64,000 nt of DNA. Origin: a virus. The notes beneath the pieces were generated by a model that saw only the letters and a list, made by a program, of their open reading frames with translations, was not told the DNA's origin and ran no database searches. The stretch spans positions 19,607 to 83,606 of the IMG/VR virus record IMGVR_UViG_3300043539_002606. One strand, given 5' to 3'. Position numbers and translations under genes: made by a program. Below are positions 1 to 64,000 of the stretch, piece by piece. The stretch's first letter is position 1, and each line of letters begins with the position of its first letter.

Positions 1-360
1 CTCAAGAATCTTTTGATAATCACGATTATGTGATTCCTGATTAAGCATCTCTCCGTCAAGCCAGATCTCAAAGATATTTGGCTTTTGACCTCGTACTACT
101 CGATATTGTTTGGTGCCGCAACGAAACCATATTTCAACGAGCAGACCTTTGCCGTTGATGCTATTCACAAGCTGTGTTTTGTTAATGCCTCGATGAGGCT
201 TGCCAAAAAGTACAAAGCTAATCGCATCAAGCAGCAAACTCTTGCCACTGCCGTTTTTTCCAACAATAAGAGTTGATCTATATCCTTCGAGATCAACTTC
301 AATAGGAGAAGCACCAACGCTCAGGAAATTTACATATTTAATTTTTTCGAAAATGATCAT
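1..360 (-). CDS. gp46: Recombination endonuclease ATPase subunit (SbcC/Rad50-like), N-terminal part, runs off the window
   Basis: Manual translation from ATG at 360: MIIFEKIKYVNFLSVGASPIEVDL...IVGKNGSGKSLLLDAISFVLFGKPHRGINKTQLVNSIN. Walker A motif; overlaps the gp47 stop (ATGA). Confidence 0.93.
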   Translation of the reverse strand, partial: MIIFEKIKYVNFLSVGASPIEVDLEGYRSTLIVGKNGSGKSLLLDAISFVLFGKPHRGINKTQLVNSINGKGLLVEIWFRCGTKQYRVVRGQKPNIFEIWLDGEMLNQESHNRDYQKILE

Positions 361-1442
361 AGACTATCAAGGGCTTGGGCTTCAACATAAAGTTCTTGCA
401 ATAATGTTTTAATTCGATCTCTGTCAAGATCTGTTTCAACAGCATCTACATAGTTATTAAGCAAACTAACTGTGTCTGTTGCAACTGTAGATTCATCGAT
501 CGTTACATTGCTTGCATTATATTCATCAAAATTTTCAACTGTCTTTACTTCAAATGGATTTGTTGCTTGTATTGCATCAACAAATTTGTCAAAGAGATAG
601 GGATTCTTTTTGACTCTCACAACTAGCTTGACATAGGTCGATGTTAATGCACTAAAATCATATTCAGCGAGATCAGCATAGATGTTATCATCTGCATCGC
701 TATCATCATAAACAAGCTTATTGAAAAGAGTAATGGGATTACGAATTGCAGTTAGCTCACGAGTCTCACTATCAAGAATATGAAAATATTTTGGATCATC
801 ACAATCTGCCCATGTTAATTCATAGGGTGTGCCAAGATAGTGTATATTTCCTTTGTCACTTTTTGTATGATAGTGACCACTCAACACACTCTCATAGCGA
901 GAGAAAAGTTCTGCGTTCATGCCATGACTTGCAGCTGGCATGCCTTTCATCATCTCAAAGCCAGCAAGCTCTAGATGTGCACCAAGTATTGGAGCTTGGG
1001 CAGTTTGTATAAATTCAATGCTGCTAGCATAATTCTCTGGATTAATCCATGGCAGCAGTGCAATCTTTAATCCATCATAATCCAAAATTGTTGGACTCAT
1101 ATGCAGCTTAATAACATCGCTATGCAACATGACAATCTCTTGCAAGCTGCAGACATCGTTTGTGCTCTTGTAATAGACATCATGGTTGCCAGGAATAATA
1201 TTCATCGTCATGCCATATTCACGAAGCTTTTCAATGAAATTGGCTTTGTTTGCAGCCAATGCTTTGATGTTCGTAAATTTGCGATGATCATAATAATCAC
1301 CTAGATGCAGGATTTCAGTGATGCCTTGTTTTTTACATTCAGGAAAAAATACTTCATCATAGAATCTCTTTTCATTGTTAATAAAGACATCGCTGCCATT
1401 TTTGATCCCGCTATGGGTATCTGTGATAATAGCTATTTTCAT
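357..1442 (-). CDS. gp47: Recombination endonuclease nuclease subunit (SbcD/Mre11-like)
   Basis: Metallophosphoesterase motifs DTH, GDYYD, GNHD, GHYH; adjacent to gp46. Confidence 0.95.
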   Translation of the reverse strand: MKIAIITDTHSGIKNGSDVFINNEKRFYDEVFFPECKKQGITEILHLGDYYDHRKFTNIKALAANKANFIEKLREYGMTMNIIPGNHDVYYKSTNDVCSLQEIVMLHSDVIKLHMSPTILDYDGLKIALLPWINPENYASSIEFIQTAQAPILGAHLELAGFEMMKGMPAASHGMNAELFSRYESVLSGHYHTKSDKGNIHYLGTPYELTWADCDDPKYFHILDSETRELTAIRNPITLFNKLVYDDSDADDNIYADLAEYDFSALTSTYVKLVVRVKKNPYLFDKFVDAIQATNPFEVKTVENFDEYNASNVTIDESTVATDTVSLLNNYVDAVETDLDRDRIKTLLQELYVEAQALDSL

Positions 1443-2083
1443 AGTGTTGCAAAGAAATCACTCAATGGACCAAGTTCTGGTGTTTTTTTAGCTGGTCGAC
1501 CTCTTTTCTTTTTGGTCGGCAATGGCTCATGATCCTTAACGCTGCAAAGATCATCATTATAAAAGTCTCCATCAAGTTTATGACGAGCTCGTTCAATCAT
1601 GCTCTCTCCGATCTGACCGCTGTCGTCACCAAAGTCTGCAAATGAATCAAGACTTGAACCTTCAATAAGTTTCTGCTTAATCTCGGTTTGTTTCTTTTCT
1701 TTTTCAATGCGTCTCAAAAAGGCATAATAACTGATTTGGGTAAAATAGCTAAATGCATTTGGTGTGCCAGTTCGAGTAGGAGCATCAATATTAAAGTTAT
1801 TGACAACCTTAATGCAATTCTCAACTGCATCCATAACCATATCATCTCGATAGCTATAGTTCATGAAGTTGGGACTTCTTGATAAGCCATTGGCAATCTG
1901 ATAAATCCCCAATGCAATATAGTCTGTAACTACTGGATCCTCAATGCCGCTTGCTCGGGCAGTTTTAACGCTTTGAACATATGAGGCCAAAGCCAAACTA
2001 AGTTCTTTATTGTTAATATAATCGGATCCTTCTTTTCTTTTACGTGTACTTTTTACTTTTTTTGGTTGATCTTCTTCAATCAT
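1439..2083 (-). CDS. gp55: Late-transcription sigma factor
   Basis: YINNKEL...NFMNYSYRDDMVMDAVENC...NAFSYFTQISYYAFLRRIEKEKKQ. Start moved to the ATG at 2083, downstream of the promoter at 2091-2119. Confidence 0.93.
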   Translation of the reverse strand: MIEEDQPKKVKSTRKRKEGSDYINNKELSLALASYVQSVKTARASGIEDPVVTDYIALGIYQIANGLSRSPNFMNYSYRDDMVMDAVENCIKVVNNFNIDAPTRTGTPNAFSYFTQISYYAFLRRIEKEKKQTEIKQKLIEGSSLDSFADFGDDSGQIGESMIERARHKLDGDFYNDDLCSVKDHEPLPTKKKRGRPAKKTPELGPLSDFFATL

Positions 2084-2090
2084 GCTATCT

Positions 2091-2119
2091 AGTATACCAC
2101 AAAACAAAAGTTTGTAAAC
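2091..2119 (-). promoter_or_regulatory. Sigma70/T4-early-type promoter for gp55-47-46
   Basis: Minus strand reads GTTTAC-N17-TATACT with TGTGG before the -10. Confidence 0.75.
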
Positions 2120-2141
2120 AATTATTTTTATGAATTTTTTG

Positions 2142-2209
2142 GTTTACAAACAATCAGATTCATGTATAATAGGTGCCATGCACCTTCGGCTGAATGTAAT
2201 GAAGCCGAT
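2142..2209 (+). repeat. Promoter + double-hairpin element, copy 1 (candidate small RNA, origin or pac element)
   Basis: GTTTAC-N17-TATAAT followed by AGGTGC-cat-GCACCT and TCGGCT-N11-AGCCGA; 2162-2209 is identical to 15556-15603. Confidence 0.85.
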
Positions 2210-2273
2210 AGATGTTGCTGATTGTTTGCTCTTAAAATATCTATAATGATATTATAATCTCATAAGAGCATGA

Positions 2274-3299
2274 TTATTCTTTAATCTTTCGAAAGCCAAG
2301 TAAGGTATGTTTTACTGCCATCCACATGTCTAGATACTTATAGTTGCTTAATCTGCCTGTAAACATTACATTCTTTTCTTCGGCTTTAAGCTTTTCATAT
2401 TGGGAGTATTGACGCTGTGCATCTCCCCATGGTATTGGATAATAAGGTATATCATTCTCTCTTGCCTCTTTTGGCAATTCGCTTGTAATGACAGTCAAGC
2501 CTTTATGATCTGGGTTAAAATAGCTATGATCATAGATTCTTGTATATGGCACATCAGCTCTATTTTGATTGACAATAAATGTTTCTTGTTTTGGAACAAA
2601 TGCCTTATGATGAAATTCCAAACTACGATATGGCAATCGTCCATAGCAATAGTCATAATATTCATCAATTTTTCCAGTATAGACCAATAGATCTCGAGGA
2701 GCAGATTTCCATGCATCACCATCGGAGTTTATATGCACAGTTATATTCTCATGATCAAGCATGCTGGCAAACATAGCGCTATAGCCATGCTTTGGCAAGC
2801 ACTGATATTTTTGATGTCGAAACCATGTTGGATTTTCATCATCTGCTGTTTGAGGTATGCGATTTGTAATGGTTTGTGGGATTTCTTCAAATGGCACACC
2901 CCATTGTTTTTCGCTATATTCCTTAAAGAAATATTCTCGAATCTCCTCTGGCTCAAGTTCTCGACCCAGTGCTGCAACTGTTGCCCGTGAATATGGCAAT
3001 GGCACAACTCCCAATCGAGTATCTCCTAATGGTCTTAATTCAAATGGAATCCATTCAGTGAATCGACTCAAAAATTCAAAAACCTCTTCATCATCAGTAT
3101 GAAAAATATGAGGACCATAGGTGTGTACTCTTACGTGACCCATTAACTGATCTGCACAATTGCCTCCAATATGATCACGTGATTCATATATTGTTACGTT
3201 CGCGCCAGCATCAGCAAAGCATCGAGCAGCTGTGCAGCCACTTAGGCCTGCTCCAACCACTACTATATTTTTATTAACATATTCCATTGTCTTTTGCAT
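2274..3299 (-). CDS. glf: UDP-galactopyranose mutase
   Basis: FAD-binding GAGLSG, HIGGNC, HTYGPHIFHT, LPYRSL, PYYP and GRLSNYKYLDM motifs. Confidence 0.92.
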   Translation of the reverse strand: MQKTMEYVNKNIVVVGAGLSGCTAARCFADAGANVTIYESRDHIGGNCADQLMGHVRVHTYGPHIFHTDDEEVFEFLSRFTEWIPFELRPLGDTRLGVVPLPYSRATVAALGRELEPEEIREYFFKEYSEKQWGVPFEEIPQTITNRIPQTADDENPTWFRHQKYQCLPKHGYSAMFASMLDHENITVHINSDGDAWKSAPRDLLVYTGKIDEYYDYCYGRLPYRSLEFHHKAFVPKQETFIVNQNRADVPYTRIYDHSYFNPDHKGLTVITSELPKEARENDIPYYPIPWGDAQRQYSQYEKLKAEEKNVMFTGRLSNYKYLDMWMAVKHTLLGFRKIKE

Positions 3300-3951
3300 A
3301 TCTATAGACTAATTCTTCTTGATATTTTGTATCTGTATATGTTGCAATAATTTCATCGAGATTCTCATGAAATGCCTTTGCTATTTTCTTCATATTCTGA
3401 AGATCACCACAATAAAAATTATCAACACCAATTACTGATCTGCTTAATCTTGGATGTCTAAAGACGAACTCTCTGGTAAAAATTAATTTATTGCATATTG
3501 ACATATTTGCTTGACATATTGGTCGGGTGAAATAGTCCCAACGTGTATTAATGATTCTAAAATAATCATCTGGTATTTTCTCTAATCCGCTGTGTATGCC
3601 AGCCCACATATTTTTCCAACTTATTTTTGGTATTTTACTTTGACAAATTTGACCATCAATCGTTTGATGTAGTTTTAATTTGCTATCATCAAGAATCGTG
3701 ATATTTTTAATAATATCCTTATGCTCAATAAAATAGTGTTCAATAAGATTTGGAGTAACAATCAATTTTGCACTATTATTGACTTCGCGATAGCTGCTAT
3801 CAGCTTCAGCATATTTCCAACTTTGACAATAGACGTGTAAATCAACATCGCGTTTGCTTCTTAAATTTTGTACAAATTCCTTTAGACTTGGACTAAATAA
3901 GCCATCACGAATATGTCCTCGAATATAAAGGGCTATTTTGTGTTTGTTCAT
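3274..3951 (-). CDS. Hypothetical protein, possibly glycan-related (KIALYIRGHIR family)
   Basis: 225 aa ORF coupled to uvsW and glf; N-terminal KIAxxxxGxxR and internal RWD resemble viral glycosyltransferase-like proteins. Confidence 0.55.
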   Translation of the reverse strand: MNKHKIALYIRGHIRDGLFSPSLKEFVQNLRSKRDVDLHVYCQSWKYAEADSSYREVNNSAKLIVTPNLIEHYFIEHKDIIKNITILDDSKLKLHQTIDGQICQSKIPKISWKNMWAGIHSGLEKIPDDYFRIINTRWDYFTRPICQANMSICNKLIFTREFVFRHPRLSRSVIGVDNFYCGDLQNMKKIAKAFHENLDEIIATYTDTKYQEELVYRYAKDNGIC

Positions 3952-5432
3952 ATCTTAACTGTATATATTTTGTAATTAAAGCCTTCTTTATCATAGATAG
4001 CAACACGCTCTGCTCCATGCTTTAGGCTGAAGTTTTTCTTTTTCTTCCATGAGAAGTTATCGCTAATATCATAGACAGTGGTAGCTTGACCATTATCGCT
4101 CAATCGCAGGCCACGACCAATGCTTTGTAGAATTTTAATTTGGCTTTTGGTTGGTGCTGCAAAAATAATATTATGCAAATTGCGTATATTAATGCCTGTG
4201 CTAAAAGTAGCGCTGCTCGCAACAATAACTGCATTTGACTCGCTCTCTACTTCTCCACGTACTTTTTCGCGAACATCTGTATCTGTTTCACCACTGACAT
4301 AATAGATCTTACGATCTGGCTCCGCTGCAACCAATGCAGCATGCAACGGCTTGCCATGTTTTACTACATAGTTGAAAATTACAAGTGTATTGCCTTTGAG
4401 GCCTCGAGCAAGATTAACAATAAACCTATTGCGGGCAGAATGAGAAATAATCACATCAATCTCGCTAGCATAATCAAGCTTGCTTACTGCCTTTTTAACT
4501 TCATCATCATAATCAAGCACGATGCAGTGTATATTCAACTCTGCAAGTGTCTTGCTCTCCATAAGAGCCTTTGTTGTTGTGACTTTAAATATTGGCCCAA
4601 AATGTCCAACAAGCACACGCTCATTGCATTTGCTGCCATCAAGTGTGCCCGTTGTGCCAATGCGATAGCTTGCATTGGTCAGTGTATTCATAATTGTATT
4701 GAGACTCTTTGCTTTAAACTGATGTGCTTCATCCCCAACAATCATGCCATATTTTTTGAACCAACTTTCAGGACATGTGATTGCACTCTGCCATGTTGTG
4801 ATTGTCACTCGTGTGCCAGCAACTTCTTTTTCTTTGCCGCTATAGATGCGATGCACTAGTTTTTCAGAATCAAATTCATTATCATGAGTGCTATAGTCTG
4901 CAAAATCGCTGGCTAGCTGTTCAACAAGACTGGTCGTTGGCACAACAACTAGTGCCTTTTCAGTCTCATGATCAATATACCAACGCAGCAGCATATAAAT
5001 GATCAAGCTCTTGCCGCTGCCAGTTGGACTCAAGACAAGTGTTCTGCCGCTTGTCAAGCTTTGTACAACTGCTTCAACCTGATAATCATGTGGTGTTATG
5101 CTATTTCCACGAGCAGATAGATTTAATTTTGAAATATAGTCAATCACCTCTTGACGAGATGGCAAAGGAGCTCGCAAGCTGTCATCATAATCAACTGCAT
5201 AGCCTCGTTCTTTTGCAAATTTTGCTAGCTCACCAATCAAGCCATAAGGCAGTGTATGCGATCTTAAATTAAACAATCTGATTTTGCCATCCCAGAGTTT
5301 ATTACGATATGCAGGAATAAACTTATAGCCTTCTGCATAAAACGTAAAATGCTCACCAAGCTCCATGAGTGCACCAGTATCGGCGCTTCTCACAAAGATC
5401 TCTGCTTCATTCTTTTTACTTAGTTTAAACAC
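3948..5432 (-). CDS. uvsW: DNA/RNA helicase UvsW
   Basis: WDGKIRLF, SPTGSGKS, DEAH, TGT and QSIGRGLR motifs. Likely GTG start at 5432 overlapping the uvsY stop; alternative ATG at 5522. Confidence 0.93.
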   Translation of the reverse strand: MFKLSKKNEAEIFVRSADTGALMELGEHFTFYAEGYKFIPAYRNKLWDGKIRLFNLRSHTLPYGLIGELAKFAKERGYAVDYDDSLRAPLPSRQEVIDYISKLNLSARGNSITPHDYQVEAVVQSLTSGRTLVLSPTGSGKSLIIYMLLRWYIDHETEKALVVVPTTSLVEQLASDFADYSTHDNEFDSEKLVHRIYSGKEKEVAGTRVTITTWQSAITCPESWFKKYGMIVGDEAHQFKAKSLNTIMNTLTNASYRIGTTGTLDGSKCNERVLVGHFGPIFKVTTTKALMESKTLAELNIHCIVLDYDDEVKKAVSKLDYASEIDVIISHSARNRFIVNLARGLKGNTLVIFNYVVKHGKPLHAALVAAEPDRKIYYVSGETDTDVREKVRGEVESESNAVIVASSATFSTGINIRNLHNIIFAAPTKSQIKILQSIGRGLRLSDNGQATTVYDISDNFSWKKKKNFSLKHGAERVAIYDKEGFNYKIYTVKI

Positions 5433-5871
5433 CTGCTTGGAATCTCTTAAAGTCAATAATGTTCTTGATTGTTTGATGTCTCCAACGCAACGTATCAAGT
5501 ATTTCTTTGCATGTATCAACATACACACCTATATATTCACATGCCATTTTGCACTCACTGATGTCAGTGTCTGTGTTATAATACATATCCATATCACCCT
5601 TAAGTGGTTTATTCATGCCATGAAATGGATCATATATCCAGCCTCGCGCATCCATTTCATCCTTTGTCATTTTGCCATTATAATAGAGCCACTTATCTTT
5701 TTTAAGTATGGCAAGATCAAGCTCTTTCTTTTTTAATCTCAGTTTGGCAACTGTATGGAATTCAAGATATTTGCTATGCAGCATTGCACCTCGTAAGGTT
5801 GTTTCATCAAGCGCATGCTCACTAATCTTTGAATCATTTGCCCATTGTTTTAATAGCTCTTCGACATCCAT
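5425..5871 (-). CDS. uvsY: Recombination mediator UvsY
   Basis: W..DSKI...LHSKYL...KWLYYNGK...RHQTIKNIIDFKRFQAG; synteny with uvsW and gp3. Confidence 0.9.
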   Translation of the reverse strand: MDVEELLKQWANDSKISEHALDETTLRGAMLHSKYLEFHTVAKLRLKKKELDLAILKKDKWLYYNGKMTKDEMDARGWIYDPFHGMNKPLKGDMDMYYNTDTDISECKMACEYIGVYVDTCKEILDTLRWRHQTIKNIIDFKRFQAGV

Positions 5872-5879
5872 GAATTTAT

Positions 5880-6338
5880 CTATACAAGATCAAATTCGTC
5901 ATAACTGAAACTTATGTCAAAGCTAGCATAGCCTGGCTCACCACTGCTATTAAATTCAATTGAGCTCAAACTGGTTGGAAATGCATTTGCAAATCGAAAG
6001 CCGCGACTAACATTAAAATGGCTTGTTAGAGTCTCAATAGTGATATCAGTTGTTTTAATATCTGGTCCATCCTTTGCATTATGTTTAAGCCATGAGAAGC
6101 ATTCGAGATATGCTGTCATCTTTTCATCACAAAGCAGTGTACAATTAAGAGCATCATATGTCAGGCTATTTCCAGGTGTAAATCCAGGCAAATTTCGATA
6201 TTTAGTCGATATGGCTTCGCTCGAAACACCAGGTAAAGTAACACTAGTTGCAAAAAATGACAACTTTGGAAATTCATTTGTTCCGCCAATTATCACGCGA
6301 AATTGACTATTGGCTAATAGGCTATTATCAATGCTCAT
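5880..6338 (-). CDS. gp3: Tail tube terminator/completion protein
   Basis: FFATSVTLPGVS...PG..LTYDAL...DEKMTAYLE...FANAFPTSLSSIEF; position downstream of gp23. Confidence 0.85.
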   Translation of the reverse strand: MSIDNSLLANSQFRVIIGGTNEFPKLSFFATSVTLPGVSSEAISTKYRNLPGFTPGNSLTYDALNCTLLCDEKMTAYLECFSWLKHNAKDGPDIKTTDITIETLTSHFNVSRGFRFANAFPTSLSSIEFNSSGEPGYASFDISFSYDEFDLV

Positions 6339-6360
6339 GACTATATTTATGCAAAATAAA

Positions 6361-6384
6361 GCAGGGGAGCCGTAGCTCCCCTGC
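6361..6384 (-). terminator. Intrinsic terminator after gp23
   Basis: Perfect 10-bp stem GCAGGGGAGC/GCTCCCCTGC followed by TTTATTTT on the minus strand. Confidence 0.88.
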
Positions 6385-6420
6385 TGGGTTTCGTCCTAAG
6401 GTAAATGGACGTTAAGTTAA

Positions 6421-7731
6421 TTAGAATCCGTATTGACCGGAGAAGTTAGGCTCACCGCTGTTGATGTTAGTCACGCTAAAGTTACGGAAGTAAACGTTAG
6501 AATTTTCAGTGATTGCACCAAGAGTGTTTGTTGGACCAGAACCTGCGCTGAATGGGTTAGCAACTAGACCGTAACGAGTCTTGAAGCCAATTTTTGGCTG
6601 GAAGCTTGCTTGGTCAACTGCACGAACCATAGTAAGTGGTACATATGGGCAGTAGTAGATACCTGCGTCATAAGCATTCGAACCTTTGAAACCAACAGTG
6701 ATATAATCAGCTGTGCTATAAGGGTCGATGAATACTTTAAGACGGCCATTGATGATACCAGCAAATGTGTTGCCAGTGTCGTCAACGTTAAGGCTTGTTG
6801 ACAATGCTGGAGCATAGTCAAGTACACCTGCTGCTGCAAGAGCGCTAGCTACGTTGCTTGAGCAGATAACGAAGTTACCTTTACCACGACGTGTTGCTTT
6901 AGCAATCGCGTTAGCTTCTTTTTCAATTTGGAAAAGAAGAGACTTGAATTTTTCAACAGCCCAACGACCGTCTGCATCAACTGCAAGGTCAAAGTCACCG
7001 CTGATACCACCTGTGCTAGCAGACCAGTTGATCTTGTTGATAACCTCACGGTTGATTTCAGCAAGAATTTCTGTGCTCAAGATGTTAGCAAGTTCAGTTT
7101 CAGCGTCAAGGCCGTGAACACTCTTAAGGTCTTGTGCAAGCTCCATTGAGTATTCAGCTTTAAGCTGACGAGTTTTAGCTTCAACAATGCATTTTTCGAT
7201 TGTGAAACCCATTTCGCCTGAAATGTTACCTTCACCAGCAGAACGCTCAAGGCCTTGACCAGTTGGTGTACCGGATGTACCAGAGAATGCGGTGTTAGCT
7301 TCATTGAAAAGCGCTTCTGGGTTATTAGCGTTACCACCAGTTGATTGAGTTGCGTCAAGACCATCACCTTTTCCTGCTGCGTCATGGCTATTGTAACGAG
7401 ACTTCATCGCAAAGATAAGACCTGTTGGTCCTGTCATTGGCTGAACGCCAGCTACGTCATAAGCGATAAGGTTAGGCATCGCGCGGCGTACAAGGCTGAT
7501 GAGAACTGGATCCCAGCGATCAACACCTGCACCTTGATAGTTACCGCCTTGGGCGCTAACATCAGTTTCAGTTAGGTATTGTGCTTGTTCGCGAGCCTCA
7601 CGAGCTGCTTTTTGTTGGTTTTCCAAAAGAACAGCAGTTACACTCTTACGATATGTGTCTGCGAATTTTGGTGCGTCGGCAGCCTCAAGAATAGGTGCCC
7701 ATTTTTTTTCTAGTGCTTCTGATTTAAACAT
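6421..7731 (-). CDS. gp23: Major capsid protein
   Basis: KWAPIL, DPVLISLVRRAMPNLIAYDVAGVQPMTGPTGLIFAM, ELAQDLKSVHGLDAE, FQPKIGFKTRYG. Confidence 0.98.
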   Translation of the reverse strand: MFKSEALEKKWAPILEAADAPKFADTYRKSVTAVLLENQQKAAREAREQAQYLTETDVSAQGGNYQGAGVDRWDPVLISLVRRAMPNLIAYDVAGVQPMTGPTGLIFAMKSRYNSHDAAGKGDGLDATQSTGGNANNPEALFNEANTAFSGTSGTPTGQGLERSAGEGNISGEMGFTIEKCIVEAKTRQLKAEYSMELAQDLKSVHGLDAETELANILSTEILAEINREVINKINWSASTGGISGDFDLAVDADGRWAVEKFKSLLFQIEKEANAIAKATRRGKGNFVICSSNVASALAAAGVLDYAPALSTSLNVDDTGNTFAGIINGRLKVFIDPYSTADYITVGFKGSNAYDAGIYYCPYVPLTMVRAVDQASFQPKIGFKTRYGLVANPFSAGSGPTNTLGAITENSNVYFRNFSVTNINSGEPNFSGQYGF

Positions 7732-7760
7732 AGTAGTTATTTTGTTTTTTAGTTTGGGAA

Positions 7761-8900
7761 TTAGTAAGTAACGCTTTTATTCATTGCGTTAAGTGCTTTT
7801 AGGTATTGTGACATCTCAGGATCAAGTTTAGTTTGTTCTAAAATTTGGCCTTCGACGATTGTTTCAATTTCAGAATCTTCGTATTCGGAAGTTTCTTCGG
7901 TTAGAGTTTTCTTTGTTTTATTCTTTGAACTCTTGTTCGTAAAATAAAACTCTTTAAGGGTTTTAACCTTATCTGCAAATGTGTTTTCACTTGTAAATTC
8001 AACGCTCTCTGCAAGCTTCTTCAAACGAAGTGCTTCAGTTTGTGTCAAATCTTCGCATGCTTCTTCAATTGCTTTTGCGCGAGATAGATCTTCTACTTTT
8101 TCAACAAGACCGCCAAGTAGTTCAAGTGATCGACCAAGTTTGGTTTCAACCTCTTGTTTTTCCTCTTCAAGTTTTGCGAATAGGTCAAGCTTGCTAGCTG
8201 GAACTTCAACATAGCTTTCAGTGAAGAGAGTCTTCAATGAGCCCATGAAGTTTTCAGCAATCTCTGTACGAAGGCTGCTTTCAATTGCAACTTGATTTTC
8301 TTTCATCCATTGCTGTACAGCATAGGTGAGATAGCCATCAATTTGCTCTGTAAGAGAGTCTTCAACAAATGATACTGCTTCTTCTAGACGACGAGTGTAA
8401 GATTTTTTAAGACCTTCTCTAATGGTGCGAAGTTGTGATTTAACCTCAGCTTCGAAAATAAGGGCAGCTTTGCTCTTAAATTCTTCAGTAAGACCAGCTT
8501 CACTTTCGATTAGATTGCTAACGTTAGTAAGATCGACTTTGAAGTTTTCATATTGTTCTTCAACTTCTTCCTCATCTTCTTCCTCATCTTCGTCTTCTTC
8601 TTTAGATTCGCCTTCAGACTTCATTTCGTCCTCGTCTTCTTCTTCAGATTCTTCTTCAGATTCTTCTTCATCTTCGCCTTCAGACATGTCATAATCACAG
8701 GAAGCTTCATCAACTTCTTCCTCATCTTCTTTGTCTTCGCCTTCAGACTTCATTTCATCTTCGTCCTCGTCTTCTTCAAGATCATCTTCGTCCTCATCGC
8801 GCGCTTCTTCCTGAGACTGATAGTCGGACTCATCAAGAGCGAGCAAATCAGAATCAACAATATCTTCGATAAGATCTTTTAGTTTTGATTTTTGTTTCAT
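7761..8900 (-). CDS. gp22: Prohead core scaffold protein
   Basis: Acidic N-terminus; EGLTEEFKSKAALIFEA, YLTYAVQQWMKEN; lies between gp21 and gp23. Confidence 0.92.
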   Translation of the reverse strand: MKQKSKLKDLIEDIVDSDLLALDESDYQSQEEARDEDEDDLEEDEDEDEMKSEGEDKEDEEEVDEASCDYDMSEGEDEEESEEESEEEDEDEMKSEGESKEEDEDEEEDEEEVEEQYENFKVDLTNVSNLIESEAGLTEEFKSKAALIFEAEVKSQLRTIREGLKKSYTRRLEEAVSFVEDSLTEQIDGYLTYAVQQWMKENQVAIESSLRTEIAENFMGSLKTLFTESYVEVPASKLDLFAKLEEEKQEVETKLGRSLELLGGLVEKVEDLSRAKAIEEACEDLTQTEALRLKKLAESVEFTSENTFADKVKTLKEFYFTNKSSKNKTKKTLTEETSEYEDSEIETIVEGQILEQTKLDPEMSQYLKALNAMNKSVTY

Positions 8901-8988
8901 CTATTTTGTTTTCGTTGTTGAGAGGAGGTTTATCCTCAGTCTCACATTTTCACCTTTCCCATACTAAATTCAAATAATCCATAATATA

Positions 8989-9642
8989 TTAAAACTTGAC
9001 TGAAATTTCAGTCAAGAAATCTTTGAAAATTTTAGCTTGCTGTTCAACAAGTTGTTTCTTATTAAGCTTTTTAATTTTTTTAACTGCTTGTTCTGCAGCA
9101 ACAGCAACAATCTCGTTGCCTTTATAGAAATATTCAACGCCTTCCATGATGCCATTAACAAATGCACTTGGTGCGCTTGGATCCTGTACAATATCAACTG
9201 TAGCAAGAATAAAGTCGTCATTAACTTTACTTGTGCCTTCAGTTTGACTAACACTGCCCATACCTCGGCTTGATACACCGAGCTGACAACCACCTTCAAG
9301 TAAACCTTTTGCGATGTTGCCCATAGGTGTGTTTAGGATAAGAGCTTTGCCATAGACATCGTTTTTATCCCAACGCAATTCAGTGATGCGGTGACTTACT
9401 TTATCGAGATTAATTGCTGGACCTTCGGGGTGATTAAGCTCACCAACTGCACGGCCTTTTGAAACATATTCTTTTACATAACGATCAACAGCAGACTCAA
9501 GAACCGCTTTAGGATAGATTCGTCCATTGCGATTTTTTTGCTCTGCTTGCATGAAAATACCTTCGATGATATATTTCTTATCACCCTTCTCACCTTCAGT
9601 AAGAAACTTAATATTTTCGTTATGTTCAGTAATTAACTTCAT
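8989..9642 (-). CDS. gp21: Prohead protease
   Basis: IEGIFMQAEQKNRNGRIYP, GELNHP, GVSSRGMGS, DIVQDPSAPSAFV. Confidence 0.96.
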   Translation of the reverse strand: MKLITEHNENIKFLTEGEKGDKKYIIEGIFMQAEQKNRNGRIYPKAVLESAVDRYVKEYVSKGRAVGELNHPEGPAINLDKVSHRITELRWDKNDVYGKALILNTPMGNIAKGLLEGGCQLGVSSRGMGSVSQTEGTSKVNDDFILATVDIVQDPSAPSAFVNGIMEGVEYFYKGNEIVAVAAEQAVKKIKKLNKKQLVEQQAKIFKDFLTEISVKF

Positions 9643-9672
9643 CTCTGATCTTTATTTATATAAAATCACTTT

Positions 9673-9828
9673 TCAACTTTCACTGTTGAAAACTTTATTT
9701 GCAACTTCAACTCTTTGTTGATCAATCGCAACTGCAATTTTATCCTTTAGGATTTGATCAAGACGCAAATTAGCAATCTCCATCTTATTATCCTGCACAT
9801 CATGTATTAGACTCTTTACTTCGCTCAT
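9673..9828 (-). CDS. Small prohead core protein (gp67-like, 51 aa; below the ORF-track cutoff)
   Basis: MSEVKSLIHDVQDNKMEIANLRLDQILKDKIAVAIDQQRVEVANKVFNSES; lies between portal and protease, preceded by an ATAAATA box. Confidence 0.72.
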   Translation of the reverse strand: MSEVKSLIHDVQDNKMEIANLRLDQILKDKIAVAIDQQRVEVANKVFNSES

Positions 9829-9851
9829 AACTTTTTATTTATTTGTTTAAT

Positions 9852-11456
9852 TTATGCTTCTTCTGGAGGAGCTTCATCCGCCGGTTCTTCTTCAGCACCG
9901 GCATCAATTTCAGGCTCAGGAGATTCATCTGCTCCAAAATCCATGCCGCTATCACCTCCAAAGTCATCAGCCGACGGCTCTTCTTTTTTACCTCCAGCTT
10001 TTGCTTCAGCATTTTCGCTATCCATACGCTCAATATCTTCATCGCTTTGATTGAGAATATTGCTGCGTACCCATTTTTCGCTATAATATTTTCCAATATA
10101 TTGTTCAATGCTGCTTAATACTTCAAGACGATCTTTAATAATCTCGAACTCTTTAATCTCACTGAAATAGTTGTCTTCAATAAAGTCAACACTAATATTC
10201 TCGCGAATGATTTTCCATTCTTCAGGTGTGCAAACATTTTTTAGGATGCATTGTACACGCAGTGCATTAATAAAGAGCAAGCTAAATTTGCGGCGCAGTT
10301 TATTAACGAATTTCTGAAACTTAACCTCTTCACGAGTAATCTCAGAGACACGACCAATGTTATAGGCATTATCAGCATCAAGACGACCAGCTGGTACGTT
10401 AAGAGCTCTATATAGTTTTTTCTGGAAAAAGACGATATCTTCAATCTGACCCAAGTTTTCTCCACCTGGCAATGTTTGAATCTCTGTGCCTCTGCCGCCT
10501 TCGCGACGTGGCAACCAGAAATCCTCCATGATATTCATGCTCTTGCGATCTTCTCGAACTTCACCGCTGCTAGCATCATATACAAGCTTGTTTTTATATT
10601 TGCCCATGATGCCTTGCACATATTCTTCAGCTTTGCCTTTTGGCAAGTTGCCTACATCAATATAAAAGATACGACGTTCTGGTGCACGAGAGATACGATA
10701 GATAACCAAGCTATCCTCCATGATACGCAACTGATTCACAAGCTTAATGCACTTATGCAAATAGCTAATTGAAAACGCTCCGCTCTCATCAAGCAAGCCG
10801 CTTGGCACATAACATATGCTATCAACGTGAATTTTTAATGCATCGCTGCTAGTATGAATGTCTTCAGTATAGAGATAATATTCATCACTAACAAACTTAA
10901 CGCGAGTGCCAGTTTCTTTGTTTGTTCGAGTTGTTACCTCTTTGACTTTTTTCATTTTAAGAGGGTCAATGAGACGCATCTCTTGAACACCTTTTTCAAC
11001 TTTTTCATTATCAACAACAAGGTGATAATAGAGTTTGCCGTCAACATACCAACGGCGGAAAATATCATGGCCATCAAAGTTGAAGTTTAGCATCTTAACG
11101 ATGTTATCAAACTCATCGCGTAATCGATTTTTAATTTCATCAGGATAGTCAAGACTATCAAGCGTTAGTGTAACTGGTGTTTTATCGCTATCACTAATAA
11201 TTGCTGCATTAACAATATCGCTAACAGCAAGGTCACACTCAGGTTGAGCAGCTGCCATACGATATTTTAGGATAAGACCTTTTTCATCGTTGACATTAAT
11301 GTCATCCATATTCAACACATGCCCATAATAAGCACTTGTCATGCTGCCATTGATTTCAATGGTGCCGTCAGTTGAAATTGGGGTAGAAAAGCCTTCTATT
11401 GTTTTTGACTTTCCAGCTTCTACAGCTTTACCTATTTCGAATCCAAAAATCTTCAT
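9852..11456 (-). CDS. gp20: Portal vertex protein
   Basis: FRRWYVDG, EDSLVIYRISRAPERRIFYIDVGNLPKGKAEEY, EDFWLPRREGGRGTEI. Confidence 0.97.
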   Translation of the reverse strand: MKIFGFEIGKAVEAGKSKTIEGFSTPISTDGTIEINGSMTSAYYGHVLNMDDINVNDEKGLILKYRMAAAQPECDLAVSDIVNAAIISDSDKTPVTLTLDSLDYPDEIKNRLRDEFDNIVKMLNFNFDGHDIFRRWYVDGKLYYHLVVDNEKVEKGVQEMRLIDPLKMKKVKEVTTRTNKETGTRVKFVSDEYYLYTEDIHTSSDALKIHVDSICYVPSGLLDESGAFSISYLHKCIKLVNQLRIMEDSLVIYRISRAPERRIFYIDVGNLPKGKAEEYVQGIMGKYKNKLVYDASSGEVREDRKSMNIMEDFWLPRREGGRGTEIQTLPGGENLGQIEDIVFFQKKLYRALNVPAGRLDADNAYNIGRVSEITREEVKFQKFVNKLRRKFSLLFINALRVQCILKNVCTPEEWKIIRENISVDFIEDNYFSEIKEFEIIKDRLEVLSSIEQYIGKYYSEKWVRSNILNQSDEDIERMDSENAEAKAGGKKEEPSADDFGGDSGMDFGADESPEPEIDAGAEEEPADEAPPEEA

Positions 11457-11466
11457 AAAGTATATA

Positions 11467-11490
11467 TGCGGGGGTTTTTCAACCCCCGCA
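11467..11490 (-). terminator. Stable hairpin after gp19 (terminator or processing site)
   Basis: TGCGGGGGTT-tttc-AACCCCCGCA stem; the U-tract is weak. Confidence 0.7.
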
Positions 11491-11506
11491 GTAGAATATC
11501 ATTTAA

Positions 11507-12067
11507 TTAGTCAGTAATAACTTCGTTACCAACTCTTTCCCAGTATTGATATGCAAATTCAACTTCGAAAGTTTCAACTTCGTCAGTTTCATAGCTAAGC
11601 TCAATTGCATTAACATTAACAGGAAACGCGTCGATAAAACGATATTGAGCAATGCCAATATCTTCACTACGACCGCTCTTATCAAGCTGTACTACTTGCA
11701 AATCACGCATATAATTCAATGGTGCACCAACTGCAGCATCAGCCGCAAAGTTACGGCTGTGAGAGTTAATGCTATTCATCCATTTTTCAAATGCGTTACG
11801 CAAATCGAAACTTGTGTCGTTATATACTGTTACTGTCCAGTTGTCTTCAAATGTACGTTCACCTGCAACCTTTAGATTACGACCACGATATGGCACGTCA
11901 ATCTTTGTGATTGTGCTAGCAGGAATGCTAGCAGCTTTAATCATAAAGCTTGCTCTACGGGTTGTGTTTGTATTTCCAGCGATACTTGGAAAGTCAACTA
12001 CACACTTGAATAGGTTTGGTCTTGCTCCTCCGGCAAAATTACTTTTAAATTGAGAAATATTACTCAT
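11507..12067 (-). CDS. gp19: Tail tube protein
   Basis: GGARPNLF, KAASIPAS, VPYRGRNLKVAGERTF..WTVTVYND, FEVEFAYQYW. Confidence 0.96.
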   Translation of the reverse strand: MSNISQFKSNFAGGARPNLFKCVVDFPSIAGNTNTTRRASFMIKAASIPASTITKIDVPYRGRNLKVAGERTFEDNWTVTVYNDTSFDLRNAFEKWMNSINSHSRNFAADAAVGAPLNYMRDLQVVQLDKSGRSEDIGIAQYRFIDAFPVNVNAIELSYETDEVETFEVEFAYQYWERVGNEVITD

Positions 12068-12092
12068 AGTTCTTTATTGTTTTCTTTGTTAT

Positions 12093-13868
12093 TTATAGTG
12101 TGCTTGTTCCAATTACTTCTTCAAACGATACACCTGTGCGAACAGCTACAAAGTTTAGAGTGATATAGTTAATGCTCTTAGATGGCTTGATAAAGATCGT
12201 ACCAACAAATCGATTGTTATCAACAACTTCAGATGTGTTATTGCTTTCATCGCAAATTACTCTAAAGTCAATGATGCCTCTACGACCTTGAACTTCACGG
12301 AGATATGGCTCAACTGCATTTCTGAATGCTGCACGAGTAAATTCGTCGTTAAGTTCGAATAGCAAGAATTTACTTGCTGTAGCAATTGCCTTTTCAATTG
12401 TAATAAAGAGGCGGCGAACGTTGATGCGGTCAAACGCACCAGGTTTAGCTTGCGCTGTTTTATCACCAAAGAGAACAATGCCATTACCTGGGCTGCTAAC
12501 GATTGGATTAATACGTGCAGTGTATAGATCATCGCGATCAGTCTGTTTTGGATTATAAGCAAGTTTTGTTACACCCAATAGATTGCCTCTGTTGAATCCA
12601 GCAGGACTAAACCATGGATCAGCGAGACGATCTGTTTTGGCGCAAAGACCAGCCATATGTCCGCAAGCCGGAATCCAAACAAAAGCATCACGATAACGGT
12701 TATAGACATAAACTGGAGTGCTATCAAATACAGTATAGCTATTTGCTCCACTAAGAGCACTGAATTTAGCTTTAACTGTTTCAAGCCTATCAGTAGATGA
12801 AGTAGCTATTGAAAGTGGTGCACTAATAAAAGCTAAACAATCGCGACGAGATGATGCAAGTTCAATAAGCTTATTATCTACTTGCAATTGAGTTGCTGTT
12901 ACTGCAAAATTATGAGCAAACACAAAGTTAATATCAATTGATTCAGCATTTTGAAACTCGTCAATGGATGCTAATATAGTAGATTCAGAAAATGTAGTAG
13001 AATCAACTCCACCTTCAAAAAGATATGGACCGTCAAATAATTCAATAGTGAAATAATCAACATATGATGCTGATGTTAAACCATCTTTATCAGTTGTGAA
13101 GTTTACACCCCAAACATAACTTGAATTATTATTAAGAACATCAGCCCAATAGATTGATTGACCTGAAGTATTTTTTGCTGCAGTAAAGTAAGAAAGACCT
13201 TGATATACCTCAAGAACTTCTCCAGCAGTACCAGTAATAAGACCCAATCTATCATAAACAATAATTGTTAATTCATCATTTACTACAGTCTTATTAAGTA
13301 TACCTGCTTGATCGTCGCTCCAACCAGTAGAACTTGGATTATATGTTTTTGCTGATTTAATAGCCGCTGGTATTTCGATATCAGTTGTATTTGAATCAAT
13401 AACAAATACACTAATAGAATTTCCAAGTGCACCAGGGTAACGGGAAACAAATCTTATACGAGAGGCTTGAAGCGCACTTTGACTATTTGAAAGGTCACCA
13501 ATATTATTAATATTAAGAGCTGGAGAAATGCCTGTGCCATTAGCAGTTTCACCGTAGCCATAACCAGCGGTAAAATCATTTGAACTATGAGCATTTGAGC
13601 TGCCATCGGCTGTACGAACAACACGCAATGCGTTGCTATATTTCAAATAGCTTGCTGCTGTCATGAAACTAGTTTCATAATCTCCTGCACTTGTTGGTGC
13701 TCCGAATGTTCGTGCTAGTTCAGTTTCAGAACCGATGTTAACTGGTGTGTTAACTGGTCCCCATCTAAAAAACCCTGCAAAACCACCAACGCTTGTTGCT
13801 AGTGCGGGTATGATATTTGTCAAATCTGTTTCTTTGACTTCTACTCCAGGTGATATTAAAAATCCCAT
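12093..13868 (-). CDS. gp18: Contractile tail sheath protein
   Basis: ISPGVEVKETDLT, WFSPAGFNRG, GDKTAQAKPGAFDRINVRRLF. Confidence 0.97.
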   Translation of the reverse strand: MGFLISPGVEVKETDLTNIIPALATSVGGFAGFFRWGPVNTPVNIGSETELARTFGAPTSAGDYETSFMTAASYLKYSNALRVVRTADGSSNAHSSNDFTAGYGYGETANGTGISPALNINNIGDLSNSQSALQASRIRFVSRYPGALGNSISVFVIDSNTTDIEIPAAIKSAKTYNPSSTGWSDDQAGILNKTVVNDELTIIVYDRLGLITGTAGEVLEVYQGLSYFTAAKNTSGQSIYWADVLNNNSSYVWGVNFTTDKDGLTSASYVDYFTIELFDGPYLFEGGVDSTTFSESTILASIDEFQNAESIDINFVFAHNFAVTATQLQVDNKLIELASSRRDCLAFISAPLSIATSSTDRLETVKAKFSALSGANSYTVFDSTPVYVYNRYRDAFVWIPACGHMAGLCAKTDRLADPWFSPAGFNRGNLLGVTKLAYNPKQTDRDDLYTARINPIVSSPGNGIVLFGDKTAQAKPGAFDRINVRRLFITIEKAIATASKFLLFELNDEFTRAAFRNAVEPYLREVQGRRGIIDFRVICDESNNTSEVVDNNRFVGTIFIKPSKSINYITLNFVAVRTGVSFEEVIGTSTL

Positions 13869-13951
13869 ATTTGTTTCCTTTCAGTTGTTGTTAATAAGTT
13901 TATTGCATACTAAGTTTATGACTCACAAACTTATTTATAAATTATTCACTT

Positions 13952-15529
13952 TCAAAGAGTATGCCACTCTCTTGCATTATCTATAAGCTCATCATATGCA
14001 CTGCCCGTTGATGATGTTGTTGAAACATAACCAAATGGTGGTAGATCCTCTTCCATCTCAAGCATCTTTTCGCTATATAACAACTCGCGCAGGTCAGTAT
14101 CGCTCATGCCATTAAACACGTCCGTACTCACAAACCACGAGAAGAGTACGAAATTCATAACACTATCATCATGTGCGCCTTCACTTGCAGCAAAGCTATC
14201 ACCCTTTGGTACAAAGTTTGCAAGTTCAGCAATAGTATATGCATCAACAATATGCAGTTTATTAGCTTCAAGCAAGTCTTTTAAGTTACTGCAGCCAATG
14301 CGTTTAACTTTTTTGGTCATGACAACGCCAATGCCATTGCTCTTAACAGCACTTGTCGTAAACATATTTTCATATTCATAGTCATAATAAACAGCATTAC
14401 ACACAACCTGACCAACGTCATTGTTTTCAATAATAACAAGTGCTTGATTATATTGCGTTGCTGCCCGAACAATAAGATTTGGAAATAGCAGTGGTGAAAT
14501 GGTATTGTTGCGATAGGTACAAACCTGCTTAAATGGTTTAGTTGATATATCAATTACCGAGAAGGTGCTATAATCCTGTCCACGACCTTTACTAACATCA
14601 GCTACAAGTATATAGGCATGATCTTCTTGTGGTGCCTCATAATAAACAATATCATGCTGCATATTAATTGGACTTTGTGCTTGCAAGCCCAACAAACATG
14701 TGCTGCCTATTAGTGTATCAGCGCTGCCAACAAATTCACAAGAGAACTCCTGTCGAAACTGTGCTTCACTTGTATTTGCAATTGTCTTTGCACGCCAATC
14801 ATCATCTCGACCTGGCACATCACGCCAATTAATAGTAAACGGTTTAAATTCGTTGCTATTACTAATTGCGCCTTGCCATAGTTTATAGAACATATTGCCA
14901 ACACCATTTGGTGTGCTTGTAATAATAACCTTTGTATCACTGCCAGAACTAATTACTGGATAGGTTGAGGTATAAAACTCTTCAGCTTTATGCACAAAGG
15001 CAAACTCATCAAGAAAAATAATGTTTGCACTTATGCCTCGAATACTGCTGCTGCTTGTTGCCGCTGCAATAATCTCACTATTATGAGCAAATACAATATT
15101 ACCTTTATTGAGCACTCGCACACCTGGCTGCAAAAAGAATGGCAGATTTTCAAGCATGAGAGTAAAGCGACTCAACATCTCGCGAGCAGTTGCACCTTTA
15201 TTAGCAAGCACTGCAACCTTTTTATCTGCATTGAAAACCATATAGTGCAGCAGCCATGCAACACTAGTCACACTCTTACCGCTCTGTCTAGGTGCTAGAA
15301 CAATACTAAATCGATTATCACTATAGTGTTTTACAAGATTGCTCTGATAGCCTCGCAATTCAAATGGCACAAGTCCATGATCCAGACTAATAACCTTTAC
15401 ATAATTCTTGCAAAAATATTCAACATCATTTCGGCAACGAATATATTCGCTAACTTCATGCGCTGAGAAATTTTGTTGTACCCCATCTGCTTTGATTTTG
15501 GGATTTCCATTATATGAATTATTTTGCAT
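13952..15529 (-). CDS. gp17: Terminase large subunit
   Basis: YNGNPKIK, PRQSGKS Walker A, FLDEFAF Walker B, STPNG, DVSKGRGQDYS, HDDSVM. Confidence 0.97.
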   Translation of the reverse strand: MQNNSYNGNPKIKADGVQQNFSAHEVSEYIRCRNDVEYFCKNYVKVISLDHGLVPFELRGYQSNLVKHYSDNRFSIVLAPRQSGKSVTSVAWLLHYMVFNADKKVAVLANKGATAREMLSRFTLMLENLPFFLQPGVRVLNKGNIVFAHNSEIIAAATSSSSIRGISANIIFLDEFAFVHKAEEFYTSTYPVISSGSDTKVIITSTPNGVGNMFYKLWQGAISNSNEFKPFTINWRDVPGRDDDWRAKTIANTSEAQFRQEFSCEFVGSADTLIGSTCLLGLQAQSPINMQHDIVYYEAPQEDHAYILVADVSKGRGQDYSTFSVIDISTKPFKQVCTYRNNTISPLLFPNLIVRAATQYNQALVIIENNDVGQVVCNAVYYDYEYENMFTTSAVKSNGIGVVMTKKVKRIGCSNLKDLLEANKLHIVDAYTIAELANFVPKGDSFAASEGAHDDSVMNFVLFSWFVSTDVFNGMSDTDLRELLYSEKMLEMEEDLPPFGYVSTTSSTGSAYDELIDNAREWHTL

Positions 15530-15535
15530 TTTTTT

Positions 15536-15603
15536 GTTTACAAACTTTCAACATTATGTATAATAGGTGCCATGCACCTTCGGCTGAATGTAATGAAGCC
15601 GAT
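15536..15603 (+). repeat. Promoter + double-hairpin element, copy 2, between gp17 and gp16
   Basis: GTTTAC-N17-TATAAT; 15556-15603 is identical to 2162-2209. Confidence 0.85.
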
Positions 15604-15616
15604 TGCTACATCTTAT

Positions 15617-16051
15617 CTATGCCTGTTGATTGCTTAAGAATTTTTGAAGTTCAATAGTTGTACCAACAAAAATTGCATTGTTTGTTGTACTATTTGCCTC
15701 ATTAGGTTTATTTCCTTTGATCAACAGCTTACGCTGCTTTTGAAGATCAAGTAGCTGCTGATTCATTTCAGCACTTTGTTTAATCATATTGCCAAGCACC
15801 TCATATGCCCGAGGATGTTCAGCATCGGTAGCAAGTGCATGTAAATTACTAATTACTTCATCACTTGTATCAAGCAATTTTTTCATGCGCACTCGAGCAT
15901 ATTCAAAATCATCCTGTGCATCGCTTATTAGTGCTTCATCGCTTGGCTCAGGTGTTAAAATCTTTGGAGCTGGTGGGGCTGGCATCATAATCTCAAGCTG
16001 ACCAGTCAAATTTTTCATTAACTCGCTCTTATGGGATTGGTCTGGTTTCAT
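15617..16051 (-). CDS. gp16: Terminase small subunit
   Basis: DFEYAR...EHPRAYEVLGNMIK...NNAIFVGTTIELQKFL. Confidence 0.92.
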   Translation of the reverse strand: MKPDQSHKSELMKNLTGQLEIMMPAPPAPKILTPEPSDEALISDAQDDFEYARVRMKKLLDTSDEVISNLHALATDAEHPRAYEVLGNMIKQSAEMNQQLLDLQKQRKLLIKGNKPNEANSTTNNAIFVGTTIELQKFLSNQQA

Positions 16052-16835
16052 AAGTTACTGGTATGGGTGGAAATTGTTCCTCAAAATATTCAATCTCAAA
16101 GCCTTCATTAAGGGATGTTTGATCCTCAAAGTGTGCACGTGTTCGAGTTGACACCAAAGGATCTGCATCAGGCTCACTGTCAAAGTCAAAATAGCTAACA
16201 TCAACTGCACTAATTAATCCGCCTCCTGCACTTAGATTAATTGGAGCGCTGATAAATTTAACGCGCACATCAAAGTCAAGGGTGTAGATAACAGTTCTTC
16301 TGCTATTTTCATAATCACCTTCATAGTTGTCTTCTTTATTAACCGCAGTTAGACTAACGGGTATATCTGTCAAACTATCAGGACCTTCTAGACCCTTTGC
16401 AGTAACACTATATGTTGGATTGAAATATGGCAAGATCTGTTCAACAATTTGCATTGCCTCGTCATGACCGCGACTTATAATGCTAAGACTAAAGTTTAGG
16501 ATATATGGCACAGCTTGCCAGACTTTAACAACATTGTCTCCGTCTTGTTGTACAGTGCGATTCATGCGATTAAGCTTTGATTCTGTGTCAAGATTCATGC
16601 TTGTTATTTCAAAAGCCATGCGAGGCAATTTGATACTAATAGCATCAGCTGGACCTTTAGCATTAATACGAGAAAGATAGCGTTCGATCGGTGCATAGGT
16701 TAATGGCACACGAACTGTGCCAACACCTGCTCCATTTTCAGCAGGACGTACAATCTTTATATCATTAAAAAGTGTGCCAAAAATAGCTACAGTCTTTTTA
16801 ATGGTTTTGTTATAATAATATTCGCGACTCATCAT
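16029..16835 (-). CDS. gp15: Tail sheath stabiliser/completion protein
   Basis: YYNKTIKKTVAIFGTLFNDI, VPLTYAP, LPRMAFE, QIVEQILPYFNP. Confidence 0.94.
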   Translation of the reverse strand: MMSREYYYNKTIKKTVAIFGTLFNDIKIVRPAENGAGVGTVRVPLTYAPIERYLSRINAKGPADAISIKLPRMAFEITSMNLDTESKLNRMNRTVQQDGDNVVKVWQAVPYILNFSLSIISRGHDEAMQIVEQILPYFNPTYSVTAKGLEGPDSLTDIPVSLTAVNKEDNYEGDYENSRRTVIYTLDFDVRVKFISAPINLSAGGGLISAVDVSYFDFDSEPDADPLVSTRTRAHFEDQTSLNEGFEIEYFEEQFPPIPVTYETRPIP

Positions 16836-16838
16836 GGC

Positions 16839-17759
16839 TTAACTAGGCTCCCCAAATGGATTATCTTCAGAGAAATCAATAAAGTCCTCTTCAATTGCTG
16901 TTTGTTTAAATTTGCTATTTTGACTCATGCGATCATTGTTGAATAGCAAATCGTTATTATCACCAATGACATAGCTATCTATAACTGTTGCAACTGCACC
17001 TGATTTTGTGCCAGTAAAGACAGTGCCAACACCAAGTTGGGTAGGCGCTCCTGTTGTAAAGGTTGGCACACCTACAATTATTTGATTTTTATTTTCGTCA
17101 AGTTTATATTTGTAGAATTTAACAAGACCGCTTGTTCCAGAGAATGTAAATGTTAGGCTTTCACCAGCAAGAAACTCACCAGTTGCCGTTGTAGAATTAT
17201 ATTCAAAAATATTACTATCGCTGTTATTATATTCAATGCTATCAATCTCGTGCACACCTGTGTTTATATTCTGACTTTCATATTCAAAAAGTTCACATGT
17301 GAGTGTCCAGATCGGTGCATCCTTTAATTGTAAAAAGGGCTTTTCATTTTCCACATATTTGATTTCAAATAATTTTTTAATAGGACTAAGCGGAAAGAAT
17401 ATAAGATCACCTTCTGTTGGTCGATTATTATTAACACCAAACCCATAACGACCAACTCCTTGAATCCAACGACGTTTGCTAACAACAAGATTCATCTGAT
17501 CTCGTATCTCGAGGCCAAATTTACCAAGCAGCTTGCCATCACCCTCATAGCCATCAATACTTTCAACATACATTTCAATCTTAAAACTATGGATGAAATT
17601 GCTTAGCAGATCTTCGTTTAGGATATTATCTTTTGTTACAATATGACGAGGTATATAATAGACGTCGGTGCCATAGATCTTAATGGCCTCAATGATTAGA
17701 TTTTCATAGAGTTCCTTTTCTGATCTCTGACCATTCTGGAAATATTGATTAACTGGCAT
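16839..17759 (-). CDS. gp14: Neck protein
   Basis: EAIKIYGTDVYYIPR, KFGLEIRD, RPTEGDLIFFP, DFSEDNPFGE. Confidence 0.94.
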   Translation of the reverse strand: MPVNQYFQNGQRSEKELYENLIIEAIKIYGTDVYYIPRHIVTKDNILNEDLLSNFIHSFKIEMYVESIDGYEGDGKLLGKFGLEIRDQMNLVVSKRRWIQGVGRYGFGVNNNRPTEGDLIFFPLSPIKKLFEIKYVENEKPFLQLKDAPIWTLTCELFEYESQNINTGVHEIDSIEYNNSDSNIFEYNSTTATGEFLAGESLTFTFSGTSGLVKFYKYKLDENKNQIIVGVPTFTTGAPTQLGVGTVFTGTKSGAVATVIDSYVIGDNNDLLFNNDRMSQNSKFKQTAIEEDFIDFSEDNPFGEPS

Positions 17760-17762
17760 AAT

Positions 17763-18512
17763 TTATCCAACAAAAAAGTCAACAGGATTGCTATAGAAAA
17801 GATCAAATCTTTCTTTAAGTTCTTTGAGATCTGTGACAGCATCATCATAGATCTGACGACCACTAATTGTCACACCGCCTGGTAATTGCATGCCTTCGAA
17901 CTTGCTAAGATTCTGACCCCATTGTTTTTTAATCATTAGTGTCAGCAGCTCTTTAAGTGCCATGTCATTATAAACATCTGGATAGCCATTAGGATCGACG
18001 CTCGTATAGCATTCAATAATAATAAAGTCACCTACTTTTGTTTTATCTCGCAATAGACCATGAAATTGAAGAGTGTCCATGTGACGAGCATAGCTTAATT
18101 GACCAGTATGACCTGTGATAATATTCTGCACAAGACTAATATATTGACTTGTCATCTCATAGTTAATAATGCCACCTGGGTTTCTCAGACCATATACGTC
18201 ATTAAGAAACATTTGATATTTAGCGCTAAACATACTCGCGCTGCTCGTATCATTAAAACTAAGTATTCGAGTGACACTTAAGATATTCTCTGGCAAATTG
18301 CTAATCTTATTGTCATCGAGATCAGATTGTGTAATCTCATGCTTAAGAAGTGTGCGTACAACTGCGTCGCTGTGATATTCTTGCCAATATTGAATTGCTT
18401 CATCAATGCGATCCTCTAATTGATCGTCATCAATATTAATCTCCATAACTGGTGCACCAAGTGCGCGCAAACAATAGTCGGCCAGTTCTTGTCTTGTACT
18501 AGGTCTTGCCAT
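17763..18512 (-). CDS. gp13: Neck protein
   Basis: YCLRALGAPVMEINIDDDQLEDRIDEA, KKQWGQNLSKFEGMQLPGGVT. Confidence 0.95.
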   Translation of the reverse strand: MARPSTRQELADYCLRALGAPVMEINIDDDQLEDRIDEAIQYWQEYHSDAVVRTLLKHEITQSDLDDNKISNLPENILSVTRILSFNDTSSASMFSAKYQMFLNDVYGLRNPGGIINYEMTSQYISLVQNIITGHTGQLSYARHMDTLQFHGLLRDKTKVGDFIIIECYTSVDPNGYPDVYNDMALKELLTLMIKKQWGQNLSKFEGMQLPGGVTISGRQIYDDAVTDLKELKERFDLFYSNPVDFFVG

Positions 18513-18541
18513 AAGACTATTTATATGTTAAATAAGATCAT

Positions 18542-19138
18542 TCAATTCTTTTCTTTTTTACATATGTAGGGCAAGCTAATGACTACGCTTAGCATTGCAG
18601 CACTATATAAAAAATTCTTGAATCGTTCTAAAGATTGTGTAATCTTTACAGCATTTGAATTTACATAAGACGTCTTGATATTTAGAATCTCATTTATGGC
18701 AGAGACTGTTGGATCAGTTAAGCTATACATTTCTTGCACAACATTTGATTTGTTAACGCTAATATCTTCAGTCAACACTTTATCAATAAAAAGATCTATC
18801 TTAACGTCATTGTCTTTTATAAGCTGCATATATGCAAGTTCATCTGGCGTAGTAGTTTTAAAATATTCATTAAGCAGTTTATTTTTTTCTTCGCGCTGAC
18901 TTAACAAGATCTTTTTTAAATCTTCTTTGCTTTGCATGCCATATGAAAATTTAATAATGTTATCAACTATGGTTAATCCATACCAGTCGAATACCAGGCC
19001 GATATTTTCAACTGTTGCTTTTTGCTGTGTCAAATTATCATTTATGGTTTTCTCAACATGATTCACTGTCTTAACACCTTGAAAGACAAATCCAAGAATG
19101 ATTATTGTTAAGCAAATAATAAAGGTTCTTGGTTTCAT
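18542..19138 (-). CDS. Two-TM membrane protein with a chemoreceptor-type four-helix-bundle sensory domain and no cytoplasmic signalling domain
   Basis: TM1 (FIICLTIIILGFVFQGV), about 150 aa helical loop with DWYGLTIVD..K...G, Y..T.TPDE and EMYSLTDP..SAINEIL resembling 4HB_MCP ligand-binding domains, TM2 (FLYSAAMLSVVISLPYIC), then a 5-aa tail. Confidence 0.68.
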   Translation of the reverse strand: MKPRTFIICLTIIILGFVFQGVKTVNHVEKTINDNLTQQKATVENIGLVFDWYGLTIVDNIIKFSYGMQSKEDLKKILLSQREEKNKLLNEYFKTTTPDELAYMQLIKDNDVKIDLFIDKVLTEDISVNKSNVVQEMYSLTDPTVSAINEILNIKTSYVNSNAVKITQSLERFKNFLYSAAMLSVVISLPYICKKEKN

Positions 19139-19452
19139 CTTTTGATAAATTTTTCAGGATTGTTTTGAAATTTTTTTCCAAGCTTAACGAGGCCGTTAAT
19201 AATCTCTGGACTCACTACGCCGATGATACCATATGCAATAGCTTTATACAAACTAGAAATATCTGTTTGTTCAAGAATAAACCAGGCAATACCAGATGCG
19301 ATTGCTGCACTAAATATTTTCTTAAGCTGTTCAAGTAAACTAAATTTAGTATCACTTGACATTAAGCGCGCTAGCATTGCAGCGGCACCAATAAGAGGAA
19401 TAATCCATCCACCTTCGATAAATTGTTTTGCTAGAGCTCTAAAGTCTTCCAT
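19135..19452 (-). CDS. Putative holin (LydA-like, 3 TM)
   Basis: 105 aa with three hydrophobic segments, G..G...PEII motif and basic C-terminus; own TATAAATA late promoter. Confidence 0.7.
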   Translation of the reverse strand: MEDFRALAKQFIEGGWIIPLIGAAAMLARLMSSDTKFSLLEQLKKIFSAAIASGIAWFILEQTDISSLYKAIAYGIIGVVSPEIINGLVKLGKKFQNNPEKFIKR

Positions 19453-19486
19453 AAATACTATTTATAAAAATAACAATATTAAGATT

Positions 19487-19654
19487 ATGAAACGTATATC
19501 TATCAATGACAATTACAAACAGCTATTCTGGAAACTTGGTTGCGGAACAGTTGAATATATCGAAATCTATAATGAAGATGGAGATAAACTATATTTTAGA
19601 GCCGGCTCAGGTCGGTTTCATATGTTAAGGGGGGAGCTAGCTGATTATCAATAA
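19487..19654 (+). CDS. Small hypothetical protein (55 aa), opposite strand to its neighbours
   Basis: MKRISINDNYKQLFWKLGCG...RGELADYQ fills the intergenic gap and is followed by a terminator-like hairpin. Confidence 0.55.
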   Translation: MKRISINDNYKQLFWKLGCGTVEYIEIYNEDGDKLYFRAGSGRFHMLRGELADYQ

Positions 19655-19670
19655 GCTAGCTCAATTTTTT
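19634..19670 (+). terminator. Intrinsic terminator at the convergent gene junction
   Basis: GAGCTAGCT-N11-AGCTAGCTC followed by AATTTTTTTT. Confidence 0.6.
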
Positions 19671-20016
19671 TCCAGGCACGGCCGCCATTCTCTGCAAAAT
19701 CAGCTGGCACAACATAGTCAAGATCATAGAGAATAGTTTCAAGAATAACTGGCACAATCTGATAAAATTCAAGTGCTGGTGCGGCTCCTAATCCTGCAGT
19801 TGCATTCATAATGCCTATAACTGCATTTGTTGGAAACTCAGTACTAACAATAGTACTTACACCGGCTGTAGTTGTAATTGACAGGAAAAAAACAATTGGA
19901 TATGCAAGCGGACTATAGTCAACTGTATATGCACCCAATTGATTTAATGCAGCACGCGACTCGTTGTATGTCGCGGCTGTCAGCAATGTATCGACGTTTT
20001 GTGTAACTTTTGGCAT
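19648..20016 (-). CDS. Hypothetical late protein (122 aa)
   Basis: ORF preceded by CATAAATA-N5-ATG. Confidence 0.7.
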   Translation of the reverse strand: MPKVTQNVDTLLTAATYNESRAALNQLGAYTVDYSPLAYPIVFFLSITTTAGVSTIVSTEFPTNAVIGIMNATAGLGAAPALEFYQIVPVILETILYDLDYVVPADFAENGGRAWKKIELAY

Positions 20017-20024
20017 AAACCTAT

Positions 20025-20465
20025 TTATGCTGTTATATCGCTGGTCTCTTCAGTAATAATTTCAGGCTCTGGAGTTATAACCTCTTCAATCACTTGTGGC
20101 TCAACAATAATTTCAGGCTCTGGAGTTATAACCTCTTTTACGATTAAAGAAACAACTCCATCAACAATTTCAAACTCTCGACCTGCAACAGCAATTGCTG
20201 TGACTCCTTCGCTATTTGCTCTGCTCTTAATTTCATTTAATGCTGTAGCACTATATTCATGATTAGTGAATAACGACAAGAGTTGATTGTTGTCATATAG
20301 CTTTTGTAGAACCGCTGTCAATCTATCGTCAGGTAGACTCCAAAAAACTCGGTGAGAGTTATTGAGAGAATCTATAGCAGCATTAACAGCATTCAAAAAT
20401 GTTGTTGCTGATGCTTCTATACTGGCGATGTCAATATCTATTTGTTGTTTTGTTATTAAGTTCAT
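20025..20465 (-). CDS. Hypothetical protein, possible tail-fibre assembly partner
   Basis: Follows the 892-aa fibre gene; C-terminal duplicated EVITPEPEII. Confidence 0.65.
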   Translation of the reverse strand: MNLITKQQIDIDIASIEASATTFLNAVNAAIDSLNNSHRVFWSLPDDRLTAVLQKLYDNNQLLSLFTNHEYSATALNEIKSRANSEGVTAIAVAGREFEIVDGVVSLIVKEVITPEPEIIVEPQVIEEVITPEPEIITEETSDITA

Positions 20466-20468
20466 ATT

Positions 20469-23147
20469 TTAAAATCTTAGTGAGTTCCAATTTGATGGGG
20501 CTGATGAAGTTCCTGTTACTTTATAATGTAGGTAATCTATGAAAAGTTGAGATCTATTAGGAGCAGTATAAACGAAATGTCCACTTTGCAGACCAATCTC
20601 ATTACTAGCACCAGTGGTATGTAAACCATTTCTGTTTGTCCATGTGCTAACAACGGGGTGCGTAGCTACATTATAACTAGCTTGAAATAGGACTACATTA
20701 TCCCTAGAGATAATGATTGTTATAGTAGGTCCAACCGCACGATCAATCTTATATGTTATGTTCACCCATTTAAATAACAGGTCAGTGAAATTAACTCCAG
20801 TGTTTAAGAAGTCAACATTTGCTGATGTAGTTGTAAATGTAAATGGAGTTACAACGCCAGATTTATGAACTCCAAGAACTAAATTAGTGGGGTGTAGATA
20901 AGGATTAAATATCAAACCTCCTTGTAATGTAGTATCAGATCCTCCTGTTCCACCTTTTTGTATTGGTCCAACTTTCAAATATCCTTGAGTCGCAAAATCA
21001 TTACCAGTTATAAATACACGAGATGTAAATTCATCTACTCTATTTGTTAAGCCATATGGTATAGTTGTTCTGTTTATGCCAATGTAGAATGCTTGACTAT
21101 TTGCAGTTGGTCCTCTAACAAGAAAAACGCCTCGATGTGTATATAAATCATTACCTGTAAATCCAGGTGCATACACGTTACCTGAAACCCAAGTATCACC
21201 AAAAACTGGACTTGCTGCAAACGTTGTCGCACCAGAAGCAGCAGTTATTATAAGATCTTGGTTATATTGATCATCAAAATCTAAAAATTGCTCCCATGTA
21301 GTTTGAACAAATGTAGTGTCATCAATGATTCTTTTGTTTCGGCTAGTATATCGAGAGTCTGCCGATCCTTTTATAATTATATCAGATGTAGCGACAGCCA
21401 ATTGATTTGGCAATCTATTTGCAGTTCCATTTCCAACAATACTATCAGAGAATGTCTTTACTCCAGCTATTGTTTGATCTCCAGTTGAGTATGCCAAATT
21501 GCTTGCAGTTACATTTCCACTAGCAATTATATTACCAGAGACAGTTAGTTTTTCAGTTGGTGATGTTGTGCCTATACCTACATTACCTGCAAAATATCCA
21601 TTGCCTTGATAATCAATAGTGTGAATAAGAGAACCTCCAAGAGTGTATCTTGTAAAGAATTTAGAACCTGTGCCACCAGTTCCACCAGTAGCATCAATGT
21701 TAAACAGTGAATATCCACCTGTACCTGTATTATTTAATGCAACCGTGCCAAGTGTAAGTAGTTTATTCTCACCCCCTGAAGCAGTCCAAGTAGTGGGGTT
21801 ATATCTGACAAATGATGTATTGCCGAGAGAGGTTCCTGAGTCAATAATAGAAGCCCAATCAGTACCACCTCTTTCCAAATCAAAGTTCAACGCCACTGAA
21901 ATATTGGAAGATTTTAATCTTACTTTCCTTAATGCTCCTGTACCTCTACCAAAAGTTCCAACTTCAAATACGTTGTTAATCCAGTTTAGTCCACCGTATT
22001 CAACATTGTTCTCTTCATCTGTTGTGTTGTATAAGACGACCTGCGGAAACGTTGTACCAGTTGCAACTTCTCTTTTCGACATTCTAAACGAATTATACGG
22101 ATTTGCGAGTTTCAATGCTCCAGTGCTGTCTATTTCGATGTTTTTAGTTCCATCAGCAAATATATTACAAGCTGTTGTATTACCTACGAAGCGTGTTCTA
22201 TATTGTAAGTTAGAAGTAACAGTTGCAGTATTATCTACATACAAAGTGGTTGTATTGTCACTAACCGTTGCTAAAAAACCAGCCACAGCAGTTGAAGTTC
22301 CACGATAAATTTTCCTTGCTATTACTTTCGGATCACTTGATACAGGGAGTGTTACATTGACCTGTGCATTTGCGGCAGAAGCTACTGTTATATTTGCAGA
22401 ATCACCAAACTCCGTTTCGCCATCTGCTGTAACATAAGTTATATGATAGTAGTTTGTTCCAACTGGAACATTACCAGCAAGACCAGCTAGAGCTAGTGTA
22501 GGTGCTATAGGTTTTGTAACATAATCGAAATCAATACCTTGCTTTATTATACTTAATCTATTCTCTAGATCAACATTACTACTGATAACAAATTTAGCAC
22601 CTGATCCTACTGCACTAAGAATAGTACTACCTACGGAATTTGTTGTAGCGTTCCAGTAATTATTTGTATCATAACCAAATCTTACTTGCTCTGTTGTGGA
22701 GATTGTGTGAAGTTTAGCTGACGGTGTTGTTGTACCGATACCAACATTACCCGCAGCAAAATTATGAATCGTTGTTGAAGCGTTACCGTAATTGATCGTT
22801 GTGAAATATGTAGCAGCTCCTAGCGTTAATGAATTAGCTCCTTGAGTGAGAGATTGTTGGCTGTTCAAATATAAAATATAGCCGCCGCATAATATATTAC
22901 CACCAATCTTAGCTGCTCCCACTACATCTAGTGCGTAGCCAGCAGTTGGTGATGTTGTACCAATGCCTACACTATTATTGACACTATCAACAAACAATGT
23001 ATTTGTATCAACTGTTAAATTACCGCTTAAAGATAATGTATTATTAATCTGTGTCGGCACTGACAAAGTAAAGGAACCATCATTGTTGATGTTGGTTTGT
23101 GCAGCACTTGGTGCTAATACTTTTGATGTGATTTTAGTTCTTGCCAT
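20469..23147 (-). CDS. Tail fibre / receptor-binding protein
   Basis: Repeated GNVGIGTTSP motifs, GDQTIAGVKTF fibre repeat, T/G/N-rich, beta-rich C-terminal domain. Confidence 0.78.
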   Translation of the reverse strand: MARTKITSKVLAPSAAQTNINNDGSFTLSVPTQINNTLSLSGNLTVDTNTLFVDSVNNSVGIGTTSPTAGYALDVVGAAKIGGNILCGGYILYLNSQQSLTQGANSLTLGAATYFTTINYGNASTTIHNFAAGNVGIGTTTPSAKLHTISTTEQVRFGYDTNNYWNATTNSVGSTILSAVGSGAKFVISSNVDLENRLSIIKQGIDFDYVTKPIAPTLALAGLAGNVPVGTNYYHITYVTADGETEFGDSANITVASAANAQVNVTLPVSSDPKVIARKIYRGTSTAVAGFLATVSDNTTTLYVDNTATVTSNLQYRTRFVGNTTACNIFADGTKNIEIDSTGALKLANPYNSFRMSKREVATGTTFPQVVLYNTTDEENNVEYGGLNWINNVFEVGTFGRGTGALRKVRLKSSNISVALNFDLERGGTDWASIIDSGTSLGNTSFVRYNPTTWTASGGENKLLTLGTVALNNTGTGGYSLFNIDATGGTGGTGSKFFTRYTLGGSLIHTIDYQGNGYFAGNVGIGTTSPTEKLTVSGNIIASGNVTASNLAYSTGDQTIAGVKTFSDSIVGNGTANRLPNQLAVATSDIIIKGSADSRYTSRNKRIIDDTTFVQTTWEQFLDFDDQYNQDLIITAASGATTFAASPVFGDTWVSGNVYAPGFTGNDLYTHRGVFLVRGPTANSQAFYIGINRTTIPYGLTNRVDEFTSRVFITGNDFATQGYLKVGPIQKGGTGGSDTTLQGGLIFNPYLHPTNLVLGVHKSGVVTPFTFTTTSANVDFLNTGVNFTDLLFKWVNITYKIDRAVGPTITIIISRDNVVLFQASYNVATHPVVSTWTNRNGLHTTGASNEIGLQSGHFVYTAPNRSQLFIDYLHYKVTGTSSAPSNWNSLRF

Positions 23148-23186
23148 TGTGATTTTTTGTTTGTGACATTGTTATAAATTTAAATA

Positions 23187-25691
23187 TTAAACTCTGTAAG
23201 CCAATGAGCGTATATTATGAAATGCAAATCCAGAGCTGCCAGCTCCACCGCTATTGGTAATTTGAAAAGAACATACATGGTTATTAGTAGTTACTGAGCC
23301 AGTTGGTCCTCCAATTAGTGATGGTATGGTAGTAGAATTTAGGTAGCCACTAACTTGTCCATTATAATAAGACAACTTCCAGTCTGCTACAGTTGTCCAA
23401 GACGTGTATGCTAATTGACCGCCTTCAAATAAGTTGGTTCCATCGTGCGCCCAAAGACTTATTCCTGTAGGTGTTGCTTTAAAACCGAATCCTTTTTTAT
23501 TTGGAAGCGTTACTGGTATGGCTTTATTAAATGTCTCTCCTATTACAAACCAAAACACTGACGCGCTATTACCAAATGTAATACGGCTCATTATCATTTC
23601 CAACATAAATACTTTGTTATCGAATGAAAGTGCTGATACATCACCAGCAAGGATAAATGGACTAACTGGTTGTTGTGCGCTAGTCCAGTTATATATTTGG
23701 TCGGCTGTTGAATTATTAAAACCTACACCATCATTTGTAGAATTTGCTACTTGCCAAGATTTCCATTTTGGACCAAATCCTAAAAAGGATTCGTCATACA
23801 ATCCTTTTGTCATTACATGAGAATCTCCTAACGCGCTTAAAGCTGGTTGTCCTACAACTGTCAATTCGCCAGAAACTTCAATGTTATTATCTAACTTAGC
23901 ACTCGTTACGCTGCCATCACTTGGTACAACCTGTCCTACTTGCACAGTATTGACTGGCGATATTACCACTGCTTTTGCTCCAGATTCGAGAGGCGATGTG
24001 AATATTATATTTCCACCGCTAACACTATAGTCAGCACCTGGCTCTTGCAATGCACCATCAATAGCAACAATTAATGCACTTGGATTAGTTAGTCCGCTTG
24101 CACCACTAATAGCATATACACTAGTTGAGCCATTGCCAGTAACTGTTGTGCGAACAGGATCAACGTAAGGAGCCGGTGGACCTTCAGGACCAACATCACC
24201 TTTTTCAGATGTTAATGTAACAGCAACAAACTTTAAGAATTCAACCTTGATACTAGCAGTGCTATCTTTGTTTTGAACAATAAAAAATATTCTATCACCT
24301 GGATTTAGATCAAGAACTGTTTGAACAGCAGCAGCTGATGGTTTAGTCTGACTTACAGCGTTGGCATATATCTCACTTTCACTAATACGATTGAGATTTG
24401 GATCTAACGCTGATCCAGGAACTGTATTTTTACCTATGTAAAATCCACATGTATCATTTGAGCCTGAGTAAAAGTTGAAACTAGCAACCACATGAAAACG
24501 CCCACCGTCACCTGTATATTTCAATGAATTGGTAGTTGCATCCTTCTCAAAATTGAATAATAAACCAGTCTCCATTGTACCTGCTACAACTGCCCTACCA
24601 TTTATGCTTGGTATAGTTGTTGCTGTAGCATTATTTTTTAAGTAGATTACACCAACATCATGATTACCTGCAACACCTGATCCAGGCAAGCCTTGATCGC
24701 CTGTATCGCCCTTCTCACCCTGAATTCCTTGTATGCCTTGTATGCCTTGTATGCCTTGATCACCAGTATCACCTTTGTCACCTTTTAAACCCTGTATGCC
24801 TTGAATGCCTTGATCTCCCGTATCACCTTTGTCACCTTTTAAACCCTGTATGCCTTGATCACCAGTATCACCCTTTAATCCTTGAATTCCTTGAATTCCT
24901 TGATCACCTTTTAAACCCTGTATGCCTTGTATGCCTTGATCACCAGTATCACCCTTTAATCCTTGAATTCCTTGATCACCTTTTGATGCAGCGAGAACCC
25001 AATCAACACCAGGATAACCTGGATAATACGAAGAATACACACCAGTTGCTGTATAATAAAGAGAGCCATTATAAGTGACGAGATCTCCAGCAGCATAGTC
25101 ATACCCATTGACCCACACGCCTCTAAAATTCCAAAGTGCATCTGCACCGTCTGCGCCATTAGAACCTTGTATGCCCTGATCACCCTTTAAACCTTGTATT
25201 CCTTGTATGCCCTGATCACCCTTTAAACCTTGTATGCCTTGTATGCCCTGTATACCCTGTATGCCTTGATCACCTTTATCACCCTTCTCGCCTTTATCTC
25301 CGCGTGGTATTGTAAAGTTTATGATTGCATCATGAATACTACCAGCATTTGTTATAACGACATTTGATCCAGCGGCACCTGTTGTTACAGTGCCAATACT
25401 TATAGTAGCTGCATCACCTGTATCTCCCTTTGGTCCTTGAGCTCCAACATCTCCACGAGGTATTGTAAAATCAAAAATAGCAACACTGCTTGTGCCTCTA
25501 TTGTTAACAATTACAAGACTGCCTGGTGCACCTGTTGTTACTGTGCCAACACTTATAGTAGCTGCAAGACCCTGAGGACCTTGTGTGCCAGTTTGAAATA
25601 TAGGCCCAACATAATTGCCAGCTTCATGCAATGCTGGTATAATCAAATTAGGATTATTGTTAATTATAACGGGTGGTAATATTTCAGACAT
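23187..25691 (-). CDS. Collagen-like fibre protein
   Basis: Long Gly-X-Y runs (GDQGIQGIQGLK)n, ATISVGTVTTG repeats, WRG.W...Y...DLV.YNGS module, C-terminal beta domain. Confidence 0.85.
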   Translation of the reverse strand: MSEILPPVIINNNPNLIIPALHEAGNYVGPIFQTGTQGPQGLAATISVGTVTTGAPGSLVIVNNRGTSSVAIFDFTIPRGDVGAQGPKGDTGDAATISIGTVTTGAAGSNVVITNAGSIHDAIINFTIPRGDKGEKGDKGDQGIQGIQGIQGIQGLKGDQGIQGIQGLKGDQGIQGSNGADGADALWNFRGVWVNGYDYAAGDLVTYNGSLYYTATGVYSSYYPGYPGVDWVLAASKGDQGIQGLKGDTGDQGIQGIQGLKGDQGIQGIQGLKGDTGDQGIQGLKGDKGDTGDQGIQGIQGLKGDKGDTGDQGIQGIQGIQGIQGEKGDTGDQGLPGSGVAGNHDVGVIYLKNNATATTIPSINGRAVVAGTMETGLLFNFEKDATTNSLKYTGDGGRFHVVASFNFYSGSNDTCGFYIGKNTVPGSALDPNLNRISESEIYANAVSQTKPSAAAVQTVLDLNPGDRIFFIVQNKDSTASIKVEFLKFVAVTLTSEKGDVGPEGPPAPYVDPVRTTVTGNGSTSVYAISGASGLTNPSALIVAIDGALQEPGADYSVSGGNIIFTSPLESGAKAVVISPVNTVQVGQVVPSDGSVTSAKLDNNIEVSGELTVVGQPALSALGDSHVMTKGLYDESFLGFGPKWKSWQVANSTNDGVGFNNSTADQIYNWTSAQQPVSPFILAGDVSALSFDNKVFMLEMIMSRITFGNSASVFWFVIGETFNKAIPVTLPNKKGFGFKATPTGISLWAHDGTNLFEGGQLAYTSWTTVADWKLSYYNGQVSGYLNSTTIPSLIGGPTGSVTTNNHVCSFQITNSGGAGSSGFAFHNIRSLAYRV
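24690..25300. repeat. 9-nt-period tandem repeats encoding the collagen helix
   Basis: Multiple TGTATGCCT / TGAATTCCT / TGATCACC units. Confidence 0.85.
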
Positions 25692-25695
25692 AATT

Positions 25696-26049
25696 TTAGT
25701 TTACAACTGGTGGTCTTGTCGCGCGCGGTGTGATTGTAACTTGTCCTTCAATAACACGTATAACATCATTGTCATTTGCGGTATAAACTTCAATGTCAAA
25801 TACATATCGTCCAGCTTTCATGCCTGAGGTCTGAGCTGGTGTTAGACTAATTCTTACGAGTCCATCTTCAGGATCGCCTTGCACCTGAACAAGAAAGTTA
25901 ACTGCAAGAGTAGCATTATAATTGCGACGAATCTGACCTCGACCAGAATAATTAGTCAGATCAAGCGGCAAATTATTTAATGTCAATACAGGCAGAGTTG
26001 CATTATATGCAGAGCCTTGATCAATAATAATATCTGTATAGAAAGCCAT
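25696..26049 (-). CDS. Small virion adaptor protein (IDQG...AGRYVFDIE family)
   Basis: IIIDQGSAY, LDLTNYSGRGQIRR, ISLTPAQT, GRYVFDIEV, RVIEGQVTITP; late promoter. Confidence 0.75.
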   Translation of the reverse strand: MAFYTDIIIDQGSAYNATLPVLTLNNLPLDLTNYSGRGQIRRNYNATLAVNFLVQVQGDPEDGLVRISLTPAQTSGMKAGRYVFDIEVYTANDNDVIRVIEGQVTITPRATRPPVVN

Positions 26050-26107
26050 GTTTCTATTTATAAGATATAAACTTCAACAGAACGTGAGCTGTTTATATCA
26101 ACATTAA

Positions 26108-26404
26108 TTATGCCCAGAAAATATTAGGCGTCGCATCGTCAGTTGGTCGCGGCTCATCTGATGTGCTTGTCCAATGAATATATTGTTCACTGCCTTCAGG
26201 AATCGGAATACCGACAAGATCGCGAAACAACACCCACCATTGACCATCACCGTTATGCTCGCCAATGACGCACAGTGCGTGTTCGTGAGATGCAAGGGTT
26301 GATTGAGGTTCACCATTCTCGTCGATTGTTGTAAAGCCGTTGTCAATACCAAATTGTACAGCTACTTCTTTGCTTGGAAATTTCAAGATGTAATCTATAG
26401 TCAC
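26108..26404 (-). CDS. Hypothetical protein coupled to the upstream fibre/spike gene
   Basis: 98 aa (IDYILKFPS...PNIFWA); start overlaps the upstream stop. Confidence 0.7.
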   Translation of the reverse strand: MTIDYILKFPSKEVAVQFGIDNGFTTIDENGEPQSTLASHEHALCVIGEHNGDGQWWVLFRDLVGIPIPEGSEQYIHWTSTSDEPRPTDDATPNIFWA

Positions 26405-27957
26405 GTTGTGAGTGATTGGAGCTTCGCGTTAGGGAGGCGTTTCTTAAAGTATTGGATTCGGGCGATGTGTCCGTTAAGGAACAACGAAGCCCCATTACCT
26501 CGGCTTCCAATGCTTAATGATGTGCTAATATCTCCTTGCAAGGGATCGGCTTGCACTGTCTTAGCTAAACTGCCATTAAGGCAAATCTGCTCGCCAGACG
26601 TTAATGCGATTTTATTCAGTTCAGTTAAAGAATATGCGGCGTTAGATGATGCGTCTAATCTGCTTGCTGCACCTCCGTGTCGGTAGATACATCTATTAAA
26701 TACTCCCCCAACCCCAGTAAAACTAATACTTTGCCAAGAAACTGAAGGACTTCCCTCCGTAATCATAGCACCACTAATACCCTGCCTAACAAAATAGCCT
26801 ATTACTATCGTGTCGTCTCCAGCGTTTGCCCAACCAGCAGTCGTCACACTACACACATCCGCGCTGCGGGTGAGTGCTGTGGTGGTTGTTGGAATGTAGC
26901 TGGTGGGGAAGGAGCCAGCTTCTAGTTGTGCAAATTGAACCGTTCCCGTAACTGTTAAAGTAAGAGTGCCTGCCGTTGGTGTAAATGTAAGTGTGGTTCT
27001 AGCGGGATACGCTCCCGTGCCAACAACAGTTGCTGTATGCACCCCAGACAAGACAACTGTTCCTGTTCCGTAGAACGAAAGAGTGCGAGCAGCGGCAGTT
27101 ACCGTTACGCTTTGAGTCGATAAGTTATCTGAGTTAAGCAGTGAGTTTTGCCTCGACTCCTCGATCAACAGCCCTTTGCAAGCAAGCGTCACAGGGTCGT
27201 GGTCAAAGCGTGGAGCATAGTAGGGATTTGTTAATGTTTGAAAATGTGGCCATGCAAATGTACCAGATGATAGTTGGCAGCTGCCGACGAGCAGACCGCG
27301 AATAGCAGTGATAGGACTTCCATAATAGTCAGTGTTTGTGAAGACCAACTTATGAGTAGTAGACGAGGGTGTTTCACCTGGCAGATAAGCAATTAGCTTA
27401 TACCATCCATTAGACTCTACTATCGAGCCAGTCGCACCTTCTGTCTGTGTTGCTACTGACCAAGTAGCTGTAGAGAAAGACACCCTTGCATTGTCTTTAT
27501 ATACTAAATGCAAATATGCAGGAAGAGTCACTCCAGGAGATGGCTTAACCCACCAGCTAAAAACACGTCTACGTGTATATGCATCAGCAAAGGAAGATGG
27601 AAGTTCTGTTCTTGCCTGTGATGAAATATTCGTCTCGACAACCATTAAGCAAGAACTTCCGCCGTCTGGATCTAATTCGTTGCTTGCATATTTGGTAGCA
27701 AATGCGCTCGTACGAGATGCGCCTCCACTATTCAAGAAAAGATTCTCAGGAGCATATTGAATCAATCCCGCTTCATTAACTCTAGTTGCGCTTGTTCCAC
27801 GGCTGAAAGTCGGGGTCGGGCCCTTTCTAGCTGTCAGCGTCTTATCAAGCGCAAAATCAAGATACAATGATAATTCATTGATATCAATATCATCATTTTT
27901 TTCTAATGAAAAAGCTTGAGGTCGATATAACGGCTGATATAGTGGCTGAGCGATCAT
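26401..27957 (-). CDS. Virion spike/fibre protein with lectin (LamG-like) domains
   Basis: TFSRGTSAT, PRFDHDPVT..KGLLIEESRQN, AQLEAGSFPTSYIPT...TRSAD, LNGHIARIQYF..RL. Confidence 0.75.
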   Translation of the reverse strand: MIAQPLYQPLYRPQAFSLEKNDDIDINELSLYLDFALDKTLTARKGPTPTFSRGTSATRVNEAGLIQYAPENLFLNSGGASRTSAFATKYASNELDPDGGSSCLMVVETNISSQARTELPSSFADAYTRRRVFSWWVKPSPGVTLPAYLHLVYKDNARVSFSTATWSVATQTEGATGSIVESNGWYKLIAYLPGETPSSTTHKLVFTNTDYYGSPITAIRGLLVGSCQLSSGTFAWPHFQTLTNPYYAPRFDHDPVTLACKGLLIEESRQNSLLNSDNLSTQSVTVTAAARTLSFYGTGTVVLSGVHTATVVGTGAYPARTTLTFTPTAGTLTLTVTGTVQFAQLEAGSFPTSYIPTTTTALTRSADVCSVTTAGWANAGDDTIVIGYFVRQGISGAMITEGSPSVSWQSISFTGVGGVFNRCIYRHGGAASRLDASSNAAYSLTELNKIALTSGEQICLNGSLAKTVQADPLQGDISTSLSIGSRGNGASLFLNGHIARIQYFKKRLPNAKLQSLTT

Positions 27958-28295
27958 CGATTATGAACAATAGCTGTTAGTTTAATAGCTGGAGTGGTTG
28001 TTGATCCAGTTACTCTAACAGCAAGCAATTTACTAGGTGGTGAAGTAACAATAGCACCGCCACTACTTGTTAGTGTAACATCTTCATTACTTGCATTTTT
28101 AAATGACACAAAGGTATCAAGACTATCAATAAATCCAAGAGTAACTGTATCACTACCAAAAGTTCCAGCAGCATAGAGCACATAATTTGTACCAGCAAAT
28201 GGAGCAACTAATGCATAGGTATTATTAGTCGCGATGCTTGTGATGCCAGTCGTTGGGTTATATTCGACGTAATTCGGTGATGTTGGTATTGCCAT
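27954..28295 (-). CDS. Hypothetical beta-rich late protein (113 aa)
   Basis: TATAAATA-N5-ATG; coupled to the spike gene. Confidence 0.72.
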   Translation of the reverse strand: MAIPTSPNYVEYNPTTGITSIATNNTYALVAPFAGTNYVLYAAGTFGSDTVTLGFIDSLDTFVSFKNASNEDVTLTSSGGAIVTSPPSKLLAVRVTGSTTTPAIKLTAIVHNR

Positions 28296-28316
28296 AATTC
28301 TATTTATATGATAATG

Positions 28317-28727
28317 TTATCTAAAGATGTCTTTAAACTGTTCTTCACTAATATCAAGAGCAGAGCATATCTCACTCATATTTTCTGCAATATAAGCATA
28401 GTCTGGAGATATTGTTGGGCTAGCATCATAACGCAACTTTTCTTCAAGAGGTAAGCTTTCAAGAATAGCTGAAAATGCTGTTGCAAGATTGCGTTCAATT
28501 AGTCGATCAACTAATTCTCGTTTTGTGAGAGAACGCAATTTCTTATCCTTTTGAATAAGAGTCGCGCCTAATTGTGATATTGCTGAATCTATATTGTCAG
28601 CACTAACAATATTATGTTTAATCCTATCTAACAAATTAGGGGGTATTTCTCTAATTAAAAATAGTTTATTTTCAATCGTAATATTCGCTGAAAATTTACT
28701 TGCTGAATGGTAAAAAAAATGTTTCAT
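28317..28727 (-). CDS. Hypothetical protein (136 aa), possible fibre chaperone
   Basis: Directly follows the 476-aa fibre gene. Confidence 0.6.
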   Translation of the reverse strand: MKHFFYHSASKFSANITIENKLFLIREIPPNLLDRIKHNIVSADNIDSAISQLGATLIQKDKKLRSLTKRELVDRLIERNLATAFSAILESLPLEEKLRYDASPTISPDYAYIAENMSEICSALDISEEQFKDIFR

Positions 28728-28729
28728 AT

Positions 28730-30160
28730 TTAAGCTGGATCGTAGTAATAGTATTGTCTTTCAATATCTGTAGGATCTGAACTCATTTGCAGATCATAGG
28801 ATGTAAAGTAGAGATTATTAACATAATTACGATAAGGAAAAACACCAATATTTGGTACAGGAGTCATTTCTGTTAATATCGTAGGAGTCGAAGTACTAAA
28901 ATAAAGAACACCATTTGATTGTGAATAAAAGTTTCCTGGTGATAAAGAATTATAGGAAGGCCAATCTTCTATCGTAATATAAGGATCAACACTTATACCG
29001 TCAAATGGCCAATCTATAGTCCATCCTGAGTCTAACATTTTTTCAATTGTAGCTTGTATCGGTTCAGAAAAAAAACATCCACCGTTACTAAAATTAGCTG
29101 AGGCTAAATCTAATAATCTTACGAAGCTAGCTGGATAATCCAGCATAGTATTACAATTTCCAATCGTTTCTATAATAGCATCAATTGTTGGTTTATCTGC
29201 TGGATTTGATGTAGCAGTAATTATTGAGTTTAACGAAAATGGCAACGGATCATAACCATAATAACTATTTTGAGTTAATGGTAAAACAAAATCTCCATCA
29301 ATTACTAATTCTTCTAATCCATCAGGAAATATTGTTACTTCATATCCAGTATTGCCAGGACCATATACATAATTCCAACCATCATATTGCCAATATGCAG
29401 GAACCACAGTTTCTGCTAAGTGCTTATTATACAAATAAGGTTTAAGTATTTCAGGACCAGTTGGGCCCGGTGGTCCTTGTATGCCCTTTAGATTAACTCC
29501 TTCTTCTGGCCAAACACCAGCACTCTTTGGACCAAATAACACATAATTAATTCTATCAAGATAATAATCACCATCTTGACTCGATTCAGGAGGAGTCTCT
29601 AATATTCCACTAATTATTGTAGTGCCATTTGTGCCATTCAAACCAGAAGCAGCAACTGTTGCTCCAGTTAATTCTGTCCATGTTCCGCTGCTAGCAGTAG
29701 AATAGCTATAGATTCGTGGTCCAACTGGACTAAATTTAACACCAGGTGTCGCTGAATTTAGTCCTTCACGAACAATAAAGAGTGTGCCATTTTTATTTAG
29801 GACATTAGCTATTGTGCTGCTATTTGGTAATTGATTAACATAATCAACAACACCATCAATAGCAAGACCACGACCTGCTGGACCAACGACATTACCTAGA
29901 GCCTTTGATGTATTGTCTGAATATCTTGCAACCAATACTCCTTCAGAATTTAGATCAACGTCGCGCACATTAATTAAATCAGTTGACGTCGTTAAATCAA
30001 TTTCAATAATAGGATTTATTGCGTCACGATTTTTATAATAGAGTTTGTTATCTGGAATGTTAATAAAGATTTCACCAAGCAATAGATCGCTATCAACTGG
30101 TTTTTCTCCAGAAACATTGCTATGGCGTAATACAATTCGAGATGGTGTTAGACTAGGCAT
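28730..30160 (-). CDS. Tail fibre-like protein
   Basis: N-terminal RIVLRHS..SGEKP...LLLGEIFIN..DNKLYYK fibre-attachment motif; LFGPK..GVW; short collagen stretch. Confidence 0.72.
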   Translation of the reverse strand: MPSLTPSRIVLRHSNVSGEKPVDSDLLLGEIFINIPDNKLYYKNRDAINPIIEIDLTTSTDLINVRDVDLNSEGVLVARYSDNTSKALGNVVGPAGRGLAIDGVVDYVNQLPNSSTIANVLNKNGTLFIVREGLNSATPGVKFSPVGPRIYSYSTASSGTWTELTGATVAASGLNGTNGTTIISGILETPPESSQDGDYYLDRINYVLFGPKSAGVWPEEGVNLKGIQGPPGPTGPEILKPYLYNKHLAETVVPAYWQYDGWNYVYGPGNTGYEVTIFPDGLEELVIDGDFVLPLTQNSYYGYDPLPFSLNSIITATSNPADKPTIDAIIETIGNCNTMLDYPASFVRLLDLASANFSNGGCFFSEPIQATIEKMLDSGWTIDWPFDGISVDPYITIEDWPSYNSLSPGNFYSQSNGVLYFSTSTPTILTEMTPVPNIGVFPYRNYVNNLYFTSYDLQMSSDPTDIERQYYYYDPA

Positions 30161-30175
30161 ATGAGTTTATTTATC

Positions 30176-33100
30176 TTATAGGATATCGCGATCAATCTTC
30201 TTAAATTGAGGAATTGTTTTTAATTGTGTAGAAACTGGGAAATATGAACGACTAACTTCTTTACCGGCAACATAAACTCTTCCAATATCTTCACCTTCGT
30301 CCTTACATAAGATATATGTTTGATCCATCGCACCAGCTATATTGACAATATTTTTTGCATTTTCTGGAAAGATAACCTTAGCATATTTTGGTGTTGCAAC
30401 TCCTAAAGATACACTTGTGCCAAGAATATAGTTAATATTAATTCCACCAACATAGAGTTCAAAGATACCACTGCTTGGAGCTGTTTCCACGATTACAAAT
30501 ATTCGGGTGCGGCTTGCGTCATCAATAACGAAAAAGTCATGAACATTTGGCAGGTTAAAACTTGTCCATATTGATATATTACCCGTAGCAGCACTACCAC
30601 TATTTGCACAACCGCTTGCACGATTGCCCGCGAAATATAATACTCCGTTACTAGCTAGAGCAAATGAAACTGCACTAAAATTACATGTTTGTATTTTAAC
30701 TATTTTATTATTAGTTCCAGGAGCAGATCCACTAAAGGCTGTTATTGTTGGTAAATTTGGATTAGTCAAATTATCTTGACCAACTGCCAAACGACCATTG
30801 CTGTTTAAGCCACAGCAATATAATCTATCAGTTAAAATGTTTTGTTCAGGCACACTATCAAGTAATCCAGCTGGCAGAGTATCAAACGTTAAAGCTTTTC
30901 TGAGTATAATGCCGTCACCTGAAGTATCAGCTCCAGTGCCTCGAGAAACACTAATGTCAACAATACCTCTTAGTCTGCTACGACGTAGGTTAGCTGCTGC
31001 AATTCCATTAGTTGCACTATTAGAAAGAAGCACATCGTCTGTTGTTTGACTAGAACCAATAAATGCAAGTCTAGCACCATTAAAACTACTGAATAGTCTA
31101 AATTGCGTTGCACGATTTGCTCCAGCAGCATTTCCTAAAATTACATAATAGTTTGTTGTGCCATATGTTAATGTATCAAAATCTAATAGGTTATGTGCTG
31201 CAAGATTTGAACGTTCAAAAACTGTTCCAGTTGCAGTTGGTGTTGTTGTTCCTAATACTCTAAATGTGCCAGCGATATTTGATGGTTGAGGATTAATAAC
31301 AGCATCAGACTCTGCAGTTAACATTGGGGCAAAATCGCTAAGACTTAAAGAGTTAGCTCTTAGATTTCCAAATGCACCTTTACGATTTACACCTGTACAC
31401 CAAACCTCGTTATCACTTTCGTTTCCTGGTTTTCCAACAATTACATAATGAGCATCATATGTTCGTACTACCTTTTTAATATACCAACTATAGTCATTAA
31501 ATGCTTCGGTAGTTAAACCCGTTTGCGTTCTCCATGCACTTAGTGCATCTGGAGCTGATGTAGCAAGGCCTCCTGCTGTTATTGCATTTGGTTTAAACCA
31601 ATTGAATCTCTTACGAATTTGTTCAGAGCTGCTGCTATTCAACAATGTTGTTAATTCTCCAGGTGTTTTAATCGTTTGCTTTTGTGTTTCAGTTAAAGCA
31701 AAATTATACCAAAGATTTCTACCAGGAGAATCAACAGTTGGTCCCCAAACAAGTGGGCCAGTTGCTGCTGAAGTTGATACAAGATCTCCACGACCAAATT
31801 GACCAGTATTATTAAGACCTGTGCTTAGATAATAACCACGTGTATATGGTATAGTGCCATTGAAATAGCTAACTAAGCCTGATGTTGCAGAATTAACGTT
31901 ATTGTAACTATTATCATAACCATCCTTTGTTTTTAAGGTTATATTAGAATAGCTATCGTTAGAACCCGATATACCAGTTACGCTATCAAGTAATACTGCA
32001 TTTGCTGACCATTTTTCTTTAATTGGCAAAAACGCAGGCAGAAGCTGACTAATTTGAACAGAGCTATTATATGGATTAGTTGGGAAAAATCCGTCATAAT
32101 AGCTGCTAAATTCACTAATACCACGACTTGTTGCAGCAATATCACCTCTTGCATTTGTGCCATAGCCATATACTACATCATCTTGATCAACAAAAAAGAA
32201 TTGATCAGGTGTTGCAAATGTTCGTTGTAATTGTGTAACCTTTCCTAGGTTAGAACCAAATGGGCCAATACTGTTTAATGTAACATCAGCATCAATTGAA
32301 CCTGAAGAAAGTGTGCTTGTTGCAACTGTTCTCCATGCTCGGCCTGCTCCACTTTTATCAACAATACTAAACGAATTTTTAGCGTCGCTATAGCCTAAAC
32401 CATCTGAAGATTCCATTAAGTCAAAGCAACTGCCTTCAACTCCACCCGATAATATTCGTGTATCAACATACTCTTTATTTACTGCATCTGTATTTGCAGC
32501 AGGAGTTGCAGTAGTTAAGCGACCACTATTATAACGCGGAATATTTGTTTTTAGTTGAAGTTGTCCACCTGTAAATTGAAAAACAGTACTATCAGCATTA
32601 AGTGCAATATGAGTTATTCCATTTTTTAATGACGCAGTATTTTTTGGAGTAGTGCCATTTGCTTCAAAAAATGATATACCATTTCCTTTTGCTAGTGAAA
32701 AACTAGAAACAGCATCAGGCAAATATTTAATAAGTTTAACAGTCGCCGGTGATCCTGTTGTTGAATTTGGTAATAGAGTCGCACTTCTTGGAAAACCAGT
32801 TTGACCGGGAACAAGCAAATCAACTAGTTCTACAAAAACACTATTTGCATCAGTTGCAGTAATTGTTCCTCCATTTAAGATAAGCCAACCATAAAAATCT
32901 TCATCTGGTATATTTCCACCAGCTAATGAACCCGACCATTGTTGAGCTTTTGTTGTATCAACTTCAATGATCGTGCCAACAGGCATCATTTCATTAGTAT
33001 TAATTAACGCAACACTACTAGCAATTTCACTAGTTAAATCTTCAACAAGTGAAGTAGCAGATTTCCAAACAATTGCTGAAGTTCCTGTATCATATGTTAA

Positions 33101-33625
33101 TACTGATTCAACACCAGGAAAACTAGGAAATGTCCATGTATTAGCGCCAAATTTAATTTTTGAATTTTGAATTTCTAAATTAACATTGTTGGCAATCTTA
33201 AAAATTCCACCAGCTGTTTCATAATCAAGAATTAGGGTGTTAAATGTTGAAGCAGTTGGAAAACTAAAACTAAATCCATAGTCTGATGCATTTGCTAGCA
33301 AATTAATGCCATTTGCTCCAATAAAATTTATATTGCCGTCAACAGCATATGTTGAATTGAACTGTTTAGCCGCATTATTTGTTTGAATAAGGCCATTGGC
33401 TAGATTTAAGTTACCGCTGATTGTAACATTTGAATTAAAAATACTAGCATTGTCAAATGTTTTTACTCCAATAATTGTTTGATCATTTTGACGATCAACA
33501 TATTCATCATTAACTGCGAAATTTGTAGTTTTCAACTCAGTAACAATATCATTGAATCGATCAATCCACACTTTAAAATTATCGCTATATGCGATAGGCT
33601 CAATACTGTATAGTATAGTACTCAT
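30176..33625 (-). CDS. Baseplate-attached fibre: tail-collar domain plus RCC1-like propeller
   Basis: N-terminal DNFKVWIDRFN; DQTIIGVKTF; collar motif MPVGTII...GWLILNG; DAVNKEYVD; about seven G.N..G repeats. Confidence 0.7.
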   Translation of the reverse strand: MSTILYSIEPIAYSDNFKVWIDRFNDIVTELKTTNFAVNDEYVDRQNDQTIIGVKTFDNASIFNSNVTISGNLNLANGLIQTNNAAKQFNSTYAVDGNINFIGANGINLLANASDYGFSFSFPTASTFNTLILDYETAGGIFKIANNVNLEIQNSKIKFGANTWTFPSFPGVESVLTYDTGTSAIVWKSATSLVEDLTSEIASSVALINTNEMMPVGTIIEVDTTKAQQWSGSLAGGNIPDEDFYGWLILNGGTITATDANSVFVELVDLLVPGQTGFPRSATLLPNSTTGSPATVKLIKYLPDAVSSFSLAKGNGISFFEANGTTPKNTASLKNGITHIALNADSTVFQFTGGQLQLKTNIPRYNSGRLTTATPAANTDAVNKEYVDTRILSGGVEGSCFDLMESSDGLGYSDAKNSFSIVDKSGAGRAWRTVATSTLSSGSIDADVTLNSIGPFGSNLGKVTQLQRTFATPDQFFFVDQDDVVYGYGTNARGDIAATSRGISEFSSYYDGFFPTNPYNSSVQISQLLPAFLPIKEKWSANAVLLDSVTGISGSNDSYSNITLKTKDGYDNSYNNVNSATSGLVSYFNGTIPYTRGYYLSTGLNNTGQFGRGDLVSTSAATGPLVWGPTVDSPGRNLWYNFALTETQKQTIKTPGELTTLLNSSSSEQIRKRFNWFKPNAITAGGLATSAPDALSAWRTQTGLTTEAFNDYSWYIKKVVRTYDAHYVIVGKPGNESDNEVWCTGVNRKGAFGNLRANSLSLSDFAPMLTAESDAVINPQPSNIAGTFRVLGTTTPTATGTVFERSNLAAHNLLDFDTLTYGTTNYYVILGNAAGANRATQFRLFSSFNGARLAFIGSSQTTDDVLLSNSATNGIAAANLRRSRLRGIVDISVSRGTGADTSGDGIILRKALTFDTLPAGLLDSVPEQNILTDRLYCCGLNSNGRLAVGQDNLTNPNLPTITAFSGSAPGTNNKIVKIQTCNFSAVSFALASNGVLYFAGNRASGCANSGSAATGNISIWTSFNLPNVHDFFVIDDASRTRIFVIVETAPSSGIFELYVGGININYILGTSVSLGVATPKYAKVIFPENAKNIVNIAGAMDQTYILCKDEGEDIGRVYVAGKEVSRSYFPVSTQLKTIPQFKKIDRDIL

Positions 33626-33635
33626 ATATTGTTAT

Positions 33636-33842
33636 TTATGCTAGCAAAGTTTGTATTTTTTTCTCTAATTCATGGACACGCATCTCAAGATTATCAATTC
33701 TTTCTAATAGTTTTTTCTCGTGAGCAGCTCTCTTTTTACGGGCTAATGCCGCGGCATATGCTTCATTATCAACATTAATTACTGCTCCAGATCGCGGGTC
33801 TTTTGCAAGACCCGCATTACCTTGAACTTTAACTAAACTCAT
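33636..33842 (-). CDS. Conserved small T4-like hypothetical protein (coiled coil)
   Basis: KVQG..GLAKDPRSGAVIN motif; coupled to the large structural gene. Confidence 0.75.
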   Translation of the reverse strand: MSLVKVQGNAGLAKDPRSGAVINVDNEAYAAALARKKRAAHEKKLLERIDNLEMRVHELEKKIQTLLA

Positions 33843-36800
33843 AGTGTTGCAATAGCTCTAAAGTTTCTAATTGTTGGAACGTCAATATAATCTTTTCCTC
33901 TAAATTCGATCTTAACTGCAAATTGTTTGAAATCAACTGGAGGATTAACATTGAATTTTACTTCGCTATATTTTGCACGATCGCTATTAACTGGTATAAT
34001 TTTTGGCGATGCTGGTGTTAATTCAATCCAATCTGTTTCAACTGAAACGGGCAAAGCAATACTATTTGAATCAACATCAACTTTTCCACTTGTTCCAGAT
34101 GCTGGCACTAAATCATAGGGAGTTGCGGTATTAATTGCTGTTTTTTCGGCATAGTAATAACGCCAAACACCGTCAACCTGTTGAATATCAATTATGATTG
34201 CAACTACATCTTGTGTGTTATTAGCAACTAATCTCCAACCAACATCAACACCACTGAATCGAACTCCTGAATTTGGAGATTTTCTTGTGAAATATTTGTT
34301 ATCAATAGCATTGCTATTCTCATCAAAGAATTGACCATAGACTTTAACATTTGATGTTGTTGTTGGCAAATTAATATCAATAATAACATCAAGCTGATCA
34401 GCTGGGTCTGCAAGATATACTGGTTTTGAAAAATATCGGCTAGTAGCACCAGACTCTCTTATCGCATATTCTCTTGTTTCAAGACTAAGTGATTCGAGAT
34501 CAATAACAGGACTAATACGATTATCTGTTGTTGTTAAACGTGTAGACAATCTAACATCAGCTGTTGTATCAGTACCAATTGCAAAATTGCTATTAACGAG
34601 ATCTTCAATAGGCTCTCCAGATTCAACACTATATGTTCTAGCATTAGCACCAGTATCAAGTTCAAGAATATTGGAAATTTGTGTTTTTCCACTAAGTTCA
34701 ATAAACTTCTGATTGAGATTAAATGCACCAATTCGATATTGAGGACGTTTGCCTGCAAATGTTGCGCTTCTTACAATAGTTCCAGTTGTTTGATTAGTTT
34801 GAGTGACAGTAATTACTGGATCACTTGTATAACCAGTTCCGGGCTCAGTAATATTAAATCCAACAATAGCAGTATTAATGCTATTAAAGACTGGACTAAC
34901 AACTGCATTTCTACCACCAGCTGGAGCTGCAGTAACACTAACAGTTACTACAGCAGATGTTTCCCAACCAATGTTTTCAAAAGGTGCACCGATGACATCA
35001 TTAAACGAGGATATATCAACTCTATGTAAACCACTGCCAATAACAGGATTAACTGCCAGTGTTCCACTTGTCGCGTTAAAGTTAGCACGATTAATCTTGA
35101 ATTTAAGATCTCTGTTTTGTGATGCTGACCATGTTGTTTTATTTGCGCTAGTGAAAAATACACCAACTGCAGGCTGTTCAGAAATAATATCTCCAGCATT
35201 TGTAATATCAGGTGCACCTAAATCTGCGATATATGCTTTATAACCATATGAACCGCTAAATGCAACAACTGCATATTCAACATTTGGCTCAAGATAGATT
35301 GGATTATCAAACTCAAATCGAGTCATAGCACTTGAATCATCGCTAACAACAATTTCACTATTTTTCAAACTCGTCTCACTGCCTGGCACAATGAAATCAG
35401 TTGGATAGCCATTAGCCACTGTCACAAGATATACCTGTACTTGAGCACTGCCAACTGGTGGTTTTTGTGCAAACGCAAGTTCTATGCTGCTTGCGAATAT
35501 ACCGCTATCATCTTGAATTCTGAATGTTTGGGCAATCGGATCGTTTTTGCGTACACAAATTCTATTGCGTTTAACCTCTTGACGTTTTACACGTGGAACT
35601 TGTGTTGAAATTACAGTTTCAGCACTATCAATATCAAGACCATTTGATATAAAGCGCGCTTCAGCAAAACTATCCTCTTCATCGTTAATATTGCGAGGAC
35701 TGTTTGTTAAACGAAGTAATTTTTCTCCAGTTGAGAATTTAAAGTTCGCATCATTTGGTATGATAAACATAGCAACAATATTGCCATCATCATCACTCTT
35801 CAATTCGAGCTGTGGAGTTGTGGAATATTTAGCTAAGAGTTCTGCTTGTGATTTACCTTCATCTGCTGTCAGATTATAGGTCGCAGGATCAAATGCATCA
35901 GGCAATAGTTTTACAAATTGTGTAACATCTTTACCATCAAAAAATGCATAGAACTGAGTATTTGGTTTTACACCTGCAACATCAACGAGAACAGGTCGTG
36001 TTCTCATATATGTTGAGATCTTTACATCTTTGACATAATCACCTAAACTCTGTTCAACATCTTCAAATGCAAGATCAGTTTGTATGCCGCTTGCTACTTG
36101 GTTTTGAATAGTAATTCTCTTTTTCTTTTTGCCGAAAAGGCCGCCGAAAAGTCCACCAAATTTATTAGAAAATTTACCAATATCAACACCTGTTGCTCCA
36201 TTAGCTTCTAAGAACTTAAGAGCAGCTTTTTTGTTTTTAACTTTCTTAGAAACCTTTGATGTTGTTACCCATGAATTCCATTGTGTGCCAGTAAAACCAG
36301 CTTCATTTGCAAAATCTCGCAATACACTATCAAATCCGTCATAGAGTTCAACAGTTGTTTGAGCTTGTTCTGATTTTTCAGACCAGGTATCAACTTCTGG
36401 AGTCAGATTCATAATACCAACATCAGCGCTCTGCTCATGTGGTTGTAGATCAATAAATTGACTTGCTGATAACTGTGTCAAATAATCAACATCTGTTTCA
36501 GTATATGATAAAAATGCTTTATTATTTTTAATAGTAATTCCATTGCTTATCGCATTTGGATTAAATGGTATGCTATATCCAGTATGATATGGATAGAGTA
36601 TGCCTCGTGCACTATCGATCGAACATAGAAACTCTGGCTGAGAACTATCGCTAACATCTAGATTTCTAAAGCCATCAGTGATAAATCCATTTTTGAATTT
36701 TTCACCATCTGTTCCAAAAATACTACGATCATTTGCATCTCTTTCTAATAGAGATAGACTTGTGTAATATTCAATAGCACCAATGCGTTTTTCAATATTT

Positions 36801-39337
36801 CCAATATCGCTCATAGTATAGCGACGATTTTCAATAAATCGTACGTCAACATCAGTTGCATTTGCAGTAAATTGTGGCACATAGAGTGCATATATTGCCA
36901 TGCCATCATCTGGAATATTTGGCAATTTTGGCTCAAGGTCAGATTGACCGTTGATAACAACCAAACTATTGTCGCTATTTACACAGATCAAGTCAAGTCT
37001 TGGCAAGTAGAAATCGATATCGGCTGTGATAGCGCTATATGGATCAAGACTCAAACGAAGTGATCCAGGAAATGTTCTGCAATCAACAGCGTCACTTAAA
37101 GCAATATCACCATATGTTGGAATTTCATCAAGTGGCGCTTGTGTTAAAGTTGTGATATTTCCGACCTTATAGCTATTAACTGTATAATAATTGGTACCAG
37201 TTGTTATAAAGTCCCAGTGAGTTACTTCTATGTCATCTGATGTTGATGCATTGCCGATTCTTCTAACTTTAGCATTAACATAGCTATTATCGCGTTGACC
37301 ATCATCGACTAAAATCCAGTTATTAGTATCAGTAACGCTAATAGCATGATATACATTATTAAGACTATAAATGTCTCCTTCGACTGCAGTTAAACCCACT
37401 AGTTCAGTTGTTTTTAACTTTGTACCAAGACTTGATTCAATATCTCCAGTTTCAGTTACAATAACAGAAATTACAGTACCAATTGTTTGATTCGCATCAA
37501 AGATAATACTAATTGCTCCGTTACTAGCTGGAATAATATAATATCCTGATGTTATGATTTGTTCATTTTTTGCAACAATGACATTATTGCGACTTGCATC
37601 CAATGATCTTAGACTAGATGTAGGTTCAAACGTGACAACGTTATTAGCCGATGTTAGTGTTTGTGTTAAAGATAGACGACGACTGACAACTAAATTCTTT
37701 ACATCAGTAATAGCTTGATTGGAAAATTCAAAGATTGAATCATTATTGTTAATGTCATTTAGTGCTATGCCATTTAGTTTTTCAACAACAAAATTAAATA
37801 TTCCAAAATTATTAATATCAGCTCCTAATATTTCAACAACATCGCTAAAGCGCTTACCACTATTAAGAACAATACTATGAAGATATACTCGTGCGCGAAT
37901 TTGACCAGTTGCTTCTTCTCCTTCTGGCTCGATGCCTAATATTTTTGTAGTACCAATAACTTGATCATAAAGATCTAAAAGATTATAGCTAATACTATCA
38001 TTTTCAAAACTAGGCAAACCGCTGCCGCTTAGACCTGCAGTATAACCAACAACATAGTTTCCATATATTGCAGTTGTTGCTGCATTATATGTTGTTCTTT
38101 GACCCTTTCTTTCAAATGTCAAATCAGTATATGTTTTTGTTGCTTTAGGAATAACTAAATTAGTAGGAGCAAGGGTCTCAACTCTTTTTCCTTTAACATA
38201 AGCAACTCCAGGAGAAAGCTTTGCTGCAAAATATTTAGATGCATCTGTTGAAGATATGCCTGTAAAATCAAGTACATCATTAGAAGAGGTATAGAGTGCG
38301 TTATAATCTGAACCAAATAATTCTTTTAGTTCAAGTTCGAAATTCTTTACAGTATAATTCCCAGATTCCTCGTAAGTTCTACGTGCAAGAGTATCTTCAA
38401 GAGTAGCGCCACTTTGATCAATGCCGTTATATTGAATATAAATTTCGTTTGATCTAATATCAGCTAGCTTAACTGCATTTGCCGCGATGCTTAATTCCGC
38501 TGCTGTTAAAAGTTTTAAGGTTAAAACAATTTGATAACGATCTGCACCAGATTCTAAAAAGTTACTTGTATCAAATGCATTGTCGTTTAGAGTAGAATCA
38601 TCATATGATTCACCTCCATTTGAGGAAACATATCGTTCTTCAACTAAGAAATAAGCAAATCCATTGAAATTATCACTATCTGTATCGAGAGGTCTTGCTG
38701 CATATTGTCTTTGCGCAGCAACCATGCTGCCTCTTACAAAATAAATGCCAGCATCTGCTGTTAAGCCAATTGCTTTTTTATAATCAATTGGAGTTAGTGT
38801 ATATGAGTCAGTAATAACATCACCATATAATAGTGTTAAAGCTTCGCTTGTTGAAATAACATTTTCAATTGGAGTGCCTTCCGTATTTTTATAATAGATG
38901 CGATGAGTTGCACCTGGAGAACCTGGCGCAGTTGAATTTGTAACGGACTCAATAGCAGTAACAGTAGCTTTGCTAATAGCAGCAGTAGAATCAGATGTTT
39001 GTCTTGTAATTTTAAGAAGTGTCAAATCCTCTTGAAATTGTGTAAGTAAAGATTCTGTAATTTGAGTATTATCTGTAATAGAAAATTCAATACAACCAAT
39101 AGTAGAATCGAGTGTAACTTGTCCACCAACAACCTGGCTATTAGGTTTAAATAGTCCAGATCCAAGACGATCGATTTGCGCTTGCAATATGCTCTGTGCT
39201 TGGTTAAGTTCGCGTGTTTGAACATTAACACCTGGCTTAAAAAGAACTCGTAGATAATTCTTATCAAGATGTGAGCCATCAGCATATTGAACGTTTAAAT
39301 CGTCAAAATATGTGTCAGTTTTGGTAGTGATTGCCAT
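33839..39337 (-). CDS. Large virion structural protein (DUF4815/VrlC-like)
   Basis: YFDD...YLRVLFKPG..VQTRELNQAQSILQ, GADRY, LARRTYEESGNY, RRYTMSDIG.IEKRI..IEYYTSLSLLE, DPIAQTF. Confidence 0.88.
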   Translation of the reverse strand: MAITTKTDTYFDDLNVQYADGSHLDKNYLRVLFKPGVNVQTRELNQAQSILQAQIDRLGSGLFKPNSQVVGGQVTLDSTIGCIEFSITDNTQITESLLTQFQEDLTLLKITRQTSDSTAAISKATVTAIESVTNSTAPGSPGATHRIYYKNTEGTPIENVISTSEALTLLYGDVITDSYTLTPIDYKKAIGLTADAGIYFVRGSMVAAQRQYAARPLDTDSDNFNGFAYFLVEERYVSSNGGESYDDSTLNDNAFDTSNFLESGADRYQIVLTLKLLTAAELSIAANAVKLADIRSNEIYIQYNGIDQSGATLEDTLARRTYEESGNYTVKNFELELKELFGSDYNALYTSSNDVLDFTGISSTDASKYFAAKLSPGVAYVKGKRVETLAPTNLVIPKATKTYTDLTFERKGQRTTYNAATTAIYGNYVVGYTAGLSGSGLPSFENDSISYNLLDLYDQVIGTTKILGIEPEGEEATGQIRARVYLHSIVLNSGKRFSDVVEILGADINNFGIFNFVVEKLNGIALNDINNNDSIFEFSNQAITDVKNLVVSRRLSLTQTLTSANNVVTFEPTSSLRSLDASRNNVIVAKNEQIITSGYYIIPASNGAISIIFDANQTIGTVISVIVTETGDIESSLGTKLKTTELVGLTAVEGDIYSLNNVYHAISVTDTNNWILVDDGQRDNSYVNAKVRRIGNASTSDDIEVTHWDFITTGTNYYTVNSYKVGNITTLTQAPLDEIPTYGDIALSDAVDCRTFPGSLRLSLDPYSAITADIDFYLPRLDLICVNSDNSLVVINGQSDLEPKLPNIPDDGMAIYALYVPQFTANATDVDVRFIENRRYTMSDIGNIEKRIGAIEYYTSLSLLERDANDRSIFGTDGEKFKNGFITDGFRNLDVSDSSQPEFLCSIDSARGILYPYHTGYSIPFNPNAISNGITIKNNKAFLSYTETDVDYLTQLSASQFIDLQPHEQSADVGIMNLTPEVDTWSEKSEQAQTTVELYDGFDSVLRDFANEAGFTGTQWNSWVTTSKVSKKVKNKKAALKFLEANGATGVDIGKFSNKFGGLFGGLFGKKKKRITIQNQVASGIQTDLAFEDVEQSLGDYVKDVKISTYMRTRPVLVDVAGVKPNTQFYAFFDGKDVTQFVKLLPDAFDPATYNLTADEGKSQAELLAKYSTTPQLELKSDDDGNIVAMFIIPNDANFKFSTGEKLLRLTNSPRNINDEEDSFAEARFISNGLDIDSAETVISTQVPRVKRQEVKRNRICVRKNDPIAQTFRIQDDSGIFASSIELAFAQKPPVGSAQVQVYLVTVANGYPTDFIVPGSETSLKNSEIVVSDDSSAMTRFEFDNPIYLEPNVEYAVVAFSGSYGYKAYIADLGAPDITNAGDIISEQPAVGVFFTSANKTTWSASQNRDLKFKINRANFNATSGTLAVNPVIGSGLHRVDISSFNDVIGAPFENIGWETSAVVTVSVTAAPAGGRNAVVSPVFNSINTAIVGFNITEPGTGYTSDPVITVTQTNQTTGTIVRSATFAGKRPQYRIGAFNLNQKFIELSGKTQISNILELDTGANARTYSVESGEPIEDLVNSNFAIGTDTTADVRLSTRLTTTDNRISPVIDLESLSLETREYAIRESGATSRYFSKPVYLADPADQLDVIIDINLPTTTSNVKVYGQFFDENSNAIDNKYFTRKSPNSGVRFSGVDVGWRLVANNTQDVVAIIIDIQQVDGVWRYYYAEKTAINTATPYDLVPASGTSGKVDVDSNSIALPVSVETDWIELTPASPKIIPVNSDRAKYSEVKFNVNPPVDFKQFAVKIEFRGKDYIDVPTIRNFRAIATL

Positions 39338-40809
39338 TATAGTTGAATTATGATTTTGATTTCTTCGTTTTGACCTTGTTCGCGAGTAACCGCACCTCTA
39401 TTATCTATAAAGAGAATTTCACCAGTAGCTGTATTAAATAGATTGCTACTATCGTTTAGATCATATTGGTTTGAGGCGAGAGTTATATTAGAAGTTATAT
39501 TAATATATGATGGAGCAACAAGAGTTAATGATGCAGTATCGTCAATATTAAATAAACCAGCTTGAATACTATTACGATAATAATAATGCCATACACCATC
39601 TTTAAATTCAACAGCACTAATTGTCGCAATATCGTATGTGCCTTGTTGAATTTTCCAATCAGCATCAACATCAAAACCATCAACAGTTAATCTAACATTG
39701 GCTGGTTTTCCATTTCCAGTTGTAGAAAATGATTTATGAATACGATCATATGTTGCATCGATCATGCTGCTATTATTATTTCTCTTTGGATTTTTAATAA
39801 TTGAGATTTGTCGATACGTAGTTCCACTTGGTACGAATTGTGCATTAATAGTATCAGCTCCAACACCAACATACCAACTTGGCAATGTTGTTTGAATATT
39901 ATTCTCATAGCCATTACTTGGTGCAACAATTGGAACAATACGCGTTGATGTATAACCTGCTGTTGTTATTCTTGCAGTAACATTTGAAAAGAGTTTATAT
40001 GTTGTACCACTGGTAATATCAGCATTTAGAGTTACTTTGACAATTTTTCCATTTACTATTTTAAGTAAAGCTGGAACGTCGGATAATGTTGTTTTAACAC
40101 CATTTTTTAAACCTTTGATTTCTATTGTAACAGCAACAGAATCGGCATTTGTTAAACTAACACCTCCATTAATAACATGAAAGCCATGAATAAGTCCTTC
40201 AGATACTGCTGAAGAAATAGTTTGTTCAAAATCATATGCAACAAATGCTCCGTTATTTACTGCAGTAGCTGTTGGCGAATAACGACCCATATAAAGCCAA
40301 GTATAACCATCTTGCGAATAAGAATAAAGACCCGGAACTGCAGCAGTAGGTGAACCAATACGCCCGTAGCTATAACTTGCTACCGTTGCAGCATGAGTTT
40401 TAGCTACGCATAAAAACACGTGATCGCCTGTTCCACCACCAACTGTGTCTAGTCGTGATATCACAAAGCATGGAAATTCACTAGAGCTAGCATAAAAACA
40501 TGTAGGATCATATGGGTTATAAACTTTATAACTACGATCTGCTTGAATTATGTGTTTTGGCAACATTGTAGAAATGCTACTGCCCAATACTTTAAATAAG
40601 GCAGAAATATTATTTCTTACTTCAGTTGCGTCTCCTGGTGTGCCAGCTGGAAATGGACTAGATGGAACCGTTTGATCAGGGTTTAATTCTGACCAAGCAT
40701 CTTGTTTACCAATGCTAATATAATAATTGTTATTAGCATTATTCTTAATATCATCAAATAGTCTTTTTCTAGAATTGATTCTAAATTGTTCTGTTATAAT
40801 CGCTGCCAT
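39337..40809 (-). CDS. gp8: Baseplate wedge subunit
   Basis: MAAIITEQFRI, YYISIGKQDAW, DGYTWLYM, YRQISIIKNP, GEILFIDNR..VTR..GQNEEIKIIIQL. Confidence 0.85.
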   Translation of the reverse strand: MAAIITEQFRINSRKRLFDDIKNNANNNYYISIGKQDAWSELNPDQTVPSSPFPAGTPGDATEVRNNISALFKVLGSSISTMLPKHIIQADRSYKVYNPYDPTCFYASSSEFPCFVISRLDTVGGGTGDHVFLCVAKTHAATVASYSYGRIGSPTAAVPGLYSYSQDGYTWLYMGRYSPTATAVNNGAFVAYDFEQTISSAVSEGLIHGFHVINGGVSLTNADSVAVTIEIKGLKNGVKTTLSDVPALLKIVNGKIVKVTLNADITSGTTYKLFSNVTARITTAGYTSTRIVPIVAPSNGYENNIQTTLPSWYVGVGADTINAQFVPSGTTYRQISIIKNPKRNNNSSMIDATYDRIHKSFSTTGNGKPANVRLTVDGFDVDADWKIQQGTYDIATISAVEFKDGVWHYYYRNSIQAGLFNIDDTASLTLVAPSYINITSNITLASNQYDLNDSSNLFNTATGEILFIDNRGAVTREQGQNEEIKIIIQL

Positions 40810-40836
40810 GGTTATTTGTATTTATATTGATTTGTT

Positions 40837-42144
40837 TTAAAAAATAATTGCTCCTTCATCGCTAATAGCAGAAGCTTCATTATCGTTGTTATAGTTTTGT
40901 GATGTTCCGAGCTGATCATAACCTGAATTATAATTGCCATCAAATACAAAATATGAATTTAGACTATTGAATTGTGGGCCAGAACCTGTTATTGGTGGAT
41001 TTGCAATTGCATCTGATAATGTCAAATCTCCATATTCAGCAAGACTTGCGCTATCAATTGTTTTATCATAACCGTTCCAACCTTCTCTAAAGATTGACAG
41101 CGGTGTATTTTGATTTGTATTAGTTATGCCATATGTTGTATAAAATGCTCTAAGAGCTTCATCAAAAACATATGAGCCATTATTACTTCTAATTGGTCTT
41201 AGATTTCTAATAAAATGATAACCACCATCAGGCAGCAATGATAGGATTGTAATAAAGTCGTAGATATATGCTGCACTTTGATTTGTCGGCGTATGCTTGC
41301 CTCTAGCAGATTCCCAGTTAATACTACGCCAACAGTTATCATCAACTATAGGATCTATTTTATCAAGATTTAAATCCAATTCAATGAAATAATAATAATC
41401 TTCGCCGTTTTCGAAATAATAATAGTCATTATCTGGACCAGCATAAGCATTATCTCTAGATATATTTGGAGTTTCTGACCAATCAATATTCAAACAACCA
41501 ATATTTGTCCAATCATTATTATTCGCAAGCTCAAGTACAATTGTTGCAAAAAACTTTAAACCAGCTGGGTGAATGTATTTTGCATATTCTAGACCCCATT
41601 CACTTTTATCCAATTGGGTATAAATGACATATGAATAGTTTTGCCAGCGTTGATTATCATTTAAACGATAAACGTCAGATGTCTTTGATCGGTTAATATC
41701 ACTTGTTGTAAACAAAAAGTTTTTAGGATAAAACAGACTAACGATTTCATTGAAAAACAATCGAAAGAAACTAAAGATACTCTCTTCACTGCCACGATTT
41801 GTATAATAGTTTGCAATAATCTTGTAAAGACGCACTCGGTCAATAGATTGACTTGGCGGTATATAAGAGCCAATAAGTCTTTCAATAGCATCAAGATAAC
41901 GATCATCTGTCGTCATATCAATGTCATGATTTCGAGTAATATTGCTTATCTCAAAACTTGCTCCGCTTGAATTATTGTCAACTCCAGTATATTTCTTATT
42001 AAGAAATCGATAATAAGCTTCAAGCAATTTCACTAATTCACCTGCTTCATTTTCAAAATGATGCGGCAAACTGCTTAAAGCCTTTGCTGGCTCAACAATT
42101 TCAGAATATTCGATACGCGCGTTGGCTGTTACTAATTCACTCAT
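40837..42144 (-). CDS. Baseplate wedge subunit (compact gp7-like)
   Basis: LLEAYYRFL, YYTNRGSEES..FFRLFFNE, WQNYSYVI, IHPAGLKFF; lies between gp6 and gp8. Confidence 0.75.
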   Translation of the reverse strand: MSELVTANARIEYSEIVEPAKALSSLPHHFENEAGELVKLLEAYYRFLNKKYTGVDNNSSGASFEISNITRNHDIDMTTDDRYLDAIERLIGSYIPPSQSIDRVRLYKIIANYYTNRGSEESIFSFFRLFFNEIVSLFYPKNFLFTTSDINRSKTSDVYRLNDNQRWQNYSYVIYTQLDKSEWGLEYAKYIHPAGLKFFATIVLELANNNDWTNIGCLNIDWSETPNISRDNAYAGPDNDYYYFENGEDYYYFIELDLNLDKIDPIVDDNCWRSINWESARGKHTPTNQSAAYIYDFITILSLLPDGGYHFIRNLRPIRSNNGSYVFDEALRAFYTTYGITNTNQNTPLSIFREGWNGYDKTIDSASLAEYGDLTLSDAIANPPITGSGPQFNSLNSYFVFDGNYNSGYDQLGTSQNYNNDNEASAISDEGAIIF

Positions 42145-44063
42145 CTATCTTTAGGAAATGTTTTATAATCAACACTACGACTATTACCACCTCTAGCAAT
42201 TTCATCAACAAATACATTGGTTGTTGAAAGAGATTCATTGATCTGCAATAGTGTATTTCTTTTTGCTATGACGTCATTTGAAAAGCTATTAACAATAAAG
42301 TTAAATGTTACATTGCTATCACTATAAAGAGTGTTAAGAGTCATTATGCCAGTTTCAATGTTAAAAGTTCCAACATCTGCATATTTTACTTGCTTATTAT
42401 CTCTGATATAATAGCTATAGATTTTTATAATCTTTTTGTCAGATGTTTGCTCTTCATTAAAATAAAGTTCAAGATCACCTAAAACCCATGGCACATCGCT
42501 AACAATGTTAACAAAAACTTTGCCATCATCGGTCGCACAGCGTGCACCAAAATTCAAAGAAACGTTATTAACTCCAGTATCATTTAACGTAAATGATTGA
42601 CTAAGATAGACACGAACAAGGCTGTTTAATATGGAATTAGAACTATCTTCAATTGCTCTCACAAATTGGCTATGTCTAAAAACACTATTAAATTCATTGA
42701 TGCGATTAACATTATAGCTTGTTATGACATCATCAATTCGCGATGCAATAGCTGATTGAGATAGTGACGTGATATTTGGATTATATTTTACCAAAATATC
42801 CAATACAATATTGCATGTATTAGGATCAATTATTTCTGGAAAAATACTCAATACCTTTTTAGATTGCAAATAGTCAAGTATATCTGCTTTATCAGAATCG
42901 CTAAGAGTTGTGATTACTGACGCATTCTCGACTGTTTGAATCTTATTAGCGCTAATAAAAACTTTACCATAGACTGGAGGCACATTATCTTCTCCACCCC
43001 AAACGCTTAGGCTATTGATATAACCAAATTGGGCTTTAATTAGATTGGTATAGTCATCGCTTGTAACTGCACGATTTTGGGTAGCAAAACTTGATATTGC
43101 ATTATTTTTTAGTGCAGATATACTTTCTTTTTCTTGACCACCGCTTGAACGGCCTAAAACACTTAGCGAACCTATCGTTATATTGCCAATTGTATTTGGA
43201 TTTGAAACAATCAGATTCTGATTAATAAGCGTTCTACAATTATTTGCAACTACACCATTTGTAACAATATATTCAAGTCGAATGATATCGCCTGATTCTA
43301 GTTTTTTTCCAAAGACTCCATCACCAAAACTAATTTCATATTTTCCAAAAATGTTTTCAGTAATGAAATATACAGCAGTTTTATCAGTTACATTTGAACT
43401 GCTATTAAACTGCTGAAATAATAAATTACTCGTGAAACCAGCGGAACCTGATGATTCTACTCGCACCTTTAGTGAAGAAATATCAATGTTCTCGTCAGTT
43501 ATTTCATAGGTTGCGCTTGAATCATATGCAAGAGCTGAATATGATCGTGTTACTAAACTTCCTTCATGAGCAATAACATTGGTTGCGACATAGTTATCTC
43601 CAGTTAGTGTTAATACTACATCTTCAAGTAGAGTAAAATTATAATCGCCTGAATCATTTTGAGCACGCACAGTTGAAGTTGTATTATTAACTACACCTCC
43701 GCTAATTGTTATTTGTTGATCTGGATCAGTAGCATTAGGATTTTTAGGTATGCTAATATTGAATGTTATTTCTGATGAACTACGACTACGCGGTATATAA
43801 CCTAATAGTTTGGCTGCTGATACAACACTGCTTCTTAATTGTGCGCTATCAATGAAACTTTCATTAACTGCCATATGAGCAAGCATCGCATTATAGTGTG
43901 TATTATATGCAAGCACATCGATTATTGTATTAAGATTGCTGCCTTCAAAATCCCAATCCGAAAATCGACCATTTTCATCATTTTTGAAATAGTTAATAAG
44001 ATTGGTTTTGATTTGATCAAAATCAAGAGTTGTAACATCGATCTGTTTGCCTAGATTTGCCAT
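42141..44063 (-). CDS. gp6: Baseplate wedge subunit
   Basis: LDFDQIK, DFEGSNL..IIDVLAYNTHYNA, FGDGVFGK, QNRAVTSDDY, WGGEDNVPPVYGKVFIS. Confidence 0.95.
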   Translation of the reverse strand: MANLGKQIDVTTLDFDQIKTNLINYFKNDENGRFSDWDFEGSNLNTIIDVLAYNTHYNAMLAHMAVNESFIDSAQLRSSVVSAAKLLGYIPRSRSSSEITFNISIPKNPNATDPDQQITISGGVVNNTTSTVRAQNDSGDYNFTLLEDVVLTLTGDNYVATNVIAHEGSLVTRSYSALAYDSSATYEITDENIDISSLKVRVESSGSAGFTSNLLFQQFNSSSNVTDKTAVYFITENIFGKYEISFGDGVFGKKLESGDIIRLEYIVTNGVVANNCRTLINQNLIVSNPNTIGNITIGSLSVLGRSSGGQEKESISALKNNAISSFATQNRAVTSDDYTNLIKAQFGYINSLSVWGGEDNVPPVYGKVFISANKIQTVENASVITTLSDSDKADILDYLQSKKVLSIFPEIIDPNTCNIVLDILVKYNPNITSLSQSAIASRIDDVITSYNVNRINEFNSVFRHSQFVRAIEDSSNSILNSLVRVYLSQSFTLNDTGVNNVSLNFGARCATDDGKVFVNIVSDVPWVLGDLELYFNEEQTSDKKIIKIYSYYIRDNKQVKYADVGTFNIETGIMTLNTLYSDSNVTFNFIVNSFSNDVIAKRNTLLQINESLSTTNVFVDEIARGGNSRSVDYKTFPKDR

Positions 44064-44500
44064 TATCGTATTTTGTTAAGTATAAATTTAATTTCTCCAG
44101 TTTGGGAATATTTAGTTTGAAAAAAGATGCTAATGTTATAACTATTGCCATCATAATCTGCAACGGTCTTTACATTAAAGTCTGAAACTCGAGGCTCAAA
44201 GTTTCTAATGCCATTTTCAATTTCAAGCGTAATTTGACGTTGTGTTATAATGTCAATATTTTCAAATAGCAGACTCGTCACACGTGTGCCAAACTCTGGA
44301 TTAAATGGTCGCGTACCGACTTCGGTCAAAACAATGTTTTTAACACTATTTTTAATAGCATCAATATCACTTGCTACCATAACATCACCTGTTGCTGGAT
44401 GTATAAAACGAGTGTGAACATCACGATATATGTCAGCCGCAGCAATAACTGGTCGATATTGTTCTGTGTTATAATCGTTAAGATTAAGAGCTCTACTCAT
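44063..44500 (-). CDS. gp25: Baseplate wedge subunit
   Basis: AIKNSVKNIVLT..GTRPFNPEFG...LLFEN...IRNFEPRV; ATG at 44500. Confidence 0.92.
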   Translation of the reverse strand: MSRALNLNDYNTEQYRPVIAAADIYRDVHTRFIHPATGDVMVASDIDAIKNSVKNIVLTEVGTRPFNPEFGTRVTSLLFENIDIITQRQITLEIENGIRNFEPRVSDFNVKTVADYDGNSYNISIFFQTKYSQTGEIKFILNKIR

Positions 44501-44533
44501 CAAATCTATTTATACACAATCTTGGGAACTATT

Positions 44534-46075
44534 TTATGCGAATAGCTCCTGAGCCTTTAGATACTTCTTACTAGTCTTTGTGCCAAGTTCAACCATATAA
44601 ATTTGAACTTGAGAAGTATTTGAATTTTTATATTTTGAAGCATCTTCTGGTTTTTCAATATAAACATCAAGTCTATCCCATGTTTTTTGACTAACTGGAC
44701 CATAATCTACAATCGTAACAATGCCTGTTGGATTTAATCCTGCTGGATCATATATCGAACCATCATTATTTTTTAATTGTAGTTTTGTTCCACCTGGCCA
44801 ACGAGCCGATGCACATGAATATCCACTAATTAATTTTCCAAAAGCGCCATTTGATGTATCGGAAAGCTTTAATGTTCCAGGCTTATATCCCTGTCGCTCT
44901 AGACTAGCTAAACCTGCACTAATACGTGAAGGACTATATTTTGCAATAAGATCTGGTCGTTTTTCTCTTTCGCTTGGTGCTAGATCAAGGAATGTTGTAA
45001 AATCCCAACTAGGATCACCATAGATTGTAATGCCAGATGAAACGCGTTGACCATATTGTGTATTATTCTTTTGAATAGTCCAATCACGCAACGTCTTATG
45101 TTCAGTTTCAGCAATTGTTATAGATTCTTGAGCTTTTTGTTTATAAAACTCACGAGTCTCTGGAGACCATTCATAGCTATATTCAGCTATTTTTCGATCA
45201 ATTTCACCTTGGAAAAGTGCACGTAATTTACCAACCTCGTCATCTGTTGCAGTGCCATAGCGATTAACAACTGCACGTGAAAAATTCTGCAAAGGATTTA
45301 ATGCCGCATTTACTGCTGGTATAGTTTGAGGCATATTTGCAGCTAATCTATTTGGCACAAAATCAATTACATTTGTTATTTCATAGCCGATGCGAGATAT
45401 GACATCTTCGTATTTTTGTTTCTTTTCAATTGATGCACTATCAACTTCAACAATAGTACCAAAGTCGGGCAAAGCTTCAGGCTTCATATTTTTAACGCCG
45501 CTCGGCATGGGACCTCCTCCAAGACCCATCATAGTGCATATATTTAGATTATCGATATTAGCCAAAATCTCATTAAGATTGCTAATTGTGCTGCCATATT
45601 TTTCTTGTATCTGACGGAATATTTCACTGCGTTCCAATATGCCTGCTTCTTTTGCAAGTATGAGAAGTTCTAAAAATGATTTATCAAGCAGCGCTTGTGC
45701 AAAGGCAATATAACCATTGACTGTATTAATCAAGCTTATGACAGATGATACAGTCGCAAGTGCTGTGGCTACATTGCTATTTGCTAATAACAATGACGTC
45801 AATTTTTTTGTTAACCGATCAATAATGATATCATCAATATTCTTAATGCAATCTGACAATCGTGTAACAGCACTAAAATTTAGACTTTCACCACCTAGCA
45901 CTTGGCTAACATCAGCTTGAATTTTACCAATGCGTATAAGATCAGCGCTATCAATTGCGCTGCTAATATCTGCTTGACTAAGCAATCGATTTGCAGTTAG
46001 TTCATCAATTGGATTATTTGATTGCAATGAACCCAATGCTTGTTGTATTTTCGCTAGATCTTCTATATTTGACAT
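44534..46075 (-). CDS. Baseplate-region protein with a C-terminal 3D/DPBB-like putative cell-wall hydrolase domain
   Basis: Helical N-terminus; C-terminal ITIYG...CAS..WPGGT.LQL...IVDYGP......RLDVY. Confidence 0.5.
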   Translation of the reverse strand: MSNIEDLAKIQQALGSLQSNNPIDELTANRLLSQADISSAIDSADLIRIGKIQADVSQVLGGESLNFSAVTRLSDCIKNIDDIIIDRLTKKLTSLLLANSNVATALATVSSVISLINTVNGYIAFAQALLDKSFLELLILAKEAGILERSEIFRQIQEKYGSTISNLNEILANIDNLNICTMMGLGGGPMPSGVKNMKPEALPDFGTIVEVDSASIEKKQKYEDVISRIGYEITNVIDFVPNRLAANMPQTIPAVNAALNPLQNFSRAVVNRYGTATDDEVGKLRALFQGEIDRKIAEYSYEWSPETREFYKQKAQESITIAETEHKTLRDWTIQKNNTQYGQRVSSGITIYGDPSWDFTTFLDLAPSEREKRPDLIAKYSPSRISAGLASLERQGYKPGTLKLSDTSNGAFGKLISGYSCASARWPGGTKLQLKNNDGSIYDPAGLNPTGIVTIVDYGPVSQKTWDRLDVYIEKPEDASKYKNSNTSQVQIYMVELGTKTSKKYLKAQELFA

Positions 46076-46084
46076 AACTTAAGT

Positions 46085-46903
46085 TTATGGTATAGGTGTG
46101 CTAGTAGGAGAACCTGGTGTAGCACTAATATGTTTATGAGTGATAAGAGAAATTAGACCAGCTACAAAATTTTCTCCACTAACTACACCAGTTGTTGTTA
46201 TAACTGGTGAATCAATTGTTGTAATTGGGCTGGTATTATTAATAAACCCAACACTTTGTAAATTTATACTATTTGATCCTGCCAGATTTAAGAGTGTGCC
46301 ACTGATTGTTGTAGAAATGCCTGATGCCATACTAATAATTCCTGCAGCACCACATACAAAATTATTTCCTAAGAAGCTTGTTGTTTGTGCATTAACAGTA
46401 AAATCTTGTGCTACACGACAATCATAGGCTCCGCCGCAACGAGTCACCATATCACCAACGCTGTGATTTTGTAATTGACTGCCGCTGTTATGAATAATAT
46501 CTCCATTTGTTGTTTCAGTAACATATGCGCCATCGCATTTTTGGACAATATTGCCTTTAACACTTACGTTCATATCCTTTAATACTGTTAGGTTATAGTT
46601 ACCACCAACAGTAGTATTGCAATCTCCATTTACAACAATATTAACTGCTCCAGTTACAGTGACACTGTCATTTCCAATAACCATTTTATAGTTATCGCCA
46701 TATACAACAATATCACAACTATCATTTGTCCAAATTTCACGAGTGCCATTAGGATGACAACGTACTCTGCGTTCTGCCCCAAGTGTATCATCAAGTTCAT
46801 CAATGTGTCCACCAATTGTTTGTGAAATTTTTACTAAACCATCAATCGAACTATTCGAATAGGTCGGCGCTGAAAAATTTTGATTCGAAATCTTATTATT
46901 CAT
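46085..46903 (-). CDS. Baseplate spike, gp5 C-terminal beta-helix part
   Basis: GHIDELDDTLGAER..CHPNGT, V.GN/V.GD 8-residue repeats, terminal ISLITHKH. Confidence 0.85.
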   Translation of the reverse strand: MNNKISNQNFSAPTYSNSSIDGLVKISQTIGGHIDELDDTLGAERRVRCHPNGTREIWTNDSCDIVVYGDNYKMVIGNDSVTVTGAVNIVVNGDCNTTVGGNYNLTVLKDMNVSVKGNIVQKCDGAYVTETTNGDIIHNSGSQLQNHSVGDMVTRCGGAYDCRVAQDFTVNAQTTSFLGNNFVCGAAGIISMASGISTTISGTLLNLAGSNSINLQSVGFINNTSPITTIDSPVITTTGVVSGENFVAGLISLITHKHISATPGSPTSTPIP

Positions 46904-46913
46904 ATTCTATATA

Positions 46914-47882
46914 TTAGCTAACAACGCGAACCATAAATTTTACACCGGATAATTGGCGATTGCTTTGCAAAGCAATTTTTCCACCTGCCGTATTACCGTC
47001 AATCGTTTGAAACGTACTTTCACCTGGAGTAGATTTAGTTACAATACCAACGTGACTCCAACTAAAGACTACAATATCTCCAGGTTTTACATCGCGTGGA
47101 TTATATTCAAGCGCGACACGACTGCTTACATTACTCTGTCTTGCCCAATTATCAAATCCAAATGCATCTGCATTTTTTGGTCGAGAATTTTCATCAAATA
47201 AACCAGATTGTTGTATGCACCAACAAACAAATGCTGCACACCACGGCTCGCGGCTTGCAGCACCTGTTGGATAATTCGTTGCTTTAAAATATTCAGAGAT
47301 TGCTCCTGGATTTGTTGCATATGTCACGTTTCTGCTAAGTTGACTAAAAGCAGGTTGTATGATACGATTAGCAATTGTTTGATTATAAGAGTTTCCAGGC
47401 AATGTTTGATTAAACTCTTTTAATAGACCGCTGCCGTGAGCTGCAGTAAATGGTATATAACCTCCGCCAGCACTAACTCCTATACTATTTGATCCAACGT
47501 TTATTGGACCAGCATAGCTATTTGCTGGTGGCATAGAATTGCTATAGCCAGTTTGGTTAAAAATTGGGTTATATGCAGCATTTTTAGTTTGATTCCATTC
47601 GCCTTCATAGACTCCGATTACAACAGCATCTTGCATATCAGCGCTATCTCTAAAAAAACCAAATGCGCATCTGCCTATTAAACTAGAAATACTACTAGAA
47701 TTTGTTAGCAATACTGTAACAGGCAACAATAGAGTTGCCCATGGCAAATCAGACGTAAGAATCTCGGCTGATCCATTTGAATCTACTTCAAAACTGTGTA
47801 AACCAAACATACGCACTCGCACGCGTTTATTTGTCGTATCACAATCTTCAATTATACCTGTAAACCAATTATCTATTTTCAT
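46914..47882 (-). CDS. gp5 N-terminal OB-fold fused to a CHAP amidase/peptidase domain
   Basis: WFTGIIED...RVRVRMFGLH...LPWA...FGFFRD; then PWCAAFVCW...PGDIVVF..SHVGIV...TIDGNT. Confidence 0.85.
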   Translation of the reverse strand: MKIDNWFTGIIEDCDTTNKRVRVRMFGLHSFEVDSNGSAEILTSDLPWATLLLPVTVLLTNSSSISSLIGRCAFGFFRDSADMQDAVVIGVYEGEWNQTKNAAYNPIFNQTGYSNSMPPANSYAGPINVGSNSIGVSAGGGYIPFTAAHGSGLLKEFNQTLPGNSYNQTIANRIIQPAFSQLSRNVTYATNPGAISEYFKATNYPTGAASREPWCAAFVCWCIQQSGLFDENSRPKNADAFGFDNWARQSNVSSRVALEYNPRDVKPGDIVVFSWSHVGIVTKSTPGESTFQTIDGNTAGGKIALQSNRQLSGVKFMVRVVS

Positions 47883-47883
47883 T

Positions 47884-49335
47884 TTATACCTTTGGTAATT
47901 GCACAAGTTTTAAGCGGTTAATATATCGACCATCTACAAAACTATGAACACTAGCAATAATTATATAGAGACTATTTCTAGTAGAGCTCTCAGAATCTTC
48001 ATCAACTATAAGATCTATTATTTTTCCGGGATTTAGATTAATATCACCATAAACAACAATCTCACTCTGTTCGTTTGCTATTTTTGCTGTAAAAAATCGA
48101 ACTGCACGACTATGCCAATTTTTAATTTGAACAGTATCATTTAGTCCATTTGGTCCATCATATAGCGGCAAAGGTCTATTCGAAATTATTGCGGGCTGAG
48201 ATATCGATATATCATCAGCACTTAATTTCAAAGTCTTAATATAATCTTCTCTTAATTTTTTATTTCGATCAAAGCTTTCTGAATATTCAACCTCATTTGG
48301 TGTTTGTCCTAGTGTATCTTTAAGAGCAGGAACATATGGATCAATTTTTTTATCGTCATAGTCAAAATAACCAGTATAGTTAATTGTCTTAACTATCGTA
48401 TCATATTCACCCTGTAAAAACTTATTTAATTCGTTTTTTGTTACACCTGCGGTGAATTCCAATATTCTTTGTTTTTCAGATTCATAGCGTTTATCATCAT
48501 TCGTATAACTGCCATTATCGTTATTATACTTTTTTACAAACTTTCTATAAACACTATTATGTTTTTTGTCAATAAGCCAATTCCAACTTCTAGCCATTAT
48601 CTTTCTAATGGGTGAATCAGGCAATTTAGCTAAATCACTAAATATTCCATATATGAAAAATGGAGATTTATCTCCATCAAAGGACTTTGTTCGTAACCAT
48701 TCTATGGCTTGAAGTGGAGTGCAATATGGTATAACACCTCTTATTTTACTATCGCAGTTTGTTCTTGAATGTGTAGTAGAATAATCAAATTCTTTATCGT
48801 TTAATTTCAGATATTTTTTAAAAATCAAATCGACGTGTTCAATGGTATTTTTATTTCTTTTAGATACATTATGTGGTTGACCAACCGCAAATGATATTTG
48901 TTGTAAACGACTAAGCACAGCAAAGTCATCAACAGCAGTAATAACAAAAACTCCAGTATACACACCCTCGCTATCTAATTCAAAATCTCCATATTCACGA
49001 ACACTTAGTTGAAATTTTATAGTTTGATTTCCTTTAGAATCAATAAATTTTACACTTATCTCCAGAACCTCATGTCCTTGAAAAACATCTGGATTGCTTT
49101 TGAAAATTTTATTGTCTGCATTTGCAGTATCGCTGACTGTTAATTTAGCTACCATTACTGGAGAAAATAATTCTTCAGTAAATGATATATCCGTAATTAG
49201 TTCAGTAATGTTTAAGTCATTAGCAAGATCATCACGTCTTATAACTACGTTTTGTAGTTCATATGTGCCTGGTACAAGAGGTTTACCTTCGGCGTTAAGA
49301 ACCTTTGGACTATTTTTGGTATATTTCTCAGCCAT
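47884..49335 (-). CDS. Putative baseplate hub protein (gp27-like position)
   Basis: Lies between gp53 and gp5; C-terminal VYGDINLNPGKIIDL...YIIIASVHSF as in hub proteins. Confidence 0.6.
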   Translation of the reverse strand: MAEKYTKNSPKVLNAEGKPLVPGTYELQNVVIRRDDLANDLNITELITDISFTEELFSPVMVAKLTVSDTANADNKIFKSNPDVFQGHEVLEISVKFIDSKGNQTIKFQLSVREYGDFELDSEGVYTGVFVITAVDDFAVLSRLQQISFAVGQPHNVSKRNKNTIEHVDLIFKKYLKLNDKEFDYSTTHSRTNCDSKIRGVIPYCTPLQAIEWLRTKSFDGDKSPFFIYGIFSDLAKLPDSPIRKIMARSWNWLIDKKHNSVYRKFVKKYNNDNGSYTNDDKRYESEKQRILEFTAGVTKNELNKFLQGEYDTIVKTINYTGYFDYDDKKIDPYVPALKDTLGQTPNEVEYSESFDRNKKLREDYIKTLKLSADDISISQPAIISNRPLPLYDGPNGLNDTVQIKNWHSRAVRFFTAKIANEQSEIVVYGDINLNPGKIIDLIVDEDSESSTRNSLYIIIASVHSFVDGRYINRLKLVQLPKV

Positions 49336-50104
49336 CGTTTAGTATCTGAAAATATTGTTGTGAAACTCTTTCTGCATCTGAACTGTTCAAAACACGAATG
49401 AATTTTTTATTCTCATTTCTATCTATCTCATATTGTTCAAAACTGGTTGCAGTTTGTATATCATCGCCATTTATTAGTGCATCACGATATGATTTGAAAT
49501 TATAGGAATAAGCCGCATTTTTCATGAGATAGCGACAATTATCTGGATTGACCGCTAATTCTATTAACTGTCCAATCTGAGCTCCACTTTCATCAGATAA
49601 TTTAACATAGATCATTTCAAGACCACTCATCCACTCAGTGTCATTTTGTTTCTGACTAATGATAAATGCTCTGCGCGAGTAATCAAATTGGTGCAATACA
49701 ATATCCAATGCGGCGCCAGCTTCCTCTAGATAAAACGTCACATTTGCTGCACTATTGAAATCAATATCATAAACATCTTCATTGGCAAGAGCAAGAAAAC
49801 TATATGAGCCATATTTACTTTCAACTAATCGCTCAAGTTCAATATCACTGCATGGCCAACCCTTTTTCAAATCAGGATTTAGCAGATATAGGATCCAATG
49901 TTTCGTTGAGTCACCATATAGCTTATATGCCAGATTATCTGGTGTTTCACCGTCTCCAATATAATATTTGTCATAGCGCACAACATCTCCAATGTCTTTG
50001 AACTGTATGCTACGCGTAATATCAGTTATAGCTCTTTCTGATTTGAAATCTTTAGTTTCAAAATTATAAATTGCTCCAGTAAAATTTCTAAAAAAACCTT
50101 TCAT
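49328..50104 (-). CDS. gp53: Baseplate wedge subunit
   Basis: Y.IGDGETPDNLAYKLYGDS..HWILYLLN...WP; YE...NE.K..IRVL. Confidence 0.88.
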   Translation of the reverse strand: MKGFFRNFTGAIYNFETKDFKSERAITDITRSIQFKDIGDVVRYDKYYIGDGETPDNLAYKLYGDSTKHWILYLLNPDLKKGWPCSDIELERLVESKYGSYSFLALANEDVYDIDFNSAANVTFYLEEAGAALDIVLHQFDYSRRAFIISQKQNDTEWMSGLEMIYVKLSDESGAQIGQLIELAVNPDNCRYLMKNAAYSYNFKSYRDALINGDDIQTATSFEQYEIDRNENKKFIRVLNSSDAERVSQQYFQILNDG

Positions 50105-50106
50105 AT

Positions 50107-51096
50107 TTAATCAGTTATTAATAGTTTAGCGATTTCGTTTGCATGCAATGCTTTTGTTTCTTTAAATGTTAAACTAATATCGGTTTCAAGGGGTGAATTA
50201 TCATGGAAATATGAATTGTTTGATGAATTATAGTTTACATCACAGCCTTGTAAATAGCATTCATAAAATGATGAAAGAGGTTTTAGCACTGTTCCGTCAT
50301 TAGTTTGTGTTGCTGATAGAATAGTTAATTTCCATTTTGGTGGATATTTTAAAAGAAAGCCTTCAACTTCACCATAAACAGCAATTTGAAATAAGCGTGC
50401 GATTTGTTTTATAGTTTCAGCTTCTTGTTGTGACGATGGTATTAGTTTATATTCAAATGAATATTCACGAGTATTTGTACCATCAAATGATGTCACGATA
50501 TATGGGTTAAAACGTGCACGAGCAGCAATTCCAACAGCAGCTTTCATGCCTTCATCTTGAATAGCCCCAGAAACTGCAGCCAAAATTCCAGATTTAATAT
50601 CAGTGCCAGTCGCTCTTTGCCAGGCAGAGCCGGCTTGACCAAGTAAACCTCCAATTGCTTCTTCAGTATTTTTACTATTTTTCAAAGTATTAAGGCCGCT
50701 TAGCGTTTCATTTCCCATTATTCCGAGCTCTGAATCATTATACGTAGAAGAGTTGCTATATGATAAACCTTCGGGTGCCGGCAAATATACGCATGTTCCA
50801 GCTTCAATAATACTATGTGCTTGCAAGCATCTAAGTTCAAGCATTGGTCTATTTAAACCTATTAGCTCTGATGGAAACACTAGTCCATTTTTAGATTTTC
50901 CTAAACTGCCTTTATAACGTTTTTTAAAATCATCTAAAGAGCTTTCTTTGTTTCTGCCTTTATTAAATTCAGAACTAACATCAACATTTTTTGCTGAATT
51001 CAATACATCAGTTGCAGTAGCTAAAGAATCCTTAGCTGCATCCAATGCTGGTGTTGCATTTGGCATTGGGGGAATAGTAAAATTCGGAAACGGCAT
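50107..51096 (-). CDS. gp48: Baseplate tail-tube cap
   Basis: VYLPAP, NPY...FDG...REYSFEYKLIPSSQQEA, C.L..CDVNY, ISLTFKE; start at ATG 51096 after TATAAATA. Confidence 0.8.
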   Translation of the reverse strand: MPFPNFTIPPMPNATPALDAAKDSLATATDVLNSAKNVDVSSEFNKGRNKESSLDDFKKRYKGSLGKSKNGLVFPSELIGLNRPMLELRCLQAHSIIEAGTCVYLPAPEGLSYSNSSTYNDSELGIMGNETLSGLNTLKNSKNTEEAIGGLLGQAGSAWQRATGTDIKSGILAAVSGAIQDEGMKAAVGIAARARFNPYIVTSFDGTNTREYSFEYKLIPSSQQEAETIKQIARLFQIAVYGEVEGFLLKYPPKWKLTILSATQTNDGTVLKPLSSFYECYLQGCDVNYNSSNNSYFHDNSPLETDISLTFKETKALHANEIAKLLITD

Positions 51097-51101
51097 AATT
51101 C

Positions 51102-51113
51102 TATTTATAGATA
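51102..51113. promoter_or_regulatory. Overlapping divergent late promoters for gp48 (-) and gp4 (+)
   Basis: TATAAATA on the minus strand at 51102-51109 and TATAGATA on the plus strand at 51106-51113. Confidence 0.7.
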
Positions 51114-51117
51114 GGGC

Positions 51118-51567
51118 ATGAGCAAATATTACAAAGGAAAATTTAGGCCTCAAAACATAGCAAAATATAGAGGTGATTTTTCAAATATTGTTTATCGCAG
51201 TCTTTGGGAGAGACAAGTCTTTAAGTGGTGTGATACCAATCCAAATGTAAAGAGCTGGAGCAGCGAAGAGATTGTCATACCATATCGATGCAGAACTGAT
51301 GGCAAGATGCATCGATATTTTGTTGATCTGCTCGTTGAGTTTGTTTCGGGTCAGAAATATTTGATTGAAATAAAACCAAAAAAACAAACCATACAGCCTC
51401 AGCCTAAAAAAATCAAAACAAAAAAGTATCTAACAGAGGTAATGACCTATGCTAAAAACCTATCAAAATGGGAAGCAGCACAAAGCTATTGTGAAGATCG
51501 AGGCATAACCTTTGAAGTATGGCATGAAGATACTCTAAAAGCACTTGGCATCAAGCTACTAACATAA
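51118..51567 (+). CDS. gp4: Head completion nuclease
   Basis: YKGKFRPQN..KYRGD..NIVYRSLWE...WSSEEIVIPY...HRYFVD...EIKP. Confidence 0.93.
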   Translation: MSKYYKGKFRPQNIAKYRGDFSNIVYRSLWERQVFKWCDTNPNVKSWSSEEIVIPYRCRTDGKMHRYFVDLLVEFVSGQKYLIEIKPKKQTIQPQPKKIKTKKYLTEVMTYAKNLSKWEAAQSYCEDRGITFEVWHEDTLKALGIKLLT

Positions 51568-51575
51568 ATATAGTT

Positions 51576-52334
51576 ATGTCTATGCTAGAAGATTTAAAAG
51601 CAGCAATAAAAAAGCACGGCAGCATTGCGCGTACAAATCGATTTAAAGTTGATTTTACTGGCATAAGAGCCTATGCGTCTTCTGATGATGAGATTCGTGA
51701 TCTTGAATATTTTCTTGAAGATGTTAATATACCAGGCAAAGATGTCGAAACAATTGACTATAGTTTATATCGTAATCCTATAGCCTATGCAACTGGCTAT
51801 AAAAATAGTGACTTTAACATGAAGTTTCGTGCACCAACAAATATGTTTGTCAAACGAATTTTTGATCGTTGGATAGAACAAATCATACCACGTGAAGATT
51901 ATAAACTTCGTTATCGTAACGAAACGACTGCAGATTTTACGATTACGCAAACATCTGAAAGAACATGGGATCATGATAAGTTCCTTGGTATTGACTATTA
52001 TAGTGTTGTGATACTTGATGCATATCCAATTAGTATTAGCTCAATTGAATATAGTAATACACAAGAAGGTGAATATGTATCATTTAACGTTGATTTTGCA
52101 TTTAGAGATGTTAGATATTTTACACCAAAGGGAACAGTCATAGTTGGACCAATAGAAGAATTACCAATAGAAAATAATTCAACAGGTGTAGTTCCGGCAA
52201 ATCCACAAAATTATACTCCTGAACAAATACCAGAGGCATCAAAGACTCCACAACAAGGCAACTCTTCTCCATCCAGAAGCGAACTTCTTAAAAAACAATC
52301 GCCGTCTAATCAATCAAATAATAATCTAACATAG
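51576..52334 (+). CDS. Baseplate tail-tube initiator (gp54/gp19-like)
   Basis: IARTNRFKV, VNIPGK, FDRWI, LDAYPISISSIEYS, FNVDFAFR. Confidence 0.72.
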   Translation: MSMLEDLKAAIKKHGSIARTNRFKVDFTGIRAYASSDDEIRDLEYFLEDVNIPGKDVETIDYSLYRNPIAYATGYKNSDFNMKFRAPTNMFVKRIFDRWIEQIIPREDYKLRYRNETTADFTITQTSERTWDHDKFLGIDYYSVVILDAYPISISSIEYSNTQEGEYVSFNVDFAFRDVRYFTPKGTVIVGPIEELPIENNSTGVVPANPQNYTPEQIPEASKTPQQGNSSPSRSELLKKQSPSNQSNNNLT

Positions 52335-52345
52335 ATAAAATTGAT

Positions 52346-53053
52346 ATGAAATTACCAACCTTAAACACTCCAAAATATAGTCTTAAAGTGCCTAGCACTG
52401 GTCAGACAGTTGAATATCGTCCGTTTCTCGTTAAAGAAGAAAAGATTCTTATGATTGCCCAAGAGAGCGGCAAGCCTGAGGATGTTACACGCGCGATGCT
52501 TGACATTATTCATGCATGTACATTTGGTGCAGTTGATCCGCAAAAACTTGCTAGTTTCGATCTTGAATATATCTTCGTAAAACTTCGCACTAAGAGCGTC
52601 GGTGAAGATGTTGAAGTCGGATTAAAATGTGATAGTTGCGGTGCACTAAATCATGTAAGCATTAATCTTGAACAGATTGACATGATTGGTGAAACAAAAC
52701 TGCCAAAGAAGATCATGCTTACCGATAAGATTGGCATTGTTCCAAAATACATCTCGATTAAAGACGTTGAAGCCATTACTGCTCATCAAGATGATAAAGC
52801 AAAAAGTCTAATTATGACAATTGCTGCAAGCATCTCTAGTATTTTTGATGAAAGCAATGTATATGATATGACAGAAGCAAGCTATGAAGAGATTGATACC
52901 TTTATTAGTAGTTTGAATCGTCAGCAACTGGCTAAGATTGAAGAGCTTATTCAAAACTCACCTAAATTTGAAAAAGATGTCACATTCAAATGCATAGGCT
53001 GCGATCACGAGAATAGTCACAAACTTAGTGGCATACAGAGTTTTTTCGAATAG
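52346..53053 (+). CDS. gp26: Baseplate hub assembly protein
   Basis: LPTLNTPKY..KVPSTG..VEYRPFLVKEEKIL, FDLEYIF..LR.KSVGE, two CxxC pairs, GIQSFF. Confidence 0.85.
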   Translation: MKLPTLNTPKYSLKVPSTGQTVEYRPFLVKEEKILMIAQESGKPEDVTRAMLDIIHACTFGAVDPQKLASFDLEYIFVKLRTKSVGEDVEVGLKCDSCGALNHVSINLEQIDMIGETKLPKKIMLTDKIGIVPKYISIKDVEAITAHQDDKAKSLIMTIAASISSIFDESNVYDMTEASYEEIDTFISSLNRQQLAKIEELIQNSPKFEKDVTFKCIGCDHENSHKLSGIQSFFE

Positions 53054-53238
53054 CTCTCTCCCATGATAGTCTTCTAAATCATTATAAGACTAATTTTTCA
53101 ATGATGCAGCATCATAAATACAGTTTGACGGAACTCGATAATATGATGCCTTGGGAGAGAGAAATCTACGTTTCGTTGCTTGTTAAATGGATAAAGGAAG
53201 AAGAAGCAAGACAAAAAACTAAATCAAATGGACGATAA
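53041..53238 (+). CDS. gp51-like hub assembly catalyst, probably made as a -1 frameshift extension of gp26 (first in-frame ATG at 53101)
   Basis: The -1 frame is open from TTTTTTC: RIALSHDSLLNHYKTNFSMMQHHKYSLTELDNMMPWEREIYVSLLVKWIKEEEARQK. Confidence 0.75.
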   Translation, partial: FFRIALSHDSLLNHYKTNFSMMQHHKYSLTELDNMMPWEREIYVSLLVKWIKEEEARQKTKSNGR

Positions 53239-55381
53239 AACCCTATTGCAAAGTCTAACCAACGAAATAAAAAAGCTTAACGAAAAAACAGCAGCTGATT
53301 CAAAAGTCTTGCGTGATAGTCTCACGCAAGACGCTGTTATTTCTCAGGGCATAAAGAACTTAAATAAGCAATTTGAAAAATCATCAAAGGAAGACAAACA
53401 AATTCAAGAGGATTCAAAATCATTGCTTGAAGAAATTCGTGATGCAATAAAGAATGATTCCAACGCAAATCCAGGAGGCATAGCACAAGCAGCTAATCTT
53501 GAAAATCTATCGACATTATTTTTCAAAATGGTTGATAGCACTAAGGATCTGATTGATGTAAATAAGAAACTCAATAAAAATATTGAAGGACTTAAACAAT
53601 CAACTGACTCATTAAGCGGCAGACTTGGTCGTTTCTTTAATATGAGTTCAACCGCTCCAGTTGGACCAACTCCAACAACAGCACCAACATCTGATGCATC
53701 GACTACAACTGCCTTAACTACACAAACAAGAGTTGGAGAATATCAAAAGGCTGCGGCCGCTCTTGGATCTTTCTTTGATGCTATTAATAATTTTAAGGTT
53801 TTGCCAGCATTTAAGGCAAGTCTTTTCATGCCTCTTATTATTAATAATCTCGTAAAGGCAATGCAAAAATTTGATAAAGCCGATGTGTTTGGTAAAATGC
53901 GAGTAACAAGCACAAAGACAAAACTTGGTAAAAAAACGGTTGATGAAACGTTTGATTATAGCGCAAACATTTTTGAATCAATACAAAAACTTGCCGATAG
54001 TTTAAATGTCATTCAGAATATTAAAATGGCAAAAACATGGCTAAATGTAAAACTTTTGTCGATGCTTATTGTTCCAAGCATAATAAAGGCAGTTAGCAAG
54101 TTTGATAAAGTTAAAACAACAACAGCAAATAAGATTGAAAAAATCGGAGAAAGTATTGGTAAGTTTTTAAAACCACTTACTGATTTTATGAGCTCATTTT
54201 TAAAAATGGGATTAGGATTGATTGCGGTCGCTGGAGGAATTGTAGCGTTGACTGGTGCGGCATATCTTGTATCTAAAATTGACACAGGATCATTACTCAA
54301 AGGCGGAATCGCTATTGGCACCTTTCTTACAACAGCTATATTAGCTAGCTCAGTTGCTGGAAAAGCAAATTCAACAAGTATTGCTTTAATTGTTTTAGGT
54401 GCAGCTATGATACCGTTTGCATATGGTTTAAGTCTATTAAAGAACGTAGGTTGGAGTCAAATTGCGGCCGCAGGTGCGTCTATTGTTGGTTTAATATATG
54501 CTCTATCTAAAGGAGGAGAAGCATTAGCAACAAATCCAAAAGCTTTATTGGGTCTCGGATTAATAACTTTAGCTATTGCTGGTATAGGTTGGTCAATGAA
54601 AATGCTAGGCGAAGCGGCAAATCTTTTTAATAGTGTTGATCCTATGAAATTGCTAAAGGTTGCTGGCGCAATGCTTGCTTTAAGCTTGAGTATATTACCT
54701 CTTGTTGTTTTTGCTCCATTCGTTGGTATATTATCATTATCAATGGCAGTACTCGCTGCAACTTTAATGGCACTATCTAAAGTTGGATTACAGCTTGAAC
54801 CAGTTACTAATTTTTTCAATGATTTTAAATCATTTATAAAAGAAATTGAAATAAGTAAAATTCTTGGTCTAAGTGCAGCAATTGGTACATTAGGTCTCGC
54901 TATAAGTGCATTTGCTGCATCTAATTTTAGTGTAGGCATTTCTGATGCATTTAGTGGTATAATCGGATTTTTCACTGGAGAAAAAAGTATAATTGAAAAA
55001 CTTAAAGAATTGTCATCATTAACTGGTTTATCAGTAGTTGGAATGGGAGTAAAAGATCTCGCTGAGGGCATGAATATGCTAGCTCAACTACAAAGTGGAT
55101 CATTTGCTGGATTTAATGAATTCCCTTGGGATAAAGTAAAGGAAATTTCAAAGGAACTTCAAGATGGTGCTACACTGCAAATCATACCCGTTCTTAATGC
55201 TAATAGTCTCAACAGCCAAAAGCTAGAAACAACAGGCGCAACTATGAGTGGAGGCAGCCAAGTAATTGTAACAAATGTAACAAATAACGGTGGCAATGTA
55301 AGCAATACAAACGTATCGAATAGCAGCAGAAATATTCGAATGGCGCCAAGCATTGAAACAGGCAGCGCTCTAGGTTATTAA
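53228..55381 (+). CDS. Tape measure protein (gp29-like position)
   Basis: 717 aa, helical, long Ala/Gly/Leu hydrophobic repeats, C-terminal VTNVTNN; follows gp26/gp51. Confidence 0.72.
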   Translation: MDDKTLLQSLTNEIKKLNEKTAADSKVLRDSLTQDAVISQGIKNLNKQFEKSSKEDKQIQEDSKSLLEEIRDAIKNDSNANPGGIAQAANLENLSTLFFKMVDSTKDLIDVNKKLNKNIEGLKQSTDSLSGRLGRFFNMSSTAPVGPTPTTAPTSDASTTTALTTQTRVGEYQKAAAALGSFFDAINNFKVLPAFKASLFMPLIINNLVKAMQKFDKADVFGKMRVTSTKTKLGKKTVDETFDYSANIFESIQKLADSLNVIQNIKMAKTWLNVKLLSMLIVPSIIKAVSKFDKVKTTTANKIEKIGESIGKFLKPLTDFMSSFLKMGLGLIAVAGGIVALTGAAYLVSKIDTGSLLKGGIAIGTFLTTAILASSVAGKANSTSIALIVLGAAMIPFAYGLSLLKNVGWSQIAAAGASIVGLIYALSKGGEALATNPKALLGLGLITLAIAGIGWSMKMLGEAANLFNSVDPMKLLKVAGAMLALSLSILPLVVFAPFVGILSLSMAVLAATLMALSKVGLQLEPVTNFFNDFKSFIKEIEISKILGLSAAIGTLGLAISAFAASNFSVGISDAFSGIIGFFTGEKSIIEKLKELSSLTGLSVVGMGVKDLAEGMNMLAQLQSGSFAGFNEFPWDKVKEISKELQDGATLQIIPVLNANSLNSQKLETTGATMSGGSQVIVTNVTNNGGNVSNTNVSNSSRNIRMAPSIETGSALGY

Positions 55382-55382
55382 T

Positions 55383-55414
55383 AAAAAAAGGTCAGAGGTT
55401 GCCCTCTGACCTTT
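55383..55414. terminator. Terminator between the convergent tape measure and gp32 genes
   Basis: AAAGGTCAGAGG-ttgc-CCTCTGACCTTT; T7 tail on the minus strand. Confidence 0.88.
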
Positions 55415-55434
55415 GAGATTATCTTATATGACGA

Positions 55435-56355
55435 TTAGCCTTGTGCGGCCAATTTCTTGAAATATTCAAGAGGATCATCGCCGTCTTCATCATCTTCATC
55501 AAACTTACTTGATGCTACAGCTGGAGCAGGAGCTTCTGCAGTGCGTGACAATCCAGCATGTGCTGGCTCGTTAATCATCTCAACTTGAGAGATGCTTCGC
55601 GCACCGTTAACTTCTTCTTCTCCAAGAACTTCAATAAGCTTGCGCTTAAGTTCTTCATAGCTCTTATAGTTCTTAGGATCAACAAAGTCAGAAAGACTAT
55701 GCAGACTATCATATGCTTCTTTAAGCATATCTTCGTCACCAGTAAAGAGTTGGCTTGAACTATCAAACTCGCTCTTATCATAGTTGCGATAGCCTTCAAC
55801 CTTACGAATCTTAAGTTTGAAGTTTGCACCCTCCCAGAAATCAAATGGATTTACTGGAGTTTCATCTTGAAACTGAGGCTGCATGATATCCATGATCTTA
55901 TCAAAGATCTTTTTACCATATTTGAAGAGCATGACTTTGCCTTCATTTGCTGGATTGCCAGGATCTGCAACGACAAGAATGTTGCTAACATAATGCAAAC
56001 GGCGTTTGCGATCACGTACAATTTCTTTATCGCTTTCGACTCCGCTATTCCAGAGACGAGCATTAATCTCGGCGCATGGATCATCTTTGCCGATACTAGT
56101 CAAGCTGTTTTCAATATACCAACGACCAGTTGGTCCTTTGAAACCATGATCCCAGTAACGAACCCATGGCAGATCTTCTCCATCCTTTTGTGGCAAGAAG
56201 CGAATGACTGCATAGCCATTGCCGCTCTTATCAACTGTTGGATTCCAGAAACGATCATCACCATATGATTTAGTTGCTCCACCTACTTTTTCAGCAGCTT
56301 TGACGAGTTTATCAATAGCGCTTTGACGATTTGCTTTTAGTTTATCGAATGACAT
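55435..56355 (-). CDS. gp32: Single-stranded DNA-binding protein
   Basis: DDRFW.P.VDKSGNGYAVIRFLP, HGFKGPTGRWYIENSLTSIG..DP, YGKKIFDKI, GANFKLKIR, acidic tail. Confidence 0.97.
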   Translation of the reverse strand: MSFDKLKANRQSAIDKLVKAAEKVGGATKSYGDDRFWNPTVDKSGNGYAVIRFLPQKDGEDLPWVRYWDHGFKGPTGRWYIENSLTSIGKDDPCAEINARLWNSGVESDKEIVRDRKRRLHYVSNILVVADPGNPANEGKVMLFKYGKKIFDKIMDIMQPQFQDETPVNPFDFWEGANFKLKIRKVEGYRNYDKSEFDSSSQLFTGDEDMLKEAYDSLHSLSDFVDPKNYKSYEELKRKLIEVLGEEEVNGARSISQVEMINEPAHAGLSRTAEAPAPAVASSKFDEDDEDGDDPLEYFKKLAAQG

Positions 56356-56389
56356 ATATGTTGTATTGTTGTTTTTGTGTTGTTGTATT

Positions 56390-56418
56390 ATTGTATACTA
56401 ATTTTGTTGTTTTGTAAA
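56390..56418 (-). promoter_or_regulatory. Sigma70-type promoter for gp32
   Basis: TTTACA-N17-TACAAT on the minus strand. Confidence 0.6.
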
Positions 56419-57030
56419 TAACGAAATGATAATTTCTCGTAGTTTTTTCTTATCAACGTGTTGAACCAAAAATGGACTATAAGCTCTTATCAGGTGTGAT
56501 AGATCCTTTGATAAATCAAAGGGATCACTCAATTTTTTATCTAGATCCTTTGAAAAGCCAAGTAGAGATTCAAGCGAAGCAAGAGTCTCTAATGATATTT
56601 CTCCCGATCTATATAATCTATATATGGTTGGAATTTCTGATAGATTTGAGGGACAAATTGCTTGATCGAAATCAGGCTCAGTCTCTAAGATCTTTTTCAT
56701 ATCCGACTTAAAAATATAATAGATGTTTTGCAAACGACCAGTCCAAATTTCATAATCTTCTTGGCTCATATCGCCAATCCAGGTTTTGCCATTGATTATG
56801 TTACTAACCACATAGCCAATAATCTGGTCTCGACTATAAAACTGTTTTGCAAGTCGTTCATATGCATGCCTTTGACCCATTTTCATAAAGGTCTCGCGTT
56901 TACAACGAGGTCCCTTAAAGTTAAATGAAAAGGCATTGTAATTTTTGCCTGGTGTAAAATGCAATTTGCATGCAACAAATATACTCCAAGCATCGACTGG
57001 ATTAATCTTTTCGCATGATGACATTGACAT
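56398..57030 (-). CDS. gp59: Helicase loader
   Basis: AW..F...KLHFT..KNYNAF, IYRLY.SGEISLETL; lies between gp33 and gp32; start reassigned to 57030. Confidence 0.85.
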   Translation of the reverse strand: MSMSSCEKINPVDAWSIFVACKLHFTPGKNYNAFSFNFKGPRCKRETFMKMGQRHAYERLAKQFYSRDQIIGYVVSNIINGKTWIGDMSQEDYEIWTGRLQNIYYIFKSDMKKILETEPDFDQAICPSNLSEIPTIYRLYRSGEISLETLASLESLLGFSKDLDKKLSDPFDLSKDLSHLIRAYSPFLVQHVDKKKLREIIISLFTKQQN

Positions 57031-57031
57031 A

Positions 57032-57292
57032 TTATACTGGCAATTCAAATGTATTGTTATTTCTTGGCAACAGGTTTGATCGTTTGGCTTCTTGTTCAAG
57101 CTTGCTGCGCAATGAATTGTCAACAAGCTGGCCAATATCCTCTGGATCAATTTTTAATTCTTCACAAATATGCAATGCAGCCTCGATATAACTCATGTCA
57201 TCTCGATATACGTGCAAGCCTACTCGTGAAGCAAACTCTTCTTTACTTATTGCGATTGGCAATGTTTCTAATAATTCTTGATTCTTTTTCAT
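57032..57292 (-). CDS. gp33: Late promoter co-activator
   Basis: MSYIEAAL.ICEE..IDPE....LV...L.SKLE.EA...NLL. Confidence 0.88.
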   Translation of the reverse strand: MKKNQELLETLPIAISKEEFASRVGLHVYRDDMSYIEAALHICEELKIDPEDIGQLVDNSLRSKLEQEAKRSNLLPRNNNTFELPV

Positions 57293-58515
57293 CGTGTCTC
57301 TGAAGTTTTAACTATAATCATATTTGAATTGATTCGACCATTGACTGCTTTCTTTTTAGTAGTTAGAGCATCAAGTGCCTTATCAAGTTTTTTATCAGTC
57401 ATGCTAATCACATTTGCGAGCACATCGTGTGGCTTACGACAAGATATTGCATAGCTTGACGATGGCTCATAGTTGAGCAGCGTGCTGCCTTTAACAGAGA
57501 AGCCACTGGCGTTTTGTGCATAATAGACTAGCAGCTGTTTGTTTTTAGTATTAAACAAATAGAGTCTTTGCGCAAAGGGCACACGAGTTGGGTCGACGCT
57601 ATTAATGTTATATTCTTTGCTATCTTTTGCAAAGTTTAGTTTGCTGACTTGTGCGCCTGCTGCCTTTGGTTTTTTAACTCGTGGCTTGCGAGCTCCAGCT
57701 TTGATCTTGCCATATTGACTGCAACTTTCTAGCATGCCATTGAAAATATCAACAATCTTTTTAAGTTGTGGTCGTGATAGCCAACTATAGCCTTGAACAA
57801 GTTGTGGACATGTCTTATCATATGCCTCTTGAAATTCAGAGAGATGACGCGATATCCATTGCACAATTGGTTTTAAGCCTGCAGCTGGCACATTATGAGC
57901 ATGACAAATTGAAGAGACATCACAGCCATTAATTTTTGCAGGTGTAATATCGCTTGTAATCTTGCAAAGACTTTCAAGCCAATCTTCAAGCTCAGGCAAT
58001 ACTATACTCTCGACATTTTTAGTCATGCGTTCATGAGGATTGGCCACAACCTTTTTGGGTTTTTCTGGAGTGTTGCATGCTTGTAGCTTATATTCAAGAA
58101 TCACTCGATCAAGCTCTTCACGTATAATTTGTGACGCTGACTTTGGTCGTGGTGTATAGTCTTCAGTCTTAAATTTCTGAAAACGTTCTTCTGCATCATG
58201 ATGAAGATCTGTCATGCCACGCTGCAGCATACGACAGAGTTTGCCAACTGTTGATGGCATTGCATGGTTGGGTGCACCATTAACAAGTGCAATATCAGTT
58301 TTCTTATAACCATTTTCTCCCATCCATTTTATGACAAATGGCAGCAAACTACCACTATCACAATAATATGCATAAAAACCAAGCGCTCGGGTTAGACGCG
58401 CATAATATGCATCAAAGCTAAGAGAGGAGGCATCATTCCATGACGGCTCCTCTCCAGTATATTTCACATCAAAGGCAGCAACGTTGCCTCGCTTATCAAG
58501 TATCTTATTTTTCAT
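57289..58515 (-). CDS. Conserved T4-like hypothetical protein (408 aa)
   Basis: RKPRVKK...VSKL, LYLFNTK, GFSVKGSTL, RKP, NGRIN motifs. Confidence 0.7.
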   Translation of the reverse strand: MKNKILDKRGNVAAFDVKYTGEEPSWNDASSLSFDAYYARLTRALGFYAYYCDSGSLLPFVIKWMGENGYKKTDIALVNGAPNHAMPSTVGKLCRMLQRGMTDLHHDAEERFQKFKTEDYTPRPKSASQIIREELDRVILEYKLQACNTPEKPKKVVANPHERMTKNVESIVLPELEDWLESLCKITSDITPAKINGCDVSSICHAHNVPAAGLKPIVQWISRHLSEFQEAYDKTCPQLVQGYSWLSRPQLKKIVDIFNGMLESCSQYGKIKAGARKPRVKKPKAAGAQVSKLNFAKDSKEYNINSVDPTRVPFAQRLYLFNTKNKQLLVYYAQNASGFSVKGSTLLNYEPSSSYAISCRKPHDVLANVISMTDKKLDKALDALTTKKKAVNGRINSNMIIVKTSETR

Positions 58516-58753
58516 ATTCTGCTGAGATTAGACTATCATATTTGAAACTGCGCCAGCCGTTTTTCTCGAGATCGTAAACTCGAACTGGAGAATCCTCAGT
58601 TTCAACAATAGTGTTTTTGGGAATTGCATCTTCGGGCAAGAGTGAGAGGTTTTTAGTAGCTCTCATAGCTCGATGCTCGCCATCTTTTTTAATGAATGTG
58701 ATATTGCACACACCGCTTCTTAGACTCTCATTGAGTTGTTGTTTGTCCATCAT
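58505..58753 (-). CDS. SH3/WYL-like small protein (DUF2693 type)
   Basis: LR.G...ITF.KKDGE.R.M.AT...VYDLEKNGWRSF. Confidence 0.8.
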   Translation of the reverse strand: MMDKQQLNESLRSGVCNITFIKKDGEHRAMRATKNLSLLPEDAIPKNTIVETEDSPVRVYDLEKNGWRSFKYDSLISAEYEK

Positions 58754-59490
58754 AATAGTTTTGCTCTTTCAGTTAATAAAAATTTGCTTGCTAAATCTGC
58801 GTTGAATTCTGTTTTTAGTTTGCTTGATTCCATGACTTTCACTAGTTCATTTTTTCCTGCTTCAACCATGCTAACTAAATCATCTTTAGTAAAAAGTTCA
58901 GGTTTAGTTTTAACAGCCATTAGCAATTCATGATACTCACGATCAACATCGCTGACTCGAACAACATACTCGCCATGCTCATAGAGATATTTTCCAACAA
59001 AGACTAGGCGCAGCAATTGAGTAAAATTTTTGGGACTAAATCCAAATGTTTCAAGCTTTTGTTTTCTTAAACTTCCTAGTTGGCCTTTACGCTCGCCTAT
59101 AGCGCGTCGAGTTTCTGAGTGAACATAGCCAAGCAAACTCTGCTTTAATTTTTCACTATCAAATAGTTCATATTTTCTAGAGCGTAGATATTCAAACTCA
59201 GGAGTCATAACACTAAATGCGCTAAGCGGCGCAAATAAGACTTCCATTACTTGAGTATTTGTTTTTCTTAGTAGACTTAGAAAGTGGGCTAGTTCATAAA
59301 AGGCGGCGTCAACGTCTCCAGTTTTTACCATGCTTGAATGATCTTTGAAGCCTGCTGCAACCTGTAAATCAGTTGTTGCATAGACTCCACGATAATCAGT
59401 ATCGCTCTCTGGAGTATCAAGTCCATAGAGCTTACTGCCGCCAACAAGAAGCGCATGAGTTTTTGTTTGTGGATGTTCAACATTTAACAT
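58750..59490 (-). CDS. Pol-beta-family nucleotidyltransferase (YcgL/RlaP-like)
   Basis: GGSKLYGLDTPESDTDYRGVY signature. Confidence 0.82.
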   Translation of the reverse strand: MLNVEHPQTKTHALLVGGSKLYGLDTPESDTDYRGVYATTDLQVAAGFKDHSSMVKTGDVDAAFYELAHFLSLLRKTNTQVMEVLFAPLSAFSVMTPEFEYLRSRKYELFDSEKLKQSLLGYVHSETRRAIGERKGQLGSLRKQKLETFGFSPKNFTQLLRLVFVGKYLYEHGEYVVRVSDVDREYHELLMAVKTKPELFTKDDLVSMVEAGKNELVKVMESSKLKTEFNADLASKFLLTERAKLL

Positions 59491-59496
59491 GCAGAC

Positions 59497-59526
59497 ATTA
59501 TACCACAGATTATGCTATTTGTAAAC
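59497..59526 (-). promoter_or_regulatory. Sigma70/T4-early-type promoter
   Basis: GTTTACA-N17-TATAAT with TGTGG extension. Confidence 0.78.
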
Positions 59527-59533
59527 AAAAAAA

Positions 59534-60469
59534 TCAATGAAATGCTCTATTCTTTTCAAAGTCCCCAAAATCTCCCCATTCACGATAGCTGCTTACTGTG
59601 TCAACATCTACTTTGGAGAGATTGCGATTAATATGTGCATCAGCTCCCACATTCATAAAGATTGCCCGCTCACTTGCTCTTTCAAAGAAAGCTGGCCAAG
59701 CTTTGGCATCATATGCCGCAGTAGTTGGAAATGGCACGCAGCTTGCCTGAGGATGAGGCTTTAAAAATGGCATTGTGGCAGTTTCAACAATTGCATCTCC
59801 CTTTTCACCCTTATGAATATTACGAGCAACAGCAACACCATATGCACCTGCTTCTGGCCAGCCAATCTGACATGCTCGAGTCATTGTGCCTGTTGATACT
59901 GCACACCATATTTCACGAGGCTCATAGCCTAATTGAGTGCTAATCTTATCACACATTCTTACCAGACCAGCAGTAACCATAGCATTTCCACTAAGACCAA
60001 ATGGCAGATATTGTGCATTATTCTCACTTGCCCATTGTTTAGCATAGCTGTTTAATACTGGCATTGCTGCAATACGAACAAATCTCATATCAACATGAGG
60101 ATATGCAAAGAGTGCTGCCTGATGATCACTTACTCGTTTACTGCTCGGACAAAAGAAAACAACCTTTTTATTATAGAGCTCAGCAAGCATGCTAATAGCA
60201 TCCATAGCGTGACCTTGTCGAGGCGCACAATAAACAAGTGTGTCATAAGGACTTTCAGCAACTACTCGCTCTGCACCAAATGCTTTTAATCCGCCTGGTG
60301 CAAGATCTGCTCGTAGCACATGTCTGCCACCTTCAACCGTTTCAACAACAGGATCATCAACCTTGCTCTTAAAATCTCCCCATAGTTCTCGATAATAATC
60401 ACGAGCCTCAGCTCGATTCATGCCCATCGGTATATCTTTATTTTCAATGCTGTCTGTTATGCTAAACAT
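59534..60469 (-). CDS. PLP-dependent (fold type II-like) enzyme of a putative DNA modification cluster
   Basis: VLRADL..GGLK (PLP lysine), IWCAVSTGTMT (phosphate loop), YDAKAW; probable start MFSITD. Confidence 0.72.
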   Translation of the reverse strand: MFSITDSIENKDIPMGMNRAEARDYYRELWGDFKSKVDDPVVETVEGGRHVLRADLAPGGLKAFGAERVVAESPYDTLVYCAPRQGHAMDAISMLAELYNKKVVFFCPSSKRVSDHQAALFAYPHVDMRFVRIAAMPVLNSYAKQWASENNAQYLPFGLSGNAMVTAGLVRMCDKISTQLGYEPREIWCAVSTGTMTRACQIGWPEAGAYGVAVARNIHKGEKGDAIVETATMPFLKPHPQASCVPFPTTAAYDAKAWPAFFERASERAIFMNVGADAHINRNLSKVDVDTVSSYREWGDFGDFEKNRAFH

Positions 60470-61452
60470 GTTTGTCCCCAATCTCTTCTACGATAATATT
60501 CTGGTGATAGATGTACGCTGCTGCTATTCTCCATATGGACCTTTGCAAACTTTTCACCGTCCATGCTATACCATTCATTTGGAGGAGATACTACTCTCCC
60601 ACCTGTTAGTTTATTTAGTGTATCAATATATCTCAATGTGAGCTCTAGTCGTGCCTCACGAGTGCCATAAAATGGAGTGCCCTTATAATAGCCAGTTTTT
60701 GGCAGCTTGCGCTCTTCATGCTCGACTGGCACTGGTGCGCTATAGTGTACTTCACAGCCATATTCACACCCAATTGCATCGCCTTGTTTGACATATTCTC
60801 GCAGCAGTTCATCAAGATTAAAGTTATCATGACGCAGCATGTGATGGCGAATGTCAATATTGCTAAGACAAAAAGTAATGTTTCCAAATGGTGTTATGCC
60901 TCTAAATTCATCTTTCAACCCACGTTTAAGTGTGCCATATAATGTTTTGCCATTTGCTCGAAAAACAAGATCGCTCTTTCGACTAAAGCTAGGGCTATGA
61001 CTATCACCAATTGTTATGCCATCGAAATGATTAACATATGCCTTTGGCAAATCTTCTTGAGCTAGCTTTTTTACGCGCTGCAGATTTTTGCTTAGCGCAG
61101 CACACCATTCCTCTGTTATGCCATGATATGTTGTTGGAGCACCAATTCTTTTTGCTAGCTGAGCTCCCCAATCGGGCATATCAATATCAAGACTGACTAC
61201 ATATGGATGTGCAGCGACTCGATTAATGCGATCATAGATTTCTTTTGTTGCTCCACCAAAAAGATTAAGTGTGCCGCCAAAATTGACACCATGTTCAATA
61301 AAGCAGACATCCCAGTTTAAAATATCTGGACTGCAGGCATGATCAATTAGAGCTTGCAGTTGATCACTCCATACACTGCTCCAGCCCAACACGTGACTAT
61401 TTTTTAGTCGAGGAATATTGCTAATCGGATTTGTAATTATTGCATCTGACAT
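60457..61452 (-). CDS. Hypothetical protein with an SGNH-like C-terminal half
   Basis: IGDSHS, NID.RHH, SVHLSP motifs. Confidence 0.55.
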   Translation of the reverse strand: MSDAIITNPISNIPRLKNSHVLGWSSVWSDQLQALIDHACSPDILNWDVCFIEHGVNFGGTLNLFGGATKEIYDRINRVAAHPYVVSLDIDMPDWGAQLAKRIGAPTTYHGITEEWCAALSKNLQRVKKLAQEDLPKAYVNHFDGITIGDSHSPSFSRKSDLVFRANGKTLYGTLKRGLKDEFRGITPFGNITFCLSNIDIRHHMLRHDNFNLDELLREYVKQGDAIGCEYGCEVHYSAPVPVEHEERKLPKTGYYKGTPFYGTREARLELTLRYIDTLNKLTGGRVVSPPNEWYSMDGEKFAKVHMENSSSVHLSPEYYRRRDWGQTCLA

Positions 61453-61458
61453 AATCTA

Positions 61459-61487
61459 AATATACCATATGGATGGCAATAAGTAAA
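61459..61487 (-). promoter_or_regulatory. Sigma70-type promoter
   Basis: TTTACT-N17-TATATT with TGG extension, just upstream of the ATG at 61452. Confidence 0.55.
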
Positions 61488-61490
61488 ACA

Positions 61491-62096
61491 TTAAATATTA
61501 TCGTTTTTATAATTGTAACTCTTCAAGCATAAAAATTCCCATAGACGTTCTATTGCCCATGGAGTTCTATACTTATATTCTGTTTCTTGTAAAATTGTAT
61601 TTGTAGGCCACTCTAAATTTTCTAATAGAGTCTGTGCAAGTGGCTTAAATTTAATGCAGCATTCATTACTCAATTTAAAATTAGCATATGGACAAAATGA
61701 CCACCAATTGGGGAGTTGAATATCACCCAATGATGCAACTTCTGCACACGGGAATTTCCAATGTGAACACCACGGTTCGCCGTAATGGTTAGACATATAG
61801 CAATAATCACCAATCCATTCAAATGGACTTTCAGTAAATTTACATAATAAATTTACGTCACTAATATGGTCAGATGGGTTACCCTGAGTAAAAACTGTAT
61901 TTGCTGCATATTCATTTGCATTTACTATATGCCAAAGATATGTATGAGACTCTCTGCCTATATTAGGTAAAACATTATCAAAAGACTGGTCTGTTCCTTT
62001 ATGATATATTGTAATTTTATCAAACCTTGAAGATATAGAATCTAACCATGAAAGATCTTCGTTATAATGTGATACTACTAATTCTGAATTTAACAT
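61491..62096 (-). CDS. DUF3431-like protein (glycosyltransferase-associated)
   Basis: VVSHYNEDLSWL, LPNIGRESHTYLWHIV, VFTQGNP.DH, ERLW. Confidence 0.78.
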   Translation of the reverse strand: MLNSELVVSHYNEDLSWLDSISSRFDKITIYHKGTDQSFDNVLPNIGRESHTYLWHIVNANEYAANTVFTQGNPSDHISDVNLLCKFTESPFEWIGDYCYMSNHYGEPWCSHWKFPCAEVASLGDIQLPNWWSFCPYANFKLSNECCIKFKPLAQTLLENLEWPTNTILQETEYKYRTPWAIERLWEFLCLKSYNYKNDNI

Positions 62097-62108
62097 AATT
62101 GAATTTAT

Positions 62109-63113
62109 TTATCTTGGATATACTTTAATGCTATCACTTCTTTTTGCTAGATCAAAACTATCTGGAAAAATCCAGTTATAAGGTATGCGTTTGGTTGGTC
62201 GCTTCTCACCACGACCAATCGCGAGATGTTTCCATGCGAAACATGTCTTGTCTTCACAATTCAACATCTTTTGACTTGTCATAGGATTACGAGGATCCTC
62301 ACAAAGTATTTTCATTTGTTGCAACCACAGTTCAGCTTGTTTGTTGAGCGGCTTAAATTCACCATCTTCATCAACATCATATTTGACTTTGCCATTAAGA
62401 TTATCTCCACCAAAGATTTGATGCAAGCCATCAAAATGGCCAGTGCCGCCAAAGAGAACTGTTTCAGGATCAACAAGATGAGGATAGCTCATAGCTATAT
62501 AGCGTGCAGTGTTTTTGCAAGGATAGAGAGGACTGCGAAAGCCTTGTGCTTTCTTAAAATAAGCCTCAAGCTTTTTAGCAAAGCCCATCATTGTATAGGG
62601 TTTGTCACGACCTTCAAAAATATCTTGCAAATCATGAGCTGCTCTCAATGGTCCATCAAGCAACCACTCTTTTACATTGGTGCCCTTTGGATAATAGATT
62701 TGGAAAAGATCATTACGAGCATGACGATTATTCACAAAATGTTGTCGTGTTGCATCAATGCCATGATCCTTTAATAGTTTGAAAGTGCCCCAATGTTCAT
62801 TACTAAAAGAGAACACAAGCGTATAGAACAATCGATCAACTGGATCTGTTACCTCTGCCATCTCATAGCAATATGGATGTTCATGCCAATGCAATCGGTG
62901 AGAAAAGATTTGATAGTCATCTCTTAATAAACGATCATCACGCTCATCAAAGACTCGACAAAAATTAAAAAATGCTTCAAGCCGCGTATCAAGGCTATGT
63001 TCTCGCATCCAGCTGTCAGTTGGTTTTTTGCCCTTCATGGGAACATCAACAAGTTCTGGCCAGACAATATCGATTGTTGGCTCATCAATAAATTCGCTTA
63101 AACTGTTTTGCAT
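62109..63113 (-). CDS. Putative amino acid:DNA transferase / aGPT-Pplase-like protein (HhH-glycosylase fold)
   Basis: Paralogous layout to the upstream gene: YP.....LFGGTG..DGL and NCEDKTCFAWKH versus NAEDVCCDFIRW. Confidence 0.55.
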   Translation of the reverse strand: MQNSLSEFIDEPTIDIVWPELVDVPMKGKKPTDSWMREHSLDTRLEAFFNFCRVFDERDDRLLRDDYQIFSHRLHWHEHPYCYEMAEVTDPVDRLFYTLVFSFSNEHWGTFKLLKDHGIDATRQHFVNNRHARNDLFQIYYPKGTNVKEWLLDGPLRAAHDLQDIFEGRDKPYTMMGFAKKLEAYFKKAQGFRSPLYPCKNTARYIAMSYPHLVDPETVLFGGTGHFDGLHQIFGGDNLNGKVKYDVDEDGEFKPLNKQAELWLQQMKILCEDPRNPMTSQKMLNCEDKTCFAWKHLAIGRGEKRPTKRIPYNWIFPDSFDLAKRSDSIKVYPR

Positions 63114-64000
63114 AGATCTTTATATTGTTGCACGCTCATGCCTGCACTCTTAATTATAGCATCATCACTAGGATGATTTTTCATGCCATTAAAACTCTTT
63201 ACAAGCCCAAGCTCTAGCATTGCCTTTTGTCGACCATAAGGATGATCTTTAATGCGGCAGCTGCTCCAAACTTGATCAAGATCTAGATGATCATAGTCTG
63301 CACCGGGTCTAATAAAATTTTCAATCCATCTTATAAAATCACAACATACATCTTCAGCATTATATGGCACACTGCCTGTATCGGCATAGATACGCATCAT
63401 AATCTCATCAAGAAAAGCATCAGCTGACATTTTAACAGTTGGCTTTGCAAGATAGCCTATGCACTCCCGAGCATTTGTGCCATAATAGAATAGACTATCT
63501 CGATGCACAAACTCTGGCAGCCAGTCGGCAATGTCAGCAACAATTGCAGCATATTGAAATGCATAGCGTTTCAAGCCATGCGCACTATTCCAATCAAGCA
63601 TCCAATCACCAATCTCTCGAAGAGTTTTGCGACCACCACATTCAAGGTATCGTGCAAGATCGTATGCTAGATTTGGTGCAAATTCACAGAGATAATAATC
63701 ACCGCCTCGTTTATAACCATCTGGTGGTTTTGGAAAGCTTGGAAATTGATAGCCACAGCTTGTGTAAAAAGGCTTTGGATGATTCTTAACAATGGTTGTC
63801 ATGTCATCAATGCTCTGCGCCGTGTGTAGATTAAAGAGCAGTGTATTGTGATAGCCACTTGGTTTTGTGGCATAGTTGATCGCGCTGCCGCATACTCGAT
63901 GCAAGATAAAGACATAGAGCCATTCTGGCAAACCAAAGCTACGACGCTTATCAGTCCAGTTTTGAGCAACTGCAACTCTATAGGCATGCGCTTCTCCATT
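63098..64000 (-). CDS. Putative amino acid:DNA transferase / aGPT-Pplase-like protein, 5' end outside the window
   Basis: Frame is open to the window edge; LHRVCGS, FYTS.GYQFP, FQYAAIVADIAD, YGTNA.ECI, EDVCCDFIRW. Confidence 0.62.
   Translation of the reverse strand, partial: NGEAHAYRVAVAQNWTDKRRSFGLPEWLYVFILHRVCGSAINYATKPSGYHNTLLFNLHTAQSIDDMTTIVKNHPKPFYTSCGYQFPSFPKPPDGYKRGGDYYLCEFAPNLAYDLARYLECGGRKTLREIGDWMLDWNSAHGLKRYAFQYAAIVADIADWLPEFVHRDSLFYYGTNARECIGYLAKPTVKMSADAFLDEIMMRIYADTGSVPYNAEDVCCDFIRWIENFIRPGADYDHLDLDQVWSSCRIKDHPYGRQKAMLELGLVKSFNGMKNHPSDDAIIKSAGMSVQQYKDLCKTV

Follow-up and report, generated by a model that had tools for sequence, protein, structure and literature searches.

How bacteriophages adjust the moment of lysis to their surroundings is, apart from the lysis inhibition of the T4 type, poorly understood. 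In phage lambda the inhibitor S107 arises from the holin gene itself by use of an alternative start, and the holin is inhibited by helix-helix contacts within the membrane (S107/S105). The antiholin RI of T4, which comprises a small globular domain preceded by a cleavable signal peptide, is dispensable for lysis itself. RI senses from the periplasm, acts on the periplasmic domain of the holin T and functions even when it is membrane-anchored (PMC11413866). The lydA-lydB genes of phage P1 are expressed from a late promoter within a structural/late operon that is unlinked to the endolysin gene, and the antiholin LydB, which has no transmembrane (TM) segment, is likewise dispensable for lysis itself (PMC9025707).

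Periplasmic four-helix-bundle (4HB) domains are found in bacterial sensors such as Tar/Tsr, Vc1313, MCP2201, PcaY and NarX/NarQ, in which four antiparallel helices are set between TM1 and TM2, the first and the last helix continuing into the TM segments. The shift of TM2 relative to TM1 that is driven by the bundle has been established for chemoreceptors and NarQ. Here we describe a phage locus in which a protein of this architecture, designated X, is encoded directly behind a holin-like gene.

All coordinates refer to the window, i.e. the whole stretch of 64,000 nt analysed, which comes from the IMG/VR virus record IMGVR_UViG_3300043539_002606. The source record is an 83.6-kb viral contig, approximately 46% complete, of an uncultured T4-like myovirus whose closest cultured relatives, cyanomyophages and the Methylophilales phage Melnitz, show just 37-40% identity. 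The features of the locus and the genes relevant to its context are listed in Table 1.

Table 1 Features of the holin-X locus and related genes in the window
Feature	Position	Strand	Basis or remark
Holin-like protein, 105 aa, three TM	19135-19452	minus	PF16083, phrog_6384, hydropathy, context
Protein X, 198 aa, two TM, predicted periplasmic four-helix bundle	18542-19138 (incl. stop)	minus	ORF, AlphaFold2 (AF2), family
X TM1, residues ~5-22, runs into bundle helix 1	19073-19126	minus	hydropathy, AF2 helix 3-65
X predicted four-helix-bundle sensor-type domain, residues ~23-175	18614-19072	minus	AF2, Foldseek, VIA, Pfam on relatives
X TM2, residues ~176-192, runs into bundle helix 4	18563-18613	minus	hydropathy, AF2 helix 130-192
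X basic cytoplasmic tail CKKEKN + stop	18542-18562	minus	sequence
ATGA stop/start overlap, holin/X	19135-19138	minus	sequence
TATAAATA box, T4-type late-promoter consensus	19459-19466	minus	sequence; 6 nt 5' of holin ATG
Second TATAAATA box	18518-18525	minus	sequence; 5 nt 5' of gp13 ATG
gp13 neck protein	17763-18512		PHROG + Pfam; downstream of holin-X
gp14 neck protein	16839-17759		PHROG + Pfam; downstream of holin-X
CHAP domain of gp5-like baseplate hub	46914-47906		sole CHAP in window

A preliminary description of this DNA, made from the sequence alone, had reported a TATAAATA box ahead of the holin-like gene and an overlap between the stop codon of that gene and the start codon of X, and both are present in the sequence as described. 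The TGA of the holin gene overlaps the ATG of X as ATGA, a 4-nt overlap shared by most of the related loci. Copies of TATAAATA were counted 10 times on the coding (minus) strand of the window versus once on the plus strand, and 7 of the 10 coding-strand copies are situated 3-22 nt, mostly 3-10 nt, ahead of a listed ORF start, the raw count modestly exceeding the approximately six per strand expected from composition. The role of the box as a late promoter is plausible on these grounds. Since a second copy precedes gp13, the holin and X genes would make up a two-gene unit.

The 105-aa product of the first gene contains three hydrophobic segments (residues ~16-31, 46-60 and 68-89) followed by a basic C-terminal tail, as judged by hydropathy, which agrees with the three-TM holin-like neighbour of X claimed previously; the protein is probably oriented N-out/C-in and has, by the same analysis, almost no periplasmic part. 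Its match to Pfam PF16083 (Phage_holin_3_3, LydA) reaches 26.0 bits (E 9.9e-6) against a gathering score of 28.4, and among the PHROG holin families it hits phrog_6384, annotated 'holin', with an E value of 1.4e-5. PF16083 is matched by seven of 11 holin homologues, none of them scoring better, and the direct hhalign comparison with LydA of P1 is weak (11%, E 0.0027). The protein shows the general traits of holins, being small, with three TM segments and a charged tail, and its gene is adjacent to an endolysin gene in related loci, though not in the window. We classify it as holin-like, a putative remote relative of the LydA family (holin superfamily III) for which the family match is sub-threshold and the context supportive. 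The ORF has one start codon only and therefore no lambda-style internal antiholin is encoded. No homologue of the T4 holin T (Phage_holin_T) was detected in the 83.6-kb contig, of which the approximately 46% completeness has to be kept in mind.

Protein X has two hydrophobic segments (residues 6-22 and 176-192 by hydropathy) separated by about 150 helical residues, so that the TM1, helical domain, TM2 and KKEKN tail of the preliminary description were all recovered. Given the basic flanks MKPR and KKEKN, the positive-inside rule predicts an N-in/C-in topology with approximately 150 residues exposed to the periplasm; other branches of the family alignment have a longer, K/R/P-rich tail. Three motifs had been singled out in the loop, DWYGLTIVD (51-59), YFKTTTPDE (92-100) and EMYSLTDP....INEIL (136-152), and all of them are there, with two of the dot spacings originally given being one residue off. 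Residues conserved family-wide in the bundle comprise F50, D51, Y53, G54, D59, K63, Y92, E100, Y138, P143 and N149, and within the TM segments L10, I13, G21, F176 and L183. The polar ones among them (D51, Y53, D59, K63, E100 and N149) would be compatible with a binding site and could equally be structural. In comparison with the 82%-identical copy in the related locus L001, dN/dS amounts to 0.05 for the holin and 0.11 for X. Because of these low values and the homologues present in more than 120 viral contigs, both are real genes under purifying selection.

An exhaustive phmmer search yielded 29 cluster representatives of the X family, all of the TM-helical-TM type. Searched directly against Pfam and PHROG, X gave nothing meaningful, with no match to PF12729 (4HB_MCP_1) at E <= 1, and PF12729 gave no match to the six-frame translated contig. 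The X profile retrieved only designed helical repeats from the PDB sequences, at E ~1e-3 or weaker. PF12729 is nevertheless matched by six of 26 family members. Two of these, P0023 and P0026, exceed the gathering score of 27 with 30.3 and 30.1 bits, respectively, over profile positions 12-174 of 181, and hhalign of the X clade with the PF12729-matching members gives 97.6% with E 3.6e-12 over 190 columns. The Pfam family to which the preliminary description had pointed is thus reached through two homologues of X and not by X itself.

The AF2 model of X, built from the family alignment (pLDDT 84.9), consists of helices 3-65, 71-93, 98-123 and 130-192, of which the first comprises TM1 and bundle helix 1, the next two form helices 2 and 3, and the last comprises helix 4 and TM2. 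Foldseek returned the ligand-binding domain (LBD) of the Vibrio chemoreceptor Vc1313, sensor-TM fragments of NarQ and MCP2201 as the top PDB matches, with TM scores up to 0.75 by target at E values of merely ~0.03. In VIA-align, X superimposed on MCP2201, Vc1313, PcaY, HK9 and NarQ with Z 14-15 and rmsd 1.8-2.2 A over 124-152 residues (Z 14.9 for 9kup, 14.3 for 5xub and 14.0 for 8bsa). Helical bundles attain high structural Z scores easily, and the claim about the fold therefore rests on sequence profile, architecture and structure jointly. The nearest neighbours of X in the ESM Atlas include a virus-only 4HB_MCP_1 cluster. The proposed resemblance of the X loop to the 4HB sensor domains of methyl-accepting chemotaxis proteins is consistent with AF2, VIA, Foldseek and the PF12729 matches of relatives. 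Together, the profiles and models support X as a stand-alone TM1/four-helix-bundle/TM2 protein of the 4HB_MCP_1 superfamily.

X differs from the bacterial 4HB sensors in several respects. HAMP, MCPsignal and kinase output domains are absent, as had been noted before, since the protein ends six residues past TM2; helices 2 and 3, of 23-26 residues, are short; X itself lies below Pfam detection, and its family is virus-only and tied to holins. Our search revealed no longer fused forms of the X family, a result that weighs little. In a set of prokaryotic genomes, with each species represented once, the X alignment retrieved no relatives, and the family does not occur in PHROGs. Likewise, the 50,697 GenBank phage records gave no match in tblastn, whether queried with X, with the holin or with three distant homologues of X. 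The absence of the family from PHROGs and from these records means that it is effectively unstudied. The X family appears from these comparisons to be old, diverse and virus-only, and just remotely related to cellular 4HB domains. The term 'captured chemoreceptor' used in the preliminary description is too strong for a virus-only family of remote similarity that has neither a fused form nor a close cellular relative; recent capture of a host chemoreceptor is unsupported, as the family is deep; no donor chemoreceptor turned up.

The conservation of the gene pair was followed in about 130 loci, collected by IMG/VR scans with sub-family alignments of X, and in the metagenome contig L003. Of 131 loci, 128 have a holin homologue immediately upstream of X and the remaining three have no upstream DNA, so that all 128 assessable loci keep the pair whose conservation had been in question. 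Pairwise identities of holin and X correlate with r = 0.95 over 101 distinct pairs, a value matched by none of 999 permutations, and the two genes therefore travel as one unit. X evolves faster, with a mean identity of 0.42 as compared with 0.63 for the holin. Relatives of the holin were found in at least 476 viral contigs, and among the 74 assessable best hits, in which the presence of X was scored, X stands right behind the holin in 42 and is missing in 32; the holin homologues with no X are 64-76% identical to that of the window. X is never found without the holin, and the holin often occurs without X, which makes X a holin-dependent accessory. Such asymmetry is the pattern of an accessory regulator and not of an essential pore subunit, and it lends an antiholin role only indirect support.

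The pair is set apart from any endolysin gene in the window, in L001, in L005 and in group C. A holin gene placed away from the endolysin gene is common in T4-like genomes. The only CHAP domain of the window was considered as an endolysin and rejected because it belongs to the gp5-like baseplate hub. In 89 other loci (61 of group B2, 27 of group D, and L003) holin-X is located beside a CHAP or GH19 endolysin gene. Group B2 has an adjacent CHAP endolysin in 61 of 65 assessable loci; its genes overlap and run OMP-like gene, holin, X, CHAP endolysin, as exemplified by L023. In group D, 27 of 36 loci contain a GH19 endolysin at a distance of no more than 3 kb, and L104 may serve as an example (holin-like gene, X, 8-stranded OmpX-like barrel, GH19 endolysin, Phage_holin_4_1 holin). 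L003 carries a CHAP endolysin, the holin, X and a 62-aa TM protein. A role in lysis is the most economical one, because two unrelated endolysin families adjoin the pair in unrelated phage backbones.

We give about an even chance to the reading of X as an accessory, sensor-type and antiholin-like regulator of the neighbouring holin that acts on lysis timing. The two genes would be expressed from a shared late message, translationally coupled and inherited together. X would be an inner-membrane protein in which two TM helices hold the periplasmic four-helix bundle, and the TM1/TM2 pair would touch the helices of the holin within the membrane so as to restrain or adjust the formation of holes. 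How strong this restraint is would depend on the state of the bundle, set by a ligand, an envelope condition or a superinfection cue. By analogy with the bacterial sensors, such a change of state might shift TM2 relative to TM1 and alter the sequestration of the holin helices by X. We infer the contact of X with the holin, above all that through the TM segments, and the direction of its effect on lysis timing; X may act as a sensor. With almost nothing of the holin exposed to the periplasm, an RI-type periplasmic contact is impossible and coupling could proceed only via the membrane helices or the cytoplasmic tails. Complex prediction for the holin and X (1:1, own alignments) returned a score of 0.00, which speaks neither for nor against binding. 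It is rather unlikely, though worth stating, that the pair works as a lysis clock with sensory input, in which the bundle would bind a small molecule or respond to an envelope or superinfection cue and the shift of TM2 would release or sequester the holin helices with no kinase cascade involved.

The regulator proposed here resembles each of the known ones in part. P1 lydA-lydB and holin-X share the gene order, the 4-nt stop/start overlap and a late promoter (putative for holin-X) within a structural/late operon unlinked to endolysin, as in the P1 system (PMC9025707), and the holin of the window is a sub-threshold relative of LydA. X was nonetheless rejected as a homologue of LydB, since hhalign gives 0.3% and X has two TM segments and a periplasmic 4HB domain where LydB has no TM. 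The likeness to T/RI lies in the T4-like phage background and in the exposure of X to the periplasm, from where such an accessory could relay an extracytoplasmic cue to the holin; however, RI is not a two-TM 4HB protein, and T has a large periplasmic domain that the holin of the window lacks. The proposed action within the membrane recalls S107/S105, but X is the product of a separate, unrelated gene and has a large periplasmic domain. A periplasmic sensor-type domain with membrane anchors on both sides is a combination present in none of LydB, RI and S107.

Instead of regulating the holin, X might be a positive co-holin, a second subunit forming or nucleating holes, with the bundle as a mere dimerisation or spacer module. 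Two genes that are strictly co-inherited and translationally coupled point to a stoichiometric complex, two-component holins are known in other phages, and both TM segments of X contain conserved residues. This reading is nevertheless doubtful, because the 32 of 74 loci with a holin homologue and no X indicate that the holin does not need X, and the conserved polar residues of the bundle argue for something beyond a spacer. Neither RI nor LydB is needed for lysis itself, in keeping with the accessory regulator that we prefer.

In a second alternative, X would anchor in the inner membrane a non-canonical system that spans the envelope or disrupts the outer membrane, substituting for spanins together with the small beta-barrel outer-membrane proteins (OMPs) that the phages encode beside the pair. 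The i-spanin Rz and the u-spanin gp11 of T1 are, like X, encoded just behind the holin, a frequent position of spanin genes, and expose to the periplasm a helical region that is anchored in the inner membrane. A classical spanin pair is not seen adjoining holin-X in most loci, 33 of 36 loci of group D have the OmpX-like barrel behind X, and 64 of 73 loci of group B2 have a different OMP-like gene ahead of the holin. On the other hand, no adjacent OMP-like gene was found in the window, L001 or groups B1 and C, X tracks the holin and not the OMP, and L111 carries a separate i-spanin-like gene (TM plus coiled coil) besides X. With both ends placed at the inner membrane, X lacks the free periplasmic C-terminus of i-spanins, and a lipobox is absent. 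X was rejected as an i-spanin because of its C-terminal TM and as a u-spanin because the N-terminal cysteine is preceded by only eight residues, lies in a poor lipobox context and is not conserved (homologues have G or S in place of Cys9). No lipoprotein ORF embedded in or adjacent to X was detected. These observations answer the question, raised with the original claim, of whether X could be a spanin: it is not one, and its service as a spanin substitute is improbable.

It is very improbable that the target of X is the host or another phage, with X serving either as a decoy poisoning 4HB chemoreceptor or sensor-kinase dimers, as the preliminary description had offered in second place, or in superinfection exclusion, for although mixed dimers between a stand-alone sensor domain and host receptors are conceivable in principle and membrane exclusion proteins are common in T4-like phages, the obligate holin linkage (128/128 assessable loci), start/stop overlap and late expression fit such a role poorly, and the merely remote similarity of X to cellular 4HB domains, with no close cellular relatives found, makes mixed dimers unlikely.

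The structural reading of X is supported, and its function as a holin regulator is a plausible and well-motivated hypothesis. X is probably a new kind of lysis-timing regulator of the holin accessory/antiholin class; a search of the literature for holins or antiholins combined with 4HB or chemoreceptor domains found nothing relevant. In this locus a receptor-type sensor domain would be connected to a holin directly, bypassing any signalling cascade. If X gates the holin, the pair would be a minimal sensor-to-membrane-pore switch and would give a direct handle on environment-dependent burst timing in abundant uncultured phages. If the pair is in addition a lysis clock with sensory input, X would be the first ligand-gated antiholin, one that would be widespread in uncultured aquatic phages, both T4-like myoviruses and phages with OmpX-like lysis-cassette genes. 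Compact cassettes such as the holin-X-CHAP endolysin arrangement of L023 should be tractable in E. coli. In group D a canonical Phage_holin_4_1 holin is encoded beside the endolysin, and the LydA-like protein of these loci may therefore not be the main holin.

In group D, the related loci that mostly carry a GH19 endolysin beside the gene pair of the LydA-like holin and X (a two-TM protein with a periplasmic four-helix bundle), a secreted phage protein of 146-155 aa is encoded immediately 3′ of X in 33 of 36 loci. Its AF2 model (pLDDT 87) has eight strands, its top Foldseek matches are OmpX, OprF-N, OmpA-TM and Ail (E 1.5e-5), and the protein ends in NKDF. Judged by the model, it is an OmpX-like outer-membrane barrel within the lysis cassette and may serve in outer-membrane disruption. 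In group B2, which mostly has a CHAP endolysin, the gene immediately 5′ of the holin encodes a beta-rich protein of 227 aa in 64 of 73 loci; the L023 representative has no Pfam match and may represent another phage OMP, not related to the first, of the same cassette position class. A canonical Phage_holin_4_1 holin adjoins the GH19 endolysin in group D cassettes besides the LydA-like protein and X, so that these phages have two holin-type genes.

In group D, long C-terminal tails rich in K/R/P have been acquired by X and the holin-like protein alike; in the clade of the window both proteins end in short tails (alignments A2, the whole-family alignment of X, and A6). These parallel tail lengths suggest a common function of the two proteins at the cytoplasmic face.

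A conserved single-TM protein of 60-62 aa (MD.I.Q......PWF.V.T...A.AS..AA.TPTPKEG...) is found repeatedly near the holin, with X present or absent, and is possibly another lysis accessory. In some loci without X a 51-aa ORF overlaps the holin stop by 4 nt; it resembles X minus the periplasmic bundle, the likeness established being one of layout. The 54-aa ORF next to the holin in the window is kept in L001 and has no match in Pfam.

Features at the related loci (L003, metagenome contig; others, viral contigs) and in the window
Feature	Location	Strand	Remarks
Phage_holin_4_1 holin	L104:5797-6222; L099:1151-1567		29.4 bits
OmpX-like secreted protein	L104:4705-5145; L099:2672-3139; L111:5136-5573; L131:4665-5120		
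227-aa beta-rich protein	L023:2924-3607		signal peptide; last residue F
60-62-aa protein	L003:8678-8866; L023:6797-6979; L142:2956-3138		single TM
51-aa ORF	L184:2818-2973; also L161, L186-L189		two hydrophobic segments, short loop
54-aa ORF (MKRISIN...)	window 19490-19654	+	between tail-fibre-side genes and holin
counterpart of the 54-aa ORF	L001:2813-3040	-	
330-aa protein	window 46914-47906	-	Gp5 N-terminal OB domain, CHAP domain
TATAAATA	window 51102-51109, 44507-44514, 40819-40826, 28301-28308, 26055-26062, 19459-19466, 18518-18525, 13932-13939, 12090-12097, 9653-9660	-	

The sole CHAP domain of the whole contig (41.8 bits) lies in the 330-aa protein, whose Gp5 OB domain scores slightly below the cut-off (24.5 bits). 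By its domain composition the protein is a gp5-like baseplate hub, with CHAP in place of the T4 lysozyme, and it was rejected as the endolysin.

Within the window TATAAATA occurs ten times on the coding (minus) strand versus once on the opposite strand. Of the ten copies on the coding strand, seven have a listed ORF start 3-22 nt downstream, and for five of these the gap is 3-6 nt, a distance so short that it leaves no space for a Shine-Dalgarno sequence. This spacing suggests that late mRNAs are leaderless or near-leaderless, or that the box also acts as a translation signal.
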